Assembly (NCBI GenBank): GCA_947624105.1
Contig: CANQIX010000002.1
Location: forward strand, 1 to 63,268
Direction of reading: 5' to 3'
Length of the DNA: 63,268 bases
From: an uncultured Clostridia bacterium
Lineage (GTDB): Bacteria > Bacillota > Clostridia > Christensenellales > UBA1242
This document shows positions 1 to 63,268 of this stretch, one piece after another (position 1 is the stretch's first letter; every line of letters starts with the position of its first letter). The translations under genes and the position numbers were made by a program. The notes beneath the pieces were generated by a model. That model was not told the origin of the DNA. It did not search any database and worked only from the letters and a program-made list of their open reading frames with translations.

Positions 1-63
1 CCCCATACTTGTTTTAAGGCTAGTCGTTTTGCGGCTGCGTGTAGGAAAAGAACTTTATTTCTT

Positions 64-139
64 TGGGGTGTCGCCAAGCGGTAAGGCATTGGACTCTGAC
101 TCCAACATTGCGTAGGTTCGAATCCTACCACCCCAGCCA
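64..139 (+). tRNA. tRNA-Gln (anticodon CUG)
   Basis: Cloverleaf read by eye. Acceptor tggggtg pairs with cacccca. Anticodon stem ttgga/tccaa carries loop ctCTGac. T-arm is gtagg-ttcgaat-cctac, followed by an encoded CCA. Confidence 0.85.
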
Positions 140-146
140 CTATTGT

Positions 147-221
147 AGGGGTGTGGCCAAGCGGTAAGGCACAAGACTTTGACTCTTGCATTCGTAGGTT
201 CAAATCCTGCCACCCCTGCCA
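147..221 (+). tRNA. tRNA-Gln (anticodon UUG)
   Basis: Acceptor aggggtg pairs with cacccct. Anticodon stem caaga/tcttg carries loop ctTTGac. T-loop is ttcaaat, followed by an encoded CCA. Confidence 0.85.
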
Positions 222-252
222 TTTAATTTTATGGAACTGCAAAGTTCCCTTT

Positions 253-328
253 GGTCTGCTAGCTCAGTCGGTAGAGCACTTGACTTTTAATCAAGGGGTC
301 CCGGGTTCGAATCCCGGGCAGGCCACCA
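253..328 (+). tRNA. tRNA-Lys (anticodon UUU)
   Basis: Acceptor ggtctgc pairs with gcaggcc. D-loop is agctcagtcggtagagc. Anticodon stem cttga/tcaag carries loop ctTTTaa. T-arm is ccggg-ttcgaat-cccgg, followed by CCA. Confidence 0.9.
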
Positions 329-334
329 AAGTTG

Positions 335-358
335 CCTAAGCGTTTGCTTAGGTTTTTT
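335..358 (+). terminator. Intrinsic terminator after the tRNA cluster
   Basis: Hairpin cctaagc-gttt-gcttagg followed by tttttt. Confidence 0.75.
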
Positions 359-402
359 ATTGTCCTTTTCTTAGAAACGCTCAACTTTTGTTCTGCCTTG
401 CC

Positions 403-431
403 TTGACAAAAGGGGAGTTATATGATAGTAT
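403..431 (+). promoter_or_regulatory. Sigma-A type promoter for the 483-2214 cassette
   Basis: TTGACA at 403-408, a 17-nt spacer, then TGaTAGTAT (extended -10) at 423-431. An SD gaggtgggg precedes the ATG at 483. Confidence 0.6.
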
Positions 432-482
432 ATAGTATAATAAATAGTATGTGCGAGCAGTGTATTTTGATAGAGGTGGGGT

Positions 483-1838
483 ATGTCAAAAGAAAATAAA
501 AAACACTACAAGCAAAAAAAGTCTGCACAAGTTAGCGCTGGAATAACGCAGACAACTACATCATCGCGCTTAATTCAAAGATACAGCGACAAGATTTTAC
601 AAAACGAAAACAAAAGACTCGAGAAAATCTCCAAAACAAACAAGCCAGTTCCTTTGGGGCTTATGCAGGTTGCTTCCGACAAAACGTCCTACAAAGACAA
701 AATTGCAGTTGCTGACAAGTGCCTAGTTGACAAAAGCAAGAGGCTTCAAAACTATGATTATGCGCTTGTGTTTCCAACGTCAGACGCGTATGAGAGATAT
801 TTGTTTAGGCCAAAATTATTTGTCGAAGAAAAATCAAACAATTTTACACATAACGTGTATATGAGGAAGTTCTATTACACCGATCAAGGTAGAAAAGTTC
901 TCTATCCAATCATCTACACAATGCCAACGCGCGAGACGATGGAAGATATGAAAAACGGCAAGTTAGCACCAGACTCCATATCTTCCTCGATGACGGTGAA
1001 TGTTATGGTGAACGCAGGCTTCAAAATGACCGGGCCATCAAAGGATATTAGATATGAAACAGAGCCAGTAATGTTGTTTAGATTCGACATTTACAACGGC
1101 GGAGCAAGCCACAACAACAGATATAGAGAAAAACAGAGTAACACCAAAAAGGCGAGAAAAGAGTTGCCAGAACCTAAAAAACTTTTTGATGACGAGATGG
1201 TGGAAAATACATACAAAAAATACTTCAAACCAAACGTTCCAACCCCACACTTCCACTTCTGCTCTTATCAAATGACTTCGATGTATCACTACACATCGGG
1301 CGCAAACGCAATAAATATCAACGACTTAATTCAATATGTCGAAGATTTGAAGAGGGACGACAATCCAATTCTTAATACCCACAGTTTTGAAATGCCATTT
1401 TTAAGTATCAAAGAAAACGAGGAACTCTATCAACTTAGCAAAAAAGAAGCAAAAGGCTATTATGCAAAACTCTCACAAAACGATGAGTTTAGAAAGTTGC
1501 TTTCAACTGCGTTTGACAAAGAGGGGCATTTCGTAACTAAAAATGGGCTTGATGCAGTGCTGTTTGATTTGAAAGTTATCAATATGCTTTTAGAGGATCA
1601 AACGTTTGAAAATATAAACACCGCTATGGAAATAGCCGAAAAACTTGCAACCGAAACCGGAAAACACTTTATTGCGGAAGCGGATCGCGAAGTTGTAAAG
1701 AAAGATAAATATATTGAAGTTGAAGAAAAGCAGGTTGAAGAAAACAGAGTGCAAGCGGAAGAAAGACACAAAATTCCACAGGCGCTAGAGATAATACAAC
1801 CACAAAGAGAGGTAGAACAAGATGGTCTTGGGTTATGA
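483..1838 (+). CDS. Hypothetical protein, 451 aa, no recognisable family
   Basis: Long ORF with a good SD and its own promoter. The C-terminal tail is charged (E/K/Q-rich). I recognise no catalytic motif. Confidence 0.6.
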   Translation: MSKENKKHYKQKKSAQVSAGITQTTTSSRLIQRYSDKILQNENKRLEKISKTNKPVPLGLMQVASDKTSYKDKIAVADKCLVDKSKRLQNYDYALVFPTSDAYERYLFRPKLFVEEKSNNFTHNVYMRKFYYTDQGRKVLYPIIYTMPTRETMEDMKNGKLAPDSISSSMTVNVMVNAGFKMTGPSKDIRYETEPVMLFRFDIYNGGASHNNRYREKQSNTKKARKELPEPKKLFDDEMVENTYKKYFKPNVPTPHFHFCSYQMTSMYHYTSGANAININDLIQYVEDLKRDDNPILNTHSFEMPFLSIKENEELYQLSKKEAKGYYAKLSQNDEFRKLLSTAFDKEGHFVTKNGLDAVLFDLKVINMLLEDQTFENINTAMEIAEKLATETGKHFIAEADREVVKKDKYIEVEEKQVEENRVQAEERHKIPQALEIIQPQREVEQDGLGL

Positions 1839-2214
1839 CGAAGAGTTGATTAGATTTGGATTTAAAAAACAAAAGGTATACAGCAGAGAGGTTTACACCT
1901 ACGAAACTCCGCTGATAAGTTTGCACACCGAAGACAGCATAGTTGTAAATTGTTATGAGCAAGACGGAAAGGTTTACTTTTCAAGTGGCAGTGCCTTAAA
2001 CTTCTATCACGAAGAACTTGGCGACAGAGCGATTGAAGAGTGCAGGGAGATAAACAAACAACTTAAAGGCAGACTCAGCCTTGAAGATATGGTGCTTAGA
2101 ATGGAAGTTGATACAGACGAAAATATCTACTTTGAAATGAACACCTTTGTAAGAATGTATATAAAGATTGAAGAATACTTTGAAGAATATTTAAAGGACG
2201 AACAAGAATTTTAA
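1822..2214 (+). CDS. Hypothetical protein, 130 aa, overlaps the upstream ORF by 17 nt
   Basis: The ORF overlaps the end of 483-1838, consistent with translational coupling. A terminator follows. No recognisable domain. Confidence 0.5.
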   Translation: MVLGYDEELIRFGFKKQKVYSREVYTYETPLISLHTEDSIVVNCYEQDGKVYFSSGSALNFYHEELGDRAIEECREINKQLKGRLSLEDMVLRMEVDTDENIYFEMNTFVRMYIKIEEYFEEYLKDEQEF

Positions 2215-2223
2215 GACAGAAGG

Positions 2224-2259
2224 TGTTGTTAGAAAATATCTAGCAACATTTTCTTTTTT
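2224..2259 (+). terminator. Intrinsic terminator
   Basis: Hairpin tgttgttag-aaaatat-ctagcaaca followed by ttttctttttt. Confidence 0.7.
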
Positions 2260-2301
2260 ATTGCTTTAGCAAAGAATTTTGTGATATGCTATACAAGAAA
2301 A

Positions 2302-4401
2302 ATGAAGGCTTTTGTAAATTCTCGTCCAATTTTTTATTGTTTTTTGACGATTTTGCTGAGTGTTTTATCAGCAAGATTTTTGTTTTATTTAGACATCAGC
2401 CACTTGCTTGTTGTTGTCGCTTTCTCTGTGGTGCTGATAATTCTTATGGCAAAATACAGAAAAATTGCGCTAAGTTTAGTTCTCATCTTTTCCTTCTTGT
2501 TTGGAATGTGTTGGTTCTTTTTAGGAGTCAAAACTTTTGACGGACATATTTACAATGGCAGTCAAACTGTCAGCGGTCGCGTAACCGACAACATAAAGAC
2601 AAACGAAAATTATCTAAATATCGTCTTAGATGAGGTGAAAATCAACGGAAAAAGCGATAAAAATATCGAACTTGTAATATATGGGCAAAATTTGGAGATT
2701 CCAGTTGGTTCGATTCTTAACTTTGAGAGCGAAGTTGAAAACGTCAAATTGTTCAACTTAGGAAGTTTTGATTCGACAAGTTATCGCAACAAAACTGCAT
2801 ACAGCGCAAGAGTAGATTGCAGCAAGGTGGAAATTGTTGGTTTTAAAATCAAACTGAGTGAAAGGATAAGACTCTATGTGAAGGACCTACTTTTTAGCAA
2901 ACTTAGTGAAGATACCGCGCCGGTTGCGTATGCCGTGCTGTTTGGAGATAAAACCAGCATCGAAGAAGAATTATACGACAGTTATCGCTATGCCGGAGTT
3001 GTGCATATCCTCACAGTTTCTGGGCTACATATCACCTTTTTAATTGCACTGCTTGGATTTATTTTGAAAAAGTTAAAGGTAAAAAGAGGTGTGAACTTTG
3101 TCGTTTGCCTTATTTTCATTCTTCTATACGCCTATCTGTGTGGGGTTAAACCTTCTGTGCTGCGTGCAAGCATAATGGGCATAGTTTTGCTTGTTGGTAT
3201 GCTAAGCGGAAGTTGGTATGACAGTTTAAACGCTGTCGGTTTTGCCGGGCTTTTGATTTTGCTGTTCTCTCCGCTTTCTGCTTTCGACGGTGGATTTTTG
3301 ATGAGTTTTGGAAGTGTCGTTGCAATTATTCTTCTTACACCGGTTTTGTTAAAACCTTTTAAAAAGAAATTTTTGAAAAGAGTTTTTGGTGTTTTTGCAG
3401 TGTGCATTTCGGCACAAATTGCAACCCTTCCAATCCTTGCATCTTACTATTCCGCCTTTAATTTGCTTTCTTTTTTAGCAAATTTTGTTATCGTGCCACT
3501 CTTTTCCGTGTTTTATCCAATTTTATTCCTCCTAACTTTAGTCAGCGCAATTTTGCCATTTTTAAGTTTTATTCTTGTGCCGGGTGGGTGGATGTTTGGA
3601 TTTTTAAACACCCTCGTGCTTTTCTTTAACAGGTTTGGGATTGTGATAAATCTCGAACCTTTTGATTTTGGCGTAGTTTGTCTTGCCGCTACAATCATAT
3701 TTATTATAAGCAGATTTGTTATGTTGTCTGTAAAAACTAAGGTTAGATGCGTGTCAATTCTTGCAATTTTGCTTGCGCTCTCTTGCCTTATGCCACTTGT
3801 AACTGACTCTTCACAGCAGTCGATTTTATATTCTTATAGTTATGGAGATAGTATGCTTGTTTTGACAAACAGCGCACACAAAACGCTTGTTGTCGACGGC
3901 GAAAGTTACAGTTTTATCAAAAATGGTCTAAACTCTGTTAATTGCAATCAACTTGTTGGCAGAGTTGGATTAAATAACAGCATAGAAAGACAGACAAAAG
4001 AATATCTAAAACTTGAAAATGATTTTTGCCACGATGGGTTAGTTTACAGCGAAGGGAGTGAAAGGTTGGAACTTGACAAAGAATATATTGTCGCCGGTTT
4101 CTGCATCAAATATCTCTCCTACGGTGGTTCTTTGCTTGGCGCGAGCATCAAATTTGACGATACAAATTTGTTTGTGGTATATAATGATGCAAAAATTACT
4201 GAAAATATTGTGAATTATTTAAATACTTTTGAATTTAATTATGTTATAATGAATATGAAGACGAAAAACTTAGACAAATTTACTTCTGCGTCAGTTATCA
4301 CTTTTTATGACGCGCAGGGAACAAATTACAGCGTCAAAGAGAGCGGAAGTTTAAAACTTGTCTATAAGAACAAAAAATATTCGCTGGTGGGAGTCGACTG
4401 A
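2302..4401 (+). CDS. comEC: ComEC/Rec2 family DNA internalisation channel protein
   Basis: Polytopic membrane protein with the motif VLFGDKTSI...YRYAGVVHILTVSGLHITFL typical of the ComEC competence domain. It sits in comEC-holA synteny. The ORF opens at GTG 2281; ATG 2302 (MKAFVNSRP) is preferred. Confidence 0.8.
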   Translation: MKAFVNSRPIFYCFLTILLSVLSARFLFYLDISHLLVVVAFSVVLIILMAKYRKIALSLVLIFSFLFGMCWFFLGVKTFDGHIYNGSQTVSGRVTDNIKTNENYLNIVLDEVKINGKSDKNIELVIYGQNLEIPVGSILNFESEVENVKLFNLGSFDSTSYRNKTAYSARVDCSKVEIVGFKIKLSERIRLYVKDLLFSKLSEDTAPVAYAVLFGDKTSIEEELYDSYRYAGVVHILTVSGLHITFLIALLGFILKKLKVKRGVNFVVCLIFILLYAYLCGVKPSVLRASIMGIVLLVGMLSGSWYDSLNAVGFAGLLILLFSPLSAFDGGFLMSFGSVVAIILLTPVLLKPFKKKFLKRVFGVFAVCISAQIATLPILASYYSAFNLLSFLANFVIVPLFSVFYPILFLLTLVSAILPFLSFILVPGGWMFGFLNTLVLFFNRFGIVINLEPFDFGVVCLAATIIFIISRFVMLSVKTKVRCVSILAILLALSCLMPLVTDSSQQSILYSYSYGDSMLVLTNSAHKTLVVDGESYSFIKNGLNSVNCNQLVGRVGLNNSIERQTKEYLKLENDFCHDGLVYSEGSERLELDKEYIVAGFCIKYLSYGGSLLGASIKFDDTNLFVVYNDAKITENIVNYLNTFEFNYVIMNMKTKNLDKFTSASVITFYDAQGTNYSVKESGSLKLVYKNKKYSLVGVD

Positions 4402-5327
4402 TGAAGACGTTAAAAAACAGGTTGAAAAAAAAGATAGAATCTTCATATTTAATTCAAGGGGAAGATGTTGTGCTTTATGATAGGGCGCTGGAACTTATCA
4501 AAAAAGCGTGCGATTTGCAACTTGAAGAATTTAACTTTCTTAAATATGACGATGACAATTTTAACGAAGATGCATTTATAAACAGTCTTGAAACTTTGCC
4601 AGTTTGCAGCGAAAAAAAGATTGTTTTATTAAAAAATGTTACAAAAACAACCCAAGATTTGAAAAATAAACTGAATTCCTACCTAAAAAATCCAACCCCA
4701 TCAACTTGCTTAGTGATTTTTGATTTTTACAATAAATTTGATTTTATTATAAGCGAAAAGGTGGACGCAAACAGACTTGATCCTCAGGATCTTGTCGAGA
4801 TAATCCAAAGGGAGATTGCTCCAAAGGCGATAAGCAAAAATGCCGCACAACTTTTAGTGGAACAGTGCGCAGGGTATTATTCTTTAATCAGCAACGAACT
4901 TGAAAAACTAAGGAGCATTTCAAAGGACGTTGTCGAAGAGGATGACATCAAACTTATGGTGAACAAAGAAACCGAATTTGCTGTCTACGAACTTACTGAG
5001 GCACTTTCAAAAAAAGATGCCAAACGCGCAGTGCACCTACTTGATTTGATGGAGAAAGACACAAAAACTTTAGGGCTTATCGTAAACCACTTTAGAAGAT
5101 TGTTCTTTGTGGCAATATCTAAAGACAACGATTCCACTCTTGCCAGACTTTTAAATGTAAAAGAATATGCGATTGTCAAGGCAAGACAGAATGCAAAAAA
5201 CTTCTCAAAAATTCAATTAAAAAATATCTATGAATTACTAAATGATGTTGATTTTTACACAAAATATGGCGAAATGCAACTAGAAAACGCACTTTATTAT
5301 TTAATTTTTGGAATTTTATATTGTTAA
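4401..5327 (+). CDS. holA: DNA polymerase III delta subunit
   Basis: 308 aa. The start overlaps the comEC stop (tgATGa). Position directly after comEC and the overall delta-subunit pattern support the call. Confidence 0.7.
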   Translation: MKTLKNRLKKKIESSYLIQGEDVVLYDRALELIKKACDLQLEEFNFLKYDDDNFNEDAFINSLETLPVCSEKKIVLLKNVTKTTQDLKNKLNSYLKNPTPSTCLVIFDFYNKFDFIISEKVDANRLDPQDLVEIIQREIAPKAISKNAAQLLVEQCAGYYSLISNELEKLRSISKDVVEEDDIKLMVNKETEFAVYELTEALSKKDAKRAVHLLDLMEKDTKTLGLIVNHFRRLFFVAISKDNDSTLARLLNVKEYAIVKARQNAKNFSKIQLKNIYELLNDVDFYTKYGEMQLENALYYLIFGILYC

Positions 5328-5345
5328 AACAAATGGAGAAAAATT

Positions 5346-5948
5346 ATGGAACTTGAAGAAATTAAAGAAGAATTTTGTCAAATTTATTATGACAACATCG
5401 AGCGCGATGGGGCAGACGAACTTTTGCAATTCCTTGAAAAGAGCGATTTTTTTACAGCGCCAGCAAGCACAAAAAATCATTCGTGCTATGAAGGTGGACT
5501 TTGTCAACATTCGATAAACGTCTATAAGCGCTTTATAAAACTCCTCGAACTTGAATTTGGCGCAAATTGGGATAGAATTTTAAGTAAGGAAAGTGCAGCA
5601 ATAATTGCGCTTTTGCACGATATATGCAAAACAAATTACTATCAAGTTGAGCAAAGAAATGTGAAAAAAGACGGAGTTTGGGTGCAAGAACCTTACTATA
5701 AGGTTGCCGACAGCCTTCCTTATGGGCACGGAGAGAAGTCGGTGTATATGATTTCGGGCTTTATGAAGCTCAGCAGAGAAGAGGCGATGGCAATAAATTG
5801 GCATATGGGAGGTTTTGACCCTAGGGTGATTCAAAGAACGGTCAATTTGTCTGATATATACTACAAATATCCAACTGCCTTTCTCTTCCACCTTGCCGAC
5901 AATATGGCAACATACCTTGACGAAACAAACGCGGCTAATAAGGAATAA
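5346..5948 (+). CDS. HD-domain phosphohydrolase
   Basis: Contains H...ALLHDICK...GHGEKS, a metal-dependent HD motif. An SD ggaga lies upstream. Confidence 0.6.
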   Translation: MELEEIKEEFCQIYYDNIERDGADELLQFLEKSDFFTAPASTKNHSCYEGGLCQHSINVYKRFIKLLELEFGANWDRILSKESAAIIALLHDICKTNYYQVEQRNVKKDGVWVQEPYYKVADSLPYGHGEKSVYMISGFMKLSREEAMAINWHMGGFDPRVIQRTVNLSDIYYKYPTAFLFHLADNMATYLDETNAANKE

Positions 5949-6111
5949 GTATATAAAATAAGTGGTATGAATATATATACTCTTAAGGGGTGTATATATT
6001 TATTTTCTAAGCAAAAAACGCGAAAAAAATCAAAACTGAAAAATACCGCATAAAAAATAAAAAAACACCTAAAAAAGTAGCAAAAATACACACTTTTTTT
6101 AAAAAAGCCTA

Positions 6112-6140
6112 TTGACAAGTGTAGGGTTTTGGTTTATAAT
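6112..6140 (+). promoter_or_regulatory. Consensus sigma-A promoter
   Basis: TTGACA at 6112-6117, a 17-nt spacer, then TATAAT at 6135-6140. Confidence 0.7.
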
Positions 6141-6170
6141 ATGCATAAGAAAATAAGGGAGGGCACTAAG

Positions 6171-7589
6171 ATGGCTTCAAATAAAAATTATCAAAATTTC
6201 GATAAAGTAACAAAAAAACAGGTTAGCAAGATTCTTGATTCTTACAAAACTGAGTATAAAGAAGAAAAAGTTCAACCAGTTTCTTTCGTTGGGGTTAGAA
6301 AAAATGGCGCTGGCGACGAAGTTTATTCAGATGTTAACTTAGTTATTCGCGATGGAAGAGGATATATCACTTATGCATACAACGACAAAGAATATGTTGG
6401 TGCAGTAACCAAAGTTGTATCTCGTTCAGACGCTCCAACTTCTTGCGATGTTGAATTTGTTAGACCTAAATATAAAGAAGAAGGTTTGGTTTCTGACAGA
6501 AGAACAGTTGGATTCTCTAAAGACTTAAGCCAAAAAGAAGTAAAGGCTTTTGTTAAAGAACTTAAAGCAGCAAAAGCAGAAACTTCTTCTACAAAAACTT
6601 TTGAAAAAGTTTCAGTTGACAAGAAAAAAGAGGGCAGATTTTCTAGATTTATTAAAAAATCAGAGGCAATTGTTCTTGCAACAATCTTAGGATTGTCTGC
6701 AATCGGGACTATTGGAGGACTTGGAGGACTTGGTTTAGGAATTTACCTTGTAGTACACAACAACTCTCACCATGAAAAAACACTTCCAGACGATGACAAC
6801 AAGAAACCTGATGACAACAAGAAAGAAGACGAAGATGGACCATCAACACAAGGTGGAGAATCAAGTACCAACTTCAGCACTAGCGATCAAAACATTATTC
6901 AGGCTACAAACAAAGTTCTTGAGGGAAGAATTAGTGGAGATGTTAATCCTGTTGCTATCTACAAATATGCATATAAAGCAACAGCAGATGACATATTAGA
7001 AGAAGATATCACAGTTGCTTATAAATATGTTGTTGTTGCAGAGGAAGGAGATAACCTTTACTACATCAGCACAGTAAGCAATAAAGAGTGCGAAAACGCT
7101 GAAGAACTTGGAAATAGCATTAAAGACAATGCAAACATTGACAAGGTTTACACAACAGTTGGAAGTTACTTAAGAGGCGTTGTAAACGAAGAAAAAGGTG
7201 AAGATGCTGAAGAGTATTATCAAACTTTCCTTGATGCGCTTGAAAGTGTTAAAGGCAAAACAGTTACCGATGCTTACGTAAAGACCGAAGAAAACGGAAC
7301 AAAATGCCAGTTTAGAAAGAGCCACGAAGGTGATATCAACTATCGTTACGATGCAGAACTTGCAATTGTTTACGGTGCAGACTATGAAAACGTTGAAACA
7401 GAAGTTTATGCATCTACCGCTAAAAACTCAGCAGATATCTTAGCAAGCATTGCTTCAGAAGTTGTTAACAGCAATACTGAAAACGGAAAACTTGATCGTG
7501 TTGCTTCTAAGAACTACACAGCATCAGGTCTTGGAACTAAGGGTGCAGAAACTGAAGCCCCAGAAACCGAAGACGCTCCAACATTATAA
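6171..7589 (+). CDS. Single-pass membrane protein of unknown function (paralog A)
   Basis: ATG 6171 is preceded by aagggaggg; the track start at 6129 lies inside the promoter. A central TM (AIVLATILGLSAIGTIGGLGGLGLGIYLVV) is present. The C-terminal module FRKSHEGDINYRYDAELAIV... is shared with the next gene. Confidence 0.65.
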   Translation: MASNKNYQNFDKVTKKQVSKILDSYKTEYKEEKVQPVSFVGVRKNGAGDEVYSDVNLVIRDGRGYITYAYNDKEYVGAVTKVVSRSDAPTSCDVEFVRPKYKEEGLVSDRRTVGFSKDLSQKEVKAFVKELKAAKAETSSTKTFEKVSVDKKKEGRFSRFIKKSEAIVLATILGLSAIGTIGGLGGLGLGIYLVVHNNSHHEKTLPDDDNKKPDDNKKEDEDGPSTQGGESSTNFSTSDQNIIQATNKVLEGRISGDVNPVAIYKYAYKATADDILEEDITVAYKYVVVAEEGDNLYYISTVSNKECENAEELGNSIKDNANIDKVYTTVGSYLRGVVNEEKGEDAEEYYQTFLDALESVKGKTVTDAYVKTEENGTKCQFRKSHEGDINYRYDAELAIVYGADYENVETEVYASTAKNSADILASIASEVVNSNTENGKLDRVASKNYTASGLGTKGAETEAPETEDAPTL

Positions 7590-7601
7590 TGTTACTAAAA
7601 A

Positions 7602-7628
7602 GTGGATAGAAAACTATCCACTTTTTTC
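7602..7628 (+). terminator. Intrinsic terminator
   Basis: Hairpin gtggatag-aaaa-ctatccac followed by ttttttc. Confidence 0.8.
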
Positions 7629-7648
7629 ATTGCCAAATTGAAAGGATA

Positions 7649-7677
7649 TTGACAAAATTTGCAGTATGTGATACAAT
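7649..7677 (+). promoter_or_regulatory. Sigma-A promoter with extended -10
   Basis: TTGACA at 7649-7654, a 17-nt spacer, then TGtgaTACAAT with the hexamer TACAAT at 7672-7677. Confidence 0.65.
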
Positions 7678-7702
7678 ATACATATAAATAAGGAGGTGGA
7701 TT

Positions 7703-9004
7703 ATGAAAAAGAAAAATTGGACACCATACGGACATTTAACAGATCAATCAAGAAAGAATATTAAAAGCAAGTTAGAAGAATTCCAAACTGTATCTGCTGC
7801 TGCAGAAACTCAAACAGTAGTTCTTACACCAGAAAAAGGTGGCGGTTCAGTTACAGGAAGACTTTATGTTACAGGCAAAAATGCTTATATTAACTATGAA
7901 CTTGGAAATAAAAAACGTGTTGGGTTGATAACAAATATTGACACAACTCCAGATAGCGCCGGTCGATATCAAATAAGTTATGCAAGAAACAAAAAACTTG
8001 CAGGTGGTGCGGTTTTTGATACCTATATATCTTTCGACAGACAGAGACTTACTCTTGAACACGAGAAAAAGTTTATAAACAAGGTAGAAAAACAGGCATT
8101 CAAAGTTGAAAAGTTGTCTGACAAAGAAATAAAGGACAAGAGAAACAAATCTATCGGAAAGTGGACAGGTGGGGTCCTTATTGCAGCAGCACTCATAACT
8201 GCGGGTATATTTATTGGACGCGCTACTGTACCTGCAAAAGATAATGGAGGTTCTACACCACCAAATCCTGGCTCAGGCATTGTACAACCAGGACCAACCA
8301 CTGAAGATGTTAAAGTAAACAGAGTTGATTTAACCGAAGAAGATAAGCAAACTCTTAATGAAAAACTTGCGCAGGTGCTTGCCGAAAATGGAAAAGATGT
8401 AAGTGCCGGAGTTGAACTCCAAGAGATGTGCTATACACCTAAAAATACAGAAACTAACATTGACGAAAATAAAATCACTATTCACCTTGCTAATTACACA
8501 ATGCACGTTACCTGTGGAGATCGTTTGTATGAAATCACTTCTTCTGGTGGTGATTTCCAAGATGTTAAAACTTTTGTTGAAAGCGATATGCAAAATGCAA
8601 CAGTTGCTAAAGAATATCAAACAGTTGGCGGATTCGTAGAAAATAACGATTATTACAACACCTTTAAAGATGCACTCAGCAAAAAGTCTGGAGAAAAAGT
8701 TAAAGATGTGTATGTAATTGTTGAAAAAGACGGAATGAAGGAAAGTTTTAGAAAGAGCCACGAGGGTGATACCAACTATCGTTACGACGCAGACCTATTA
8801 GTTGTTGACGGAGCAGGTTACCAAAATGCCAAAACTTACACCTATAGCACAACTGCTAAGAATACCAAAGCGATTCTTGACACAATTATGTCCGAAGTAA
8901 ACAACAATGTTATGAACGAAGCAAAACTTGACGATGCTAAAAACTTTACCGCTCAAGGATTTGGAACGATAAACCACGAAGCATCTGCAGAACACAATGC
9001 GTAA
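7703..9004 (+). CDS. Single-pass membrane protein of unknown function (paralog B)
   Basis: SD aaggaggtgg lies upstream. A central TM (WTGGVLIAAALITAGIFIG) is present. The C-terminal FRKSHEGDTNYRYDADLLVV...STTAKNTKAILDTIMSEV aligns with paralog A. Confidence 0.65.
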   Translation: MKKKNWTPYGHLTDQSRKNIKSKLEEFQTVSAAAETQTVVLTPEKGGGSVTGRLYVTGKNAYINYELGNKKRVGLITNIDTTPDSAGRYQISYARNKKLAGGAVFDTYISFDRQRLTLEHEKKFINKVEKQAFKVEKLSDKEIKDKRNKSIGKWTGGVLIAAALITAGIFIGRATVPAKDNGGSTPPNPGSGIVQPGPTTEDVKVNRVDLTEEDKQTLNEKLAQVLAENGKDVSAGVELQEMCYTPKNTETNIDENKITIHLANYTMHVTCGDRLYEITSSGGDFQDVKTFVESDMQNATVAKEYQTVGGFVENNDYYNTFKDALSKKSGEKVKDVYVIVEKDGMKESFRKSHEGDTNYRYDADLLVVDGAGYQNAKTYTYSTTAKNTKAILDTIMSEVNNNVMNEAKLDDAKNFTAQGFGTINHEASAEHNA

Positions 9005-9020
9005 ATAACATAAAATAGAA

Positions 9021-9048
9021 GAAAGGGTTAACTACCCTTTCTTTTTTA
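9021..9048 (+). terminator. Intrinsic terminator
   Basis: Hairpin gaaagggt-taac-taccctttc followed by a T-run. Confidence 0.75.
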
Positions 9049-9060
9049 TTTAAAACTAAC

Positions 9061-9089
9061 TTGACAACCGGCGCGAATAAGAATATAAT
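9061..9089 (+). promoter_or_regulatory. Consensus sigma-A promoter ahead of tRNA-Leu
   Basis: TTGACA at 9061-9066, a 17-nt spacer, then TATAAT at 9084-9089. Confidence 0.7.
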
Positions 9090-9104
9090 CTAAGTAGTGA
9101 TTTT

Positions 9105-9190
9105 GCAGGGGTGGCGGAATGGCAGACGCGCTAGATTCAGGTTCTAGTGAACGCAAGTTCATGTGGGTTCAACTCCCATCTCCTGCACCA
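9105..9190 (+). tRNA. tRNA-Leu (anticodon CAG)
   Basis: Class II tRNA with a long variable arm (tgaacgcaagttcat). Anticodon stem ctaga/tctag carries loop ttCAGgt. Acceptor gcagggg pairs with ctcctgc, followed by CCA. Confidence 0.85.
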
Positions 9191-9206
9191 AAAAATTAGG
9201 GGCAAA

Positions 9207-9776
9207 ATGAAAAATATAGAAACAGAAAGATTGATTTTGAGGGAGTGGACACTTAAAGATGTGCCTGACCAAGTGGAAGGGCTCGGCAATTTTGAAACGG
9301 CAAAAAATCTTACCGTTCCATTTCCTTACACTGAGGAAAATTCGGTTGCATATATCACGAAACACCTAAAAAACACTCCGGCAAGTTATGCTTTTGCCGT
9401 TCAACTTAAAGGCACAAACAAGGTGATTGGCGGAACAAGTTTGGATTTTAGAGATGGGCAATATAATGGCGGAATATGGCTGAACGAAGCATACACTGGC
9501 AAGGGCTACGGCACTGAGGTTTGGATTGCGCGCGCTAAATTCGCATTTGAAGTTTTGAAAGAAAAGGAAATTGTGTGCGGCTATTTTGAGTTTAATAACC
9601 GCTCCAAACATATGCAAGAAAAAATTGGGCATAAAACGGTTGGCAAACAGACAAATTTTTGCCCGGCGCTAAATAAAGAGGTTGCAGAAGTTCTCACGAC
9701 ACTTAAAAAAGAAGATTTCTATGCCGCAATGCAATCTCCAAAACTAAAACCAGTCTATGACAAAATCAAAGTGTAA
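9207..9776 (+). CDS. GNAT family N-acetyltransferase (RimJ/RimL-like)
   Basis: MKNIETERLILREWTLKD... is a typical RimJ/RimL N-terminus. The acetyl-CoA region reads GKGYGTE. The track start at 9147 overlaps tRNA-Leu and is rejected. Confidence 0.7.
   Translation: MKNIETERLILREWTLKDVPDQVEGLGNFETAKNLTVPFPYTEENSVAYITKHLKNTPASYAFAVQLKGTNKVIGGTSLDFRDGQYNGGIWLNEAYTGKGYGTEVWIARAKFAFEVLKEKEIVCGYFEFNNRSKHMQEKIGHKTVGKQTNFCPALNKEVAEVLTTLKKEDFYAAMQSPKLKPVYDKIKV
9701..9770 (+). repeat. Direct repeat copy A (3' end of the GNAT gene)
   Basis: acttaaaaaagaagatttctatgccgcaatgcaatctccaaaactaaaaccagtctatgacaaaatcaaa recurs at 9932-10002 with 1 indel and 2 substitutions. Confidence 0.9.
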
Positions 9777-9823
9777 ATGATTTGTGTGAGATTTACCCGC
9801 TTATTTCAATATAGAACAAACCA

Positions 9824-9852
9824 TTGACTTTTAAATTTTTATGGCATATAAT
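9824..9852 (+). promoter_or_regulatory. Sigma-A promoter between the direct repeats
   Basis: TTGACT at 9824-9829, a 17-nt spacer, then TATAAT at 9847-9852. Confidence 0.55.
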
Positions 9853-9858
9853 AATCAT

Positions 9859-9922
9859 AGCAAAGTAAATCAAATTTCTTTACGGCGGTCATCTTAAAGT
9901 TGGGCTCGCCGTTTCTTTTTTT
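9859..9922 (+). ncRNA. Candidate small RNA of about 65 nt, unknown function
   Basis: The promoter at 9824-9852 is followed by the GC stem acggcg (9882-9887) paired with cgccgt (9907-9912), then ttcttttttt. No ORF is present. The ends are predicted, not measured. Confidence 0.35.
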
Positions 9923-9931
9923 ATTTTTTCT

Positions 9932-10002
9932 ACTTAAAAAAAGAAGATTTCTATGCCGCAATGCAATCTCCAAAACTAAAACCGGTCTATGACAAAATTA
10001 AA
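9932..10002 (+). repeat. Direct repeat copy B (orphan duplicate of the GNAT 3' end)
   Basis: About 96 percent identical to 9701-9770. It is followed by a weak terminator. Confidence 0.9.
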
Positions 10003-10008
10003 AATACC

Positions 10009-10029
10009 AAAGGTGTTCAGCCTTTTTTT
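10009..10029 (+). terminator. Weak intrinsic terminator after repeat copy B
   Basis: Hairpin aaagg-tgttcag-ccttt followed by tttt. Confidence 0.4.
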
Positions 10030-10104
10030 ATTTACCGCTAACTTGTCGAATATGAATGAATTAATTTTTTTCTAAAGTGTAAAGGCGTATTTTTCTAAAA
10101 TTTG

Positions 10105-10134
10105 TTGACATATATTAGGTTTTTATGTTAATTT
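10105..10134 (+). promoter_or_regulatory. Putative tracrRNA (and cas operon) promoter
   Basis: TTGACA at 10105-10110, an 18-nt spacer, then TGtTAATTT (extended -10) at 10126-10134. Confidence 0.5.
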
Positions 10135-10140
10135 ATTATT

Positions 10141-10249
10141 GTAACTTTATACCATACCAAACAGATTAAGGTTACTAAAACATGGGGATTCTCTTTTGAG
10201 ACCCGCAAAGCTCTAAGTCCGCTGGTTCTCAACGGACTTATCTTTTTTT
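10141..10249 (+). ncRNA. tracrRNA of the type II-C CRISPR-Cas9 system
   Basis: The anti-repeat at 10146-10181 (tttataccataccaaacagattaaggttactaaaac) matches the plus-strand CRISPR repeat at 30 of 36 positions. It therefore pairs with the minus-strand crRNA repeat, with internal mismatches forming a bulge. A stem gggattctc/gagaccc follows. The terminator aagtccg-ctggttctcaa-cggactt plus tcttttttt ends at 10249. The 5' end is predicted. Confidence 0.8.
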
Positions 10250-10261
10250 AAGGGGAAATTT

Positions 10262-13200
10262 ATGAAATATAGAATTGGTCTTGATATTGGAATAGCGTCG
10301 GTTGGCTGGTGCGTTATGAAGCACAATGAAAATGATGAGCCTTGCCAAATTATGGATTTAGGGGTTCGAAAGTTTTCGCCTGCAGAAAAGCCAAAAACGG
10401 GAGAATCTCCTGCCGTTGACAGAAGAGTTGCTCGCGGAATAAGAAGGAACATAAGACGCAAGAGGGAGAGGTTAGACAAATTAAAGGAGACACTTCAATC
10501 TCAACTTTTAGATGGGAAAGATATAGATTTTTCTCCATGTGAGTTGTATGTTTTGCGTGCAAAGGCTCTTGATGAAAAAATTGATGATAATGCACTTTCG
10601 CGTGTTATTTATTCTATTGCAAAGCATCGCGGTTTTAAATCAAATCGAAAGGCAGAGTTAAAAGAAAACGAAACTTCAAAGATGAAAAAAGCGATAGAAG
10701 AGAATAGAACAAACATCAGCAAATATCGTTCTATTGGTGAAATGTATCTAAAAGACGAAAAGTATCACGAAGTTCGTGAAAAAAGTTGCAATGGTGCAGT
10801 TACACAATATTCTGTTTTTCATACGCGAAATGATGCAAATCAATACGATAAAACATTGAGTAGGAGCGATGTGCTGAATGAGATTCAAACTATTCTTGAA
10901 GCGCAGCAACGATTAGGAAATGAAAAGATTACGACTGAATTTATAAATAAAATTTTGCACATTGTTGACTATCAAAAATCATACGATGAAGGGCCGGACT
11001 ATCCAAGCCCATATCACGTTTCATTTGCTGTAGGAAATTGCACGTTTTTTAAAGATGAGCAACGCGCTCCAAAGGCGGCATTTAGTTATGAATATTTTAC
11101 TGCACTTTGCGATATCAATCATTTGACTATAAATGGTGAAAAATTAACAGACGAGCAGAGACAAATCCTTATTGATGCATTTTTAAGTTCTGAGAGTGTA
11201 AAGTATTCTAAAGTTAAAAAACTTTTGAAACTTGATGAAAATGCAAAATTGGGCGGTAAAAGTGGTAGTGATAAAGACGACAGAGTTTTTGTGGCAAGAA
11301 AATTTTCTTATGAAGTCTTAAAAATCTTGAATATCAAAGAAAATCCAAAGGCTTATGAAGATTTGTTGAACAAAATTGCATACTGCTTTGCTATTTATAA
11401 GTCAGACGAGAGACGCTTGTCATATTTACATAAAGAAACTGACTTGTCTAAAGAAGAATGCGAAGCGCTTTTGGAACTTGACACAAGCAAGTTTGGAAAT
11501 CTGTGTGTAAAGGCGTTGAAAATGCTTAATACTGAACTTGAAAAAGGGGTAGTGTATTCTCAGGCGTGCCAAAATGCAGGACTTTTTAATGCTGAAAGCG
11601 AAAAGAAAATTAAGTTGAAATATAACGAGTTACCTGAAATTGAAGATATTACCTCGCCAGTTGTAAAGCGATCAGTTTCTCAAACGATAAAGGTTGTAAA
11701 CGCTATTATTGAAAAATATGGTTCTCCTTGCGCTATATATGTTGAACTTGCGCGTGAAATGAGCAAGGATTTTGCAGAGCGTAAAAAAATAGAGAAGCAG
11801 CAAGAAAGTGGATATGAGGAAAACGATAAGGCGATTAAAAGACTTAAAGAACTCGGCTTTGTTTCTCCAACTGGGCAAGATATTCTTAAATATAGACTTT
11901 ATGAAGAACAGGGCGGAAAATGTGCATACTCGCAGAAAGAATTTGTATCGGTGTTTGGCAGCCTTCAAAACGCATTTTTAAATAATAACACGCAAATTGA
12001 CCATATTATTCCTTACAGTCGCTGCTATAATGACAGTTTTAGCAATAAGGTGCTTGTGCTATCAAGCGAAAACTATGTAAAGGGGAATCGACTCCCTTAT
12101 GAATACTTTGGGAGCGATGAACAAAGATGGAATCAATTTGAAGCGTGGGCGATACAAACCTATCTAACAAACGGGAAAAAGAAGAGTCCTAAACTTGAAA
12201 GACTATTGCAAAGAGGACTTTCGGACGAGCAAGAACAAGAACTTAACAACCGCGCTTTGAACGATACAAGATATATATCCAAATTTGTTAAAGAATTATT
12301 CGAGAAACACTTAATTTTTGCCGACAGCAAACTTAGCAAAAGGCCCGTAAAAACCGTTAATGGGGTTATTACATCTTTCTTGCGCAAAATATGGGGTATA
12401 AAGAAGGAAAGATTTGAAAATGATTTGCACCACGCTGTTGACGCTTGTATCATTTCGTGCACAGATAACGGAATGATACAAAGAGTAACGAGGTTTATGC
12501 AATTTAATAGTTTGCTAAAGATTGGAAAAGAGCCCGTGTTTGTTGATAAATCTACAGGCGAAAAGTTCTCAGAAGAGCAAGTTCGTGAGAAGTATGGCGA
12601 CCATTACCAAATGCCATACGAGAACTTTAAAAGAGAGTTAGAGATTAGAATTTCTCCAAATGTTTTAAATTACAAAGACGAATTGTTTAAGTACGGATAC
12701 GATGAGGACGAATTGAACTCTTTAAGACCAGTTTTTGTTAGCAGAATGGTTAATCACAAGGTTACTGGACCAATGCACAAGCAAACAATCCGCAGCAAAA
12801 AATTATCAACAGAAGAAAATATTGTTGGGGTAACGAAAACCAGTATTCAAGAGTTAAAACTAGACAAAGACGGAGAAATTCAAGATTATCCAGAGAAATT
12901 CAAACAAGACGATCCTGTTTTGTATGAGGCACTAAGAAATCAGTTGAGAAAATTCCAAGAACAATATCCAACTGATTATGCGAAGAAGGCGTTTGCTGAG
13001 CCATTTTATAAGCCATCGCGCAATGCATCTAGCAGAAACGAAGTGAAGAGCGTTAAACTTGAAAAAAAGATGGGCGACGCAATTGAAGTCAATGGCGGAA
13101 TTGCTGAAAATGACTCAATGATAAGAATCGATGTATTTGAAAAAAAAGGAAAAACTTATTTTATTCCAGTCTATGTCATAGATTATTATAAAAAATCTCT

Positions 13201-13558
13201 TCCAAACAAAATAGCAAAGGCTGCATGTCCATATAAAGATTGGCCTGTTTGTGATGATAGTTATAAGTTTAAGTTTTCTCTCTATCAAAACGATTTAATA
13301 CATATAAAAAAGGATAAGCCAATTCCATTTTATCCAAGAGATAAAAAAGCCCCAAAAGAGGCAGTTATGCTAAACGACCTTTTCGTATATTATACGGGTG
13401 CAGACAGGTCAACAGCATCAATTTCTTTCGAAACGGTAGACGGTAAGTATTTTTCCAGAGGTAATGGGATTCAAGGCATAGAAATTGAGAAATATGAAGT
13501 CAGTATTTTGGGAAATGTTAGAAAAATTGATAACGAAACGCGCAAGGAGTTTTGCTGA
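10262..13558 (+). CDS. cas9: Cas9 endonuclease, type II-C, 1098 aa
   Basis: RuvC-I is MKYRIGLDIGIASVGW (D8). The Arg-rich bridge helix is RRVARGIRRNIRRKRERL. RuvC-II is IYVELARE. HNH is QIDHIIPYSRCYNDSFSNKVLVLSSENYVKGN (D580, H581; codons 11999-12004). RuvC-III is LHHAVDA (codons 12425-12445). cas1 and cas2 follow, with no csn2 or cas4. Confidence 0.95.
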   Translation: MKYRIGLDIGIASVGWCVMKHNENDEPCQIMDLGVRKFSPAEKPKTGESPAVDRRVARGIRRNIRRKRERLDKLKETLQSQLLDGKDIDFSPCELYVLRAKALDEKIDDNALSRVIYSIAKHRGFKSNRKAELKENETSKMKKAIEENRTNISKYRSIGEMYLKDEKYHEVREKSCNGAVTQYSVFHTRNDANQYDKTLSRSDVLNEIQTILEAQQRLGNEKITTEFINKILHIVDYQKSYDEGPDYPSPYHVSFAVGNCTFFKDEQRAPKAAFSYEYFTALCDINHLTINGEKLTDEQRQILIDAFLSSESVKYSKVKKLLKLDENAKLGGKSGSDKDDRVFVARKFSYEVLKILNIKENPKAYEDLLNKIAYCFAIYKSDERRLSYLHKETDLSKEECEALLELDTSKFGNLCVKALKMLNTELEKGVVYSQACQNAGLFNAESEKKIKLKYNELPEIEDITSPVVKRSVSQTIKVVNAIIEKYGSPCAIYVELAREMSKDFAERKKIEKQQESGYEENDKAIKRLKELGFVSPTGQDILKYRLYEEQGGKCAYSQKEFVSVFGSLQNAFLNNNTQIDHIIPYSRCYNDSFSNKVLVLSSENYVKGNRLPYEYFGSDEQRWNQFEAWAIQTYLTNGKKKSPKLERLLQRGLSDEQEQELNNRALNDTRYISKFVKELFEKHLIFADSKLSKRPVKTVNGVITSFLRKIWGIKKERFENDLHHAVDACIISCTDNGMIQRVTRFMQFNSLLKIGKEPVFVDKSTGEKFSEEQVREKYGDHYQMPYENFKRELEIRISPNVLNYKDELFKYGYDEDELNSLRPVFVSRMVNHKVTGPMHKQTIRSKKLSTEENIVGVTKTSIQELKLDKDGEIQDYPEKFKQDDPVLYEALRNQLRKFQEQYPTDYAKKAFAEPFYKPSRNASSRNEVKSVKLEKKMGDAIEVNGGIAENDSMIRIDVFEKKGKTYFIPVYVIDYYKKSLPNKIAKAACPYKDWPVCDDSYKFKFSLYQNDLIHIKKDKPIPFYPRDKKAPKEAVMLNDLFVYYTGADRSTASISFETVDGKYFSRGNGIQGIEIEKYEVSILGNVRKIDNETRKEFC

Positions 13559-14445
13559 TGGCGTATCTAAATCTCTTTGTCGGTTCAAACTGCCATATTA
13601 GTATAAAGAATTCACAATTGTTTTTAAAAAATGATATTAAACAAGAAGATTTCCCAGTTGAAGATATAAATTCAATAGTAATCGAAAATTTGCAGTCGAA
13701 CATCTCTCTTTATACGCTATCTTTCCTCGCTAAAAACAATGTTGCTGTTTTTATCTGTGACGAGCAACATTTACCATCTGCTTATCTTTTGCCATTTAAT
13801 TCCAACTACAATCAAACAAAGATGTTTAAAATTCAAACTGATATTTCTTTGCCATTTCAAAAGCAACTTTGGCAAGATATTGTTAAGCATAAAATAGAAA
13901 ATCAAAACAAATGTTTGATTTTGTGCAAAAAGAAAGGAATATTAGATGAGTTGATAAAAAGAGTAAAAACTCACGATAACACAAATGTCGAAGCGACGGC
14001 TGCAAGTAAATATTTTAAGGCATTGTTTGAATCGAATTTTACAAGAGAAAAAGACTGCGACATAAATTCCGCACTCAATTATGGATATTCAATTTTACGA
14101 GGCGCGATTGCACGAAATTTAGTTGCTCACGGGCTACTACCATTTTTAGGATTAAAACATAGTAATGTTTTAAACAATTTCAATCTCGCCGATGATTTAA
14201 TTGAAGTTTTTCGCCCTTTTGTGGATTTGTTGGTATATCAAAATTCTGAGATGCCATTTGATACAAAATACAAGATGAAACTTTTAAATCTACTTAATTA
14301 CGATTGCAAAATTTCCAATGGGTATTACACAATATCTTATGCGATAGAACTTTTTGTTCAATCGTATGTTGAAACCTTAAAATCTAAAGAGAACAAACTG
14401 AAATATCCAGAACTAATTCAGTTAAAGATGCACGAGTATGAGTAG
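13558..14445 (+). CDS. cas1: Cas1 integrase
   Basis: Follows cas9 with a TGATG overlap and an SD aaggag 8 nt upstream; the ORF also opens at TTG 13552. About 296 aa with a type II Cas1-like pattern (NTNVEATAASKYFKALF..., ALNYGYSILRGAIARNLVAHGLLP). Confidence 0.85.
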   Translation: MAYLNLFVGSNCHISIKNSQLFLKNDIKQEDFPVEDINSIVIENLQSNISLYTLSFLAKNNVAVFICDEQHLPSAYLLPFNSNYNQTKMFKIQTDISLPFQKQLWQDIVKHKIENQNKCLILCKKKGILDELIKRVKTHDNTNVEATAASKYFKALFESNFTREKDCDINSALNYGYSILRGAIARNLVAHGLLPFLGLKHSNVLNNFNLADDLIEVFRPFVDLLVYQNSEMPFDTKYKMKLLNLLNYDCKISNGYYTISYAIELFVQSYVETLKSKENKLKYPELIQLKMHEYE

Positions 14446-14758
14446 CATTATGAGGCTTTTAGTGTTTTTTGACTTGCCGGTAAAAACAAAAGAAGAAAAT
14501 AGGCAGGCGACACAGTTTAGAAAATTTTTGATCGATGATGGATTTTATATGATTCAATTTTCGTTGTATGGAAGAATATGCGCTACCATAGAAAATGCAA
14601 AACAGCACGAAGATAAAATTAAAAACTATCTACCATTTAAAGGTTCGGTTCGCAGTTTGATAATTACAGAAAAACAGTATGCAGGAATGAAGATTCTTTT
14701 AGGCAATACTAAGAAAAAAGACAAAAAAGTTGTTGAAGGACAGATTTCTTTTTTCTAA
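14438..14758 (+). CDS. cas2: Cas2
   Basis: 106 aa. (M)RLLVFFDLPVKTKEENRQATQFRKFLIDDGFYMIQFSLYGR is a typical type II Cas2. It overlaps the cas1 stop by 8 nt. An alternative ATG lies at 14450. Confidence 0.85.
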   Translation: MSSIMRLLVFFDLPVKTKEENRQATQFRKFLIDDGFYMIQFSLYGRICATIENAKQHEDKIKNYLPFKGSVRSLIITEKQYAGMKILLGNTKKKDKKVVEGQISFF

Positions 14759-14828
14759 AAAAAGTAGATTTTGACCATTTTTAAATAAAGAAAACACCAA
14801 ATTTTAAAAATTTCATAAAAAACAAAAA

Positions 14829-14871
14829 GGCTACATCAACGGAAAAACCGTAGATATAGCCTTTTGCTTTT
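14829..14871. terminator. Bidirectional terminator between cas2 and the CRISPR array
   Basis: Imperfect 14-bp hairpin ggctacatcaacgg-aaaaa-ccgtagatatagcc. It is flanked by ttttgctttt on the plus strand and ttttgtttttt on the minus strand. Confidence 0.6.
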
Positions 14872-14879
14872 AGTTCTCT

Positions 14880-15510
14880 ATTATACCATACCAAACAAAA
14901 TAAGGGAACTAAAATGTTTCGATGCTTGAAATCTTACTCATTTCTATTATACCATACCAAACAAAATAAGGGAACTAAAATGCTTGTAGTTTTGCCTTTG
15001 CAAGGTCTATTATTATACCATACCAAACAAAATAAGGGAACTAAAATCCGTAGTTGATTTGGCTGTTTGCGCTACAAGATTATACCATACCAAACAAAAT
15101 AAGGGAACTAAAATTAGTTTGCTGCTATTGAACAATTCACCATCATTATACCATACCAAACAAAATAAGGGAACTAAAATATTTGTAAAGTCTCCATACA
15201 TTCCTTGAACATTATACCATACCAAACAAAATAAGGGAACTAAAATCAGGCTGTTGTAGTATTTTCTCCGTTAAATATTATACCATACCAAACAAAATAA
15301 GGGAACTAAAATACTTTGTTGATGCACGCTGAAGTCAAATTCATTATACCATACCAAACAAAATAAGGGAACTAAAATAAAATGGTGTTACATAAAGCAA
15401 GTAATCAAATTATACCATACCAAACAAAATAAGGGAACTAAAATTGTCTTTTAACTTGAAACTCCAACATTTTGATTATATCATATAAAAGCAGAATTAG
15501 AAAACTAAAA
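14880..15510 (-). CRISPR. CRISPR array: 9 identical 36-nt repeats, 1 degenerate terminal repeat, 9 spacers
   Basis: The plus-strand repeat is attataccataccaaacaaaataagggaactaaaat. Repeats start at 14880, 14946, 15012, 15079, 15145, 15211, 15277, 15343 and 15409, with the degenerate copy at 15475-15510. Spacers are 30 nt except spacer 3 (15048-15078), which is 31 nt. In crRNA sense (minus strand) the repeat reads ATTTTAGTTCCCTTATTTTGTTTGGTATGGTATAAT. Confidence 0.97.
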
Positions 15511-15560
15511 ACTTTATGCTTTTGCTTGATTTTTGATGATTTTTATGCAATAATATGATT

Positions 15561-15682
15561 ACCATAAAGAGTGTGTTAGGGACAAGCCCGTTGATCACAC
15601 AGCAACCTGCAAGTGCAAGGTGCTAAGGCTTGAACGATGGAGTTATATGAAGTTTAATCCCATCGTATCGATGGGATTTTTT
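15561..15682 (+). promoter_or_regulatory. SAM-I (S-box) riboswitch leader of metK
   Basis: Conserved S-box elements are present: aaagagtgtgttagggacaagcccgttgatcacacagcaacc...aaggtgctaa. The terminator is aatcccatcg-tat-cgatgggatt followed by tttt. The cgatgg at 15635-15640 can instead pair with cccatcg as an antiterminator. metK lies directly downstream. Confidence 0.85.
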
Positions 15683-15712
15683 AATCTCTTTATGTGTTAA
15701 AAGGGGTAAAAA

Positions 15713-16828
15713 ATGAAAAAGAAGGAAACAACAAGAAAAATAATCACAAGTGAAAGCGTAAATATTGGGCACCCGGACAAGACTTGCGATTACATTGCCG
15801 ACAGTTTTTTAGACGAGGCGCTTAGGCAAGATAAAAACAGCCAAATGGCGGTTGAATGTGCGATAAAAAACGACAAATTGTTTATCTATGGAGAGGCAAC
15901 TACGACTGCCAAAATTGACTATGATGCCATCGCCAAAAAGGCGCTGAAAGAGATAGGCTATCAAAACGAATTTACGATAGTAAAAGAATTAAGCGAGCAA
16001 AGTGTGGAGATAAATCGTGCGGTGAACAGCACAGAAATCTCTGCGAATGACCAAGGAATTGTGTATGGTTATGCGACAAACGAAACGGACACATTTATGC
16101 CACTTCCAATCACGCTTGCACACGAACTTATGAAGAAATACGATGCGTATAGGCGCAGTGGAGAGGAGTTTTTTGCAGATGCGAAATCGCAGGTTAGTGT
16201 GCTTTATGAAGACGACAAACCTATAAGGGTAACCGATCTACTAATTTCCGTTTCGCACGCAGAAAATTTGAAAAGTGGCGAAATCTATGCAAAAATAATG
16301 CAAAATGTAATAAAACCAACGATAAAAAAGTATGAAAAGTATTTTGACGACAATACGAAATACATCATAAATCCAAGCGGGAAGTTTACGATTTGGGGGA
16401 GTTTTGGAGACAGTGGCTGCGTTGGAAGGAAGATCATCGTCGACACCTATGGCGGAGTTGGACGAGTTGGCGGAGGGTGTTTTTCTTCTAAAAACGCGAC
16501 CAAAGTCGATAGATCTGGGGCATACTACGCGCGATATGTTGCAAAAAATATTGTGGCGAACGGGCTTGCAGACAGGTGCGAAGTTGAGGCTTGCTTTGCG
16601 ATAGGCGTAGCAAAACCTTTAAGCATCTCGATTGACTGCTTTGGCACGAACAAAGTTCCAGAGGAGCAGATTGAGAAGTTTGTTTCGAAAAATTTTGACT
16701 TCTCACTTAGCAATATAATAAAGGAACTTGATTTGCTTAAGCCGATATACAAAAACACTGCCTGCTATGGGCACTTTGGCAGAGGCGAATTTCCTTGGGA
16801 GAAGGTAAAGAATTTGAGGGAAGAATGA
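15713..16828 (+). CDS. metK: S-adenosylmethionine synthetase
   Basis: ITSESVNIGHPDKTCDYIADSFLDEAL and GGGCFSSKNATKVDRSGAYYARY are MetK signatures. SD aaagggg lies upstream. Confidence 0.92.
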   Translation: MKKKETTRKIITSESVNIGHPDKTCDYIADSFLDEALRQDKNSQMAVECAIKNDKLFIYGEATTTAKIDYDAIAKKALKEIGYQNEFTIVKELSEQSVEINRAVNSTEISANDQGIVYGYATNETDTFMPLPITLAHELMKKYDAYRRSGEEFFADAKSQVSVLYEDDKPIRVTDLLISVSHAENLKSGEIYAKIMQNVIKPTIKKYEKYFDDNTKYIINPSGKFTIWGSFGDSGCVGRKIIVDTYGGVGRVGGGCFSSKNATKVDRSGAYYARYVAKNIVANGLADRCEVEACFAIGVAKPLSISIDCFGTNKVPEEQIEKFVSKNFDFSLSNIIKELDLLKPIYKNTACYGHFGRGEFPWEKVKNLREE

Positions 16829-17178
16829 AAGAAATAGATGAAAAACTGTATGCGTTGTCGCTTTCAAAATTTAGGAGCAGTTTTAAGTTGAAGCAGAAAG
16901 ACAAGGAGTATATCCAGCAAAAGGGTATGCAAAAAATCAAGGAGCACGCCACTGATTTTGTTGTAAAGCGCCTCTCTAAAAGGTTAGAAAATGATGGCAA
17001 GCAAACGCCGATGCGTGGACACCCAGTTTTTGTTGCACAGCACGCAACCGCAACTTGCTGCCGAGGTTGTCTTGAAAAGTGGTATAAAATTCCTAAAGAA
17101 AAGGAATTAAATGCCGAAGAAATCGATTTTATCGTCGAACTAATAATGGAATGGATAAAACGACAAATTGAGGCCTAA
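16825..17178 (+). CDS. DUF4186 family protein
   Basis: HPVFVAQHATATCCRGCLEKWYKIPK is the conserved DUF4186 core. ATG 16825 overlaps the metK stop (ATGA). The ORF track opens earlier, at 16795. Confidence 0.6.
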   Translation: MKEIDEKLYALSLSKFRSSFKLKQKDKEYIQQKGMQKIKEHATDFVVKRLSKRLENDGKQTPMRGHPVFVAQHATATCCRGCLEKWYKIPKEKELNAEEIDFIVELIMEWIKRQIEA

Positions 17179-17238
17179 ATGGCGATATTTTGCGCGTTTT
17201 TGTTGAAAAAAATATAATTTTCTGCTAAAATTTAAGCG

Positions 17239-18459
17239 ATGGAAGTAAAAATTGAAGATATTTCATATCAAGGCAATGGAGTTGGACGATGCAACGGAAA
17301 GGTTGTGTTTGTGCCGCACGTCGATGTGGGAGAAGTTGTCGATGTCGATGTGGTTGACAACAAAAGTTCTTACTGCACAGCAAAAGTTAACACCATACTA
17401 GAAAAGTCGGCTTGCCGGCAGACACCTCCTTGCAAATACTTCGGCTTGTGCAGAGGGTGCGACTTTCAACACCTAAACTACGAGCGTGAGATACAACTTA
17501 AGAAAAAGATTCTATGCGACCAATTTAAAAAGGTGGGCTACAAGAGTGATATCGAAGTTGTTAGGTCGGAGAAAAGATTTGGCTATCGCAACAAAATAAG
17601 ACTCACCTTTAAGAAAGGCAGCCTTGGATACAACGCCGAAGGAAAACTTGTGGATATCGACGAGTGTTTGCTTGCAGACGAAAAAATCAAAGCGGCAGTG
17701 CGTGATGTTAGGGCGTTTTTGAAAGAAAGGCGCTTAAAAAACTTGCAAAGCGTAACTTTTCGCAGTGGTGATGAGAGCGTTATGATTGCCTTTTTGTTTG
17801 ATAAGACGGAGGAAGTTGACTTTTCACCGCTTTACAAATACAAGATATGTGCGGCGATTGGCGATGTTTTGGAAAGCGAAGGGACGGAAGTTTGGCAGAT
17901 AAATCGAACTGAGGTCTTTAAAACCGTCGGCGATTTCAATTTGAGCGTGGGTGCGAAATCGTTTTTTCAGGTAAATGATGAGATTGCGCAGCGGCTATAT
18001 GAGTTTGTAGTGAACAAGGTTAGAGGTGGCACGATTGTCAATGCTTATTCTGGACAGGGCGTTTTGACAAACATCTTGGCGCAAAAGTGCGAAAGGGTGA
18101 TTGGAGTTGAGTGCGAAGAAGAATCGCACAAACTTGCACAAAAGATAAGGCTTGGGAATGTTACGAACCTCTGTGCGAAGGTAGAAGATGTGTTAGAAGA
18201 ACTGACCACAGACGAAAAAGTGGACGCGATTGTGCTTGACCCGGCGCGTGAGGGGTGCGATAAAAAGGTTTTAGACGCGATTAAGAGCGCGAAAATAGAG
18301 AAAATCGTGTATATTTCGTGCAACTTTGCCACTTTGATACGCGATTTGAAACTTTTGCAAGAAGATTATGCGATTGATGATGTCCGCGCTTTCGATATGT
18401 TTCCAAACACTGCAAACATCGAAACGGTGGCGGAATTAACTTATAAAGGGGAGGAGTGA
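17239..18459 (+). CDS. TRAM-domain 23S rRNA (uracil-5)-methyltransferase, RlmD/RumA family
   Basis: An N-terminal TRAM-like domain is present. The Fe-S cysteine cluster reads CKYFGLCRGCDFQH. The C-terminal SAM methyltransferase region reads LDPAREGC...YISCN. Confidence 0.8.
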   Translation: MEVKIEDISYQGNGVGRCNGKVVFVPHVDVGEVVDVDVVDNKSSYCTAKVNTILEKSACRQTPPCKYFGLCRGCDFQHLNYEREIQLKKKILCDQFKKVGYKSDIEVVRSEKRFGYRNKIRLTFKKGSLGYNAEGKLVDIDECLLADEKIKAAVRDVRAFLKERRLKNLQSVTFRSGDESVMIAFLFDKTEEVDFSPLYKYKICAAIGDVLESEGTEVWQINRTEVFKTVGDFNLSVGAKSFFQVNDEIAQRLYEFVVNKVRGGTIVNAYSGQGVLTNILAQKCERVIGVECEEESHKLAQKIRLGNVTNLCAKVEDVLEELTTDEKVDAIVLDPAREGCDKKVLDAIKSAKIEKIVYISCNFATLIRDLKLLQEDYAIDDVRAFDMFPNTANIETVAELTYKGEE

Positions 18460-18460
18460 T

Positions 18461-18826
18461 ATGAATAGACAAGAAAATAGAGCATTTATTTGGTGTGCAA
18501 TATACTATTTACTTAATACAATTGCGATGTGTTATTTGACGTTCAGGGCGCAGATACTGAATTGGGACACGCTTTTGGTCTTTCTTCCATTGCTTTTCCT
18601 TGCGTTTTCTTCGGAATCGCTTATAAAAGCAAAAGAAAACAACCTATACCCATATTCTGCGATTGACTTTTTGGCTAAAGGTGCGGCATTTATCTTCGCA
18701 CAACTCGTCTACAGAAGACTTATGACAGGTCTTGTTTGGATTCCAATCGTTTTGTTTATTTTGTGTATCGCTCTTTCGTTGTTCTGCGAATATATGATGA
18801 AAAAGAAAAATATGCAACAAAAATAA
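18461..18826 (+). CDS. Small integral membrane protein, unknown function
   Basis: 121 aa with three or four hydrophobic segments. SD ggggaggag lies upstream. Confidence 0.5.
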   Translation: MNRQENRAFIWCAIYYLLNTIAMCYLTFRAQILNWDTLLVFLPLLFLAFSSESLIKAKENNLYPYSAIDFLAKGAAFIFAQLVYRRLMTGLVWIPIVLFILCIALSLFCEYMMKKKNMQQK

Positions 18827-18961
18827 CAAAAAATAGTTAAAAATAGCGAAAAAATATTAAAAAATTAATTTTTTTAGAAAAAATAAAATAAATATGACCA
18901 AAAAATACAATAAAATCTAAAAAATCGATAATTACTAGCAAATAAATGTATGAAATAAATA

Positions 18962-18989
18962 AAAAAATACCGAAATTTCGGTATTTTTT
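18962..18989. terminator. Bidirectional terminator at a convergent junction
   Basis: Palindrome aaaaaataccgaaa/tttcggtatttttt with A and T runs on both sides. Confidence 0.75.
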
Positions 18990-19020
18990 ATTATTTTTTA
19001 ATTATTTTTAATATTTTTAT

Positions 19021-20736
19021 TTATTTTTTTAAATCTTCAAGGTCAAATGGAGTGTTTAACTCTTGTTTATACCTTTCAATCATCTCATCGTCTATTCTCA
19101 TAAATAGAGGTTTTGGTGGTTGAACGCAGTGGTCTTTGCCGATGTTTACCTTTGTGCTTTCTTCCCACAATCCGGCGGCATCTGGTCTGCCTTCAAAGCC
19201 AAGTTGTTGCCAAATCTCTGCCGTTTTTGTTGGAATGATTGGGCTAGCAACAATTGCCAAGGATTTTGCCATATTTAGACACAGATACAGCACCTTTTTA
19301 GCGCTGTCAAGGTCGCCGTTTTTGATAAGAGTCCAAGGAGCAGTCTTTTCAAGGTAGGTGTTGCCTATCGATGCAAAGCGCATAATCTCTTTATATGCAA
19401 GCCTAAATTCTGTTTTAGAAAATAGGTCGGCGATTGTGTTTGGGGAAGTTGCTATTGCGTCAAGCATTTCCTTGTCGGTGTCGTCAAGTTGCAAATCGCT
19501 TAATTCAACGCCAAGATGTCCGGCAAAGTTTTTGTTTATCATATTGATTGTGCGGTTAAAGAAGTTGCCGTATTTTCCAACGAGTTCGGTATTGGTGTTT
19601 AACTTAAAGCCCTCATAAGAGAAGTCGCTGTCTTTGTTTTCAGGGAATATCGAAAGTAAATACGCTCTCAGTGTGTCGATGTCTAGGTCGCTGTTAAGCA
19701 AGTTTTGGCAGAAAATTCCAATTTTCTTCGATTTTGAGAACTTTTGCCCTTCAAAATTGAGGAAGTTGAAGCCAACAACGTTCTTTGCAAGTTTATATTT
19801 CTTACTGCCAAGTTCGATGCTTGGGAAAAATACCGCGTGGAAATCGATGTTGTCTTTGCCGATAAAGTTGTATATCTCACATTCGTCGTTCTGCCATCTA
19901 TCCTTAACCATCTCTTCGCCACCAAGTTCTTTGGTGATTGAAATGTAGCCGATTGGCGCGTCAAACCAAACGTAAAACACCTTATCTTCAAAGCCTTTAA
20001 GAGGAACTCTGATTCCCCAAGGAATATCACGGGTTATGCAACGCTCTTTAAGTCCTTCTTTAATCCACTTGTTTGCCATATTGTAAACGTGTGGGCGAAA
20101 GGTGTCTTTTTTGGAATCGAGCCACTTAGAGAGTTCTTTTTGAAGTTTGTCGAGCCTAATATACAGGTGATTGGTGTTTTTGAAAACGGCGTCTTGTCCG
20201 CAGAAAGTGCATTTTGGATTTTGGAGTTGTTCAAGGTCGTAGGTCTTTCCGCAGTTGTCGCATTGGTCGCCATAAGCCTTGTCGTAGCCACAATATGGGC
20301 AAGTGCCATACACAAATCTGTCTGCGAGGGCGATTTTGTCGTGTTCGCAATAACACATCTTGCTTGCTCTTTCGGAGATGTAGCCGTTTTTGTTTAGCGC
20401 GTCAAAAACATCGCATGTTACCTCACGGTGCACTTGAGTGTTTGTGCCGCTGAAAATATCAAAACTGATTTCAAGTCTATCGGCAATTTCCTTCATCTTT
20501 GAGTTCATTGTGCTGATAAACTCGTTTATTTCCATTCCAACTTGCTTTGCACTGATGTAACTTGCAGTGCCGTGGTCATCTGTTCCACTTACGTATACAA
20601 CATCGTTTCCATAAGTTCTGTGGAAGCGAGTAAACACATCTCCAGGAAGCCAACACCCAACAACGTGGCCGAGATGTGGAAGTCCGTTGATATATAAAAG
20701 TGCGGACGTAACTAATATTTTTTTCTTTTTATCCAT
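19021..20736 (-). CDS. metG: Methionyl-tRNA synthetase
   Basis: HIGH-type motif INGLPHLGHVVG, zinc knuckles CPYCGY...CDNCG and KMSKS-type motif KFSKSKK. Confidence 0.92.
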   Translation of the reverse strand: MDKKKKILVTSALLYINGLPHLGHVVGCWLPGDVFTRFHRTYGNDVVYVSGTDDHGTASYISAKQVGMEINEFISTMNSKMKEIADRLEISFDIFSGTNTQVHREVTCDVFDALNKNGYISERASKMCYCEHDKIALADRFVYGTCPYCGYDKAYGDQCDNCGKTYDLEQLQNPKCTFCGQDAVFKNTNHLYIRLDKLQKELSKWLDSKKDTFRPHVYNMANKWIKEGLKERCITRDIPWGIRVPLKGFEDKVFYVWFDAPIGYISITKELGGEEMVKDRWQNDECEIYNFIGKDNIDFHAVFFPSIELGSKKYKLAKNVVGFNFLNFEGQKFSKSKKIGIFCQNLLNSDLDIDTLRAYLLSIFPENKDSDFSYEGFKLNTNTELVGKYGNFFNRTINMINKNFAGHLGVELSDLQLDDTDKEMLDAIATSPNTIADLFSKTEFRLAYKEIMRFASIGNTYLEKTAPWTLIKNGDLDSAKKVLYLCLNMAKSLAIVASPIIPTKTAEIWQQLGFEGRPDAAGLWEESTKVNIGKDHCVQPPKPLFMRIDDEMIERYKQELNTPFDLEDLKK

Positions 20737-20767
20737 TTATTTATCCTTTTAAATTAAATTTTAGTGA

Positions 20768-22057
20768 TTATTTTGAAAGTTTTGCAACAATTTCTTCTTT
20801 ACTTAAATTTTCCTGAGCGCCGAGGCGCATATTTTTTAGAGGATAAATTTTAGATGCTAATTCGCTTTCTCCTAAAATTAAAATATAAGGAATGTTTCTT
20901 CTGTTCGCTTCTTTCATTTTGGCTTTAAAACTTTTGCCAACGCCGATGAGGTCTGCTTTAACTGAGTTGTTGCGGAAGAAGTTTACAAGTTCAAGTCCGT
21001 TTGTAACCGTTTCGTCAAAGGTGAGTATGCCGAGTGTGATGTTTGAGGAATTTTCGCTTAGTTTTTCGCTCTTCATAGCGTCAAAGAGGCGGGTTATTCC
21101 TATACTCATTCCAACTCCTTGCATATTTTGATCGATGTAACTTCCGCAAAGGTTGTCGTATCTTCCGCCACCACCCATAGCGCCGAGTTCACGTCTGCCG
21201 TCTATAAACACTTCAAACACTGTGCCGGTGTAATAGTTGTGTCCGCGCACAATGCTTAAGTTAAAGGTGTAGTTTGGCATACTTAGTGCCTTTAAGTAGC
21301 GGTCAACTTCCTCTAGTTCTGCAATTCCCTTTTGGAAGGTTTCGTTATCTGTGAGGGGTTTGAGCGCGCTAACCTTTTCAATTACGCCTTTTGTGTCAAT
21401 TATGCTGTATATCTTTGATAATTCCTCCTGCTTTACGCCTTTTTCGAGGAACATTTCGGTTATATCTTCTCTTTTAAGTTTGTCAACCTTGTCGACGATA
21501 ATCATAAGGTCAGTGATGTTTTCTACGTCTTTAAGGGTTTCAAAAAAGCCAGCCAGAATCTTTCTGTTTGAAATTTCTACTGTGGCATCAAAGCCAAGTG
21601 CTTTAAAGCAAGGTTCATAAAGTTTTATGCATTCAGCGTCGTAGGTGAGTGGCAGTTCGCCATCGCCGATAACATCGGCATCGCATTGATAGAATTCTCT
21701 AAATCTACCCTTTTGAGGGCGCTCGCCACGATAAACCTTTCCAACTTGATAGCGCTTGAATGGGAAGTTTAAAACGTTGTAATTCATAGCGACAAATCTT
21801 GCAAGGGGAACGGTGAGGTCGTATCGCAAACAGAGTTCGGTTGAACCCTTTGTGAAGTTGTAAATTTCTTTATCAATATCGCCACCGCTTTTTGCAAGCA
21901 ATATGTCGGAGTATTCAGCAACGGGAGTGTCAAGAGGCATAAAACAATTTGCCTTGAAAACGTCTTTCAAGGTGGATATCATATTGTCAAAAATTTCTTC
22001 TTCCTCTGGCATAAGTTCCCAAAAACCTTGCAATTTGCGAGGGGTAATTTTTTCCAT
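20768..22057 (-). CDS. hisS: Histidyl-tRNA synthetase
   Basis: RYDLTVPLARFVA, YRGERPQKGRFREFYQCD and GGGRYDNL are class II HisRS motifs. Confidence 0.92.
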   Translation of the reverse strand: MEKITPRKLQGFWELMPEEEEIFDNMISTLKDVFKANCFMPLDTPVAEYSDILLAKSGGDIDKEIYNFTKGSTELCLRYDLTVPLARFVAMNYNVLNFPFKRYQVGKVYRGERPQKGRFREFYQCDADVIGDGELPLTYDAECIKLYEPCFKALGFDATVEISNRKILAGFFETLKDVENITDLMIIVDKVDKLKREDITEMFLEKGVKQEELSKIYSIIDTKGVIEKVSALKPLTDNETFQKGIAELEEVDRYLKALSMPNYTFNLSIVRGHNYYTGTVFEVFIDGRRELGAMGGGGRYDNLCGSYIDQNMQGVGMSIGITRLFDAMKSEKLSENSSNITLGILTFDETVTNGLELVNFFRNNSVKADLIGVGKSFKAKMKEANRRNIPYILILGESELASKIYPLKNMRLGAQENLSKEEIVAKLSK

Positions 22058-22104
22058 TGTTTTCTCCTATAAAGTTTGTAATTTTATATAATTAGACAGT
22101 AACC

Positions 22105-22134
22105 ATTTTACACTAGTTTGTGCCGGTTTGTCAA
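22105..22134 (-). promoter_or_regulatory. Putative hisS-metG promoter
   Basis: On the minus strand: TTGACA (22129-22134), an 18-nt spacer, then TAAAAT (22105-22110). It lies about 50 nt upstream of the hisS ATG, which has SD aggag. Confidence 0.45.
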
Positions 22135-22163
22135 TGAAAAGACTCCTTGTTAACCTTGCAAAC

Positions 22164-22344
22164 TTATGCACAAAACCACACAAGTTATCCACAAATAATA
22201 TTTATACATTTTCATTTATGAATATTCAAACAGAGGATTTTGGGGATAAATGGGGACAAATCCACCTAAGTTATCCACATTTCCACATTGTTTTGGGCAT
22301 ATTTGCAAAAATTTGCGCCGTTTAGGCATTTTCATTGTGGATTT
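22164..22344. promoter_or_regulatory. Cluster of DnaA-box-like 9-mers
   Basis: Two perfect TTATCCACA boxes at 22185-22193 and 22271-22279. One-mismatch boxes are TTATGCACA (22164-22172) and the reverse complement TTATCCCCA (22241-22249). Two-mismatch boxes lie at 22251-22259, 22279-22287 and 22336-22344. Confidence 0.6.
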
Positions 22345-22493
22345 CTTTGAGGCAATCCAAAGAGCGGGATTTTATAATTATAAATTATTCTGTATATTCA
22401 AAGATTTTTGTGTCAGTCAAATTGTATAATGTGAATAAAAATGCATATCAAATCTATTCGTAAAAATTTTTATCAAAAGGCAGAATTTTGTGC

Positions 22494-24509
22494 TTAGCCT
22501 TTTGTTAAGAATCTGCTTGGCTTTTTGTCGGCAATAAAGCAGAGGTTATGAAGGGCACGCGTGCTTGAAACATAGAGCAAATTTCGGTCAAGTTCGGTGT
22601 GGTAATTTTCGTCATTTGCAAATGGAACGACAACCATATCAAACTCGACTCCCTTTGCACTGAGGATTGTTGTTATCATATACTTTTGCATACTTGTTGC
22701 CGTGTCTTCGTTTAAAACGACAAAGTTCTTTATCACTTTGCTGTTCTTCTGCAGGTAGGCGATTTCTGCCTTGTTTTTGCAGATGATGCACATCGCTTTG
22801 TCAGGATCTTTCTTTTTTATCAACGCTTCGATGGTGGCGATGGTGTCTTTCGTTTTTAAAAATTCTACCTCATCGCCGTTTCTGTTTACATTGTTTGAAA
22901 CATTCTTACCAAGAATCTTCTGCGAGAATTTGGAGATTTGCATAGTGCTTCGATAAGACTTTGTCATATAGCACAGGCGAGATTTAGTTTCCTTTGCAAG
23001 CGATTTAAGATAATCGTCGCTTAGATTTTTGTCGATGCTTTGATTGATGTCGCCAAGATACATCTTAGGGCAGTCCCAAAGTTTGTCGAAAAGGTAGAAA
23101 TGGCAAGGGGTGTAATCTTGCATTTCGTCCACAATGATATACTTTGACTTATAGTTGTGCTGAAGCCCATAGATGTTCTCTTTTATAAGCAAAATTTGTG
23201 CGATATCGTAAGCACCGATGCTTTCAATCTCGTCAAGGTCAACCGAGCGCAAAAAGATGTTGTAAATTCTAACAAGGTCGGTTGTGATGAGTTTGGAATA
23301 TAAAATCTTCTTCGCACGTTCAAAGAAGTTGATGTTCTTTGATGGTGGAATGTTAAAGAGGTCGACAATATGTTCGGCAATCGCTTCGATGCGCTTGTAT
23401 ATTGGCAGGCCTTTAAGTTTGTTATAGTAAATATCGCGAATTTCCTCTTCCTCTATCACCAAATTGCCAAATACAAGCGTTTTAGGTATGAAGAGGTTAC
23501 AAATATCGTTTGTAAGGAAGTTTTTGAAATCTTCCAAAAATTCAAAACTATACTTGATTGCGATGTTTTCAAAGTCGCGCTGAGTTCCGTTTGTGATGAG
23601 GTTGTCGAGCAATTCCTCACGAGTGGTGAATTTTGCCCCTAAAAGCGTTTTTGCGATGTGAGAAAAGGTGGTTGTGTATGCCTTTTCATCGCCAAGAGAA
23701 GGCAAAACCTCTTCGATATAGTTTGAAAAGTGTTCACTAGGCGACAAAACTAAGATGTCGTCGTTCTTCATTGTGTCTTTATATTTGTAGAGGAGATAAG
23801 AAACTCTGTGGAGGGCGACACTCGTCTTTCCTGAGCCGGCAACTCCTTGCACGATAACATTGTGTATGTCGTTGCTTCTAATAAGCACGTTTTGTTCCTT
23901 TTGAATGGTGGAAACGATGTCGTGCATCTTAGATGTGGAATTTTTAGACAACTCCTCCATCAATATTTCATCATTTATTACAAGTCCAGAATCGATGTAA
24001 TATTCAAGATATCCGTCATCAATTTTATACTGACGTTTAAGAGAGAGGTCGCCGTGAATTTCGCCGTCTGGGCAAGTGTATGAAGTCTGCCCGATAACAT
24101 CGTCATAATAGAGGGAGGCGACATCGGCACGCCAGTCGTAGACTAGGTTGACGTCGTCTGATTTAAGATGTCCAATTCCAATATAGTAATGGTCGACAGT
24201 TTTGGAGTTATCAAGTTTAAAATCGATTCTTCCAAAGTAAGGCACGGATTTTTGTTTTTCTAGCCTTTTTACCAATTTTTCAAGTGTTTTATTGTTTTGT
24301 TCAAGACTTTCAATCTCGATGTTTATGCCTGCAAGTTCGTCGGTGCTTGAACTTATGTCGTAAAAGTTTTCTGCAAAATATTTTTTCTGCGCGCGTATCT
24401 TGTCTTTATTTAAGTTTATCGTTGTTTTGCACGCTTTTTGGGTGTTTACTATCTGCTGTTCAACTTTTTCTAAGTATTCTCTCTCGTTTTGTAAAGTTGT
24501 ATCTATCAT
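22494..24509 (-). CDS. UvrD/Rep superfamily 1 helicase, HelD (helicase IV)-like
   Basis: Walker A is VQGVAGSGKTSVALHR. Other helicase motifs are IIVDEMQDY, KSYRST and SAKGVEFDMVVV...LYVSSTRALHNL. The N-terminal coiled-coil region resembles HelD proteins. Confidence 0.75.
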   Translation of the reverse strand: MIDTTLQNEREYLEKVEQQIVNTQKACKTTINLNKDKIRAQKKYFAENFYDISSSTDELAGINIEIESLEQNNKTLEKLVKRLEKQKSVPYFGRIDFKLDNSKTVDHYYIGIGHLKSDDVNLVYDWRADVASLYYDDVIGQTSYTCPDGEIHGDLSLKRQYKIDDGYLEYYIDSGLVINDEILMEELSKNSTSKMHDIVSTIQKEQNVLIRSNDIHNVIVQGVAGSGKTSVALHRVSYLLYKYKDTMKNDDILVLSPSEHFSNYIEEVLPSLGDEKAYTTTFSHIAKTLLGAKFTTREELLDNLITNGTQRDFENIAIKYSFEFLEDFKNFLTNDICNLFIPKTLVFGNLVIEEEEIRDIYYNKLKGLPIYKRIEAIAEHIVDLFNIPPSKNINFFERAKKILYSKLITTDLVRIYNIFLRSVDLDEIESIGAYDIAQILLIKENIYGLQHNYKSKYIIVDEMQDYTPCHFYLFDKLWDCPKMYLGDINQSIDKNLSDDYLKSLAKETKSRLCYMTKSYRSTMQISKFSQKILGKNVSNNVNRNGDEVEFLKTKDTIATIEALIKKKDPDKAMCIICKNKAEIAYLQKNSKVIKNFVVLNEDTATSMQKYMITTILSAKGVEFDMVVVPFANDENYHTELDRNLLYVSSTRALHNLCFIADKKPSRFLTKG

Positions 24510-24536
24510 TCATATCCCCCTTGCGCTGTGTCAGTT

Positions 24537-24563
24537 AATAAAACGCTGGACAAGCCAGCGTTT
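24537..24563 (-). terminator. Intrinsic terminator between gyrA and the helicase gene
   Basis: On the minus strand: aacgctgg-cttgt-ccagcgtt followed by ttatt. Confidence 0.55.
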
Positions 24564-24566
24564 TTG

Positions 24567-27140
24567 TTAGTTATCTTCTTCTGGCTCGGTTTCTATACTT
24601 TCGGCGACTTCAACTTCTTCTTCAAGTTGTTCTTCGCCTTCAACCTGGTCTTCTGCGACAGGTTCTTCTTCCTCACGAGCGGAAGTTGCAACACTTACGA
24701 TCTTTGCGTTTGATTTAAGTTTCATAATCTTTACGCCTTGACTTACACGTGAGAAGGTGCTGATGTTGTCGACGTGAGTTCTTATAACAACTCCGTTGTC
24801 TGCGATAATAACCAAATCGCAGTCGTCAACAATCTCTTTAAGAGCGACAAGTTTGCCGGTTTTTTCGTTAAATACGCCGGCTTTAACGCCCATACCACCA
24901 CGTTGTTGAAGTCTGTATTCTTCGACATCAGTTTGTTTTCCAAATCCATTTTCTGTGATTGTGATAATCTTTGCGTTTTTATGGATTATTGCCATATCGA
25001 CGATGTAGTCGTTTGGTGCAAGTTTCATACTTCTAACGCCTTGACTATCTCTTCCAACTTGTCTTACGTCCACTTCGTTGAAACGTATGCACTTACCTTC
25101 GTGGGAGGCAACTAAGATGTCATCTCTTGAAGTTGTGGTTGCAACTCCAATAAGTTCATCGCCGTCGACAAGTTTAATAGCAATCTTTCCGCCTTTACGT
25201 ATGCTTTCGTATTCGCTTAGAACGGTCTTCTTGATAAGTCCGTTTCTGGTTGCCATAACAAGGTTGTTGCTCATATCGATATCTTTTGTGATTGGTATGA
25301 TTGTTGCAACCTTTTCGCCAGGTTCAAGTTGCAAGAGGTTGATGATTGCTCTGCCCTTTGCTTGGCGCTGTGCTTCTGGAATTTCATACGCTTTAAGGTC
25401 GTAAACCTTTCCGGAGTTTGTAAAGAAGAAGAGGGTGTCGTGCGAGGAAGTAACAAATATCTTTTCAACAAAGTCTTCATCTTTGGTCTTGTGGGCAGTT
25501 ATGCCAACGCCTCCGCGGTTTTGTGCGTCATATTCGCTTAATGCCATTCTCTTGATGTATCCCATATGGGTCATCGAGATAATTACGTCTTCTCTTGGAA
25601 TGAGGTCTTCAATGTCAATTCCGCCTACTTCAAGGCTAATCTCTGTTTTACGCTTGCTGTCGTAGGTTACTTTGACTTTTTCGAGGTCGTCATAGATTAT
25701 CTTAAGCACTCTTGCAGGAGTTGCAAGAATATCCGAAAGATCGGCAATAGTTGCTTCGAGTTCGGCAAGTTCCTCTTTAAGTTTTTCAACTTCAAGAGAG
25801 GTAAGTTTAGACAACTTCATTTCAAGGATTGCGTTTGCTTGAATTTCGTCAAGTTCAAACTGAGTTGTGAGGTTTTTAAGAGCGTCTGCTCTGTCTGATG
25901 ATGTTTTAATAACTTGTATTACTTCTTCAATCGAAGCAAGGGCAGTAATAAGACCTCTTACGATATGTTCTCTTTCTTGCGCCTTCTTCAAATCAAAGTT
26001 GGTTCTTCTTACGATAACCTCTTTTTGATGTTCGAGGTAGTAATACAACATTTCTTTAAGGTTTAATATTCTTGGTTCGCCGTCAACAAGGGCAAGCATA
26101 ATAATTCCAAAGCCCTGTTGAAGCATCGTATGTTTGTAGAGGGTGTTTAAAACGACTTGTGCATTGAAGTCTTTTTTAACTTCAACAACAACTCTAAGCC
26201 CCTGTCTATCACTTTCTTCGTTGATGCCAGAAATTCCGTCAATCTTTTTATCTCTAACAAGGTCTGCCATCTGTTGAATGAATTTTGCCTTGTTAACTTG
26301 ATATGGAAGTTCCGAAATAACGATGCGGGAACGTCCTGTGGAGGTTTCTTCGATTTCTGCCTTACCACGAATGATAATTCCGCCTTTTCCGGTTTTGTAG
26401 GCGTGTTTAATCGCCGTTCTGCCCATAATAATTCCACCGGTAGGGAAATCTGGGGCAGGGATAATTTTGATAAGTTCGTCTATGTCGATGTCTGGGTTTT
26501 GAATGAGCGCTTGAACACCATTGATAACTTCTGTGAGGTTGTGTGGTGGAATGTTTGTTGCCATACCAACCGCAATACCATCAGAGCCGTTTACAAGCAA
26601 GTTAGGGAACTTTGCTGGCAAAACAGATGGCTGCATCAAAGTGTCGTCAAAGTTAGGGTAGAAGTCAACCGTTTCTTTGTCGATATCTTCAAGCATCAAA
26701 GAGGCAATTTTGCTTAATCTTGCTTCTGTGTAACGTTGTGCAGCAGGTGGGTCGCCATCGACAGAACCAAAGTTACCGTGCCCATCGATAAGAGGGTATC
26801 TTATCGAGAAGTCTTGGGCAAGTCTAACTAAGGCGTCGTAAACCGAAGAGTCGCCGTGTGGGTGGTATTTACCCATAACATCACCGACAATTCTGGCGGA
26901 CTTTTTGTATGGCTTGTCGTAGAAGTTGTTAAGTTCGCCCATTCCGTAAAGGATACGTCTATGGACAGGCTTTAAGCCGTCGCGCACATCTGGGATTGCA
27001 CGGCTTACGTTAACAGCCATAGCATAGGAGATGAAGGACTTTTTAAGTTCTCCAACCACTTCGACCTTTTGAATCTTTTCGTTTGCAAAAAGTTGCTCTA
27101 GACTCTTTTTCTTATCATCACTTAAATTGTTGTTTTTCAT
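24567..27140 (-). CDS. gyrA: DNA gyrase subunit A
   Basis: [48 protein letters not shown] and C-terminal beta-pinwheel repeats, with an acidic tail. Confidence 0.97.
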
Positions 27141-27166
27141 AGTTATCCCTTATAATTAAATTTTGA

Positions 27167-29191
<2,025 letters not shown>

Positions 29192-29204
29192 TTATATACA
29201 CTTT

Positions 29205-29234
29205 ATTATAACATATAAATAGAAAAAAAGACAA
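29205..29234 (-). promoter_or_regulatory. Putative gyrBA promoter
   Basis: On the minus strand: TTGTCT (29229-29234), an 18-nt spacer, then TGtTATAAT with the hexamer TATAAT at 29205-29210. Confidence 0.5.
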
Positions 29235-29370
29235 TTATTTATCGAAAATAATTTTGAAATAATTAAAATTTTGGGCGAAAAATAGTCTTATTTAGCCAAA
29301 TGGGCGATAAGAGGTAAGTTTATATGCCTAAAAGCAAAAACGCGGAAATAAGGCGATTTTTGGGCGAATA

Positions 29371-29398
29371 TAAAAAATAAAATCGCTTGATGCGATTT
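29371..29398 (-). terminator. Intrinsic terminator of the 29399-30232 gene
   Basis: On the minus strand: aatcgc-atca-agcgatt followed by ttatttttt. Confidence 0.6.
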
Positions 29399-30232
29399 TT
29401 ATAACCAAATTGTAAGGGTAATTAGCACTAAGCCGGCATATAGGAAGAAGTTTAGTCTGTGTGTTTTTGTAAACGCTTTAATAAAGGCGTAGAAAGACAG
29501 AACTCCACAACCAACCGTAAACAAGATGTTTTTAAGGGAGTAACTATATATGATTGTGGCAACTGCTTGACCAACCAAAAAGCCAATTCCGGCGTAGAAG
29601 AAGATTGCTGTCAGGCAATCAAAGACATTTACCTTTCCTTTAAGTTTGCCATTTACAACGGCGATGCAAAGTCCAAATATTGCCATTGGCACAGCGCACA
29701 AAAAGGCGTAGAGGGATTCTTTTCCAATGTAGAGTCCAGAAAAGGCAACTAGAAACGCCGTCATAAAAAAGCCTAACGAGTTAAACAACGTGCCTTTAGA
29801 CTCGCAAAATACCGCTCCTATAGGGCTTTTACCGCGGATTGACAGACTTTTTCCGGTTGCATCAGTGAAAGTGGAGAGAGGTTGTTTTGGTGGTTCTGTT
29901 TGATTTTCGGCAACTTCTGGTTTTTTAAGCCAACCGCCAACAAGCACAACTTCTTGCACTTCTTCGTTTGTAAACTTTGGATTTTTCTTAAAGTATGGGT
30001 GTATTGGTTCGTAGAGCATAAGGAAGAGTGGAACATACGCAACGATAAGCAAGATGCTTCGAGTCGAAAAATCGTTTACGTAGTTTGCACAGAAGATTGT
30101 TGCAAGCACAATCAGTGTCAGCGACAGCAGTGTGCAGGTGAAATAAAAGACACTATTTCGCTTTGCAAACAAACTTGCGAAAACAATTACGCCAAGTGCA
30201 ACAAATATCGCGATTAGTGAACCAAATAACAT
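29399..30232 (-). CDS. Polytopic membrane protein, unknown function
   Basis: 277 aa with multiple hydrophobic helices flanking a hydrophilic loop. No recognisable family. Confidence 0.5.
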   Translation of the reverse strand: MLFGSLIAIFVALGVIVFASLFAKRNSVFYFTCTLLSLTLIVLATIFCANYVNDFSTRSILLIVAYVPLFLMLYEPIHPYFKKNPKFTNEEVQEVVLVGGWLKKPEVAENQTEPPKQPLSTFTDATGKSLSIRGKSPIGAVFCESKGTLFNSLGFFMTAFLVAFSGLYIGKESLYAFLCAVPMAIFGLCIAVVNGKLKGKVNVFDCLTAIFFYAGIGFLVGQAVATIIYSYSLKNILFTVGCGVLSFYAFIKAFTKTHRLNFFLYAGLVLITLTIWL

Positions 30233-30298
30233 ATATCTTTATTATAAACGAAAAAAATAAAATTGCAAAATAATTTCTGCAATTTTATCGAATTATGC

Positions 30299-31969
30299 TT
30301 ATAGAGTTGGCATTTTGAAGGAATCCTTAAGGGTAATCGTCCTATTAAACACCAAATTGTCTGCCGTTGTGTCAGGGTCAAGGGTGAAATAGCCGTTTCT
30401 TACAAACTGATATCTCTCGTCCATATTGTAGTTCAATTTTTCAACATAGCACTCAGTAAGTTCGGTTTTTGAGTTTGGATTTATCCTAACTCCGTCTGTT
30501 TCAGCCTCGTTCTTTTCAACGCTTTCGCTGTCCTCTTCGGCAACTAGATTTTCAAAGAGGCGGCAGGTTACTTTGTAGGCGTGTTTTGGATTTACCCAGT
30601 GGATTGTGCCTTTAACCTTTCTGTTTGCACCTTCTGTTCCAGATTTTGTGTCTTTGTCGTAGGTTGCATAAATTGTTGTTACTTTTCCGTTTTCGTCCTC
30701 GTCAAAACCGGTGCACTTTATGATGTAAGCACCCTTAAGGCGAACTTCGTTTCCAACAAACAAGCGGAAGAACTTTGGTATAGGTTCTTTTAAGAAGTCA
30801 CTTCTTTCAACAACAATCTCTCTGCCAAAGTAGTGAGCGTGTTTTTCGGTGTTGCCTTCAATCTGTGGGAAGTCTTCGGTGAAGATTTCTTCGTCCTCGC
30901 CTTCATAGTTTGTGATTACAAGTTTAACGGGGTCAAGCACAGCCATAACTCTGCGTGCCTTTTGGTTTAAAGTTTCTCTAATGTAGTAATCTAAAAATGC
31001 CCTATCAACAACGGCGGTGTTAACCTTTGAAAGTCCGGTTGCGTAAACAAAATTCTTCAAACTCTCTGGAAGCACGCCACGTCTACGAAGTCCGGCAACG
31101 GTGTAGAGTCTTGGATCGTCAAAGCCCGAAACAATGCCGTCATTTACAAGTTTTTTGATATTGCGTTTGCCTAAAATTGTGCCACTTAAATATAGGTTTG
31201 TATATTCAATTTGGCGTGATTTGTTTTTAAGTCCGCTGTTTTCAACAACCCAATCATAAAGTGGGCGGTGGTCTTCAAATTCTGGGCCACAAATGGAGTG
31301 TGTAACACCCTCTAAGCAGTCGTCAAGTGGGTGAGAAAAGTCGTAAGATGGATAGATGTTCCAACTTCTGCCAATTCTGTGGTGTTCTGCGTATTGGATA
31401 CGATAGATAACTGGGTCGCGCATATTGATGTTAGGACTTGCCATATCGATTTTTGCACGCAGACAGCGAGAGCCAGCAGGGTATTTTCCTTGCTTCATAC
31501 CTTCAAAAAGTTCCAAATTTTCTTCGACAGAGCGATTTCTGTATGGGCTTTCTTTTCCAGGTTCGGTAAGTGTGCCTCTATACTTTGAAAGTTCCTCAGG
31601 AGATAGGTCGCAGACGTATGCCTTTCCCTCTTTAATAAGTTTTACTGCAATCTCGTAGTTTTGTTGGAAATACTCGGTTGCATAGTGAATCTCGTGCCAA
31701 TGATAGCCAAGCCACATAACATCGTTCTGTATCGAATTTACAAATTCGGTGCTTTCTTTAAGTGGGTTGGTGTCATCATAACGCAAATTGCACACACCGC
31801 CATATCTTTCGGCTGTGCCATAGTTTAAGATTATGTTTCTTACGTGCCCAATGTGAAGATATCCACTTGGTTCTGGTGGGTGTCTGGTTTGCACGCAATT
31901 AAAACGGCCATTTTTTAAGTCTTCATTTATCTTTTCTTCAATAAAATTTATCGGTTCAACTGTTTTCAT
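30299..31969 (-). CDS. glnS: Glutaminyl-tRNA synthetase
   Basis: VQTRHPPEPSGYLHIGHVRN is the class I HIGH region in a GlnRS context. The size (556 aa) and the C-terminal anticodon-binding beta-barrel region fit GlnRS. Confidence 0.88.
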   Translation of the reverse strand: MKTVEPINFIEEKINEDLKNGRFNCVQTRHPPEPSGYLHIGHVRNIILNYGTAERYGGVCNLRYDDTNPLKESTEFVNSIQNDVMWLGYHWHEIHYATEYFQQNYEIAVKLIKEGKAYVCDLSPEELSKYRGTLTEPGKESPYRNRSVEENLELFEGMKQGKYPAGSRCLRAKIDMASPNINMRDPVIYRIQYAEHHRIGRSWNIYPSYDFSHPLDDCLEGVTHSICGPEFEDHRPLYDWVVENSGLKNKSRQIEYTNLYLSGTILGKRNIKKLVNDGIVSGFDDPRLYTVAGLRRRGVLPESLKNFVYATGLSKVNTAVVDRAFLDYYIRETLNQKARRVMAVLDPVKLVITNYEGEDEEIFTEDFPQIEGNTEKHAHYFGREIVVERSDFLKEPIPKFFRLFVGNEVRLKGAYIIKCTGFDEDENGKVTTIYATYDKDTKSGTEGANRKVKGTIHWVNPKHAYKVTCRLFENLVAEEDSESVEKNEAETDGVRINPNSKTELTECYVEKLNYNMDERYQFVRNGYFTLDPDTTADNLVFNRTITLKDSFKMPTL

Positions 31970-32038
31970 ATAGACTCCTAAATTACGAAAATATTTTACT
32001 TTAATATTATTAAAAAGTCAACTGAATAAGAAACGTGA

Positions 32039-32620
32039 TTAGGCGATATTTAGGTCTTTCAACTTGTTTTTTATCCTAGTAAGACTGTTATCTATGCTTT
32101 TATTGGTTAAATTTAAAATCTCCGCTATCTCTTTGTAAGAGTAGCCTTGCAAGTAGTAGGTTAAAACTTTATATTCGCGCTTAGACAAGATTTGCTTTAT
32201 GTTTAAAATCAAATTGTGATAGTTTTCCTTGTTTATCACTTTATCGACAGGGGAGTCTTGCAAAATAAGCCCCATTGGCAGATATTCCTCCGCAGAATCT
32301 CCGTCAGCAAAACTTTGCAGCGAAACAGAGGAAGAAAGGGGTGCGTTCTTTTTGGTGTTTGCCTTTTTTATCGCCGTTTGAATTTGGTGCTTGATGCACA
32401 TAATTGCAAAGGTTTTAAAGGAAGAGTTCTTTTCGGGAGAGTAGTTTCTTATCGCTTTGTAAAGCCCCATCATTCCCTCTTGAACGGTGTCTTCAATATC
32501 TCCACCAACGATATAATAACTTCTGGCAATCTTCACCACAAGTTCTTTATACCTTTCAAGTATCTCAGTTTCATAGCCCTCTTCTTTTGAGGCTAAAAGT
32601 TCTTCATCTGTTTTTGTCAT
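32039..32620 (-). CDS. sigH: RNA polymerase sigma factor, SigH-like
   Basis: IVGGDIEDTVQEGMMGLYKAIRNYSPEKNSSFKTFAIMCIKHQIQTAIKKANTKKNAPL closely follows the B. subtilis SigH region 2 pattern. It lies in rlmB-sigH synteny. Confidence 0.8.
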   Translation of the reverse strand: MTKTDEELLASKEEGYETEILERYKELVVKIARSYYIVGGDIEDTVQEGMMGLYKAIRNYSPEKNSSFKTFAIMCIKHQIQTAIKKANTKKNAPLSSSVSLQSFADGDSAEEYLPMGLILQDSPVDKVINKENYHNLILNIKQILSKREYKVLTYYLQGYSYKEIAEILNLTNKSIDNSLTRIKNKLKDLNIA

Positions 32621-32692
32621 TTTATAATAATAGCATATTTTAACTAAAATTCAATAAAAAAAGTTTAATTTGCATCGCAATTTTTAAAGAAA

Positions 32693-32718
32693 TAAAAAAA
32701 ATCGCTAAAACTAGCGAC
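32693..32718 (-). terminator. Intrinsic terminator after tRNA-Glu
   Basis: On the minus strand: tcgcta-gttt-tagcga followed by tttttttt. Confidence 0.6.
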
Positions 32719-32728
32719 TTAAATATTG

Positions 32729-32803
32729 TGGTGATCTCGAGGGGAATCGAACCCCTGATACCGCCGTGAAAGGGCGGTGTCTTAACCGCTTGACCACGAG
32801 ACC
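32729..32803 (-). tRNA. tRNA-Glu (anticodon UUC)
   Basis: The minus strand reads ggtctcgtggtcaagcggttaagacaccgccctttcacggcggtatcaggggttcgattcccctcgagatcacca. Anticodon stem ccgcc/ggcgg carries loop ctTTCac. CCA is encoded. Confidence 0.88.
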
Positions 32804-32896
32804 ACAATCAAATTGCTCTGTCATTTTATCAAAATGTCGATTGTTTGTCAAGCAGTTTTCAATCAAAATACAAATTTTTCGCAAATTTTTAATAAA

Positions 32897-33622
32897 TTAT
32901 TTGCTATTTCTCTGTCTTACAACTTCGTAAATCACAATGCCGGCAGTTACACTTGCGTTCAAAGAATTTACCGAACCAAACAGTGGCAAGGTTACCACGC
33001 CATCGCAGTATTTTTTTATACTCTCGTGCGTGCCTTTTCCCTCTGAGCCAATAACAATGCCGATAGGGCCCGTTAGGTCAGTTTTGTAGATGTCCGCTCC
33101 GCCAATTTCAGCCGAATATATCCAAAGCCCTTTGTCTTTGAAGAAATCGATTGCTTCTTTTAAGTTTGTAACTTGGGCAATTAAAGTGTTTGCAATTGCA
33201 CCAGCACTTGTTCTAACGACCGTTTCGTTGACCTGACAAGCGCGATTTTTTGGTATAACAATTCCATCAACGCCGGCACATTCACACGACCTTATTATTG
33301 CGCCAAAATTGTGTGGATCTTCGATTCCGTCCAAAAATACAACAAAAGCATCGTGATTTTTGCTTTCCGCCTTGTCAAAAATTTGTTGCAGCGAAGAATA
33401 TGCAAAATCGACAGTAAGTGCAATATAGCCTTGATGATGCCCGGTTTTAGAGAGTTTGTCTAGCCCCGCTTTTGGGAGATATTCAATCTTAACTCTTTTG
33501 GCAGTGGCAAGTTTAATAACATCATCTCTGCGAGAGAGATAATTTTTGTCAACCAAAATCTTGTTTATCGTCGTTTCGTTTTTTAAAGCCTCAATAACTT
33601 GATTTCTTCCCTCAATATTCAT
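32897..33622 (-). CDS. rlmB: 23S rRNA (guanosine-2'-O)-methyltransferase, RlmB/TrmH (SpoU) family
   Basis: SpoU methylase motifs LDGIEDPHNFGAIIRS and IVIGSEGKG...LNASVTAGIVIYE. Synteny with mrnC and sigH supports the call. Confidence 0.85.
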   Translation of the reverse strand: MNIEGRNQVIEALKNETTINKILVDKNYLSRRDDVIKLATAKRVKIEYLPKAGLDKLSKTGHHQGYIALTVDFAYSSLQQIFDKAESKNHDAFVVFLDGIEDPHNFGAIIRSCECAGVDGIVIPKNRACQVNETVVRTSAGAIANTLIAQVTNLKEAIDFFKDKGLWIYSAEIGGADIYKTDLTGPIGIVIGSEGKGTHESIKKYCDGVVTLPLFGSVNSLNASVTAGIVIYEVVRQRNSK

Positions 33623-33632
33623 ATTTTTCCTC

Positions 33633-34004
33633 TTATTCTATCGATTTTTTTAAAATTTCGTCCAATCTTTCGGTGTTTTTTGAAAGATATAAGTAGCCAA
33701 CAAGCGCTTCAAATGCCGTTGCTTTTGTATATTCTTCAACGCTAGCGTGGGCGGCAGTGTGCTTGCTTTTTGCGTTTTTTGCACGCTTTACAACGGATAA
33801 TTCTTCTTCGCTTAACCCTTCGGTGATTTTCTCTAAAACTTCCTTTTGATGTTTCGCGTTGCAGAACTTTTTTGCTGCATTGTGAAAGTTGTTAGGTTTG
33901 TTGAAATTTTCCTCCAAAAGCACATATTTTCTTACAAAAGCAGTGTGAACGGCATCACCGATAAAGGCAAGGGCCAAAGGGGACAACTTTTCGTAATCTT
34001 CCAT
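33633..34004 (-). CDS. mrnC: Mini-ribonuclease 3
   Basis: LALAFIGDAVHTAFVRKYV is a RNase III-like signature. The protein is 123 aa and sits upstream of rlmB as in Bacillus. Confidence 0.8.
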   Translation of the reverse strand: MEDYEKLSPLALAFIGDAVHTAFVRKYVLLEENFNKPNNFHNAAKKFCNAKHQKEVLEKITEGLSEEELSVVKRAKNAKSKHTAAHASVEEYTKATAFEALVGYLYLSKNTERLDEILKKSIE

Positions 34005-34013
34005 ACTCTATCC

Positions 34014-35108
34014 TTAATTGTTAAAGCGGAAAAGAACGACATCGCCGTCTTGCATCACATATTCCTTTCCTTCGATGCGAACTTTTCCCTTTTCTTTTGC
34101 CTTCAAAAACGAGCCTGCTTCGACAAGGTCGGCATAGGAAACAATCTCCGCTTTAATAAATCCTTTTTCAAAATCGGAGTGAATCTTTCCTGCAGCAGCG
34201 GGAGCCTTTGTTCCTTTGTTTATTGTCCAAGCACGCACCTCTTTTTCGCCGGCGGTGAGATAACTCATAAGCCCAAGCAAATCATAACTTGCAACAACAA
34301 GTTTCTCCAAACCGCTAGACTTAATTCCAAGTTCTTCTTTGAACATCTCTCTTTCGTCTTTGTCAAGGCTAGCAAGTTCTTCTTCGATTTTAGTGCAAAG
34401 AACGACAACTTTTGCTCCCTCTTTGTCTGCAATCTCTTTCACTTTTTCAACATATTGATTGGTTTCTTTAACTAGGTCGCTTTCGGCGATATTTGCAACA
34501 TAAATAAGTGGTTTTGCAGTTAAAAGTGCAAAATTTTTAAGATTTTTCTGCTCTTCTTCGCTAAAAGACAGCGTTCTTGCTTGTCCGCCATTTTCAAGTA
34601 CTTCTTTCACGCGGGAGAGCATATCAACCATTTCAACTAAGCCTTTTTCTTTTGTTTGCCTAGCAATTTTCGTGTTTTTTTCAAGAAATTTGTCAACTTG
34701 CTCCAAATCCGCAAGGGCGAGTTCTGTTTCGATTGTGTCGATGTCGCGCTTAGGATCGATTGAACCTTCTACGTGGATTATCTTTTCGTTGTCAAAACAT
34801 CTAACAACGTGCACGATCGCATCAACTTCTCTTATATGGCTTAAAAATTTGTTTCCAAGTCCTTCGCCGTGGCTCGCTCCAGCAACAAGACCAGCAATGT
34901 CGACAAATTCGATTGCGGCAGGGGTAATCTTTTGTGTGTTATACATCTTTCCAAGCACATTTAATCTGTCGTCTGGAACGTCAACGATGCCAATATTTGG
35001 CTCTATCGTGCAAAAAGGATAGTTTGAACTTTCTGCACCAGCATTTGTAATTGCATTAAATAAAGAACTTTTTCCAACATTTGGAAGCCCAACAATACCA
35101 ATTTTCAT
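34014..35108 (-). CDS. ychF: Ribosome-binding ATPase YchF
   Basis: MKIGIVGLPNVGKSSLFNAIT (G1 motif), FVDIAGLV, and the C-terminal TGS-like region AAGKIHSDFEKGFIKAEIV. Confidence 0.92.
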   Translation of the reverse strand: MKIGIVGLPNVGKSSLFNAITNAGAESSNYPFCTIEPNIGIVDVPDDRLNVLGKMYNTQKITPAAIEFVDIAGLVAGASHGEGLGNKFLSHIREVDAIVHVVRCFDNEKIIHVEGSIDPKRDIDTIETELALADLEQVDKFLEKNTKIARQTKEKGLVEMVDMLSRVKEVLENGGQARTLSFSEEEQKNLKNFALLTAKPLIYVANIAESDLVKETNQYVEKVKEIADKEGAKVVVLCTKIEEELASLDKDEREMFKEELGIKSSGLEKLVVASYDLLGLMSYLTAGEKEVRAWTINKGTKAPAAAGKIHSDFEKGFIKAEIVSYADLVEAGSFLKAKEKGKVRIEGKEYVMQDGDVVLFRFNN

Positions 35109-35180
35109 ATATTTCTCCGTAAGTAAGTTAATTATATCAAAAGCAAATTTATTTTACAAGAAAATCAAGCAATTTTAATC

Positions 35181-35218
35181 CCAACAACAAAAAAGGAATA
35201 CCTTTCGATATTCCTTTT
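35181..35218 (-). terminator. Probable intrinsic terminator
   Basis: Hairpin aaaaggaata-cctttcga-tattcctttt; the minus-strand sense is followed by tgttgtt. Confidence 0.45.
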
Positions 35219-35226
35219 GGTGAGTG

Positions 35227-37806
35227 TTATTGCTTGATATTGCCCTCATCAGTTTTTTCTTTTTGAGGTGTAGAGTTGTTAGTTAGTTCTGTAGTGTTTT
35301 CTTCTTGTTTTGTTTCCGTTGCGTTAGTATTTTCAGATACTTTTTCTGTCAGTTTTGCAAGACGTTTTTCATAACGCTTTTTTGCATCCTTTAACTTTTG
35401 TCTTTGTGTTTCTAGTTTGGCAGATTTTTCATCTCGGTCGTGTAATTGCTCTAAAATTTCAATTGCTTTTCCAGGCTCTTTATTAGCAGCAAACAATCCA
35501 TCAATAGCACCATTTTCAAGTTCTCTTGCGTCAATACTTTTTTCAATATTTTCAATTATTTCTGTAGATGCGTCAGCGATATTTTTTAAGTCTTCAATCT
35601 TATCTCTTAAATATTCTTTGTATTGGTCTAAATCTTTCAACCCGCGCTCATTTGCCTCAGCAGTAAATTCTTTAATTTTCTTAGAATCTTTATTTTTGCG
35701 GGAAGCATCTATTTCGGCAATTTTGATATTTTTTATTGATGCGCTATTATCAGCGCTTGTTGCAATTGTAACAAAATCTTCCCTCATGGTTTTTAAATCA
35801 CTGATGTGTTTATCGTTAAGTTCTTTTCTGTTTTGAAAACGTTTGCTCTCTTTGTCAGTTAATTTCGATTTCTTGGTGTTTTTAGAAACTCTTCCTATAA
35901 GTTCGTATACACTATCTTTAACATTTTCCGAATATTTAATCTGCCTAGCAGTATCAAATGGAATATTGTCTTTTAAAGTAGGGTTATCTGTATTAAGAGA
36001 CATATATTCTCTTGTTCTATCATATAGGTTGAATTGTTCAATTCCATCCATATCGCTAGCCCTTATTTGCGCTATTTTCTCTTTACGGAGATCTTCTTTT
36101 TCCTTTTTCTTTAAAAGTTTACGCTCTCTTCGAGTTAGCTTCTTTGTATTTTCTTTTTCAGCAACGGCTTGTGCTTCGTTAGACATTTCGTTAGATTTTT
36201 CTTTTCCGACTGCTTTTACTTTTTTTGCTTTTTGCTTATTTTCTGCTCGTGTTTGTTGTGAAGATCTAATTATTTCTGGAGCAGCAAAGGCTGCAAATGG
36301 AATTGCTATTGAGAATACACTTGCTGGCAAGAATACGCAGCCAACTGTAACCGCAACCGCTACGCCAAACCAGAATTTTGATGATTTTAAGAATCCAGGA
36401 ACTCTACTTTTCTTTTTCTCTTCTGTTTTTTCCTCTTTTTGTTCTTTATTGGTATCGTTTGCACCTTGTTCGCCCTGAGTTTCGGAAGCTTGTTTTTCAA
36501 AAGAATCATCTGCCTGTTGTTCTTCAAAGTTTGCGGTCTCTTCCTGCTCTTTAGGTTGATCAATATCAGACTTAATATCGTCTTCCTGAGAAGAATTATT
36601 ATTTTCCTTTTCGGCAACAATCCCTTGTTCTTCGGTTTTTTCAGCCTCAGGCTTTTCGGTGTTTAAGGCTTGTGCGCTTCTTTTTAGTCTTGCGCTTTCT
36701 CCGACGCCATATTCTTTTACGTTGATAACGTGAGTCAAATCATTTCTAACTTCTTTCTGTTTGCCGTTACTATATTCCAACAGGAAGGAAGCGTTTTGCT
36801 TAAACTGTTCAGCAGAATTTTCGCTGAGTTCTTGTTGAAAGTGATATCTCACCTTTTCGTTCTTTGGATCGATAAGTGTGTATGCAACCACTGGGCGACT
36901 CTTTTCTCCGGCAGGTTCGATAAGGTCCATAGTGTCGATTTCGTAGTAAGTTCCAGGAAGACGTTTATCACCTTCTGCCAAATTAAAGTATGCATAGTGT
37001 TTTGTGCCTTCAGTGTATACATTCAAGAATTCTGCGTTCTTTTCTCCACCTTCAGCGTATGGGTAATATGGGATAGTTGAGATGGTTGAGTTTCCGTGTT
37101 CTTCTTTTACTGTTACATATTGATTATCCTTCATTGCCCTTTCTTGTAGGATTGCTGCATACATATTAACGCTGTTTTGGAAGACTGGGGACTTAAAGTC
37201 CATACCTTTTCCAAATTTGCAAACAGATTTTCCGTCAAGGGCAAGGTCAAAGACGCTTTTATCTATTACAAGGTTGTTTGCGTGGTCAGTGTATTTGCAA
37301 AGCGCTTTTTGTTGTCCAAGTTGCATTTGAACGCCAAATGCAGAGAACACTGCTCCAAAACTTTTTGTTTGGTTTGCGCATTTAATTTGAATATCAAGGT
37401 TCTTATCGATAACAAACTCTTCAATTGGGAATGAGAGAGCATCTCTACTTTTATCCTCGTATTCTTTAAAGAAGTTTCTATTAAAGGCTTCAAAGAATGG
37501 TGTGTTTTTTCTAAACTCAGCATACTCTTCTCCGTATACGAAGTCTTGAGAAAATTTTAGGTAAATGCCACCATTTGCCCCCTTGTAGAAACTAACAAGT
37601 TCGGCATTTTTTCCCTCAACTTGTCCGTTGATAGATAAGAGAAGTTGATCTTGCTTCTTTTTTGCTGGTTTATTGGTAAATTCAACCACTTGGGTGGTAG
37701 TCTTTCCAACAGAGATTTCTTGACTAAAACCATTTTTGGTTTTTGTGAAGTTGAAAGTTTCTCTGGTTGCAGATACAGTACCTGTTATTTTTTGATCTTC
37801 AGCCAT
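35227..37806 (-). CDS. Large membrane-anchored protein of unknown function, 859 aa
   Basis: An N-terminal region of about 390 aa is globular. An acidic low-complexity linker follows. The hydrophobic hairpin reads FWFGVAVAVTVGCVFLPASVFSIAIPFAAFAAPEII. The C-terminal region of about 330 aa is K/E-rich and coiled-coil-like. Confidence 0.6.
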   Translation of the reverse strand: MAEDQKITGTVSATRETFNFTKTKNGFSQEISVGKTTTQVVEFTNKPAKKKQDQLLLSINGQVEGKNAELVSFYKGANGGIYLKFSQDFVYGEEYAEFRKNTPFFEAFNRNFFKEYEDKSRDALSFPIEEFVIDKNLDIQIKCANQTKSFGAVFSAFGVQMQLGQQKALCKYTDHANNLVIDKSVFDLALDGKSVCKFGKGMDFKSPVFQNSVNMYAAILQERAMKDNQYVTVKEEHGNSTISTIPYYPYAEGGEKNAEFLNVYTEGTKHYAYFNLAEGDKRLPGTYYEIDTMDLIEPAGEKSRPVVAYTLIDPKNEKVRYHFQQELSENSAEQFKQNASFLLEYSNGKQKEVRNDLTHVINVKEYGVGESARLKRSAQALNTEKPEAEKTEEQGIVAEKENNNSSQEDDIKSDIDQPKEQEETANFEEQQADDSFEKQASETQGEQGANDTNKEQKEEKTEEKKKSRVPGFLKSSKFWFGVAVAVTVGCVFLPASVFSIAIPFAAFAAPEIIRSSQQTRAENKQKAKKVKAVGKEKSNEMSNEAQAVAEKENTKKLTRRERKLLKKKEKEDLRKEKIAQIRASDMDGIEQFNLYDRTREYMSLNTDNPTLKDNIPFDTARQIKYSENVKDSVYELIGRVSKNTKKSKLTDKESKRFQNRKELNDKHISDLKTMREDFVTIATSADNSASIKNIKIAEIDASRKNKDSKKIKEFTAEANERGLKDLDQYKEYLRDKIEDLKNIADASTEIIENIEKSIDARELENGAIDGLFAANKEPGKAIEILEQLHDRDEKSAKLETQRQKLKDAKKRYEKRLAKLTEKVSENTNATETKQEENTTELTNNSTPQKEKTDEGNIKQ

Positions 37807-37985
37807 ATCTTACTCTCCTTTTGTTTTCTTGATTATATCACACATTGTGTATTTTGTCAATTTTTGCCTAAAAATAAATTTAAGTATTTTATTATCTTTT
37901 TTAGTGGGGTAAAATTATATAAAAGGGTTGCGTTTTTTTTGAAAAATTGTTAAAATTAACTGATTAGTAATTTTTAGGAGATACA

Positions 37986-40706
37986 ATGGGACTTTTTTGG
38001 AACGAAAACAAATCACAGGTAAAAAAATTAAAGAAGATAGCAGACAAGGTTGTTGCGCTTGAAGATAAATATCGCAATTTAAGTGATGAGGAACTTAGAA
38101 ATTGCACACAAGACTTCAAAGATAGATACAGCAAGGGCGAAGATTTGATGTCGCTACTTCCAGAGGCATTTGCAGTTGTAAGAGAAAGTGCAGGAAGAGT
38201 GCTAAATATGAGGCACTTCTATGTGCAAATCTTAGGTGGAATTGCACTGCATCAAGGGCGTATTGCCGAGATGGCGACCGGTGAAGGAAAAACTCTTGTT
38301 GCAACACTTCCAGCCTATCTTAATGCGATAACCGGCAAAGGCGTGCACGTTGTAACTGTAAACGAATACCTTGCAGGGCGTGATGCTGAGTGGATGGGAA
38401 AGATATACAAATTTTTAGGACTTACAGTGGGCGTTGCAATTTCTGGAATGAATGAAGACGATAAGCGCAAGGCGTATGCGTGCGACATAACATACTGCAC
38501 AAACAACGAACTTGGCTTTGACTATCTGCGCGACAATATGGCGATTGTGCCAGAGCAGAGAGTGCAACGTGGCTTTAACTTTGCAATCCTTGACGAAGTT
38601 GACTCTATCCTCATCGATGAAGCGAGAACTCCTCTTATCATTTCTGGCCAGGGCACAAAGTCGAGCGATAAATATATTAAGGCGCAGGCATTTGCAAGAA
38701 CGTTAACGGAAGAGGACTATGAAAAAGATCCAAAAACAAAGGCGCTTAACCTAACTGAAAAGGGTGTTGAAAAGGCAGAGAGATATTTTAAACTTGAAAA
38801 CCTTTCTGACGTTGAAAATTTGGAACTCAACCACCACATAAATAACGCGATGAAAGCAAACATCGTTATGCATAAAGATGAAGACTACATCGTAAAAGAT
38901 GGCGAAGTAATCATCGTAGATGAATTTACCGGACGTCTTATGCCAGGAAGAAGATACAACGATGGCTTGCATCAAGCGATTGAAGCGAAGGAAAACGTTG
39001 AAATCAAAGACGAAAACCAGACTATGGCAACAATCACCTTCCAGAACTTCTTTAGATTGTATCCAAAACTTTCGGGTATGACCGGAACGGCAAAAACAGA
39101 GGAAGCGGAATTTAATGCACTATATAGGCTTGACGTTGTAACTATCCCTTCCAACCTTCCAAACATACGTAAAGACGAACCAGATATCATCTTTAAGAGC
39201 GAAAAAGGAAAGATAAATGCCGTTATCGAAGAGATAAAAACTCACCACGCAACCGGACAACCAATTCTTGTTGGAACTACGACGATTGAAAAGAGTGAAC
39301 TTGTTTCAAAGGCGCTGAAAGAGGCTGGAATTAAACACGTTGTTTTGAACGCTAAAAATAACGAAATGGAAAGCCAAATCGTTGCACAAGCAGGAAGAAA
39401 GGGCGCTGTTACTATTGCAACAAATATGGCAGGGCGTGGAACTGATATTTTGCTTGGCGGAAATCCAGAACTTATGGCAAAGCACAAGTTAAAGGAAGAG
39501 AACTTTACAGACGAGCAGATATCTTACGCAACCGCCTTTAACACCGTTGATGACAAAGAACTTAATCGTGCCAGAGAGAGGTATAACGAACTGTATGCCG
39601 AATACAAAAAGGTTACCGATGCTGAAAAAGAAGAGGTAAGAAAGGTTGGCGGACTTCATATTGTCGGCACAGAAAGACACGAATCAAGACGTATCGACAA
39701 CCAGTTGCGTGGGCGTGCTGCACGTCAGGGCGACCCAGGATCAAGTGTGTTCTTCGTTTCGTTTGAAGACGACCTTATCAAGCGTTTTGCAAAGGACAGA
39801 GTTGACAAACTTGTTGGACTTTTCAAGATGATTCCAGAAGATATGCCAATTCAAATGAAGATTTTTGCAAGAATGATTGAAAGCGCGCAAAAGAGAATTG
39901 AGATGCAGAACTTTGGCATAAGAAAAACCGTGCTAAAATTTGACGATGTTTTGAATGCACAAAGAGAGATTATGTATCGCGAGCGTAACAGCGTTATTGA
40001 TGGCGAAAGTGTGCACGAAAAAATTATGGGAATGTTCCCACAGATTGTATCGACATTCACTGCAAAATGCGTAAATCAAGAGAAACCATACTATGAATGG
40101 GGTTACGAAAAATTAAATAAAGAACTAGAAAACGGACTTCTTGACCGCGATTCAAACCTTTTAAATGAGGAAGTTTGTGAAGGCTTTGACATCGATGACC
40201 TCAACGCAAAAGTGCTTGAACTTGTTATGCAGAGATATGAAAGACGTGAACGTGAGGCGGCAGAGATTGGAGTTGACTATAGAAAACTTGAAAAGTTTGT
40301 GCTTTTAAAAGTTGTTGACACCTATTGGATGGGGCATATCGATGATATGCAGACGATGAAAAACGAAATCTTCTCAAGGGGATTTGGTAACGAAGACCCA
40401 ATTTTGGCATACAAGAAAGACGGCTATGCAATGTTTGAAGAGATGATTGAAAAAATAAGAACGACCGCTTGCTTAATTTTGCTGAACACAACAGTAAGGC
40501 TTAGAAGACCAGAAGATGATATGCCAGAAAAACCTCAAAAGACAAAGGCTGGCAAGTATGATCCAGAGGAAAGACCAAAAGAAGTAAAAATACAGAAGAC
40601 TGTTGTAAACACAAACAAAAAGATAAACAGAAACGCACCTTGTCCATGCGGAAGCGGAAAGAAGTATAAGAATTGCTGCGAAAAGAAAGATAAGGCGGCT
40701 GGTTAA
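37986..40706 (+). CDS. secA: Preprotein translocase ATPase SecA
   Basis: MRHFYVQILGGIALHQGRIAEMATGEGKTLVATLPAYLNA, TNMAGRGTDI and the C-terminal zinc motif CPCGSGKKYKNCC. Confidence 0.97.
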   Translation: MGLFWNENKSQVKKLKKIADKVVALEDKYRNLSDEELRNCTQDFKDRYSKGEDLMSLLPEAFAVVRESAGRVLNMRHFYVQILGGIALHQGRIAEMATGEGKTLVATLPAYLNAITGKGVHVVTVNEYLAGRDAEWMGKIYKFLGLTVGVAISGMNEDDKRKAYACDITYCTNNELGFDYLRDNMAIVPEQRVQRGFNFAILDEVDSILIDEARTPLIISGQGTKSSDKYIKAQAFARTLTEEDYEKDPKTKALNLTEKGVEKAERYFKLENLSDVENLELNHHINNAMKANIVMHKDEDYIVKDGEVIIVDEFTGRLMPGRRYNDGLHQAIEAKENVEIKDENQTMATITFQNFFRLYPKLSGMTGTAKTEEAEFNALYRLDVVTIPSNLPNIRKDEPDIIFKSEKGKINAVIEEIKTHHATGQPILVGTTTIEKSELVSKALKEAGIKHVVLNAKNNEMESQIVAQAGRKGAVTIATNMAGRGTDILLGGNPELMAKHKLKEENFTDEQISYATAFNTVDDKELNRARERYNELYAEYKKVTDAEKEEVRKVGGLHIVGTERHESRRIDNQLRGRAARQGDPGSSVFFVSFEDDLIKRFAKDRVDKLVGLFKMIPEDMPIQMKIFARMIESAQKRIEMQNFGIRKTVLKFDDVLNAQREIMYRERNSVIDGESVHEKIMGMFPQIVSTFTAKCVNQEKPYYEWGYEKLNKELENGLLDRDSNLLNEEVCEGFDIDDLNAKVLELVMQRYERREREAAEIGVDYRKLEKFVLLKVVDTYWMGHIDDMQTMKNEIFSRGFGNEDPILAYKKDGYAMFEEMIEKIRTTACLILLNTTVRLRRPEDDMPEKPQKTKAGKYDPEERPKEVKIQKTVVNTNKKINRNAPCPCGSGKKYKNCCEKKDKAAG

Positions 40707-40708
40707 TG

Positions 40709-40736
40709 AAAAAAGATGCAGTTTTGCATCTTTTTT
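40709..40736. terminator. Bidirectional terminator (secA / rubrerythrin)
   Basis: Hairpin aaaaagatgca-gttt-tgcatctttttt. Confidence 0.75.
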
Positions 40737-41331
40737 ATTCTTTTTCTGCCTCTTCAAGATTGATAATTACATAGCCTTGTGGAACAGAACATAATGGGCA
40801 AGTTTTCCACGCCTCTTTTGAATATTCTACGTGTCCGCAATTTGAACACTTCCATTTTGTTTGTTTTGCGCGCTTATACATAGAGTGTTTTTTGTATAGA
40901 TTGCCAAGATATTTCAAGATGGTGTGATGCGTTTCTTCTGTTTTTGCAACAAGTTCAAAACTCTTAGCAATATCGGTGAAGCCCTCGTCATAGGCAATTT
41001 TTGCAAAAGATGGATAGATGTTTTTTGCTTCGGACAGTTCGATCATAGATTCGCCGAGGAGGGAGACGTTAAGTTCGGGTTGTTCAAACGGAAATCCGGC
41101 ATTTATATCGATATTTTTGCATTTTCCACCCGACTTTTCTAAGATATAGTCGTAAAATATCTTTGCGTGCGCCATTTCGTTTGTTGCAAACATCTTCATT
41201 GTGTCGCTTAAAAACTTTTGACTGTCTTCAAGTGCCATCTTGCTCATAAATTGATATCTTGCACCTGCTTGGCACTCAGCAGAAAAACTTCTTGCAAGAT
41301 TTGTTTTTGTTACGCTTTCATTAAAATCCAT
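40735..41331 (-). CDS. Rubrerythrin
   Basis: The diiron ferritin-like domain reads NLARSFSAECQAGARYQF...ETHH. The C-terminal rubredoxin-like motifs are CSNCG...CPLC. ATG 41331 has SD aaggag; the track start at 41379 is less likely. Confidence 0.8.
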   Translation of the reverse strand: MDFNESVTKTNLARSFSAECQAGARYQFMSKMALEDSQKFLSDTMKMFATNEMAHAKIFYDYILEKSGGKCKNIDINAGFPFEQPELNVSLLGESMIELSEAKNIYPSFAKIAYDEGFTDIAKSFELVAKTEETHHTILKYLGNLYKKHSMYKRAKQTKWKCSNCGHVEYSKEAWKTCPLCSVPQGYVIINLEEAEKE

Positions 41332-41425
41332 AAAATTCTCCTTAAAATGAATATTGACTAATTTATCTCTTTTATTCATTTGCTTTTTTTATTTTTTTGT
41401 TTTACAATAATCGTAGGAGAAAGAT

Positions 41426-42205
41426 ATGTTTTTTGGTGATAAGGGCAGTGCCGAACAGGTAAATACTCAAAGAAGAAACTATTTTTTAATCATTGACAAC
41501 GAAAAAGAAACGATTAGAAAGTTGATAAATCACCTTGGGTTCTATTCTGTTATTTTTGAAAAAAACATAAAAGAGCAAGAAATTGTCTATGACACAGACA
41601 AAAATCTTTTTACGGGAGTTGGAATCCTTTTAAGAAAAAAGATAACACCAAAGAGAGCATACTTTTCGCTTGTAAGAATAAACTCGCTAAACACCTCAAC
41701 ACAAGCGCGCGAAAAGAAGTATTTTTTAGGCGAGTGCGACAAAAAGGATAATCCAAGCGATTTTCCAACGCAGATTGCTGAACAACTTAACCAAATTTTC
41801 AACAATTTGTTTACAGTAAACGTTATGCACATCGTAAAGCACGCTCCACCATATATCAGCACAACGATAACCGGCCATAAGTATAAGGTTATAAGTGGCA
41901 CGGGATATGTTATGAAATTTGAATTTCAAAATCTCAGTGTTGTCAACTTGCGCACAGGCGTTAAGGCGAAAACAAGAATTGCATCTGTTGATGTTGACGA
42001 CAATCCAAAATATGAGGAAGAAAGAAAGCATCTATTTTGGGTTATCGAGCGCTACTGCAAAGAACTTGCATTTGTAAACAAAAACAGATTTGAAATTGTC
42101 GAAAATCTTGTAAAACCTAAGGTAGATCCAAAAGCACAACAGCAGGCAAACAAAAAGCAGAAGAAAGGAAAAGAAAAAATCGACAAAAGTCAGGCTAGAT
42201 TTTAA
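41426..42205 (+). CDS. Hypothetical protein, weak CYTH-like pattern
   Basis: 259 aa. QEIVYDTDKNLF...ILLRKK recalls the CYTH fold, but the N-terminal ExExK motif is not seen. The tail is basic. Confidence 0.4.
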   Translation: MFFGDKGSAEQVNTQRRNYFLIIDNEKETIRKLINHLGFYSVIFEKNIKEQEIVYDTDKNLFTGVGILLRKKITPKRAYFSLVRINSLNTSTQAREKKYFLGECDKKDNPSDFPTQIAEQLNQIFNNLFTVNVMHIVKHAPPYISTTITGHKYKVISGTGYVMKFEFQNLSVVNLRTGVKAKTRIASVDVDDNPKYEEERKHLFWVIERYCKELAFVNKNRFEIVENLVKPKVDPKAQQQANKKQKKGKEKIDKSQARF

Positions 42206-42208
42206 AAG

Positions 42209-42234
42209 AATAACTGGAAACAGTTATTTTTTTT
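42209..42234 (+). terminator. Intrinsic terminator
   Basis: Hairpin aataactg-gaaa-cagttatt followed by tttttt. Confidence 0.75.
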
Positions 42235-42281
42235 GTAACATTTTAATTCTAATTTAGACAAAATTTCTCATATCTTACTAT

Positions 42282-43721
42282 GTGAAAAAGAAAGATGGCA
42301 AAAAGAGTGTGAAGTTTGGCGTTTTTACCAAACTTTGCTATGGCGTGGGAAATTTGGGATATGGCAGTATGGGACAAACTGTTTCAAGTTTTATTATGTT
42401 CTATGCAACCAGCGTTTTGGGGCTTAGCGGTGTGCTTGTTGGGGTGATGATTGCAATAACTTCGCTTTGGGACGGCATAAGCGACCCTCTCATCGGCTAT
42501 CTTTCCGACCGCACCAAAAACAAACTCTTAGGGCGCAGACTTCCGCATATGTTGTTTGCGTCATTTACGCTTGCGCTGTGCAACATTCTTTTGTGGCTGT
42601 GTCCGGTGAAGGGGAATTGGGCACTTTTGTGGCTGCTTGTTTTCTTGTTGCTACAGGAAACTTTTAACACCTTTTTTGCAACCCCTTACTCCGCTCTTTG
42701 CATCGATATCGCTCCGGACTATAACGACCAAACCAAAATGCAGAGTTTTAAGTCGGTGTTTTACATCTTGGGGCTTATTATGCCAAGCATTTTGATGTAT
42801 ATCTTTATGCCATCTGCAAGCATAGGCCTTCAAACGCAGTTCAACAAAGAGGGCTACATCTATATTGCAATAGTGAACTCCGCTTTGGTGCTTGTGTGCG
42901 GGCTTATCTCCGTTTTTGGAACGAGAAAGAGAGTTTGCGCAATGCCAAACTATGACAAAAGCATCGAAGAGCAGTCGGGCAAGAAGCAGGGGTTAGGGAA
43001 GATAATCGCTGGCTACTTTGAAACCTTTAAAAAGAGAAATTTTAGAATTGTGATGCTAGGATATTCCGCTGCGCTTATCGCATCAATCTTTATCACCTCA
43101 GTTGGTATGCATCTCTTTACCTTTTGTTACCACTTTTCAAGCACGCAGATTTCCATTTTGATGATATGCCTATTTGGCGGGGCGATAATTTCGCAACTTC
43201 TGTGGGTGCAACTTGTAAAAAAATACGACAAAAAACAGACGCTTATCTTTGCACTTTGCCTATTGCTTGTTGGAATCGCAATCACAAGCGTAACTTTTCT
43301 GTTTAGAGATTACACTACGCCAAATGTCATCTTTTACTTTGTTATGCCTTGCCTTTTTGTGTGTGGGGTTGGGTCGGGCGGCTTATATTCTCTTCCGCAC
43401 GCAATGTATGCCGATGTTGTTACGCTTGAACAGTTTAAAACAAAGGAGAACAACTCTGGAAGATACACCGGCTATTACACCTTTACTTACAACTTCACAA
43501 ACTCGATTGTGCTACTTGTTATCGGCGTGCTTCTTGACCTTATCAAGTTCGACAGCACCGCGCCACTTCAAGCGATGTCGGTTCAAACGGGGCTTGGCAA
43601 AATCGTCTTTTTTGGGAGTGCAATAGCAATCTCTGTTTCGATAGTAATTTTCTCCAAATACAGCATAAAAAGGGCGGACGTTTTAAAGGTGCAAATAAAA
43701 GAAATAGAAAAAAGAAAATAA
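42282..43721 (+). CDS. Glycoside-pentoside-hexuronide (GPH) family / MFS cation symporter
   Basis: GTG start. KLCYGVGNLGYG...WDGISDPLIGYLSDRTKNKLLGRRLP is the GPH family signature. About 12 TM segments. Confidence 0.75.
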   Translation: MKKKDGKKSVKFGVFTKLCYGVGNLGYGSMGQTVSSFIMFYATSVLGLSGVLVGVMIAITSLWDGISDPLIGYLSDRTKNKLLGRRLPHMLFASFTLALCNILLWLCPVKGNWALLWLLVFLLLQETFNTFFATPYSALCIDIAPDYNDQTKMQSFKSVFYILGLIMPSILMYIFMPSASIGLQTQFNKEGYIYIAIVNSALVLVCGLISVFGTRKRVCAMPNYDKSIEEQSGKKQGLGKIIAGYFETFKKRNFRIVMLGYSAALIASIFITSVGMHLFTFCYHFSSTQISILMICLFGGAIISQLLWVQLVKKYDKKQTLIFALCLLLVGIAITSVTFLFRDYTTPNVIFYFVMPCLFVCGVGSGGLYSLPHAMYADVVTLEQFKTKENNSGRYTGYYTFTYNFTNSIVLLVIGVLLDLIKFDSTAPLQAMSVQTGLGKIVFFGSAIAISVSIVIFSKYSIKRADVLKVQIKEIEKRK

Positions 43722-43764
43722 TTAAAATAATAATTAAAATAATAATTAAAATAATAAGTAAAAA
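43717..43764. repeat. 12-nt tandem repeat aataattaaaat, 3 perfect copies plus 1 degenerate
   Basis: Perfect copies at 43717-43728, 43729-43740 and 43741-43752, then aataagtaaaaa. The repeat overlaps the stop codon of the transporter gene. Confidence 0.85.
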
Positions 43765-43780
43765 TAAATAAAAAATAATT

Positions 43781-43806
43781 AAAAATGCCTATTTTAGGTA
43801 TTTTTG
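43781..43806. terminator. Bidirectional terminator at a convergent junction
   Basis: Hairpin aaaaatgcct-atttt-aggtattttt. Confidence 0.6.
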
Positions 43807-43879
43807 TCGATTTTTAATATTTTTTTGTAAATTATTTTTAATTTTTTTAAAAAATAAAAAAATCAAATTAAAAATAAAA

Positions 43880-44617
43880 TTAATTTGATTTTAAAATTGT
43901 TCTTGCAACCGCACAAACATCAACCATTTTTGCATACTTTGACAGCACTTCGCTACAAGAGTTTACGGTGGTAGTTGTTGTTATGATGTCGTCTACCAGC
44001 AGAAGTGATTTGTCTTTTATTGAACTTTTGTCGACAAGTTTAAAGCACTTTTTAAGGTTGGACATTCTTTGCTTGTAGTTTAAGTTTTTCTGTTCGACCG
44101 TGTCGGCTGTTTTTGTCAAGGTGTTGAGCGTTGGCACTCCGGTAAGTTTTGAAAGTTCATTTGCAAGCAGTTCCGCTTGGTTGTAGCCACGCGCCTTTCT
44201 TCGTTTGTCTGTGATAGGCACATAGGTGATATAGTCAAATTGTTTGATGTCGCTTCCAATATACTTTGCAAGGATAATCGCAAATGCTTTTGCCAGATAC
44301 CTTTTGTTATCCGACTTAAAGGCAATCAAACTTTGCCTAACTTCGTTTTCGTAGAAGAGGGGAGTGTAGGCTCTGTGGAAGTGGGTTACTGTGTTTTGAC
44401 AACTCTCGCAGATGTTTTCTTCGCTTAAGATTGGCATATCGCAGATTTTGCATCTGTTTCCGCTGTTTAATTTCAGCCTTTTCGCGCAGTCATCGCAGTA
44501 AGGTCTGTCGTTAAAGTTTTGTATATCTCGATCGCAAAAGATACACTTGATTTCGTCTGGGAAAAACAGATTCTTTGCAAAAAGTTTCAGTTTGTTAAGT
44601 GTTTTATTTTCAGTCAT
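43880..44617 (-). CDS. comFC: ComF family protein (ComFC-like phosphoribosyltransferase)
   Basis: N-terminal zinc fingers are CIFCD...CDDC and CKIC...CESC. The PRTase motif is LLLVDDIITTTTT. The gene overlaps recD2 by 8 nt. Confidence 0.8.
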   Translation of the reverse strand: MTENKTLNKLKLFAKNLFFPDEIKCIFCDRDIQNFNDRPYCDDCAKRLKLNSGNRCKICDMPILSEENICESCQNTVTHFHRAYTPLFYENEVRQSLIAFKSDNKRYLAKAFAIILAKYIGSDIKQFDYITYVPITDKRRKARGYNQAELLANELSKLTGVPTLNTLTKTADTVEQKNLNYKQRMSNLKKCFKLVDKSSIKDKSLLLVDDIITTTTTVNSCSEVLSKYAKMVDVCAVARTILKSN

Positions 44618-46844
44618 TGAACAGTTTCCCTATCTTATCTTCTGCGTCGGTAAGCAGTTTTTTAAGCAGAGTAAAGCGTGTTGCGGTGTATTTGTTTGAA
44701 ACCATACGCCTTAGATATTGCTTTTCTCCTACGATAACGACCATCTTCTTTGCTCTGGTAACTGCGGTGTAAATTAAATTTCGTGTCAAAATTATGCTTG
44801 GGCCAGCGATTGCAGGAATTATGATTGTATCAAACTCCGAGCCTTGACTTTTGTGTATCGTTATTGCGTATGAGAGGGAGAGGTCGAGTAGGTCAGGGCG
44901 CGTGTAGGTGCAAGTTCTGCCGTCTTCAAATTCGACGACAACTTCGCTTGAATTTTGGTCGATAAGGGTGATAAAACCGATGTCGCCGTTAAACACACCT
45001 TTCCCCTCTTCGAATCCGTAGGTAAGTTGCCTCTTCCAAACAAGGTCATAGTTGTTTGTTATCTGCATCACCTTGTCGCCAAGCCTAAATATCGTCTGTC
45101 CAACTTCCACTTGTGGTTTGCTTGCTGATGGAGGATTTAAATTCTCTTGCAAGCACTTGTTTAAGTTTTCTATTCCACACACGCCGGCTTTAAGGGGTGC
45201 AAGCACTTGAATTTGACTTGGTTCAACCTTCAAATACTTTGGAAGGCGAGTAGTAACAAGGTCTAAGATTGTGTCTTTTATGCTCTCTGGGTCGCCCTTA
45301 CTTTCAAAGAAAAAGTCCATACTAGAGTTGTCGATAAGGGGCATCTTTCCATCGTTAATTAAGTGCGCGTTTGTGATAATCAAACTCTTTTCATCTTGCC
45401 TAAATATCTTTGTAAGCATACAATATGGCACAACACCGCTGGCGAGAATGTCGGCAAGCACATTTCCAGCGCCAACGCTTGGAAGTTGGTCTTTGTCGCC
45501 GACCAAAATGAGTTTGCAGTCGCGTGGAAGGGCTTTTAGTAGGTTGCACATAAGGGCGCAATCCACCATCGAAACCTCATCGCAGATGACGACATCTGTT
45601 TTTAGAGGATTTGTTTCGTTATGCACAAAAAAACTTTCGTCGCTGTTTAAAACGTTCACTTCAAGCAAGCGGTGTATCGTTTGTGCCTCTCTGCCGGTGC
45701 TGTCGCTCATTCGCTTTGATGCACGGCCGGTTGGAGCAGTTAAAGACACCTTAAGTTGCATATTTTCAAACATCTCTAAGATGCATTTAATAATCGTCGT
45801 CTTTCCAGTTCCAGGGCCACCGGTTATCACATACACGCCGTTTTTCATTGCGCCTTCGATTGCCTTTTTCTGCTCTTCGTGCAAGACGATTTTGTTGCGC
45901 ATCTGGAAGTTTTCAAGTTCGTTAGAGATGTCAATATCGGCATTTTTGCTGGCATTTTTAAGCCAACAGAGTTTTTGTGCTATCGAGTTTTCGTAATAGA
46001 AATATTTTGACAGCATAACAATCTCACAGCCATCAACAAAGGTTGTTATGCACGTTTTGTCAAGCATAAGTGTGTCAAAGGCGGAAGTGAAGATGTCTTT
46101 GTGCTCTTCATAAGAAAAGTCAAGCACCTTTTCCGCTTCCGAAAACATCAAATTTTTTGGAAGATAGGTGTTTCCGTTCTTTTCGCACGAGGTTTTAAGC
46201 ACGTGAATTAGCCCAGCGCGGATTCTAAATTCGCTCGATTCTGGTATGCCGATGTTCTTCGCAATGCGATCCGCCGTCAAAAAGCCTATGCCATCGATAT
46301 CTTCTATAAGGCGATATGGGTTGTTTTTGACGACATCGGTTGTGCGTTCGTGATAGATGTTGTATATTTTAAGCGCCATATTGGTGCTGATGTTGTATGA
46401 TTGCAAAAACATAATGGTGTTTTGCACTTCTTTGTGCTCGCGATAGTTTAATCCAATTTCAATCGCTTTCTTTTCGCTTATACCTTTGATTTCTGCAAGG
46501 CGTTCTGGGGCATATTCCATAACTTCAAGGGTGGCAGAGCCAAAATGTTGCACAATGTTGCGTGCCGTGATAGGTCCTACGCCACGTATAAGCCCAGAGG
46601 CAAGATATTTTTCCATACCGGCAATCGTTTTAGGTTGTTCCACTTCGTAACTTGTAAAAACATATTGGAGGCCGAACTTTGATTTCTCAAATTTGCCTTC
46701 AACTGTTACGGTTGAACCCACTTGTATATCGATAAATTTGCCTACGATGGTAACAAGAGTGTCGTCTTTTTCGAGGCGCGCCACTGTGTAACCATTTTCG
46801 TCATTTCTAAAAACTATTTCTTCGATTGTTCCGGTAATCGCCAT
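44610..46844 (-). CDS. recD2: ATP-dependent RecD-like DNA helicase (RecD2)
   Basis: Walker A is VITGGPGTGKTT. Other motifs are VICDEVSMVD, LVGDKDQLPSVGAGNV and AITIHKSQGSEF. HhH-like repeats lie in the N-terminal half. Confidence 0.9.
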   Translation of the reverse strand: MAITGTIEEIVFRNDENGYTVARLEKDDTLVTIVGKFIDIQVGSTVTVEGKFEKSKFGLQYVFTSYEVEQPKTIAGMEKYLASGLIRGVGPITARNIVQHFGSATLEVMEYAPERLAEIKGISEKKAIEIGLNYREHKEVQNTIMFLQSYNISTNMALKIYNIYHERTTDVVKNNPYRLIEDIDGIGFLTADRIAKNIGIPESSEFRIRAGLIHVLKTSCEKNGNTYLPKNLMFSEAEKVLDFSYEEHKDIFTSAFDTLMLDKTCITTFVDGCEIVMLSKYFYYENSIAQKLCWLKNASKNADIDISNELENFQMRNKIVLHEEQKKAIEGAMKNGVYVITGGPGTGKTTIIKCILEMFENMQLKVSLTAPTGRASKRMSDSTGREAQTIHRLLEVNVLNSDESFFVHNETNPLKTDVVICDEVSMVDCALMCNLLKALPRDCKLILVGDKDQLPSVGAGNVLADILASGVVPYCMLTKIFRQDEKSLIITNAHLINDGKMPLIDNSSMDFFFESKGDPESIKDTILDLVTTRLPKYLKVEPSQIQVLAPLKAGVCGIENLNKCLQENLNPPSASKPQVEVGQTIFRLGDKVMQITNNYDLVWKRQLTYGFEEGKGVFNGDIGFITLIDQNSSEVVVEFEDGRTCTYTRPDLLDLSLSYAITIHKSQGSEFDTIIIPAIAGPSIILTRNLIYTAVTRAKKMVVIVGEKQYLRRMVSNKYTATRFTLLKKLLTDAEDKIGKLFND

Positions 46845-46888
46845 AGTTCTATTTTAATAACTTTTTGTTTAAAAAGCAACTAAAATAG

Positions 46889-46917
46889 TTGCAAAAATCC
46901 TTCAAGTTTTATATAAT
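46889..46917 (+). promoter_or_regulatory. Sigma-A promoter immediately abutting the MarR start codon
   Basis: TTGCAA at 46889-46894, a 17-nt spacer, then TATAAT at 46912-46917. The ATG at 46927 is only 10 nt from the end of the -10 box. Confidence 0.5.
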
Positions 46918-46926
46918 AATTTGGTA

Positions 46927-47310
46927 ATGAAAAACATCGAAAAAGTATTGGAGATAGAGGCTCTTACAGAAAATATTTCAAAGCGATTTGCTTCAAGTAA
47001 TCTTTTGAAGATAAAGATACTATATTTTATCTCGCAATACGAAAATATGTCCCTTGGCATAATCGTCGACAAACTTGGTATGAAAAAATCAAACTTCGCC
47101 CTTATGACAAGAGAACTTGAAGATGAGGGGCTTATCGTCTGTAAGCAGGGTGAGATTGACAGGCGTGTGCGTCTTTTGTATCTCACCGAAAGAGGAAAGG
47201 CAGAACTTGACGATTTTCTTGCTAAGTTTAACGAATATTTCAGCGAAGACTCCGGCGAGGTGTCTAAGGCGATTGAAGTTGTTTGTAAATACTTAAACAG
47301 AAAAATCTAA
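46927..47310 (+). CDS. MarR family transcriptional regulator
   Basis: The winged-helix pattern reads SLGIIVDKLGMKKSNFALMTRELEDEGLIVCKQGEIDRRVRLLYLTERG. The ORF also opens at TTG 46921. Confidence 0.75.
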   Translation: MKNIEKVLEIEALTENISKRFASSNLLKIKILYFISQYENMSLGIIVDKLGMKKSNFALMTRELEDEGLIVCKQGEIDRRVRLLYLTERGKAELDDFLAKFNEYFSEDSGEVSKAIEVVCKYLNRKI

Positions 47311-47371
47311 CTTACTTTAACATTTTTTAGATAAAGCCCTTATTTAATAGTGAGGGGCTTGGGAGTTATAT

Positions 47372-48727
47372 ATGGTTAAATTTTACGATTCATTACAGAG
47401 AAAGAAGGTGGAGATTGAACCTTCTAATCACAGATATATCAAGATGTATACTTGCGGACCTACCGTCTACTACTATCCACATATTGGAAACTGGCGCGCC
47501 TATCTTTTTATGGATAACATACGAAGAGTTTTGAGATATTGCGGATATCAAATCGAAGGCGTTATGAACATCACAGATGTAGGACACCTTACAAGCGATG
47601 CTGACGAGGGCGATGATAAGATGCTTGTTGCAAGTGAGCGCGAGCATAAAACCCCTTGGGAAATTGCAAAGTATTACACCGATGTGTTTATGCGTGATGC
47701 AAAGCGCCTAAACATCGACCTTCCAGAACACGTCGTTCCAGCAACCAGCGTGATGAGCGAGATAGTCGAGTTTGTTAAAGGACTCATCGCACGCGGATAT
47801 GCCTATGAAACTTCAAAGGGAATTTACTTTGAAATTTCAAAGTTTGAAGACTACGGACAACTTTCTGGTATGAACATCAAAGAGAAACTTGCCGGCGCAA
47901 GAATCGAAGTTGATGACGAAAAACATTCCCCTTATGACTTTGTGCTTTGGGTAAAAGCGCCAAAGGAACACATTATGCAGTGGGATTCTCCTTGGGGAAG
48001 AGGTTATCCAGGCTGGCACATAGAGTGCTCGGTTATCGGGGATAAGTATTTTGGAGATACAATAGACATTCACACCGGCGGAGTTGACCACAAAACCGTT
48101 CACCACGAAAACGAGATTGCACAAAGCAACGCCCTCTATGGCAAACAAGTTGTAAAACATTGGATGCACCTTGAATTTTTGCAGATAGACAACGGCAAAA
48201 TGGGTAAGAGCCTTGGAAACACCTACACTCTTGACGACCTTGAAGAGCAGGGCTTTGAGCCAGAAGTATACAGATATTTCTACTTTATGGCACACTATTC
48301 CAAACAGCAAAACTTCAATCGTGATGCTATGGAAGGGGCAAAAAACAGCCTTAAAAACCTAAAAAGTTCGGTTTCGGAACATAAAAAAGGCACTGCAAGT
48401 GTTGATACAACGGAATATGAAAGACAATTTGAAGAAGCCGTTGCTGACGATTTGAATATGCCAAAAGCACTTGCTGTTGTTTTGAGGATGCTTAAAGAAC
48501 CAAAGAGCGCCGATGTATATAAAACCTTTTTGAAGTTTAACGAAGTTTTAGGCTTTGACTTAGACAACAAAGATATTCCAAAGGAGATTGAAAACCTTGC
48601 AAGAGATAGATGGCAAGCAAAGAAAGACAGAAACTTTGAACTTGCTGACAAACTTAGAAAGGAAATTCTCGATAAGGGCTACGAAATCAAAGATTCAAAA
48701 GACGGTTACGACATAAACAAAATATAA
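47372..48727 (+). CDS. cysS: Cysteinyl-tRNA synthetase
   Basis: MYTCGPTVYYYPHIGNWR (HIGH region), WHIECS and KMGKSLGN (KMSKS motif). Confidence 0.93.
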   Translation: MVKFYDSLQRKKVEIEPSNHRYIKMYTCGPTVYYYPHIGNWRAYLFMDNIRRVLRYCGYQIEGVMNITDVGHLTSDADEGDDKMLVASEREHKTPWEIAKYYTDVFMRDAKRLNIDLPEHVVPATSVMSEIVEFVKGLIARGYAYETSKGIYFEISKFEDYGQLSGMNIKEKLAGARIEVDDEKHSPYDFVLWVKAPKEHIMQWDSPWGRGYPGWHIECSVIGDKYFGDTIDIHTGGVDHKTVHHENEIAQSNALYGKQVVKHWMHLEFLQIDNGKMGKSLGNTYTLDDLEEQGFEPEVYRYFYFMAHYSKQQNFNRDAMEGAKNSLKNLKSSVSEHKKGTASVDTTEYERQFEEAVADDLNMPKALAVVLRMLKEPKSADVYKTFLKFNEVLGFDLDNKDIPKEIENLARDRWQAKKDRNFELADKLRKEILDKGYEIKDSKDGYDINKI

Positions 48728-48732
48728 AAAGA

Positions 48733-48757
48733 AACCTAGGTTAGCGCCTAGGTTTTT
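48733..48757 (+). terminator. Intrinsic terminator of cysS
   Basis: Hairpin aacctagg-ttagcg-cctaggtt followed by ttt. Confidence 0.7.
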
Positions 48758-48763
48758 CTATAT

Positions 48764-48793
48764 AAAAAAGACATTCGTTTTGAATGTCTTTTT
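48764..48793. terminator. Bidirectional terminator (serves the minus-strand ATPase gene)
   Basis: Hairpin aagacattc-gtttt-gaatgtctt flanked by A and T runs. Confidence 0.7.
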
Positions 48794-48796
48794 AAG

Positions 48797-51430
48797 TTAT
48801 GCCACCTTTTTTCTTGTTCTAGCAGGTTGCTTAGATTGCAGTCTTGCCGAAAATTCGTTTGCCTTTTCGCTAAAGTGTGCTTTTCCGCTTGCTTTCAAAT
48901 CTTCAAGCAGTTTTTCAATTTCCTTTTCGTCAAAAACATATTCTTCGCCCGACTTCTTCTTTTTTGAGAAGTTGTTAATAAAGTTTTCAAGTTTTTGGTC
49001 AAAAGTGGTGATTTCTGGGTCGGCATACATTGCATCGATATCGGTTGTGCCATACTTTCTTGCGATATACCACTCTCTAGTATAGTAGATAAACGCAATG
49101 ATAAGCATGGTGCAAAGCAACATCGTTGTAAGGGCGATAATCACAGGCAGGTCATATTCGGTGATTGAGAAGAATTTGCTAACTGAGAACAATGCAAGGG
49201 CGATAAGTCCGCCGGAGATAAGCACGCAGAATGTTTTGAGAAGGTTGAATGGTATGCACGTCCAAACAAGGTTGATAAATCCGCAGAATGTTACGAGCAA
49301 GGTGATAAGTGAAGTAAATTCTTCAGGTGTTAAAGAAACGGAGTATTGATTTACGATAACGATAATCAAAACGTTTATAAACATAACAAGAGCAGAAGGA
49401 ATCGACTTTTTCAAGACTTGCACAATGAAATTTCCTTTGATTCTGTCGCTGTTTGGTAGGAAGGTCAAGATGAACGAAGGAATTCCAATAACAAACATTT
49501 CTAGGATTAAGAGTTGCCTTGGTGTGAATGGATAAGGAATAACAAAAATCAAAGTTGTGATGCACAGGAGCATTGTAAATAGGGTTTTCATTAGGTAAAG
49601 AACAGATGATTTTTGCACGTTGTTAACAATCTGTCTGCCCTCATTCACGATGCTTGGGAGGGCGGTGAAGTTGCTTTCCATCAAAACGAGGTGAGAGATG
49701 TTTCTTGCCACTTCACTTCCGTCAGCCATCGCAATCGAGCAATCCGCTTCCTTAAGGGCAAGGGTGTCGTTGACGCCATCGCCGGTCATTGCAACAACAT
49801 TGCCTTTGTTTTTAAGGGTTTTAATTATGGTGTGTTTTTGCTCTGGGGTAACTCTTCCAAACACGGTAAATCTATCCGCAATCTGTGCAACTTCTTGCAA
49901 ACTCATATTTTCTAGAGAAACGTATTTGTCATAGTCCTTAACGCCAACTCTTTGAGCGATTCTTGAAACGGTTACGGCATCATCACCAGAGATAATTTTG
50001 ATTGAAACATCGTTGTTTTTGAACCATTCAATCGTTTCAACGGCGTCCTTTCTTATGTGGTCCTCAAGAGCAATCAGGGCGATAATCTTTCCGTTTTTGC
50101 CGGCATTTTTTGTTATTGCGCCATCGCTTTCAACAAGGGCGATAACTCTGTAGCCGTTTTCCATTTTTTCAACTTGATATTTGCGTTGTTCTGCTGTTAT
50201 CTTTGCGCCAATAAATGTTGGAGCGCCGAGGTAATAAGTTTTGTTTTTTATCGTTGTAGCACTATACTTTCGTTCGCTTGAAAATTCAAGCACTTCTTTT
50301 ACATAACTATCCACCGTTGTCGAGCCGAAGTGATCTATTAGGGCAACACTTGTTGAATTGGTTGTTTTTTGATACTTCAATATCACTCTCATTATGCTTT
50401 CTAGTTTTGCTTTTGTGATTCCGTATGGTTCAACTGCAACAACTTTCATTGTTCCATCGGTGATTGTTCCTGTTTTGTCGAGGCATAAGATGTTGGCACG
50501 CGCAAGCATTTCGATGGAGTAAAGGTTCTTTACAAGCGTCTTCTTTTTGGCAAGTTTAATAACGCCAACCGACAATCCAACCGTGATCAAAAGATACATT
50601 CCTGCAGGAATCATTCCGGTAAGCGCTCCACTTGTGCTTGTTATGGACGATTCGTAAGTTGAATTTAAAAGCACATATTCTTTGAAGAAAGTTAAAACGC
50701 CGATAGGAATCAAAATAAGAATAATCACTTTTATAAGGGAATTTAGGTCTTTAAAAAGGTTAGAAGTTTGTGGTTTGAAGTCCTTTGTGCGTTCTGCAAC
50801 CGTTTGAATGTAGTTCGATTTACCAACCTTATCAACACGCGCATAGCAATGTCCGGAGGTTAAGAACGAGCCGGCAAGCAGAGTTGCACCAACCGTCTTT
50901 TTTATGTTGTTACTTTCGCCGGTAAGCAAACTTTCGTTCACTTCGACTGTGCCATCAAGAATTATGCAGTCAGCAGGAATTTGATTTCCGTTTTCAAGAA
51001 TGACAACATCGTCTAAGAGAATATTTTCGTTTTGAACTTCATACACAAGCCCGGTTCTTACAACTTTAACTTTAGGCGTCGACACCATTGAAAGTTTTTC
51101 GACAGTTATCTTTGACCTAATTTCTTGAATAATCGAAATTGCGGTGTTTGCAATAACGACGAAGAGGAAAAGCAAATCGCCCCACGCTTGAACAGATATC
51201 AGAGCGATTGCAATCACAAGCCAAATGCAGTTGAAGAAAGTGAAGATGTTTTTGCAAACGATAGACAAAATCGAGTTTGATGTCTTGATTTTTGTGTCGT
51301 TGACAAGTTTATGTTCGATTCTTTCGTGTATCTGCTCTTCCGACAAGCCGATTTCTTTGTCGGTTGAGTATCTAATAACGGCAAAATCGGTGTTTTGCGA
51401 GTTAGTTTCTCGATATTTTTTTCTTCTCAT
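48797..51430 (-). CDS. Cation-transporting P-type ATPase (P2/Ca2+-like)
   Basis: The phosphorylation motif is CLDKTGTITDG. Other motifs are TGES and MTGDGVNDTLALKEADCSIAM. Ten predicted TM helices. Confidence 0.88.
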   Translation of the reverse strand: MRRKKYRETNSQNTDFAVIRYSTDKEIGLSEEQIHERIEHKLVNDTKIKTSNSILSIVCKNIFTFFNCIWLVIAIALISVQAWGDLLFLFVVIANTAISIIQEIRSKITVEKLSMVSTPKVKVVRTGLVYEVQNENILLDDVVILENGNQIPADCIILDGTVEVNESLLTGESNNIKKTVGATLLAGSFLTSGHCYARVDKVGKSNYIQTVAERTKDFKPQTSNLFKDLNSLIKVIILILIPIGVLTFFKEYVLLNSTYESSITSTSGALTGMIPAGMYLLITVGLSVGVIKLAKKKTLVKNLYSIEMLARANILCLDKTGTITDGTMKVVAVEPYGITKAKLESIMRVILKYQKTTNSTSVALIDHFGSTTVDSYVKEVLEFSSERKYSATTIKNKTYYLGAPTFIGAKITAEQRKYQVEKMENGYRVIALVESDGAITKNAGKNGKIIALIALEDHIRKDAVETIEWFKNNDVSIKIISGDDAVTVSRIAQRVGVKDYDKYVSLENMSLQEVAQIADRFTVFGRVTPEQKHTIIKTLKNKGNVVAMTGDGVNDTLALKEADCSIAMADGSEVARNISHLVLMESNFTALPSIVNEGRQIVNNVQKSSVLYLMKTLFTMLLCITTLIFVIPYPFTPRQLLILEMFVIGIPSFILTFLPNSDRIKGNFIVQVLKKSIPSALVMFINVLIIVIVNQYSVSLTPEEFTSLITLLVTFCGFINLVWTCIPFNLLKTFCVLISGGLIALALFSVSKFFSITEYDLPVIIALTTMLLCTMLIIAFIYYTREWYIARKYGTTDIDAMYADPEITTFDQKLENFINNFSKKKKSGEEYVFDEKEIEKLLEDLKASGKAHFSEKANEFSARLQSKQPARTRKKVA

Positions 51431-51563
51431 TTTTACCTCTTAGGTTATATGATATATTAACAATATTAGTTTAAATATTTCTTATCAAAAAGTCAAACAT
51501 TAAACAAATTTTCTTGACTTTTGAAAACTTTTATATGATAATTATTTTGTTAGAGGAGAGAGT

Positions 51564-52790
51564 ATGTTTATCCCTGTTTCGTCAAACCTAATAAAACTTG
51601 CACAAATTTTTCCAAAAAGCCTCTACCTTGTTGGCGGATACGTTAGGAATTGCCTTATGGACATCAACGGGGGAGATATCGACCTTGCTGCCGATATGGA
51701 CATAGAGGAAGTTGTAAAATTTTTGAAGGGAACACCATACAAAACAAAGGTAAAAAACGCCAAGTTGCACGCTTTGACAATTTCGATAGCGGGCGAGGAG
51801 TATGAATTTACCTCTTTTAGACGCGACTTTTATGCAAACAACGGCAAACATTCTCCTATAAAAGTGGAACGAACGCATCAAATTATCGAAGATATGAAGC
51901 GCCGAGATTTCACGATAAACGCCATATACTATGACATCAACAAAGATGAAATAATCGATTTTTACCACGGAGTTATCGATGCAAAACAGAAGATTCTTAG
52001 ATGCATCTCTGAGCCAGATGAGGTTTTAAACAGCGATGGCGAAAGAATTTTAAGACTCATAAGGCTTGCCGGAGAGTTAAAACTTAAAGTAGAAAAACGA
52101 ACCTTTTTAAGCGCAAAATCGATGTCGAAAAATGTAAAAGACATCTCTCCAGCAAAAAGATTTGCCGAACTAGAGAAAATTTTATACAGCGACAAGCGAT
52201 ACAGCGTGGTTGACAGCGACATCAACAAAACACTGCAACTTTTAAACGATATCGAAATTTGGCAAGGGTTTGGACTAGAGAAAAAGAAAGTAAACTTTAA
52301 TATGGTGAAGAAGACTGACGACAGATTTTTAGGACTTTTAATCGACATCATAAACACCGCTAAGCCGCCTTGTATGCAGGCCTTTTTGGAGGAGTTTTTA
52401 GACGAGGCGTTTGCCTTTGAAAAGAGCGAGAAAGAAAAGATAATAACCGTGCTGAGTGGCTACTTCTATGCACTTAAAGGGCTAAACAACAAGGAATATT
52501 TCTTTAGATTTTTCAGCGATATGCAGACAATTTTTCCACTCCTTGAAAAGAAATCGAAGAGAACGGCTGCAAAATATCAATTTTTCTATCAATATATTAT
52601 AGGAAACAAAGTGCCAATTAAGTTTGAGGACTTAAAGATAACCCGCCAGGAGATAGAGCAAAAATTTCCTAATGCAAGTTCGGTAACCATTGAAAGTATG
52701 CTTTCTCACCTACTTGGAAGAGTGTTTGATGGAGCGATATTAAATTCTCACGAGGCCTTACTTGCCGAAGCGGAGAAATTCATTAAATAA
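51564..52790 (+). CDS. cca: CCA-adding tRNA nucleotidyltransferase
   Basis: LYLVGGYVRNCLMDINGGDIDLA...RRDFTINAIYYD is the class II nucleotidyltransferase head domain. SD aggagag lies upstream. Confidence 0.8.
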   Translation: MFIPVSSNLIKLAQIFPKSLYLVGGYVRNCLMDINGGDIDLAADMDIEEVVKFLKGTPYKTKVKNAKLHALTISIAGEEYEFTSFRRDFYANNGKHSPIKVERTHQIIEDMKRRDFTINAIYYDINKDEIIDFYHGVIDAKQKILRCISEPDEVLNSDGERILRLIRLAGELKLKVEKRTFLSAKSMSKNVKDISPAKRFAELEKILYSDKRYSVVDSDINKTLQLLNDIEIWQGFGLEKKKVNFNMVKKTDDRFLGLLIDIINTAKPPCMQAFLEEFLDEAFAFEKSEKEKIITVLSGYFYALKGLNNKEYFFRFFSDMQTIFPLLEKKSKRTAAKYQFFYQYIIGNKVPIKFEDLKITRQEIEQKFPNASSVTIESMLSHLLGRVFDGAILNSHEALLAEAEKFIK

Positions 52791-52792
52791 TT

Positions 52793-52820
52793 AAGAGCGA
52801 CTTTTAGTTGCTCTTTTTTT
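52793..52820 (+). terminator. Intrinsic terminator
   Basis: Hairpin agagcgac-tttta-gttgctct followed by tttttt. Confidence 0.7.
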
Positions 52821-52855
52821 GTATATATTTTTTTAACTTTAAGCATAATAATCGT

Positions 52856-54418
52856 ATGAAAAAAGACGAAAAAAACAAAAAAAATGCAAAAAAACAGCAA
52901 AAAAATGAGAAAAATCCAAGATCAAAGGGCGCATTTGCGTGTTTTATCACACTTGGAGCGGTGGCTGTTGTCTGTCTGTTTGTCTGCCAATTTCTGCTTT
53001 CAAATTCGATAACGGCAAACACAACTCTTTTAGAAAACACCAAAATAAACGGCATCGATGTTTCAAATATGACGATGCCAGAGGCGGAAAATGTCGTTTT
53101 AAGTGATATGCTATCCAACCTAAACACTGTCGAAATAAAATTAAACTATGATGGGCAGCAGTGGGTTTTGCAGGGGACAGATTTTGAAGTTGCAAATCAA
53201 ATAGAGCCACATATAAAGGAAGTTGTCAAAGACGAAAAATCCGGAAATTTCTTTGAAAATATGCAAAAAGCGAAGGATATCGAAAAAAATGGCGCGGATT
53301 ATAAAATATCTTACAAATACATAATCTCTAATCTAGAAAGCAGAGTTGATTCGGTTATTGAAAAGATAGAACAGCCGGTCAAAGAACCAAGCCTTGTTTT
53401 TGCTCCAGAAAATGAGAATCCTTTTTATATAGACAAGGGCAAGGTGGGAGTTAAGGTTGATAGAGAGGAGTTGTTTGCCTTGATAGACAAGCAACTTATG
53501 GACTGCGAGGTTGTTGAAGTTGATGTGCCGGTAGAGAGAATTGAGCCAGAGATAAGCGAAGAGCAGTTAAAGGACAGCATCGTTAAGCGAAGTGAGTTTT
53601 CGACCAACTATGCAAATAGTTCTGCCGACAGAAAGAGCAACATTAAACGCGCAATCGAAAGTTTTAATGGAATGATAGTTGAAGGTGGCGAGCAGATTTC
53701 CTTTAACAAAACAACAGGCGCAAGAACGGAAGAAAACGGATATAAAAACGCACACATCATCATAAACGGTGTGTATGTAGACGGCATCGGCGGTGGAGTT
53801 TGTCAAGCGTCGACCACACTTTACAACGCGCTTTTGCTTGGTGGAATGCAGATTGACGAGGTGTATCATCACACTCTGCCATCTTCCTACGTTCCGCTTT
53901 CCTTTGATTCGATGGTGTCGGAGGACTATGCCGACTTAGTCTTCACAAATCCACTAGATACTCCAATCTATATTCTCACAAAGGCCGATGGAAAAAGTGT
54001 GAAAGTTGAAATTTACGGAGAAAAGAGCGACACAAAAATCGAGCGCCACAGCGAAATTGTTAAGATACTTCCTCACAATGGCGACAAAGTTGTGCCAGAC
54101 ACAGATGGGAAGTATGAAGATAAGGTGCTTTATAAGGGAGAGTATTACCGCATAAAGTGGCCTAAAGAGGGGTATGAAAGCAAGGGCTATTTAAGATATT
54201 ATGACGGCGAGGAACTTGTAGATGAGAAGGAGATTCGCCACGACTTTTATGAGGCGCAAGATGGAGTTGTGGTTGAGGGTGCAGATGAACTTGGCGAAGG
54301 AATGACTCTTCCAAACACAAGTTTTAGCATTGTTAGCCCGCAAAAACTTACTAAAGAGCGGATTGACGCAATCAAAGCCAAACTTGCAAAAGAATTTCCT
54401 AAGGAGTATGCAAACTAA
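52856..54418 (+). CDS. VanW family protein (membrane-anchored)
   Basis: An N-terminal TM segment is present. The VanW domain motif reads ISFNKTTGARTEENGYKNAHII...GGGVCQASTTLYNALL. The track start at TTG 52808 lies in the preceding terminator, so ATG 52856 is preferred. Confidence 0.75.
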   Translation: MKKDEKNKKNAKKQQKNEKNPRSKGAFACFITLGAVAVVCLFVCQFLLSNSITANTTLLENTKINGIDVSNMTMPEAENVVLSDMLSNLNTVEIKLNYDGQQWVLQGTDFEVANQIEPHIKEVVKDEKSGNFFENMQKAKDIEKNGADYKISYKYIISNLESRVDSVIEKIEQPVKEPSLVFAPENENPFYIDKGKVGVKVDREELFALIDKQLMDCEVVEVDVPVERIEPEISEEQLKDSIVKRSEFSTNYANSSADRKSNIKRAIESFNGMIVEGGEQISFNKTTGARTEENGYKNAHIIINGVYVDGIGGGVCQASTTLYNALLLGGMQIDEVYHHTLPSSYVPLSFDSMVSEDYADLVFTNPLDTPIYILTKADGKSVKVEIYGEKSDTKIERHSEIVKILPHNGDKVVPDTDGKYEDKVLYKGEYYRIKWPKEGYESKGYLRYYDGEELVDEKEIRHDFYEAQDGVVVEGADELGEGMTLPNTSFSIVSPQKLTKERIDAIKAKLAKEFPKEYAN

Positions 54419-54460
54419 AAAAGTATGCAAGTTAAACGAAATTTTGTATAAGATAATTAT

Positions 54461-55213
54461 ATGGAAAAGAGCAGACAGGCGGAAAATAGGAAGGAGATAT
54501 CTGTTGGTGCAAAGGTGCTTAGGTGCATAGCGGTTGTTGTGATAATCGCACTTCTTATGCTGCTTGTCTTTTTCATTTTAAAGTGGACGCATCTTTGGGA
54601 AAAGATAAACTCAGTTGAAAAACTCCGCCAACTCATTCTGTCGTGGGGATTTTGGGGACGATTTGGATATGTTTTAATCCAATTTTTGCAGGTAACTTTT
54701 ATACCAATTCCCTCGACAATCTCCGTTTTGGCAGGCGTTGCGGTGTATGGACCATTGCAAGCGGGTTTGCTGTCGATTTCGGGGATACTGCTTGGCAGTT
54801 TGGTGGCGTTTTTGCTTGGAAGGATATTTGGTAGAAAGATTGTCAACTTTATGGTGGGAGAAAAGACGTGCAAAAAGTGGCTAGACTATTTGGGCGATGC
54901 AAAGTATGTCTTTTTTGCAATGATGATTTTGCCTTTCTTTCCAGATGATGTCATCTGTCTTGTGGCAGGACTTACAGATATGAGTTGGACATTTTTTACG
55001 GTAACAAACCTCATAACGCGCCCGATAAACATCTTAATCACTTGCTATTTTGGAAGCGGAAACATCATTCCATACTCTGGGTGGGGACTTGTGGCTTGGC
55101 CAATCATAATTGTTTTATTAGTTGTTGTGATTGTGCTTGTTTATAAATATCAAAATAAAATAGAAAAATTTATTTATAATTTATTTAATAAAAAAAATAA
55201 AAAAAATAAATAA
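54461..55213 (+). CDS. TVP38/TMEM64 (DedA-related) family membrane protein
   Basis: FLQVTFIPIPSTISVLAGVAVYGP...GSLVAFLLGRIFGRKIV is the SNARE-associated / TVP38 signature. Confidence 0.7.
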   Translation: MEKSRQAENRKEISVGAKVLRCIAVVVIIALLMLLVFFILKWTHLWEKINSVEKLRQLILSWGFWGRFGYVLIQFLQVTFIPIPSTISVLAGVAVYGPLQAGLLSISGILLGSLVAFLLGRIFGRKIVNFMVGEKTCKKWLDYLGDAKYVFFAMMILPFFPDDVICLVAGLTDMSWTFFTVTNLITRPINILITCYFGSGNIIPYSGWGLVAWPIIIVLLVVVIVLVYKYQNKIEKFIYNLFNKKNKKNK

Positions 55214-55244
55214 ATTAATTAAAAAAATATTAAAAATACCTAAA

Positions 55245-55424
55245 TTACGTATTTTCAGCATTATTTTTAATTTTAATAAAAATTCCCTCTTTTATTTGTT
55301 TTGGCGATAAATTATTTAATAATAATATTTCTGTGCTGTCTAAGTTTAATTTTTTACAAACCGATTTTAAGTTTTCTCCCTCTTTTAGTTTATAGTAAGG
55401 GAAAGTGGTCTTTTTAGCGCTCAT
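55245..55424 (-). CDS. Small LysM-domain protein, 59 aa, absent from the ORF track
   Basis: The minus-strand ATG at 55424 is preceded by aaaggaggg. Translation is MSAKKTTFPYYKLKEGENLKSVCKKLNLDSTEILLLNNLSPKQIKEGIFIKIKNNAENT, which fits the LysM pattern (Y-x-hydrophobic-x-x-G-[DE]-x-L...I...N...L-x-x-G-x-x-hydrophobic-x-I). Confidence 0.6.
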   Translation of the reverse strand: MSAKKTTFPYYKLKEGENLKSVCKKLNLDSTEILLLNNLSPKQIKEGIFIKIKNNAENT

Positions 55425-55473
55425 TTACCCTCCTTTTGGCATAAAATTTTGCCGGTGCTTATAGATTATTTAT

Positions 55474-57012
55474 ATGAAATCGATTTTCAAAAGTGTTGCA
55501 ACGCTGACGCTGTTTTCCATTCTTACAAGGCTGCTTGGCTTTTTGCTTAGAATTTATCTATCGCGCACTATTGGGTCGGAGGCGCTGGGACTTTATCAAG
55601 TGGCGCTTTCGGTGTTTATGGTGCTTCTTACCATTGTTACAAGTGGGCTTACACTTATTGTGTCGCGTATGACGGCAAGTTATCGCGTGGCGAAGGACAA
55701 AAAGGCGACCTCTTCGCTTGCATCGGTTGGACTTGTTGTAAGTTTGACGATAAGCATAACACTTTGCGTCATTGTGCTTGTGTTTAAAAATTTGTTTGCC
55801 AAACTGTTTGCAAATGGCGATTGCATAAACATCTTGATTGCGCTTTTGCCGGCACTTGTTTTTTCGTCTGTCTATTCGATTTTAAGAGGGGTGATGTGGG
55901 GACAGGACAACTATTTTGCCCTCTCCATCACAGAATTTATCGAAGAACTTGCAAAAGTTGCGTTTTGCATTCTGTTTTTAGTTACCGGAATGACTGCTAT
56001 TCAGGGTGCGCTTAGTGTTGCGTATGCTTTTACGTGTGCGTGTCTTGTTTCGGCGGTGTTTGTGGTTGTTCTTTACTTTTTGTATGGCGGGAAGATTGGA
56101 AAGCCAAGCAGAATTTATAAGTCGCTTATTAGACAAGCCTCTCCAATCACGGCGGTGCGCGTTATTGGCAGTTTAGTTTCGCCTATCATCGCTCTTATTC
56201 TGCCAGCAAAACTGATTGCGGCGGGATATTCTTCCTCTCAGGCGCTCAGCGTTTATGGTGTTGCAATGGCGATGACTTTTCCACTCCTTTCTCTGCCGTC
56301 AACCCTTATTGGTTCGCTTTCAACCGCGCTTGTTCCAGACATATCTATGGCGCTTGCCGAAAACAACAACGAGCATATCCAAAAACGAGTTGCCGCGTCC
56401 TTTCGCTTTGCGCTGTTTATCGCCTTTTTGATTGTGCCAACCTATGTTGCTGTGGGCGACTTGATTGGAGTGTTTTTATACGACAACCCCCTTAGCGGCG
56501 TTCTTTTAGAATATTCGGCGTGGATTATGGTGCCGATGGGCATAACAAACATCTCGTCTGCAATTTTAAATTCGGTTGGAATGGAGATGAGGGCATTTGT
56601 AAACTACACGATTGGCGGAGTATTCACTTTTCTTTCAATTATATTCTTAACAAAAAGTATGGGCGTGTTGTCGCTTAGTTTTGGAATGGGTATAAACGCC
56701 ACAATCACGGCATTTTTAAATATTTTGGTGCTTAAGAAAAAGTTGAAAATCGACGTAAAGATTTTTAAACAACTTGTGGCAATGATATTGTGTGCACTGC
56801 CAACAATGGCGCTTAGTTCCTTTGTGGCAGCAATACTTAAAAACTTTTTGCCTATATTCTTTACAATTGCAATTTCTGGGGTGTGCGCCGTGCTGTTTTT
56901 TGTGCTACTATGCTGGGTGTTCAACATCGTAAATGTGCAATCGTTTGTTGTGCAATTAGGACAGAGGTTGAAGATAAAAAACTTTCGTTTAAAAACGAAA
57001 AAAAGTCGCTAA
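55474..57012 (+). CDS. MOP-superfamily flippase (MurJ/SpoVB-like polysaccharide biosynthesis protein)
   Basis: 512 aa with about 14 TM segments. The N-terminus LFSILTRLLGFLLRIYLSRTIGSEALGLYQVA is typical of SpoVB/MurJ-type transporters. Confidence 0.7.
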   Translation: MKSIFKSVATLTLFSILTRLLGFLLRIYLSRTIGSEALGLYQVALSVFMVLLTIVTSGLTLIVSRMTASYRVAKDKKATSSLASVGLVVSLTISITLCVIVLVFKNLFAKLFANGDCINILIALLPALVFSSVYSILRGVMWGQDNYFALSITEFIEELAKVAFCILFLVTGMTAIQGALSVAYAFTCACLVSAVFVVVLYFLYGGKIGKPSRIYKSLIRQASPITAVRVIGSLVSPIIALILPAKLIAAGYSSSQALSVYGVAMAMTFPLLSLPSTLIGSLSTALVPDISMALAENNNEHIQKRVAASFRFALFIAFLIVPTYVAVGDLIGVFLYDNPLSGVLLEYSAWIMVPMGITNISSAILNSVGMEMRAFVNYTIGGVFTFLSIIFLTKSMGVLSLSFGMGINATITAFLNILVLKKKLKIDVKIFKQLVAMILCALPTMALSSFVAAILKNFLPIFFTIAISGVCAVLFFVLLCWVFNIVNVQSFVVQLGQRLKIKNFRLKTKKSR

Positions 57013-57050
57013 ATTGTGTTTAATTTTTGAAAAATTGTCATACTAAGAGT

Positions 57051-57770
57051 ATGTTAACAATTGTAATTAGAGCCATTGTGATATATATCGTCATTCTGTT
57101 CCTTTACAGATTGATGGGAAAAAGGCAACTTGGAGAGATGCAACCCTTCGAACTTGTGCTTACTCTTATTATTGCCGATTTAGCGACGATTCCAATGGCG
57201 GAAATCTCCGTTCCGGTTCTGCACGGAATTGTGCCACTTTTGACGCTTGTTGTTATGCACTTTATCATAACTTTGCTGTCGAGGTGGTCGACCAAATTTT
57301 CAAACTTTGTAAGTGGAAAGCCGGTTATTGTAATCGACCCAAACGGCGTGGACTATAAGGCGATAAAAAACCTAAATCTGTCGCTTGATGACATAATGGA
57401 ATCGCTTAGAGGAGAGGGGTATTTTAAACTTGAACAGGTTGAGTATGCCATTATGGAAACGAATGGAAAGATAAGCGTGTTGCCTAAAAGCAATTTTGCA
57501 CCAGTAACAAACGGCGATTTGAAGATAAAGGTGCAGGAGGGTGGCGTTCCAATAAACATCGTAAGTGAGGGAAAGATAATCGCAGAGAACTTGAAACTTG
57601 CACAACTTAGCAGAAAAGATGTCGATATGATGCTTGATAGGGCAAAGATAAAACGCCTTAAAGACTGCCTTGTGCTTGCAATAGATTTAAGTGGCGAGGC
57701 ATACATACAAGGCTACGGCGAAAAATATCAAACCTTCAAGTTTAAACCTCTTGACGGAGTGAAGTTATGA
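57051..57770 (+). CDS. DUF421 (YetF-like) membrane protein
   Basis: IVIRAIVIYIVILFLYRLMGKRQLGEMQPFELVLTLIIADLA is the DUF421 N-terminal signature. The ORF also opens at TTG 57027. Confidence 0.7.
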   Translation: MLTIVIRAIVIYIVILFLYRLMGKRQLGEMQPFELVLTLIIADLATIPMAEISVPVLHGIVPLLTLVVMHFIITLLSRWSTKFSNFVSGKPVIVIDPNGVDYKAIKNLNLSLDDIMESLRGEGYFKLEQVEYAIMETNGKISVLPKSNFAPVTNGDLKIKVQEGGVPINIVSEGKIIAENLKLAQLSRKDVDMMLDRAKIKRLKDCLVLAIDLSGEAYIQGYGEKYQTFKFKPLDGVKL

Positions 57771-58171
57771 CAAAGTTTAAGTGGTTTCAACTTATTTCAA
57801 TTTTAGTCTTACTTGGCGTGCTTGTATATGTTGTTGTGATCGAAGATGTTTTGGTGAAAGAAAGTTTAGACAGCGTTTCAAAATACTGTCTTCAAATTGA
57901 GGCGACCTATGCGCAGATGGGTGGCATAAAAAACAGTGAAATCGTCCGCCTTACAGACAACCTTGAGTATAGTTGGTTAAAAAACGAAGAAAGGTTGTGC
58001 TTTTTAGTAAATCACAAGTCGATTCAAGAGATAGGCGTGGAAATTTCTAGGCTAAGAAGTTACCTTGAAAAAGATGACGACAAAGAGTTTTGCGCCTCGC
58101 TAAATTTGGTGCAACTTTATGCAGAACAATACAATCACTTTATGGGCGCAAGTATTCATAATGTGCTTTAA
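57767..58171 (+). CDS. DUF4363-like small membrane protein
   Basis: 134 aa with an N-terminal TM segment. It overlaps the DUF421 gene by 4 nt, an arrangement common for DUF421/DUF4363 pairs. Confidence 0.55.
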   Translation: MTKFKWFQLISILVLLGVLVYVVVIEDVLVKESLDSVSKYCLQIEATYAQMGGIKNSEIVRLTDNLEYSWLKNEERLCFLVNHKSIQEIGVEISRLRSYLEKDDDKEFCASLNLVQLYAEQYNHFMGASIHNVL

Positions 58172-58209
58172 AAAATGCTAAGAAAATTATCTCTTAGCAT
58201 TTTATTTTT
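58171..58209. terminator. Bidirectional terminator
   Basis: 10-bp hairpin aatgctaaga-aaattatc-tcttagcatt flanked by A and T runs. Confidence 0.8.
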
Positions 58210-58220
58210 ATTATATATTG

Positions 58221-59348
58221 TTAATTTTTCTTCTTTTTCTTCTTAACCACAAAGATTAAAATGAAGATACTGATTGCGCCGATAAGCAGAATCAAAAGCA
58301 AAATCCACAGCCACGTCCAGTCAAAACTAGGCGATTTGATGGTGGACACCTCGCAAGTTGCGGTCATCTTTTCTGTGCCATCGGAGTTGTAGATGGTGCA
58401 GATAATGTCGAACACACCTTGAATGTTGTTGCTGTCAAATCTAAATGTCAGCCCAGAGCGGTCTTTAAAGGCGTAGGTTGGCCACAGAACCAAACTGTTT
58501 TCGTCGCTACTTGCGGCCTTGTCGGATTCGCAAAGAACATAAGTTCTGTTGTTGAGGTCGTGTCCCATAACGCTCCAAACGACACAGCCAGGGTCAAGGT
58601 AGTTAAATTCGTCGCTTACAAGTTTCATATTGTATACGTTTAAAAGTTCTTCCGAACTTGTTACCGAATCAACTTCAATTTCAAAAGTTACGGCGTCCAT
58701 ATCTTCGGCCTTATCTGGAAGAATGGCGATGTAAATCACTCCAACCGATTTTGTAAATGGGCCTTGTGGAACTTGTTCGACAGAATCTTGATCGGTGAAA
58801 GTGTAAATATATTTCACTTCAAAGCGATAGATTCCAAAGCCGTATCCGTAATATCCATCACTGCTTGAATCTGCTTTTTCTGTTGGGTCGATTTTGTATG
58901 TCAAATTTATTGTGTTGCTGTTTGTGGTCGTGTAGAAAGGTGTTGAGTTTTCTGTTTGCTGCGAGCCATCACCAATTCCAACAAACGAGCAGTAGAGGGA
59001 GGTGTTTGAAACGGCGATTTTTGTTGCGTCATATCTTGGAGAGATAATAAAGTTTAAAAGTCCAATAGTTTTCCAGTCGTAAGCGTAGTAGTTATCAACT
59101 TCCTCTGAGCCATTCAAAAGTTCTGCTCCGTCAATCTTTCGGGCGCTTATCGATTGATTGGTCGTTCTGGACTTTGCCTGTATTCTCCATTCAAAGTTTG
59201 AATCGCCGTTTATCTTAATCGTCGTGTTGTTGTCTAACAGTTCGATATCTGCCGAAACTTGCGTGCTTGGCAAAAATAAAGTTATGCCAAAGGCAAGCAA
59301 GAAAATTGCTACAAAAAGTATAGGAAATAAAAACCTTTTCTTTGTCAT
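58221..59348 (-). CDS. Type I membrane / surface protein, unknown function
   Basis: The N-terminal signal-like segment is KRFLFPILFVAIFLLAFGITLFL. The C-terminal TM is WLWILLLILLIGAISIFILIFVV followed by KKKKKKN. The ectodomain is predicted to be beta-rich. Confidence 0.55.
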   Translation of the reverse strand: MTKKRFLFPILFVAIFLLAFGITLFLPSTQVSADIELLDNNTTIKINGDSNFEWRIQAKSRTTNQSISARKIDGAELLNGSEEVDNYYAYDWKTIGLLNFIISPRYDATKIAVSNTSLYCSFVGIGDGSQQTENSTPFYTTTNSNTINLTYKIDPTEKADSSSDGYYGYGFGIYRFEVKYIYTFTDQDSVEQVPQGPFTKSVGVIYIAILPDKAEDMDAVTFEIEVDSVTSSEELLNVYNMKLVSDEFNYLDPGCVVWSVMGHDLNNRTYVLCESDKAASSDENSLVLWPTYAFKDRSGLTFRFDSNNIQGVFDIICTIYNSDGTEKMTATCEVSTIKSPSFDWTWLWILLLILLIGAISIFILIFVVKKKKKKN

Positions 59349-59435
59349 ATATCGTTATTTTAGCACAAAGACGACAAAAATAAAAACAAATTACGAAAAA
59401 TTAGATTTTATTATTATTTTTTTTAATAAAGTTGT

Positions 59436-59464
59436 TTGACAATAAATTGTTTTAAAATTATAAT
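59436..59464 (+). promoter_or_regulatory. Perfect consensus sigma-A promoter
   Basis: TTGACA at 59436-59441, a 17-nt spacer, then TATAAT at 59459-59464. The ORF ATG at 59471 sits at the expected +1. Confidence 0.6.
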
Positions 59465-59470
59465 TAAAAT

Positions 59471-60286
59471 ATGGAAATTGATGTATTAGAGCCTGAAAAA
59501 ATGGCGGAAAATGATTTAGACAGTGCACTTGCAAATACAACCGAAACAGAAACTCTTGCAGATGGATTTGAATGGATTAAAAAAGAGGTGCTTGTTTTGA
59601 TTGTTAAGGCAGGCAAGTATGCAAATTTTGACCTATGTGGCAAAAAGATGGTTGACTATGTTTCGATGGCAACTTCTATATGCACGCAAGTTGTTCTTGA
59701 AAGGGAAGAAGAAATTGAAGGGGCGCTTTTAAAACTTGGCAAAGACTATAACTTTGTTGCAGTGCTTTACAGCGACACACCTCTTCTTCAAAAGGCAACT
59801 TTCTATGAGATAATGAAGTATTGTTCTTGGAAGAAGATGAAATATCTTCCACTAAAACGCGGATTTGTGATAAGTGGCGACTATGTTGAAAACTATCGCG
59901 ACGTTATGGTGAATGTTCCTATGGAATTTGGAACTGACGACTTTACCATTATCGACAACGCAAGTATGATTTCGGTTGCTTTCAAAAAGTTGAATCGCAG
60001 AATAATAAACTTCCACAAATCGCAAGGCGTTGTTTTGATTGGCGAGGAAACAATTTTTATCGATGCCGATGTTGAGATTGGCGAGGGAACGGTTATCTAT
60101 CCAAACAATGTTTTAAAGGGCGAAAGTTACATTGGAAAAAACGTAACGATTGAAAGCGGAAACTACATCGCCGACACCATTGTGCTTGACAATTCAATGA
60201 TAGTGCAAAGTTATCTTGAAAAGAGCAAGATTTCGGAAAACAAGGTGGTAGGACCTTTCCAAAAACTTATAAACGAAATGCTGTAA
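59471..60286 (+). CDS. Divergent, truncated GlmU-like protein (nucleotidyltransferase-like fold plus a short left-handed beta-helix)
   Basis: VLYSDTPLL and ...GVVLIGEETIFIDADVEIGEGTVIYPNNVLKGESYIGKNVTIESGNYI align with GlmU. The protein is only 271 aa and the LAAGKGTRM signature is replaced by IVKAGKYANF. It occupies the glmU position upstream of pth-mfd. Confidence 0.5.
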   Translation: MEIDVLEPEKMAENDLDSALANTTETETLADGFEWIKKEVLVLIVKAGKYANFDLCGKKMVDYVSMATSICTQVVLEREEEIEGALLKLGKDYNFVAVLYSDTPLLQKATFYEIMKYCSWKKMKYLPLKRGFVISGDYVENYRDVMVNVPMEFGTDDFTIIDNASMISVAFKKLNRRIINFHKSQGVVLIGEETIFIDADVEIGEGTVIYPNNVLKGESYIGKNVTIESGNYIADTIVLDNSMIVQSYLEKSKISENKVVGPFQKLINEML

Positions 60287-60289
60287 GGT

Positions 60290-60796
60290 GTGAATATGAA
60301 TATCGTTATTGGAATTGGCAATTATGGAAAGCAATACGAACACACAAATCACAATATGGGATTTGATGTTGTCGATGCACTTGCTAAGCGCCTAAAATTG
60401 AAGTTTGACAAAGAGGCATATAAGGGGCTTATTGCACGCGGAGAGGTTGACGGAGAGGAACTTTTGATTGTGAAGCCTCAAACGTATGTAAACAGGTCGG
60501 GCGAGTGTGTTGAACTATTGCAAAAAAAATATCCAAATGCAAGAATCCTTGTCGTTGTTGACGACTTTGACTTGCCAAGAGGGTATGTAAGATATAGAGA
60601 ACGCGGAAGCGGTGGAACTCACAACGGACTAAGAAACATTGTCGAACATATCGGGCAGGAGTTTGAACGCATAAAGATTGGAATTGGACGAGATATCTCG
60701 GTTGATGTAATCGACTTTGTGCTGTCTAAATATGATAAAGAATTTTTTGCTCCAGTCATCGAAAAAGCAGTTGATGAAGTGTTAAATAGATTATGA
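60290..60796 (+). CDS. pth: Peptidyl-tRNA hydrolase
   Basis: IVIGIGNYGKQYEHTNHNMGFDVVD, VKPQTYVNRSGE and GSGGTHNGLRNI are Pth motifs. The start is GTG 60290 or ATG 60296. Confidence 0.88.
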   Translation: MNMNIVIGIGNYGKQYEHTNHNMGFDVVDALAKRLKLKFDKEAYKGLIARGEVDGEELLIVKPQTYVNRSGECVELLQKKYPNARILVVVDDFDLPRGYVRYRERGSGGTHNGLRNIVEHIGQEFERIKIGIGRDISVDVIDFVLSKYDKEFFAPVIEKAVDEVLNRL

Positions 60797-63268
60797 TTTT
60801 TGACTATATAAAAGGCACAAACATACTTTCGCACAAGTTTGTAAGCGGAGTAACAATAGGCGAAAAGGCGGTGTTGACTGCTTCGTTAAAAAGAGCGGTC
60901 TACCTTTGTGGCGACTTTGTTACGGCAAGCAAGTTGAAATTTGCGCTAAACGCGTGCAATCTTAGGGCGGAAATTGTTGCGGTTGGAAGAGAAAATGGCG
61001 ACGAAAGAGATTCAAACCTCTTTCCTTTTTCTTATGCCATCTCGCGCTTTTTAAATGGAGAGTTGGATTACTTAATCTTTTTGCCATCTTCACTTACCAC
61101 AAAATTTGACCTTTCGGCGTTTAACGAAAAATGCCTTTTAGAAAAGGGAAAGAATTTTGACTATCAAGGCTTAATCCAAAAACTTTCGTATTTTGGCTAT
61201 GAAAGAGTGGACTACGTAAACATTGAAGGGCAGTTTGCAATTAGGGGAGATATCTTAGACATCTTTCTGTTTGGCAAAGACAGCCCTGTGCGCATCGAAT
61301 TTTTTGATGACGAAGTTGAACGCATCGTGCAGTATGAGATGTCGTCAATGAAGATGCTTGAAGAGGTAGAGAGCATCGAGATTTTGCCACTTGTCTTAAA
61401 AATCGGGCAGAATAATGTTGCGGAATTATGCGACACGGTGATTGTTGACGAGCCACTTAAGATTGAAAATGAGTGTAAAATTCTTGCAAACAGCAGAAAA
61501 GAATTGTCCTTCAACAATGACGACTTTTTTGTCGATTTTGAAACGATAGAGAAAAAGAAAAACAAAATTGTCTTTTCTAACACAACGATGCCAGGAGAAG
61601 ATAGTTATAACAATATAACTATTGGCGCGAAGAGTTATCTCACAAACTTTATGTCGCTTAGACAAGATATTGACGCCTACACCTTTGACAAAAACACCGT
61701 CTTTTTGTTCGCCGGAAAATATGAAGAGATGCTTGTCGAATTTTTGATGACAAACAAGATACCTTTTAAGAGATTAAAAGAGGGAGTTGAAATTGAACAA
61801 GGCAAGTTGTATGTAAGTGCCGACTATTTTCCTTTCTCTTTCTCCTTTTTAAACGAAAAAATTATCGCAATTGCAACAGACGACTTATATAAATCGCACA
61901 AAATTGAATTTAAGTCTTCACGATCGCAATTTTCCTATCTGCCAAAGGTGGGAGATTATGTCGTTCACTCTTTCTATGGGATTGGACTTTGCAAAGATAT
62001 TGTAAGAATGAAACTTTCTTACTTTGAAAAAGACTATTTTGTGCTTGAATATCGAAATGGCGCACTGCTATACCTTCCTACCGAGCAAGCAAACTACATT
62101 TCGGCGTATATCGGCGCGGACAATCCAAAACTCAACGCCTTAGGCGGCAAGGAGTGGCAAAACCTTAAAAACAAGGTTAAGCAAGACTTAAAAGAGATTG
62201 CAATATCGCTTGCAAAGATATATAAAGAGCGACAAATTCAAAAGGGCTTTAAGTTTGAAAGAGATGAGGAACTTGAAAAGCAGTTTGGCGATTATTTTCC
62301 TTACGAACTGACTCCAGACCAGGTGGAAGCGGTGGCGGACATCGACAAAGATATGGAAAGCGCAAAGATTATGGACAGGCTTGTTTGCGGTGATGTCGGC
62401 TTTGGAAAGACGGAAGTTGCGTTTAGGGCGTGCTTTAAGGCGGCATACAACGGAAAGCAAGTTGCCTTTTTGTGTCCTACAACGATTCTGTGCGAACAGC
62501 ACTATCGTTCTGCCAAAGAGCGCTTTGCACCATTTGGAGTGAGAATTGCAAAGTTAAACCGTTTCAACACTGATGCGGAAACCAAGGATATTTTAGAGAA
62601 ACTGAAAAAGGGCGAGATTGACATCGTTATCGGCACACATAAACTGCTTGGAAAAGAAGTTGTCTTTAAAGATATCGGGCTACTCGTTTTAGACGAAGAA
62701 CAGCGATTTGGCGTAAAGGACAAGGAAAAAATCAAGGAGATTAAGCAAAACATCGACGTTTTGACCCTTTCCGCAACACCAATTCCAAGAACGCTCCATA
62801 TGTCGCTTTCAAACATAAGAGATATAAGCGTAATTGCAACTCCACCAAAAGACAGATTGCCAATTCAAACCTATGTAACCGACTACAGCGACCAACTTCT
62901 TGTCGATGTTTCAAAGAGGGAACTTGCAAGGCACGGCAAAGTTTTGATTTTGTTTAACCGCGTGGCAGAGATAGATAGTTTTGCCTCGCGTGTTAGAGGA
63001 CTTTTGAAAGATGCCAGCGTGGGCGTTGCTCACGGGCAGATGTATGAAAAAGAACTTGCACGCGTTATTAACGACTTCTACGATGATAAATATAACGTTA
63101 TGATAAGCACCACACTTATCGAAAATGGTGTCGACCTTCCAACGCTTAACACTCTGTTTGTTGTCGACAGCGATAAACTTGGGCTTGCTCAACTCTATCA
63201 AATTCGCGGACGTATTGGGCGTAGCGACAAACTTGCCTATGCGTATTTGACGTATGACAGGGGGAAGG
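60793..63268 (+). CDS. mfd: Transcription-repair coupling factor Mfd (3' end truncated by the window edge)
   Basis: ATG 60793 overlaps the pth stop (ATGA). The frame stays open to the window end. In-frame motifs are LVCGDVGFGKTEVAFRA (62379 onward), LVLDEEQRFGV and TLSATPIPRT. Confidence 0.9.
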   Translation, partial: MIFDYIKGTNILSHKFVSGVTIGEKAVLTASLKRAVYLCGDFVTASKLKFALNACNLRAEIVAVGRENGDERDSNLFPFSYAISRFLNGELDYLIFLPSSLTTKFDLSAFNEKCLLEKGKNFDYQGLIQKLSYFGYERVDYVNIEGQFAIRGDILDIFLFGKDSPVRIEFFDDEVERIVQYEMSSMKMLEEVESIEILPLVLKIGQNNVAELCDTVIVDEPLKIENECKILANSRKELSFNNDDFFVDFETIEKKKNKIVFSNTTMPGEDSYNNITIGAKSYLTNFMSLRQDIDAYTFDKNTVFLFAGKYEEMLVEFLMTNKIPFKRLKEGVEIEQGKLYVSADYFPFSFSFLNEKIIAIATDDLYKSHKIEFKSSRSQFSYLPKVGDYVVHSFYGIGLCKDIVRMKLSYFEKDYFVLEYRNGALLYLPTEQANYISAYIGADNPKLNALGGKEWQNLKNKVKQDLKEIAISLAKIYKERQIQKGFKFERDEELEKQFGDYFPYELTPDQVEAVADIDKDMESAKIMDRLVCGDVGFGKTEVAFRACFKAAYNGKQVAFLCPTTILCEQHYRSAKERFAPFGVRIAKLNRFNTDAETKDILEKLKKGEIDIVIGTHKLLGKEVVFKDIGLLVLDEEQRFGVKDKEKIKEIKQNIDVLTLSATPIPRTLHMSLSNIRDISVIATPPKDRLPIQTYVTDYSDQLLVDVSKRELARHGKVLILFNRVAEIDSFASRVRGLLKDASVGVAHGQMYEKELARVINDFYDDKYNVMISTTLIENGVDLPTLNTLFVVDSDKLGLAQLYQIRGRIGRSDKLAYAYLTYDRGK

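What the first reader, a model, noticed from the sequence alone, without database searches (positions are those of the whole stretch)
10105..15510. Complete, compact type II-C CRISPR-Cas9 locus with an uncharacterised 1098-aa Cas9
The order is tracrRNA, cas9, cas1, cas2, then the array, all within 5.4 kb. No csn2 or cas4 is present. Cas9 carries intact RuvC-I (D8), HNH (D580, H581) and RuvC-III (HHAVD) motifs. The nine identical repeats and size-uniform spacers (eight of 30 nt, one of 31 nt) suggest an active system. A Cas9 of this size with a definable guide scaffold is directly testable: the crRNA repeat is ATTTTAGTTCCCTTATTTTGTTTGG... and the tracrRNA spans 10146-10249. As an example, the guide sense of spacer 1 is agaaatgagtaagatttcaagcatcgaaac. 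The PAM cannot be read from this window.
Basis: partly seen in the sequence, partly recalled or inferred. Interest (0 to 1): 0.75.

Follow-up and report, generated by a model that had tools for sequence, protein, structure and literature searches.

The report
Ordinary complete type II-C Cas9 locus
This stretch is a genuine, intact type II-C CRISPR-Cas9 immune locus from an uncultured gut Clostridia bacterium; it is a new but ordinary relative of the GeoCas9 and NmeCas9 group, and its DNA target motif (PAM) is still unknown.

Summary
The locus reads tracrRNA (10141-10249), cas9 (10262-13558, 1098 aa), cas1, cas2, a leader, then nine identical 36-nt repeats. A tenth, degenerate repeat (15475-15510) bounds the ninth spacer, giving eight spacers of 30 nt and one of 31 nt. 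All catalytic residues are intact: D8, E495, D580/H581/N604, H724/D727. No csn2 or cas4 lies nearby; the flanks are tRNA-Leu plus a GNAT acetyltransferase gene on one side and a SAM riboswitch plus metK on the other.

The Cas9 scores best against solved type II-C enzymes (AtCas9, GeoCas9, ThermoCas9, Nme1Cas9). It is 37% identical to a Geobacillus GeoCas9-type protein, whose locus has the same gene order and a homologous repeat. crRNAs read on the minus strand. Every repeat ends in TGGTATAAT, an extended -10 promoter like those in the Neisseria, Campylobacter and C. cellulolyticum II-C systems.

The tracrRNA call is well supported. Its duplex with the repeat is -40 kcal/mol, against -13 for shuffled repeats, and its hairpins covary across 17 related loci.

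No protospacer was found for any window spacer, so the PAM stays unknown. This is a new member of a known kind, one of thousands of II-C orthologs, and the interest is low to moderate. Two small conserved RNA features, a tracrRNA 5' hairpin and an anti-repeat-like leader element, are the only unexpected items.

The parts
10105..10134 (+). Predicted tracrRNA promoter: -35 TTGACA (10105-10110), then TG-n-TAATTT extended -10 (TG 10126-10127, hexamer 10129-10134).
   Evidence: Read directly from the sequence. The same -35 / TGn-10 layout sits 6-7 nt before a conserved GTAAC in 8 related loci. It is not experimentally mapped, and the consensus scanner did not list it.
10141..10249 (+). tracrRNA, about 109 nt. 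Anti-repeat 10146-10181; GGG...CCC hairpin 10185-10204; terminator hairpin 10215-10239 followed by T7 at 10243-10249. The 5' GUAACUUUA can pair with UAAGGUUAC of the anti-repeat.
   Evidence: The duplex with the crRNA repeat is -40.2 kcal/mol, against -13.1 +/- 2.5 for shuffled repeats. The fold has z = -3.3. The same three-hairpin layout appears in 8 loci, with 7 compensatory pairs. A covariance model finds it just upstream of cas9 in further loci, and the pairs hold across 17 sequences. The repeat G>A change in L002 is matched by a change in its anti-repeat.
10262..13558 (+). cas9, 1098 aa, type II-C. RuvC-I D8; RuvC-II E495; HNH D580, H581, N604; RuvC-III H724, D727. The RBS AAGGGG lies 6 nt upstream.
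   Evidence: TIGR01865 at 754 bits; Pfam HNH_4, RuvC_III, Cas9_RuvC and Cas9_a; full-length matches to AtCas9, GeoCas9, ThermoCas9 and Nme1Cas9; motif alignment; 37% identity to the Geobacillus jurassicus Cas9.
13558..14445 (+). cas1 (295 aa from the ATG at 13558, overlapping the cas9 stop as TAATG).
   Evidence: TIGR03639 cas1_NMENI at 278 bits; PADLOC Cas1_II at 339 bits. It aligns with the type II-A Cas1 chain 4zkj and close relatives; the positions I recall as catalytic (E, H, E) look conserved, but those positions are from memory. The 295-aa gene call is the same in relatives.
14438..14758 (+). cas2 (106 aa).
   Evidence: TIGR01573 at 75 bits; PADLOC Cas2_II at 143 bits.
14759..14879 (.). 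Leader between cas2 and the first repeat. It holds an A-run / hairpin / T-run bidirectional terminator (about 14825-14868) and the junction sequence TTTTAGTTCTCT (14868-14879), which is an inverted copy of the far end of the repeat.
   Evidence: The hairpin has z = -6.0 on the + strand and -7.3 on the - strand. It covaries and keeps its position in 8 loci. The junction element pairs with repeat nt 2-13 at 11/13 positions, against a mean of about 5 for spacers. Calling this the acquisition end is an inference, from the degenerate repeat lying at the opposite end and from N. meningitidis (PMC12477760).
14880..15444 (-). CRISPR array: 9 identical 36-nt repeats and 8 internal spacers. In crRNA sense (minus strand) the repeat is ATTTTAGTTCCCTTATTTTGTTTGGTATGGTATAAT, and its last 9 nt, TGGTATAAT, form an extended -10 promoter.
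   Evidence: The motif is kept in all related repeats, including those of Geobacillus. Precedents are N. meningitidis and C. jejuni (PMC5965381) and C. cellulolyticum (PMC7038990).
15445..15510 (-). Ninth (probably oldest) spacer at 15445-15474, plus a degenerate terminal repeat at 15475-15510. The degenerate repeat keeps only the promoter half (TGATATAAT in crRNA sense).
   Evidence: Several related arrays (L004, L005, L007/L008, L009) also end in a repeat that keeps ATTATACCATACCAAA and then degenerates; in L002 and L011 the flank shows no clear copy.

Best explanation
This is a chromosomal, apparently functional type II-C CRISPR-Cas9 adaptive immune locus of the GeoCas9/AtCas9-like branch, in an uncultured Clostridia bacterium with 38% G+C.

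Proposed mechanism:
1. A sigma-70-type promoter (10105-10134) drives a tracrRNA of about 109 nt from about G10141 to an intrinsic terminator ending at 10249. That terminator ends only 12 nt before the cas9 start codon, so cas9-cas1-cas2 is probably expressed by read-through from the same promoter. This step is an inference.
2. crRNAs are made on the minus strand. Each repeat ends in TGGTATAAT, which should start transcription about 6-8 nt into the next spacer. That would give a guide of about 22-24 nt followed by the 36-nt repeat, without a leader promoter. The degenerate distal repeat serves only as the promoter for the ninth spacer. The motif is shown; transcription is inferred from N. meningitidis, C. 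jejuni and C. cellulolyticum.
3. The repeat pairs with the anti-repeat (10146-10181) in a duplex of about 31 bp with a 2-nt internal loop. Cas9 binds the dual RNA.
4. Cas9 then cleaves matching DNA next to a 3' PAM, using HNH (D580/H581/N604) and RuvC (D8/E495/H724/D727). The residues are shown; the activity and the PAM are not.
5. Cas1-Cas2 add new spacers at the cas2-proximal leader end. That makes 'spacer 1' (14916-14945) the newest spacer and the last one transcribed.
For: - Profile matches for Cas9, Cas1 and Cas2 are far above their cut-offs.
- The Cas9 aligns over its full length with solved II-C Cas9s, and the catalytic residues are conserved.
- There are nine identical repeats with uniform spacers.
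- The anti-repeat is found, with duplex energy -40.2 against -13.1 +/- 2.5 kcal/mol for shuffled repeats.
- The tracrRNA structure is conserved and covaries in 17 related loci.
- A compensating repeat/anti-repeat change is seen in L002.
- TGnTATAAT is kept at the 3' end of every related repeat and in the degenerate terminal repeat.
- The Geobacillus GeoCas9-type locus has the same gene order and a homologous repeat.
- A strain 98% identical over 5.6 kb keeps the whole cassette intact.
- The flanks are housekeeping genes, with no csn2 or cas4.
- Repeat-embedded promoters in type II-C are documented in PMC5965381, PMC7038990 and PMC12477760.
Against: - No transcript, cleavage or PAM data exist.
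- No protospacer was found for any of the nine window spacers in GenBank phages, PLSDB plasmids or the window itself. Eight spacers were also negative in IMG/VR and two in JGI metagenomes. Recent activity therefore cannot be shown.
- The tracrRNA promoter has a weak -10 hexamer (TAATTT) and was not listed by the consensus scanner.
- Clade placement rests on score ranking, not on a phylogenetic tree.
Confidence: 0.9

Rival explanations
1. The locus is a decaying or silent remnant. It looks like type II-C but no longer provides interference or acquires spacers.
For: No spacer matches any phage, plasmid, viral contig or metagenome contig searched. The array is short. Relatives include reduced versions: single-spacer arrays in L004 and L005, and a cas9 followed directly by a leader and repeat with no cas1 or cas2 in L006.
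Against: All three ORFs are full length, with translationally coupled overlaps. All Cas9 catalytic residues are present, and the Cas1 active-site positions (as recalled) look conserved. The nine repeats are 100% identical. A strain 98% identical keeps every part. Missing protospacers are normal for uncultured gut taxa; the C. cellulolyticum study also found none (PMC7038990).
Confidence: 0.07
2. The array is transcribed on the + strand as one pre-crRNA from the cas2-side leader, as in type II-A, and the tracrRNA lies on the minus strand.
For: The leader sits next to cas2, as in II-A loci. A few weak + strand promoter-like hits fall in the array.
Against: The anti-repeat at 10146-10181 has the same sense as the + strand repeat, so it can only pair with a minus-strand repeat transcript. 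The covarying hairpins and T-run that follow it are on the + strand. In minus sense the repeat starts ATTTTAGTTCCC and ends TGGTATAAT, as the GeoCas9 repeat does. A strong hairpin with a T-run separates cas2 from the array.
Confidence: 0.02
3. It belongs to another type II subtype (II-A, II-B or II-D), or is an IscB/Cas9-like transposon nuclease rather than type II-C.
For: The generic Cas9 profiles do not separate subtypes. There is a partial match to the Cas9d model.
Against: No csn2 or cas4 is present. The Cas9d score of 149 is far below its cut-off of 375. Scores against II-C structures are three times or more those against II-A ones. The protein is full size, with a REC lobe and a C-terminal region that aligns with GeoCas9 to the end.
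Confidence: 0.01

Closest known systems
GeoCas9 / ThermoCas9 (Geobacillus type II-C; PDB 8jtj, 8uza, 9ar4; Geobacillus jurassicus locus L017)
   Same: The order is the same: tracrRNA, cas9, cas1, cas2, leader hairpin, array. The tracrRNA has the same orientation as cas9 and its terminator lies directly upstream of cas9. The repeat is 36 nt, shares TAGTTCCC near its 5' end and ends in TGGTATAAT. The anti-repeat contains GGTTACTA. The size is similar (1087 against 1098 aa) and all catalytic motifs align.
   Different: Protein identity is only 37%. The host is a low-GC gut Clostridia bacterium, not a thermophilic Bacillales. The Geobacillus leader lacks the anti-repeat-like junction, and its array lacks a degenerate promoter-only terminal repeat. 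The PAM is unknown here, whereas GeoCas9 uses N4CNAA according to PMC7038990.
AtCas9 (Alicyclobacillus tengchongensis, type II-C; PDB 21dz/9wac; bioRxiv 10.64898/2026.01.30.702744)
   Same: It is the best-scoring solved structure (659 bits, E 1e-196) and aligns from residue 1 to 1097.
   Different: It is longer (1154 aa), with insertions. By eye from the printed alignment, identity is roughly 40%. Its locus was not examined here.
Nme1Cas9 / N. meningitidis type II-C system
   Same: It has a cas9-cas1-cas2-only operon and repeat-embedded extended -10 promoters, which give RNase III-independent crRNAs that start inside the spacer. Its acquisition leader also lies at the transcriptionally downstream end (PMC5965381, PMC12477760). 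The HNH and RuvC motifs align.
   Different: The score is lower (496 bits). The repeat sequence differs. Promoter use is demonstrated in Neisseria but only inferred here from the motif.
CcCas9 (Clostridium cellulolyticum H10 type II-C, PMC7038990)
   Same: It is also a Clostridia type II-C system with the tracrRNA upstream of the cas genes. The last 9 nt of its repeat resemble an extended -10. Its crRNAs carry 23-26 nt of spacer, and no protospacers were found in databases.
   Different: CcCas9 is 1021 aa and uses an N4GNA PAM. Its sequence relationship to the window protein was not measured here, because no sequence was at hand.

Membership tests
Type II CRISPR-Cas (Cas9 systems) | A single large effector with a split RuvC-like domain and an inserted HNH domain, with catalytic residues present. 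| tested here: met
   TIGR01865 at 754 bits against a cut-off of 100. Pfam HNH_4 and RuvC_III. D8, E495, D580/H581/N604 and H724/D727 align with GeoCas9, ThermoCas9 and Nme1Cas9.
Type II CRISPR-Cas (Cas9 systems) | A tracrRNA whose anti-repeat is complementary to the CRISPR repeat. | tested here: met
   The anti-repeat at 10146-10181 matches at 30/36. The duplex is -40.2 kcal/mol against -13.1 +/- 2.5 for shuffles. Downstream hairpins are conserved and covary in 17 loci. Expression was not tested.
Subtype II-C | The cas operon consists of cas9, cas1 and cas2 only, with no csn2 (II-A) and no cas4 (II-B). | tested here: met
   The neighbours are tRNA-Leu, a GNAT gene, a SAM riboswitch, metK, DUF4186 and an RNA methyltransferase. 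No flanking ORF gave a PADLOC or Pfam hit to Csn2 or Cas4.
Subtype II-C | The Cas9 sequence groups with II-C reference proteins. | tested here: met
   Bit scores are AtCas9 659, GeoCas9 652-654, ThermoCas9 650 and Nme1Cas9 496, against SaCas9 216-220 and St1Cas9 193-197. No chain I recognise as a II-B Cas9 appears at E <= 1e-5. This is a ranking by score; no tree was built.
Subtype II-C | Repeat-embedded promoters that give crRNAs independently of processing. This feature is seen in several II-C systems and is not obligatory. | tested here: inconclusive
   TGGTATAAT forms the last 9 nt of every repeat and is retained in the degenerate terminal repeat and in related repeats. Transcription start sites cannot be tested with these tools.
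Subtype II-C | RNA-guided cleavage of double-stranded DNA next to a 3' PAM. | not testable with these tools
   No protospacer was found, so no PAM can be read. This needs a biochemical assay.
Subtype II-D (Cas9d) | A match to the Cas9d-specific model above its cut-off, and a compact protein of about 750 aa. | tested here: not met
   NF049971 scores 148.9 bits against a cut-off of 375, and the protein is 1098 aa.
Subtype II-A | A csn2 gene downstream of cas2, with array transcription driven from the leader. | tested here: not met
   cas2 is followed by the 121-nt leader and the array, with no ORF between them. II-A Cas9s score a third or less of the II-C ones.

The most novel reading that the evidence does not exclude
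In this Clostridia II-C clade, both guide RNAs may carry built-in decoys for the Cas9-proximal half of the repeat:anti-repeat duplex.

- tracrRNA: it starts at a conserved GUAAC whose first 9-11 nt pair with the 3' half of its own anti-repeat. More distant relatives have an equivalent 5' hairpin in a different register.
- Leader: the leader RNA immediately downstream of the newest crRNA is anti-repeat-like (AGAGAACUAAAAG) and can pair with nt 2-13 of that repeat.
- Terminator: the tracrRNA terminator abuts the cas9 ribosome-binding site.

Together these could form a regulatory layer that tunes tracrRNA availability, handling of the newest spacer and cas9 dosage. This would be comparable to tracr-L autoregulation or leader-RNA spacer prioritisation in type II-A, and I am not aware that it has been described for type II-C (from memory, not from a targeted literature search).
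Probability: 0.15. Interest if true: 0.5.

Novelty: new member of a known kind. Interest (0 to 1): 0.25.

Why it matters
The practical value is modest. This is one more Cas9 of about 1100 aa, with a defined crRNA, tracrRNA and sgRNA scaffold, from a mesophilic gut anaerobe. It is about 37-40% identical to any characterised enzyme, so it may have a different PAM and could be tested straight away. Biologically it confirms that the GeoCas9-type locus design extends into uncultured gut Clostridia: tracrRNA as a 5' leader of cas9, promoters inside the repeats, and the acquisition leader at the transcriptional 3' end. It opens no long-standing question. Only the two small conserved RNA pairings (the tracrRNA 5' hairpin and the anti-repeat-like leader junction) might deserve follow-up.

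Tried and rejected
1. PAM inference.
- All nine window spacers were searched by BLAST against GenBank phages and PLSDB plasmids. Only chance-level hits appeared (E = 1, Vibrio phages).
- No self-target exists in the window; the best match is 20/30.
- Exact 20-22-mers from eight spacers against IMG/VR, and from two spacers against JGI metagenomes, all returned nothing.
- 75 pooled spacers from related arrays gave one plausible hit. An L011 spacer matches the microvirus Dulem virus 166 at 27/30, with 3' flank CGCATCAA. That Cas9 is only 51% identical to the window's and the E-value is about 0.9, so I rejected it as a PAM for this enzyme.

2. Rfam, at both gathering and E-value thresholds, has no family that covers this tracrRNA. 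Only the SAM riboswitch and tRNAs were found.

3. Literature searches for the repeat sequence and for a 1098-aa II-C Cas9 found no characterised match.

4. I considered whether the 66-nt duplication of the GNAT gene's 3' end marks the insertion boundary of the cassette. I rejected this: both copies lie upstream of the tracrRNA promoter and enclose only 166 bp, and nothing matching lies beyond the array.

5. I considered a natural-sgRNA (tracr-L-like) reading of the tracrRNA 5' hairpin. It is not supported, because the predicted start at G10141 leaves no guide segment.

6. Evidence that the leader/repeat pairing acts at the RNA level is weak. The G.U wobbles in L002, L004 and L014 favour the crRNA-sense strand (11 against 9-10 pairs), but this is probably a single evolutionary event.


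Full report
**Observation**

- ORF listing and profile searches give cas9 at 10262-13558 (1098 aa; TIGR01865 at 754 bits over the whole model; Pfam HNH_4, RuvC_III, Cas9_RuvC and Cas9_a), cas1 (TIGR03639 cas1_NMENI, 278 bits) and cas2 at 14438-14758 (TIGR01573). PADLOC agrees: Cas9, Cas1_II and Cas2_II.
- The likely cas1 start is the ATG at 13558, which overlaps the cas9 stop as TAATG. This gives the 295 aa seen in all relatives.
- A script found nine exact copies of the 36-nt repeat at 14880-15444, with spacers of 30, 30, 31, 30, 30, 30, 30 and 30 nt. A ninth 30-nt spacer (15445-15474) is closed by a degenerate tenth repeat at 15475-15510 (21/36 identical).
- The quoted repeat and the spacer-1 guide are exact.

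**Orientation and crRNA production**

The sequence at 10146-10181 matches the + strand repeat at 30/36. Nothing else in the 63-kb window exceeds 24/36. This anti-repeat can therefore only pair with a minus-strand transcript of the array.

In that sense the repeat reads ATTTTAGTTCCCTTATTTTGTTTGGTATGGTATAAT. Its last nine bases, TGGTATAAT, are a perfect extended -10 element. The motif is kept in every related repeat I collected, including Geobacillus repeats. It is also kept in the otherwise degenerate terminal repeat (TGATATAAT).

Several related arrays (L004, L005, L007/L008, L009) likewise end in a repeat that keeps the promoter half and has lost the Cas9-binding half. In L002 and L011 the flank shows no clear copy. 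That pattern makes sense if the terminal repeat's only job is to transcribe the adjacent spacer.

Repeat-embedded promoters that start crRNAs inside the spacer are established for N. meningitidis and C. jejuni (PMC5965381; PMC12477760 places the start at the 6th spacer nucleotide). They were also noted for C. cellulolyticum, whose crRNAs carry 23-26 nt of spacer (PMC7038990). Here the motif is shown and the transcription is inferred.

**tracrRNA**

Upstream of the anti-repeat lie TTGACA (10105-10110) and TG-n-TAATTT (hexamer 10129-10134). Eight distinct related loci have the same -35 / TGn-10 layout, placed 6-7 nt before a conserved GTAAC.

The RNA would end at a hairpin (10215-10239) followed by T7 (10243-10249). 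Supporting results:
- The fold has z = -3.3.
- The duplex with the repeat is -40.2 kcal/mol, against -13.1 +/- 2.5 for shuffled repeats. It has about 31 bp with a 2-nt internal loop.
- All eight homologous RNAs fold into the same three elements, and RNAalifold finds seven pairs with compensatory changes.
- A covariance model built from them finds the element just upstream of cas9 in more distant Clostridia II-C loci. Across 17 distinct sequences the nexus-like and terminator stems stay paired through many pair types.
- In L002 (Cas9 74% identical) the repeat differs by one G>A, and its anti-repeat carries the matching change.
- Rfam has no family for this RNA.

The T-run ends 12 nt before the cas9 ATG, and those 12 nt are the ribosome-binding site. 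In most relatives the gap is 9-26 nt. The cas operon is therefore most likely transcribed by read-through from the tracrRNA promoter. This is an inference.

**Subtype and relatives**

Against the PDB, the protein aligns end to end with several type II-C enzymes:
- AtCas9 (21dz/9wac, identified through bioRxiv 10.64898/2026.01.30.702744): 659 bits.
- GeoCas9: 652-654 bits.
- ThermoCas9-length chains: 650 bits.
- Nme1Cas9: 496 bits.

The organism names for chains other than AtCas9 are my own recollection from PDB codes and chain lengths, because the tool gives only 'Cas9'. Chains I take to be II-A score about 193-220 bits, and no chain I recognise as II-B appears at E <= 1e-5. The Cas9d model scores below its cut-off.

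The HNH and RuvC-III segments align residue for residue with these enzymes. The deposited GeoCas9 chains carry an alanine exactly opposite H581. Motif positions are D8, E495, D580, H581, N604, H724 and D727.

I fetched a Geobacillus jurassicus locus that is 96% identical to a GeoCas9 fragment. It has the same order (tracrRNA, cas9, cas1, cas2, leader hairpin, array) and a homologous 36-nt repeat, GTCATAGTTCCCC...TGGTATAAT. Its Cas9 is 37% identical to the window's over the full length.

**Flanks**

The flanking genes are tRNA-Leu, a GNAT acetyltransferase gene, a SAM riboswitch with metK, DUF4186, an RNA methyltransferase, metG, hisS, comEC and holA. None matches Csn2, Cas4 or any PADLOC model. 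The locus is chromosomal type II-C.

**Distribution**

The nearest proteins come from unnamed assemblies:
- 99% identity on a Logan contig that is 98% identical in DNA over 5.6 kb, so a sister strain with the same cassette.
- 74% identity, including a rabbit-gut 'uncultured Clostridia' MAG.
- 59% or less after that.

More than 2600 homologs score below E 1e-50. The repeat family occurs in four species-representative genomes, all uncultured Clostridia MAGs. Related cassettes sit between different neighbouring genes.

**Polarity of the array**

The degenerate repeat lies at the end far from cas2. The cas2-proximal flank (14759-14879) is conserved in layout across loci: an A-run, a covarying hairpin, a T-run, then a conserved junction TTTTAG(Y)(Y)(Y)(Y)CT that abuts the first repeat. 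The hairpin is a strong terminator in both directions (z = -6.0 and -7.3).

By analogy with N. meningitidis, where the acquisition leader flanks the last-transcribed repeat (PMC12477760), this is the leader. Spacer 1 (14916-14945) would then be the newest spacer.

**PAM**

The PAM was not obtained. Every search with the window's spacers was negative or at chance level. A pooled search with 75 spacers from relatives gave one weak microvirus hit, for a Cas9 only 51% identical to the window's.

**Side observations**

1. The first 9-11 nt of the tracrRNA (GUAACUUUA) pair with the 3' half of its own anti-repeat (UAAGGUUAC). The arm changes together with the anti-repeat in L005, L006 and L009. More distant relatives such as L025 have a 5' hairpin in another register.
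2. The last 12-13 nt of the leader are an inverted copy of the repeat's far end. In crRNA sense the leader RNA AGAGAACUAAAAG can pair with repeat nt 2-13 at 11/13 positions, against a mean of about 5 for spacers. A weaker form appears in L028, L030 and L031. The feature is absent from the Geobacillus clade.

Their function is unknown. Candidates are protection of the RNA 5' end, control of crRNA:tracrRNA pairing for the newest spacer, or a DNA-level leader-anchoring site for Cas1-Cas2.

**Verdict**

The observation and its interpretation are correct. This is a complete type II-C locus with an uncharacterised Cas9 ortholog of normal II-C size, built like the GeoCas9 system. It is a new member of a known kind. 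It is useful as a candidate enzyme but not surprising.

Noticed in passing
window 9705-9770 and 9937-10002 (also present in L003): The last 66 nt of the GNAT acetyltransferase gene are duplicated at 97% identity, 232 nt apart. The 166 nt between the copies carry a near-consensus promoter (TTGACT-17-TATAAT, 9824-9852) and a weak hairpin with a T-run (about 9883-9925; fold z = -2.1). This could be a small RNA or a recombination scar. The sister strain L003, 98% identical, has it too.
   Followed up: partly
window 10141-10175; L002, L004-L007, L009, L011, L025: The 5' end of the tracrRNA (conserved GUAAC at the predicted +1) pairs with the 3' half of its own anti-repeat, forming a 9-11-bp 5'-terminal hairpin. 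The arm covaries with the anti-repeat, and more distant relatives form a 5' hairpin in a different register.
   Followed up: partly
window 14868-14879 (leader/repeat junction); L002, L004-L007, L009, L011, L014, and weaker in L028, L030, L031: The last 12-13 nt of the leader (TTTTAGTTCTCT) are an inverted copy of the repeat's distal end. As crRNA-sense RNA the element is anti-repeat-like and pairs with nt 2-13 of the adjacent repeat (11/13, against about 5 for spacers). It is absent from Geobacillus-type loci.
   Followed up: partly
L006 8169-8267 (Logan SRR29273038 contig; Cas9 58% identical): In this relative, cas9 is followed directly by the leader hairpin and the first repeat, with no cas1 or cas2. 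It looks like an interference-only version of the same system. The contig ends inside the first repeat.
   Followed up: no
L004 and L005, downstream of cas2: These two related loci carry minimal arrays: one full repeat, one spacer and one degenerate repeat that keeps only the promoter half.
   Followed up: no
L011 spacer against PP511356.1 (Dulem virus 166), 2056-2085: A spacer from a related array (Cas9 51% identical) matches the DNA pilot protein gene of a lemur-gut microvirus at 27/30, with 3' flank CGCATCAACG. The BLAST E-value is about 0.9, so this is only a lead for the targets or PAM of that relative.
   Followed up: partly
window 15559-15643 and 15656-15688: A SAM-I riboswitch (Rfam RF00162, 52.8 bits) and its terminator precede metK (15713-16828), immediately after the array. 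They are unrelated to the CRISPR locus but mark its right-hand boundary.
   Followed up: yes
window 7703-9004, 6129-7589, 483-1838: Three sizeable ORFs upstream of the locus (433, 486 and 451 aa) match no Pfam, NCBIfam or PADLOC family.
   Followed up: partly

Follow-up and report, generated by a model that had tools for sequence, protein, structure and literature searches.

A type II-C CRISPR array of an uncultured Clostridia bacterium, read antisense to its cas genes and probably from promoters inside its repeats

Which strand of a CRISPR array provides the crRNAs, and where does their transcription begin? Both questions are raised by a CRISPR locus in a stretch of 63,268 nucleotides from an uncultured Clostridia bacterium (contig CANQIX010000002.1), which is called the window here. 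The cas genes and the array show the minimal type II-C layout, in the order tracrRNA, cas9, cas1, cas2, terminator with leader, and array. The gene cas9 (10262 to 13558, plus strand) encodes a protein of 1098 amino acids, which matches TIGR01865 over its full length with 754 bits and contains the Pfam domains HNH and RuvC. It is followed on the same strand by cas1 of the type II, NMENI class (13552 to 14445; TIGR03639, 278 bits) and by cas2 (14438 to 14758; TIGR01573, 75 bits). These three genes are contiguous, and neither csn2, as in type II-A, nor cas4, as in type II-B, was found at the locus in the ORF map and the profile matches. The top PDB matches of the Cas9 protein are chains of 1082 to 1154 amino acids with E-values of 1e-194 to 1e-197, i.e. 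compact Cas9 proteins, and the next chains follow at about 1e-147. The search output carries no species names; some of the top matches (E about 1e-195) we take to be Geobacillus Cas9 proteins, and the chains at about 1e-147 are presumably Neisseria-type Cas9. Judged by its size and by this ranking of PDB matches, the compact Cas9 appears to group with the II-C orthologues. [quoted passage not shown] Its upstream flank consists of a GNAT acetyltransferase gene and a tRNA, its flank on the array side of a SAM riboswitch and metK. A small unit of promoter and hairpin at 9824-9925 folds only weakly, is not conserved in the related locus L001 and was judged to be unrelated to the array.

The array (14880 to 15474, minus strand in crRNA sense) is composed of nine repeats of 36 nt, which are exactly identical and span 14880-15444, and of nine spacers, which measure 30 nt with the single exception of one of 31 nt; the ninth spacer occupies 15445-15474. 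The repeat reads ATTATACCATACCAAACAAAATAAGGGAACTAAAAT on the plus strand and ATTTTAGTTCCCTTATTTTGTTTGGTATGGTATAAT on the minus strand. In the latter sense it begins with ATTTTAG, and its 3' end is TGGTATAAT, an extended -10 element that closes all nine repeats and has its counterpart, TGATATAAT, in a degenerate tenth repeat. Repeat 1 (14880-14915) is the cas-proximal one and adjoins the leader, with TGGTATAAT at 14888-14880. Repeat 2 (14946-14981) carries its box at 14954-14946, from which the spacer at 14916-14945 would be driven. The others, likewise on the minus strand, are repeat 3 (15012-15047, box 15020-15012), repeat 4 (15079-15114, box 15087-15079), repeat 5 (15145-15180, box 15153-15145), repeat 6 (15211-15246, box 15219-15211), repeat 7 (15277-15312, box 15285-15277), repeat 8 (15343-15378, box 15351-15343) and repeat 9 (15409-15444, box 15417-15409). 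The sequence TGNTATAAT occurs 15 times in the window, compared with 2.5 +/- 1.5 expected occurrences, and ten of the 15 lie within the array. However, since the nine boxes are copies of one sequence, they represent one observation only, and independent support must come from related loci.

The comparison covered 80 fetched loci encoding Cas9 relatives (37-74% identity) from genomes of Clostridia, Lachnospiraceae and Oscillospiraceae, among them Roseburia inulinivorans. About 50 of these 80 loci contain arrays with 36-nt repeats, and nearly all of the arrays lie downstream of, and antisense to, cas2. A tracrRNA of the same type, situated upstream of cas9 on the cas strand, is present in 37 loci (the window counted), which yielded 35 distinct combinations of repeat and anti-repeat for the analysis of covariation.

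In the window, the tracrRNA extends approximately from 10141 to 10249 on the plus strand. It comprises the anti-repeat TTTATACCATACCAAACAGATTAAGGTTACTAAAAC (10146-10181), just upstream of cas9, a conserved tail containing CCCGCAAAGCTCTAA, and a terminator with a stem at 10215-10239 and a T-run at 10243-10249. Its predicted fold has a z-score of -3.3 and includes the terminal hairpin; the Rfam search gave no match for the tracrRNA, its matches being tRNAs and the SAM riboswitch only. Upstream of it, a promoter-like site was read from the sequence at 10105-10134 (plus strand; TTGACA, 17-18 nt, TGT-TAATTT). It was not listed by a simple promoter scan because of its imperfect -10 element, and L001 has TTGACT...TATAAT at the equivalent position.

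The pairing of this tracrRNA with the repeat distinguishes clearly between the two strands. With the minus-sense repeat the predicted duplex reaches -40.2 kcal/mol, with the plus-sense repeat only -10.1 kcal/mol, and the minus-sense duplex spans about 34 nt with an internal loop of two bases. Among the 35 combinations, compensatory double changes are found at 24 of the 36 duplex positions, and the internal loop itself (T:T and C:T, positions 9-10) is invariant. Pairing energy and covariation together identify the crRNA as the minus-strand transcript, an assignment drawn from sequence comparison that we consider practically certain. Many annotation tools would by default let transcription run on from cas2 into the array, which follows cas2 on the same stretch of DNA, so that the crRNAs would have the plus-strand repeat sequence. 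This is hardly conceivable here, since the tracrRNA would pair with such a transcript only weakly, the covariation backs the minus sense and a strong terminator is predicted between cas2 and the array. In addition, the minus-sense repeat begins with ATTTTAGTTCCC, as do other type II repeats, for example the Geobacillus II-C repeat with GTCATAGTTCCC... (PMC8100143).

An earlier note, made from the letters of this stretch, had placed the tracrRNA and its terminator on the plus strand and the crRNA on the minus strand, antisense to the cas genes; the tracrRNA at about 10141-10249 is real, and the difference in pairing energy as well as the covariation agree with the proposed strand. The perfect extended -10 box which it had seen in all nine repeats is borne out by the sequence of the repeats. 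Its delimitation of the array stands with regard to the nine repeats and the span 14880-15474, but the degenerate tenth repeat at 15475-15511 had been overlooked.

Is the box at the repeat end more than a chance resemblance to a promoter? A profile of 44 distinct repeats from the Cas9 relatives shows that the sequence TRTGnTATAAT is retained at repeat positions 26-36. T26 is found in 42 of the 44 repeats, a purine at position 27 in all of them (39 A and 5 G), T28 again in all and G29 in 42; position 30 varies (G in 33, A in 9 and T in 2 repeats), and each position of TATAAT is conserved in 42 to 44 of 44. Conservation within the 11-nt block is lowest at precisely the positions R and n of the consensus TRTGn-TATAAT. 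The middle of the repeat (positions 13-21) is variable, with 0.4-1.0 bit per position. TRTG is the consensus of the '-16 region' of Gram-positive extended -10 promoters, as cited in PMC6570832. The repeat in the window contains no usable -35 element, TTCCCT being present at the expected place. The lack of a -35 element is typical of extended -10 promoters. Moreover, T36 is invariant in all 35 combinations, despite a variable partner in the tracrRNA (A in 21, C in 7, T in 5 and G in 2), and this fixation points to a constraint in the repeat DNA and not in the RNA duplex. The conserved block appears to be selected as a promoter, beyond its role in the RNA duplex, and judging from this signature the repeats are very probably functional promoters. 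Positions 22-25 (TTGG) are conserved as well, and the promoter motif gives no account of them.

A further line of evidence is provided by the degenerate tenth repeat, the 'extra' and oldest one (15475 to 15511, minus strand), which reads TTTTTAGTTTTCTAATTCTGCTTTTATATGATATAAT in the minus sense and has its box at 15483-15475. It still contains TATGaTATAAT, so that its 11-nt promoter block is altered at n alone, and nine of its ten changes in total fall outside this block, within the remaining 25 nt. The duplex predicted for this repeat and the tracrRNA is reduced to -15.5 kcal/mol, compared with -40.2 kcal/mol for an intact repeat. Terminal repeat remnants that keep only the promoter end were also detected in three related loci (L002, L013 and L044). 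As the tenth repeat keeps the promoter block alone, it would drive the oldest spacer (15445-15474) and yet would not give rise to an 'extraneous' crRNA that can be loaded into Cas9. We also considered the copy at 15475-15511 as a tracrRNA and rejected this possibility: it has neither a structured tail nor a terminator, and the metK promoter comes next. It behaves instead as a terminal repeat common to other samples, for which reason the alternative tracrRNA reading was dropped.

Other samples also reveal the polarity of the array. Three contigs from other samples (L083, L082 and L086) possess a cas2 gene and a leader identical to those of the window. In L083 the cas-proximal spacer differs from that of the window, and in L082 and L086, which come from two other samples, the cas-distal spacer and the degenerate repeat are the same as in the window. 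A differing proximal spacer and a shared distal end imply that new spacers enter next to cas2. As far as sequence comparison can tell, these contigs thus show that spacers are acquired at the cas-proximal repeat, on the downstream side in terms of transcription, and that the decayed repeat is the oldest.

This polarity bears on another interpretation of the conserved repeat end. [quoted passage not shown] The repeat 3' end might therefore be the recognition site of the Cas1-Cas2 integrase at the leader-repeat junction or, in wider terms, belong to the inverted similarity between the termini of type II repeats, in which case it would look like a -10 element by coincidence only. In accordance with this, the ATTATACC end adjoins the leader, the apparent site of spacer addition, a TTnTA-like core is present at both repeat ends (5' end ATTTTA; 3' end, when reverse-complemented, ATTATA), and the conserved positions 22-25 fall outside the promoter motif. 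However, integrase recognition does not predict that R and n are the least conserved positions and that only purines occur at R. The degenerate cas-distal repeat is no integration site, yet its block is intact. Furthermore, the repeats of Neisseria and Campylobacter differ in sequence, have nothing but the -10 features in common and act as promoters in experiments (PMC3656092, PMC5965381). As the sole reason for the conservation, integrase recognition is therefore very unlikely. The two roles are compatible with each other, and the integrase may have a part in the conservation next to the promoter function.

It is also conceivable that one long minus-strand pre-crRNA starts from a promoter between the array and metK, that the -10 look-alikes at the repeat ends are unused, and that the guides are formed by RNase III cleavage and 5' trimming in the fashion of type II-A. 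The duplex of repeat and anti-repeat, comprising nearly all 36 nt, would be a good substrate of RNase III, and in N. meningitidis processing by RNase III coexists with internal promoters (PMC5965381). There is also a weak promoter-like match, CTAACA-18-TATTAT (9/12), at 15579-15550 on the minus strand. This is, however, the sole candidate for an external promoter, and its region is taken by the divergent metK promoter and the SAM riboswitch. Nor does the locus resemble a leader-driven, type II-A-like array, since csn2 is absent and the distal promoter-like match reaches just these 9 of 12 positions. Above all, a long precursor leaves unexplained why TRTGnTATAAT is conserved with variation at R and n only, why T36 is invariant against a variable tracrRNA partner, and why the promoter block has persisted in the decayed extra repeat. 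As the exclusive origin of the crRNAs we hold a long precursor to be quite improbable; it may contribute as an additional route beside the internal promoters.

The best explanation, which we regard as very likely correct, is a minimal II-C locus with a minus-strand array and a promoter in each repeat. It builds on the anatomy of the locus, the strand of the crRNA, the conservation pattern of the repeats and the polarity of spacer turnover, for all of which the data described here provide direct support. [quoted passage not shown] From an extended -10 element lacking a usable -35 element we infer that RNA polymerase starts about 6-8 nt into the next spacer. The products would be nested primary transcripts with triphosphate 5' ends, which already set guides of about 23-25 nt; both the predicted start and the predicted guide length agree with published values, and the guides of 23-24 nt expected in the earlier note fall into the same published range. 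Almost the entire repeat part of each transcript would pair with the plus-strand tracrRNA, Cas9 would bind the resulting crRNA:tracrRNA duplex, and RNase III could trim the 3' side. New spacers would enter at the cas-proximal repeat beside the short leader, where a hairpin, as the putative terminator, would end transcription of the array, also that of the useless RNA from repeat 1. Concerning the start site, G is found at spacer position 7 in six of the nine spacers of the window. Over 789 related spacers of 30 nt, G occupies this position in 23%, versus 20% in the background (p = 0.05, uncorrected), which we take as no signal, and purines are not enriched at spacer positions 6-8 in this set, a result that we count as neutral and not as contrary.

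Promoters of crRNAs embedded in the repeats were reportedly described for Neisseria by Zhang et al. in 2013. For C. jejuni, a promoter in each repeat has been shown by dRNA-seq (PMC3656092), and for N. meningitidis repeat promoters have been reported (reviewed in PMC5965381), with the crRNA starting at the sixth spacer nucleotide (PMC12477760). Like the locus in the window, the II-C systems of Neisseria and Campylobacter consist of a minimal cas9-cas1-cas2 set and an array whose transcription runs counter to that of the cas genes (Zhang et al. 2013, Dugar et al. 2013). They also share the extended -10 element as the last 9 nt of a 36-nt repeat, a start a few nt into the spacer (predicted in our case), the pairing of tracrRNA and repeat, and the oldest, 'extra' repeat at the transcription-upstream end. 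Unlike in these two systems, the box in the window is a perfect Gram-positive TRTGnTATAAT. The extended -10 box reads TGCTACAAT in Neisseria and TGGTAAAAT in Campylobacter. Further differences are the host, a Firmicute of the class Clostridia as opposed to a proteobacterium (Neisseria) and a campylobacterium (Campylobacter), and the position of the tracrRNA immediately upstream of cas9.

Two systems from Gram-positive bacteria are closer in some respects. The array of C. cellulolyticum H10 (CcCas9) is likewise opposite to the cas genes, as seen by small-RNA sequencing in E. coli, and its crRNAs contain 23-26 nt of spacer; the authors remark that the repeat closes with an extended -10 element of nine nucleotides (PMC7038990). 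This system has the clostridial host and the antisense array in common with the window but differs in the Cas9 lineage and in the repeat sequence, and internal initiation and processing were not told apart in that study (PMC7038990). The Geobacillus II-C systems (GeoCas9 and CaldoCas9), whose repeat is GTCATAGTTCCCCTGAGATTATCGCTGTGGTATAAT (PMC8100143), belong to the same repeat family, with TAGTTCCC as positions 5-12 and TGTGGTATAAT, a form of TRTGnTATAAT, as positions 26-36. They differ in the repeat middle and in the host, a thermophilic relative of Bacillus, and most work on them concerns their use as editing tools.

Feussner et al. (2025), who surveyed more than 650 II-C systems, described spacer acquisition at the last repeat as well as extra repeats with mutations (PMC12080349). 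In the window, too, the oldest, transcription-upstream repeat is mutated in the part that serves as Cas9 handle and pairs with the tracrRNA, and spacers are added at the opposite end. The promoter which the earlier note had postulated inside each repeat gains support from the TRTGnTATAAT profile of the relatives and from the intact block of the decayed repeat. The novelty was overstated there, since this is the general model published for II-C systems (PMC12080349) and the likeness of the nine nucleotides had already been noted in a clostridial system (PMC7038990). Repeat promoters, an antisense array, cas-proximal acquisition and a mutated extra repeat are all published for type II-C. The locus is one more example, with broad comparative support in gut Clostridia, of the rule that II-C arrays are antisense and contain repeat-internal promoters, and it raises no new question. 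It places the Gram-positive TRTGn-TATAAT element as the conserved core of the repeat family found in the window, and it supplies a tracrRNA:crRNA design for a compact Cas9 of 1098 amino acids.

The locus also fixes the correct strand for the analysis of spacers and PAM; on the whole, its practical value is modest. When the whole array was compared with 50,697 phage records, all matches were at chance level (E at least 0.05); the last 20-21 nt (3' side) of three spacers, compared with IMG/VR, yielded a single match, of 20 nt, that did not extend over the other 10 nt. No PAM could be derived from these phage and IMG/VR searches.

The cas-proximal leader side was left out of the survey by Feussner et al. 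(2025); in the window and its relatives, a ...TTCCCT motif abuts a terminator there. The hairpin GGCTACATCAACGG-AAAAA-CCGTAGATATAGCC (14829 to 14861) has, on the plus strand, an A-run ahead of it and a T-run behind it, and lies 18 nt from the first repeat; its minus-strand fold has a z-score of -5.75. It reads as a putative bidirectional terminator, for the cas operon on the plus strand and for the array on the minus strand. Most of the 48 distinct leaders compared from related loci have an equivalent hairpin, with about 8-15 nt between it and the first repeat. The end of the leader, CTTTTAGTTCTCT (14867 to 14879, plus strand), adjoins repeat 1 and gives the minus-strand match TAGAGAACTAAAAG; in inverted orientation it copies part of the repeat start (crRNA sense) and is probably the leader-repeat junction for spacer integration. 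The junction in the window is ...TTCTCT, and in the relatives ...TTCCCT stands beside the repeat, with T at -1 in 39, C at -2 in 38 and C at -3 in 30 of the 48 leaders. The similarity of leader ends to the repeat start scores 12.6 versus 9.2 for shuffled leader ends. A co-evolution of each leader end with its own repeat is marginal, as permuted partners score 12.15 +/- 0.26 and 91 of 2000 permutations reach the observed value of 12.6.

The same place had also suggested a second tracrRNA beside the array, since the minus-strand sequence AGAGAACTAAAAG (14879-14867) and the hairpin resembled an anti-repeat tail with a terminator. This candidate was rejected: the match comprises just 13 nt, the predicted duplex with the repeat amounts to -9.4 kcal/mol, a start 7 nt past the box would remove half of the matching piece, and the relatives keep only ...TTCCCT at that place.

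The short leader of this clade might be an undescribed compact module of two parts, a junction motif and a bidirectional terminator, which we put forward tentatively and hold to be somewhat less probable than even. The junction motif ...(G)TTCCCT, as an inverted partial copy of the Cas9 handle of the repeat, would anchor Cas1-Cas2 at the transcription-downstream repeat; alternatively, it could form base pairs in cis, within the transcript, with the newest repeat. The terminator would put an early end to the futile transcript from repeat 1 beside the leader, which would not yield a crRNA, and would block read-through from the cas operon, otherwise a source of perfect anti-crRNA. At the other end of the operon, the start of cas9 lies 12 nt behind the terminator of the tracrRNA, so that Cas9 synthesis may depend on read-through of this terminator. 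The leader-terminator module and this position of the cas9 start are the sole parts of the locus that are perhaps worth more work.

Throughout the clade, cas2 and the array are separated by a very short leader of stereotyped build, as judged from the window (14829-14879) and from the flanks of the arrays in the loci encoding Cas9 relatives (L001-L080). A strong bidirectional terminator hairpin is located 8-15 nt from the first repeat in most of these leaders, and the leader-repeat junction reads ...(G)TTCCCT, which partly copies positions 7-13 of the repeat in inverted orientation. We found no description of this leader design, that is, the terminator hairpin together with the ...(G)TTCCCT junction, in the type II-C literature compared.

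In three relatives, L003 (7996-8230), L075 (9068-9499) and L050 (5877-6110), an array of the same repeat family is oriented in the sense of cas9, and two of these three arrays are positioned upstream of cas9. The antisense arrangement downstream of the cas genes is therefore usual in the clade, but not obligatory. The contig L082 from another sample possesses the same cas2, leader and metK as the window, but its array (990-1100) comprises a single full repeat plus the oldest spacer and the degenerate repeat, and nothing else. Either the strain has a minimal array, or the repeats were collapsed in the assembly.

The cas-distal end of the array is adjoined by a SAM-I riboswitch unit. The riboswitch itself (15559-15712; RF00162, 52.8 bits) is preceded by a TG-type promoter (15526-15554), contains a terminator hairpin (15656-15678) and is directly followed by metK (15713-16828).

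At the other end of the locus, only about 12-30 nt lie between the T-run of the tracrRNA terminator and the start codon of cas9, both in the window (10243-10262) and in 11 relatives (L001, L004, L007, L010, L011, L024, L032, L046, L051, L055 and L074); this gap is longer in other relatives. In the window and these 11 relatives, the gap harbors a ribosome-binding site only, and no separate cas9 promoter is visible in it. Expression of cas9 may rely on transcription reading through the tracrRNA terminator.

Further upstream, in the region 9700-10020, the GNAT gene's final ~75 nt (9700-9776) recur at about 9940-10010. The interval between the two copies contains a near-consensus promoter (TTGACT-17-TATAAT, 9824-9852) as well as a hairpin (about 9884-9925) with a T-run. 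The closest relative, L001, lacks this unit, which may be an insertion scar or a small RNA that has escaped annotation. Six tRNA genes were found in the window (64-325, 9105-9187 and 32732-32803), and the one at 9105-9187 has a consensus promoter (9061-9089) on one side and, on the other, the GNAT gene just upstream of the CRISPR locus.
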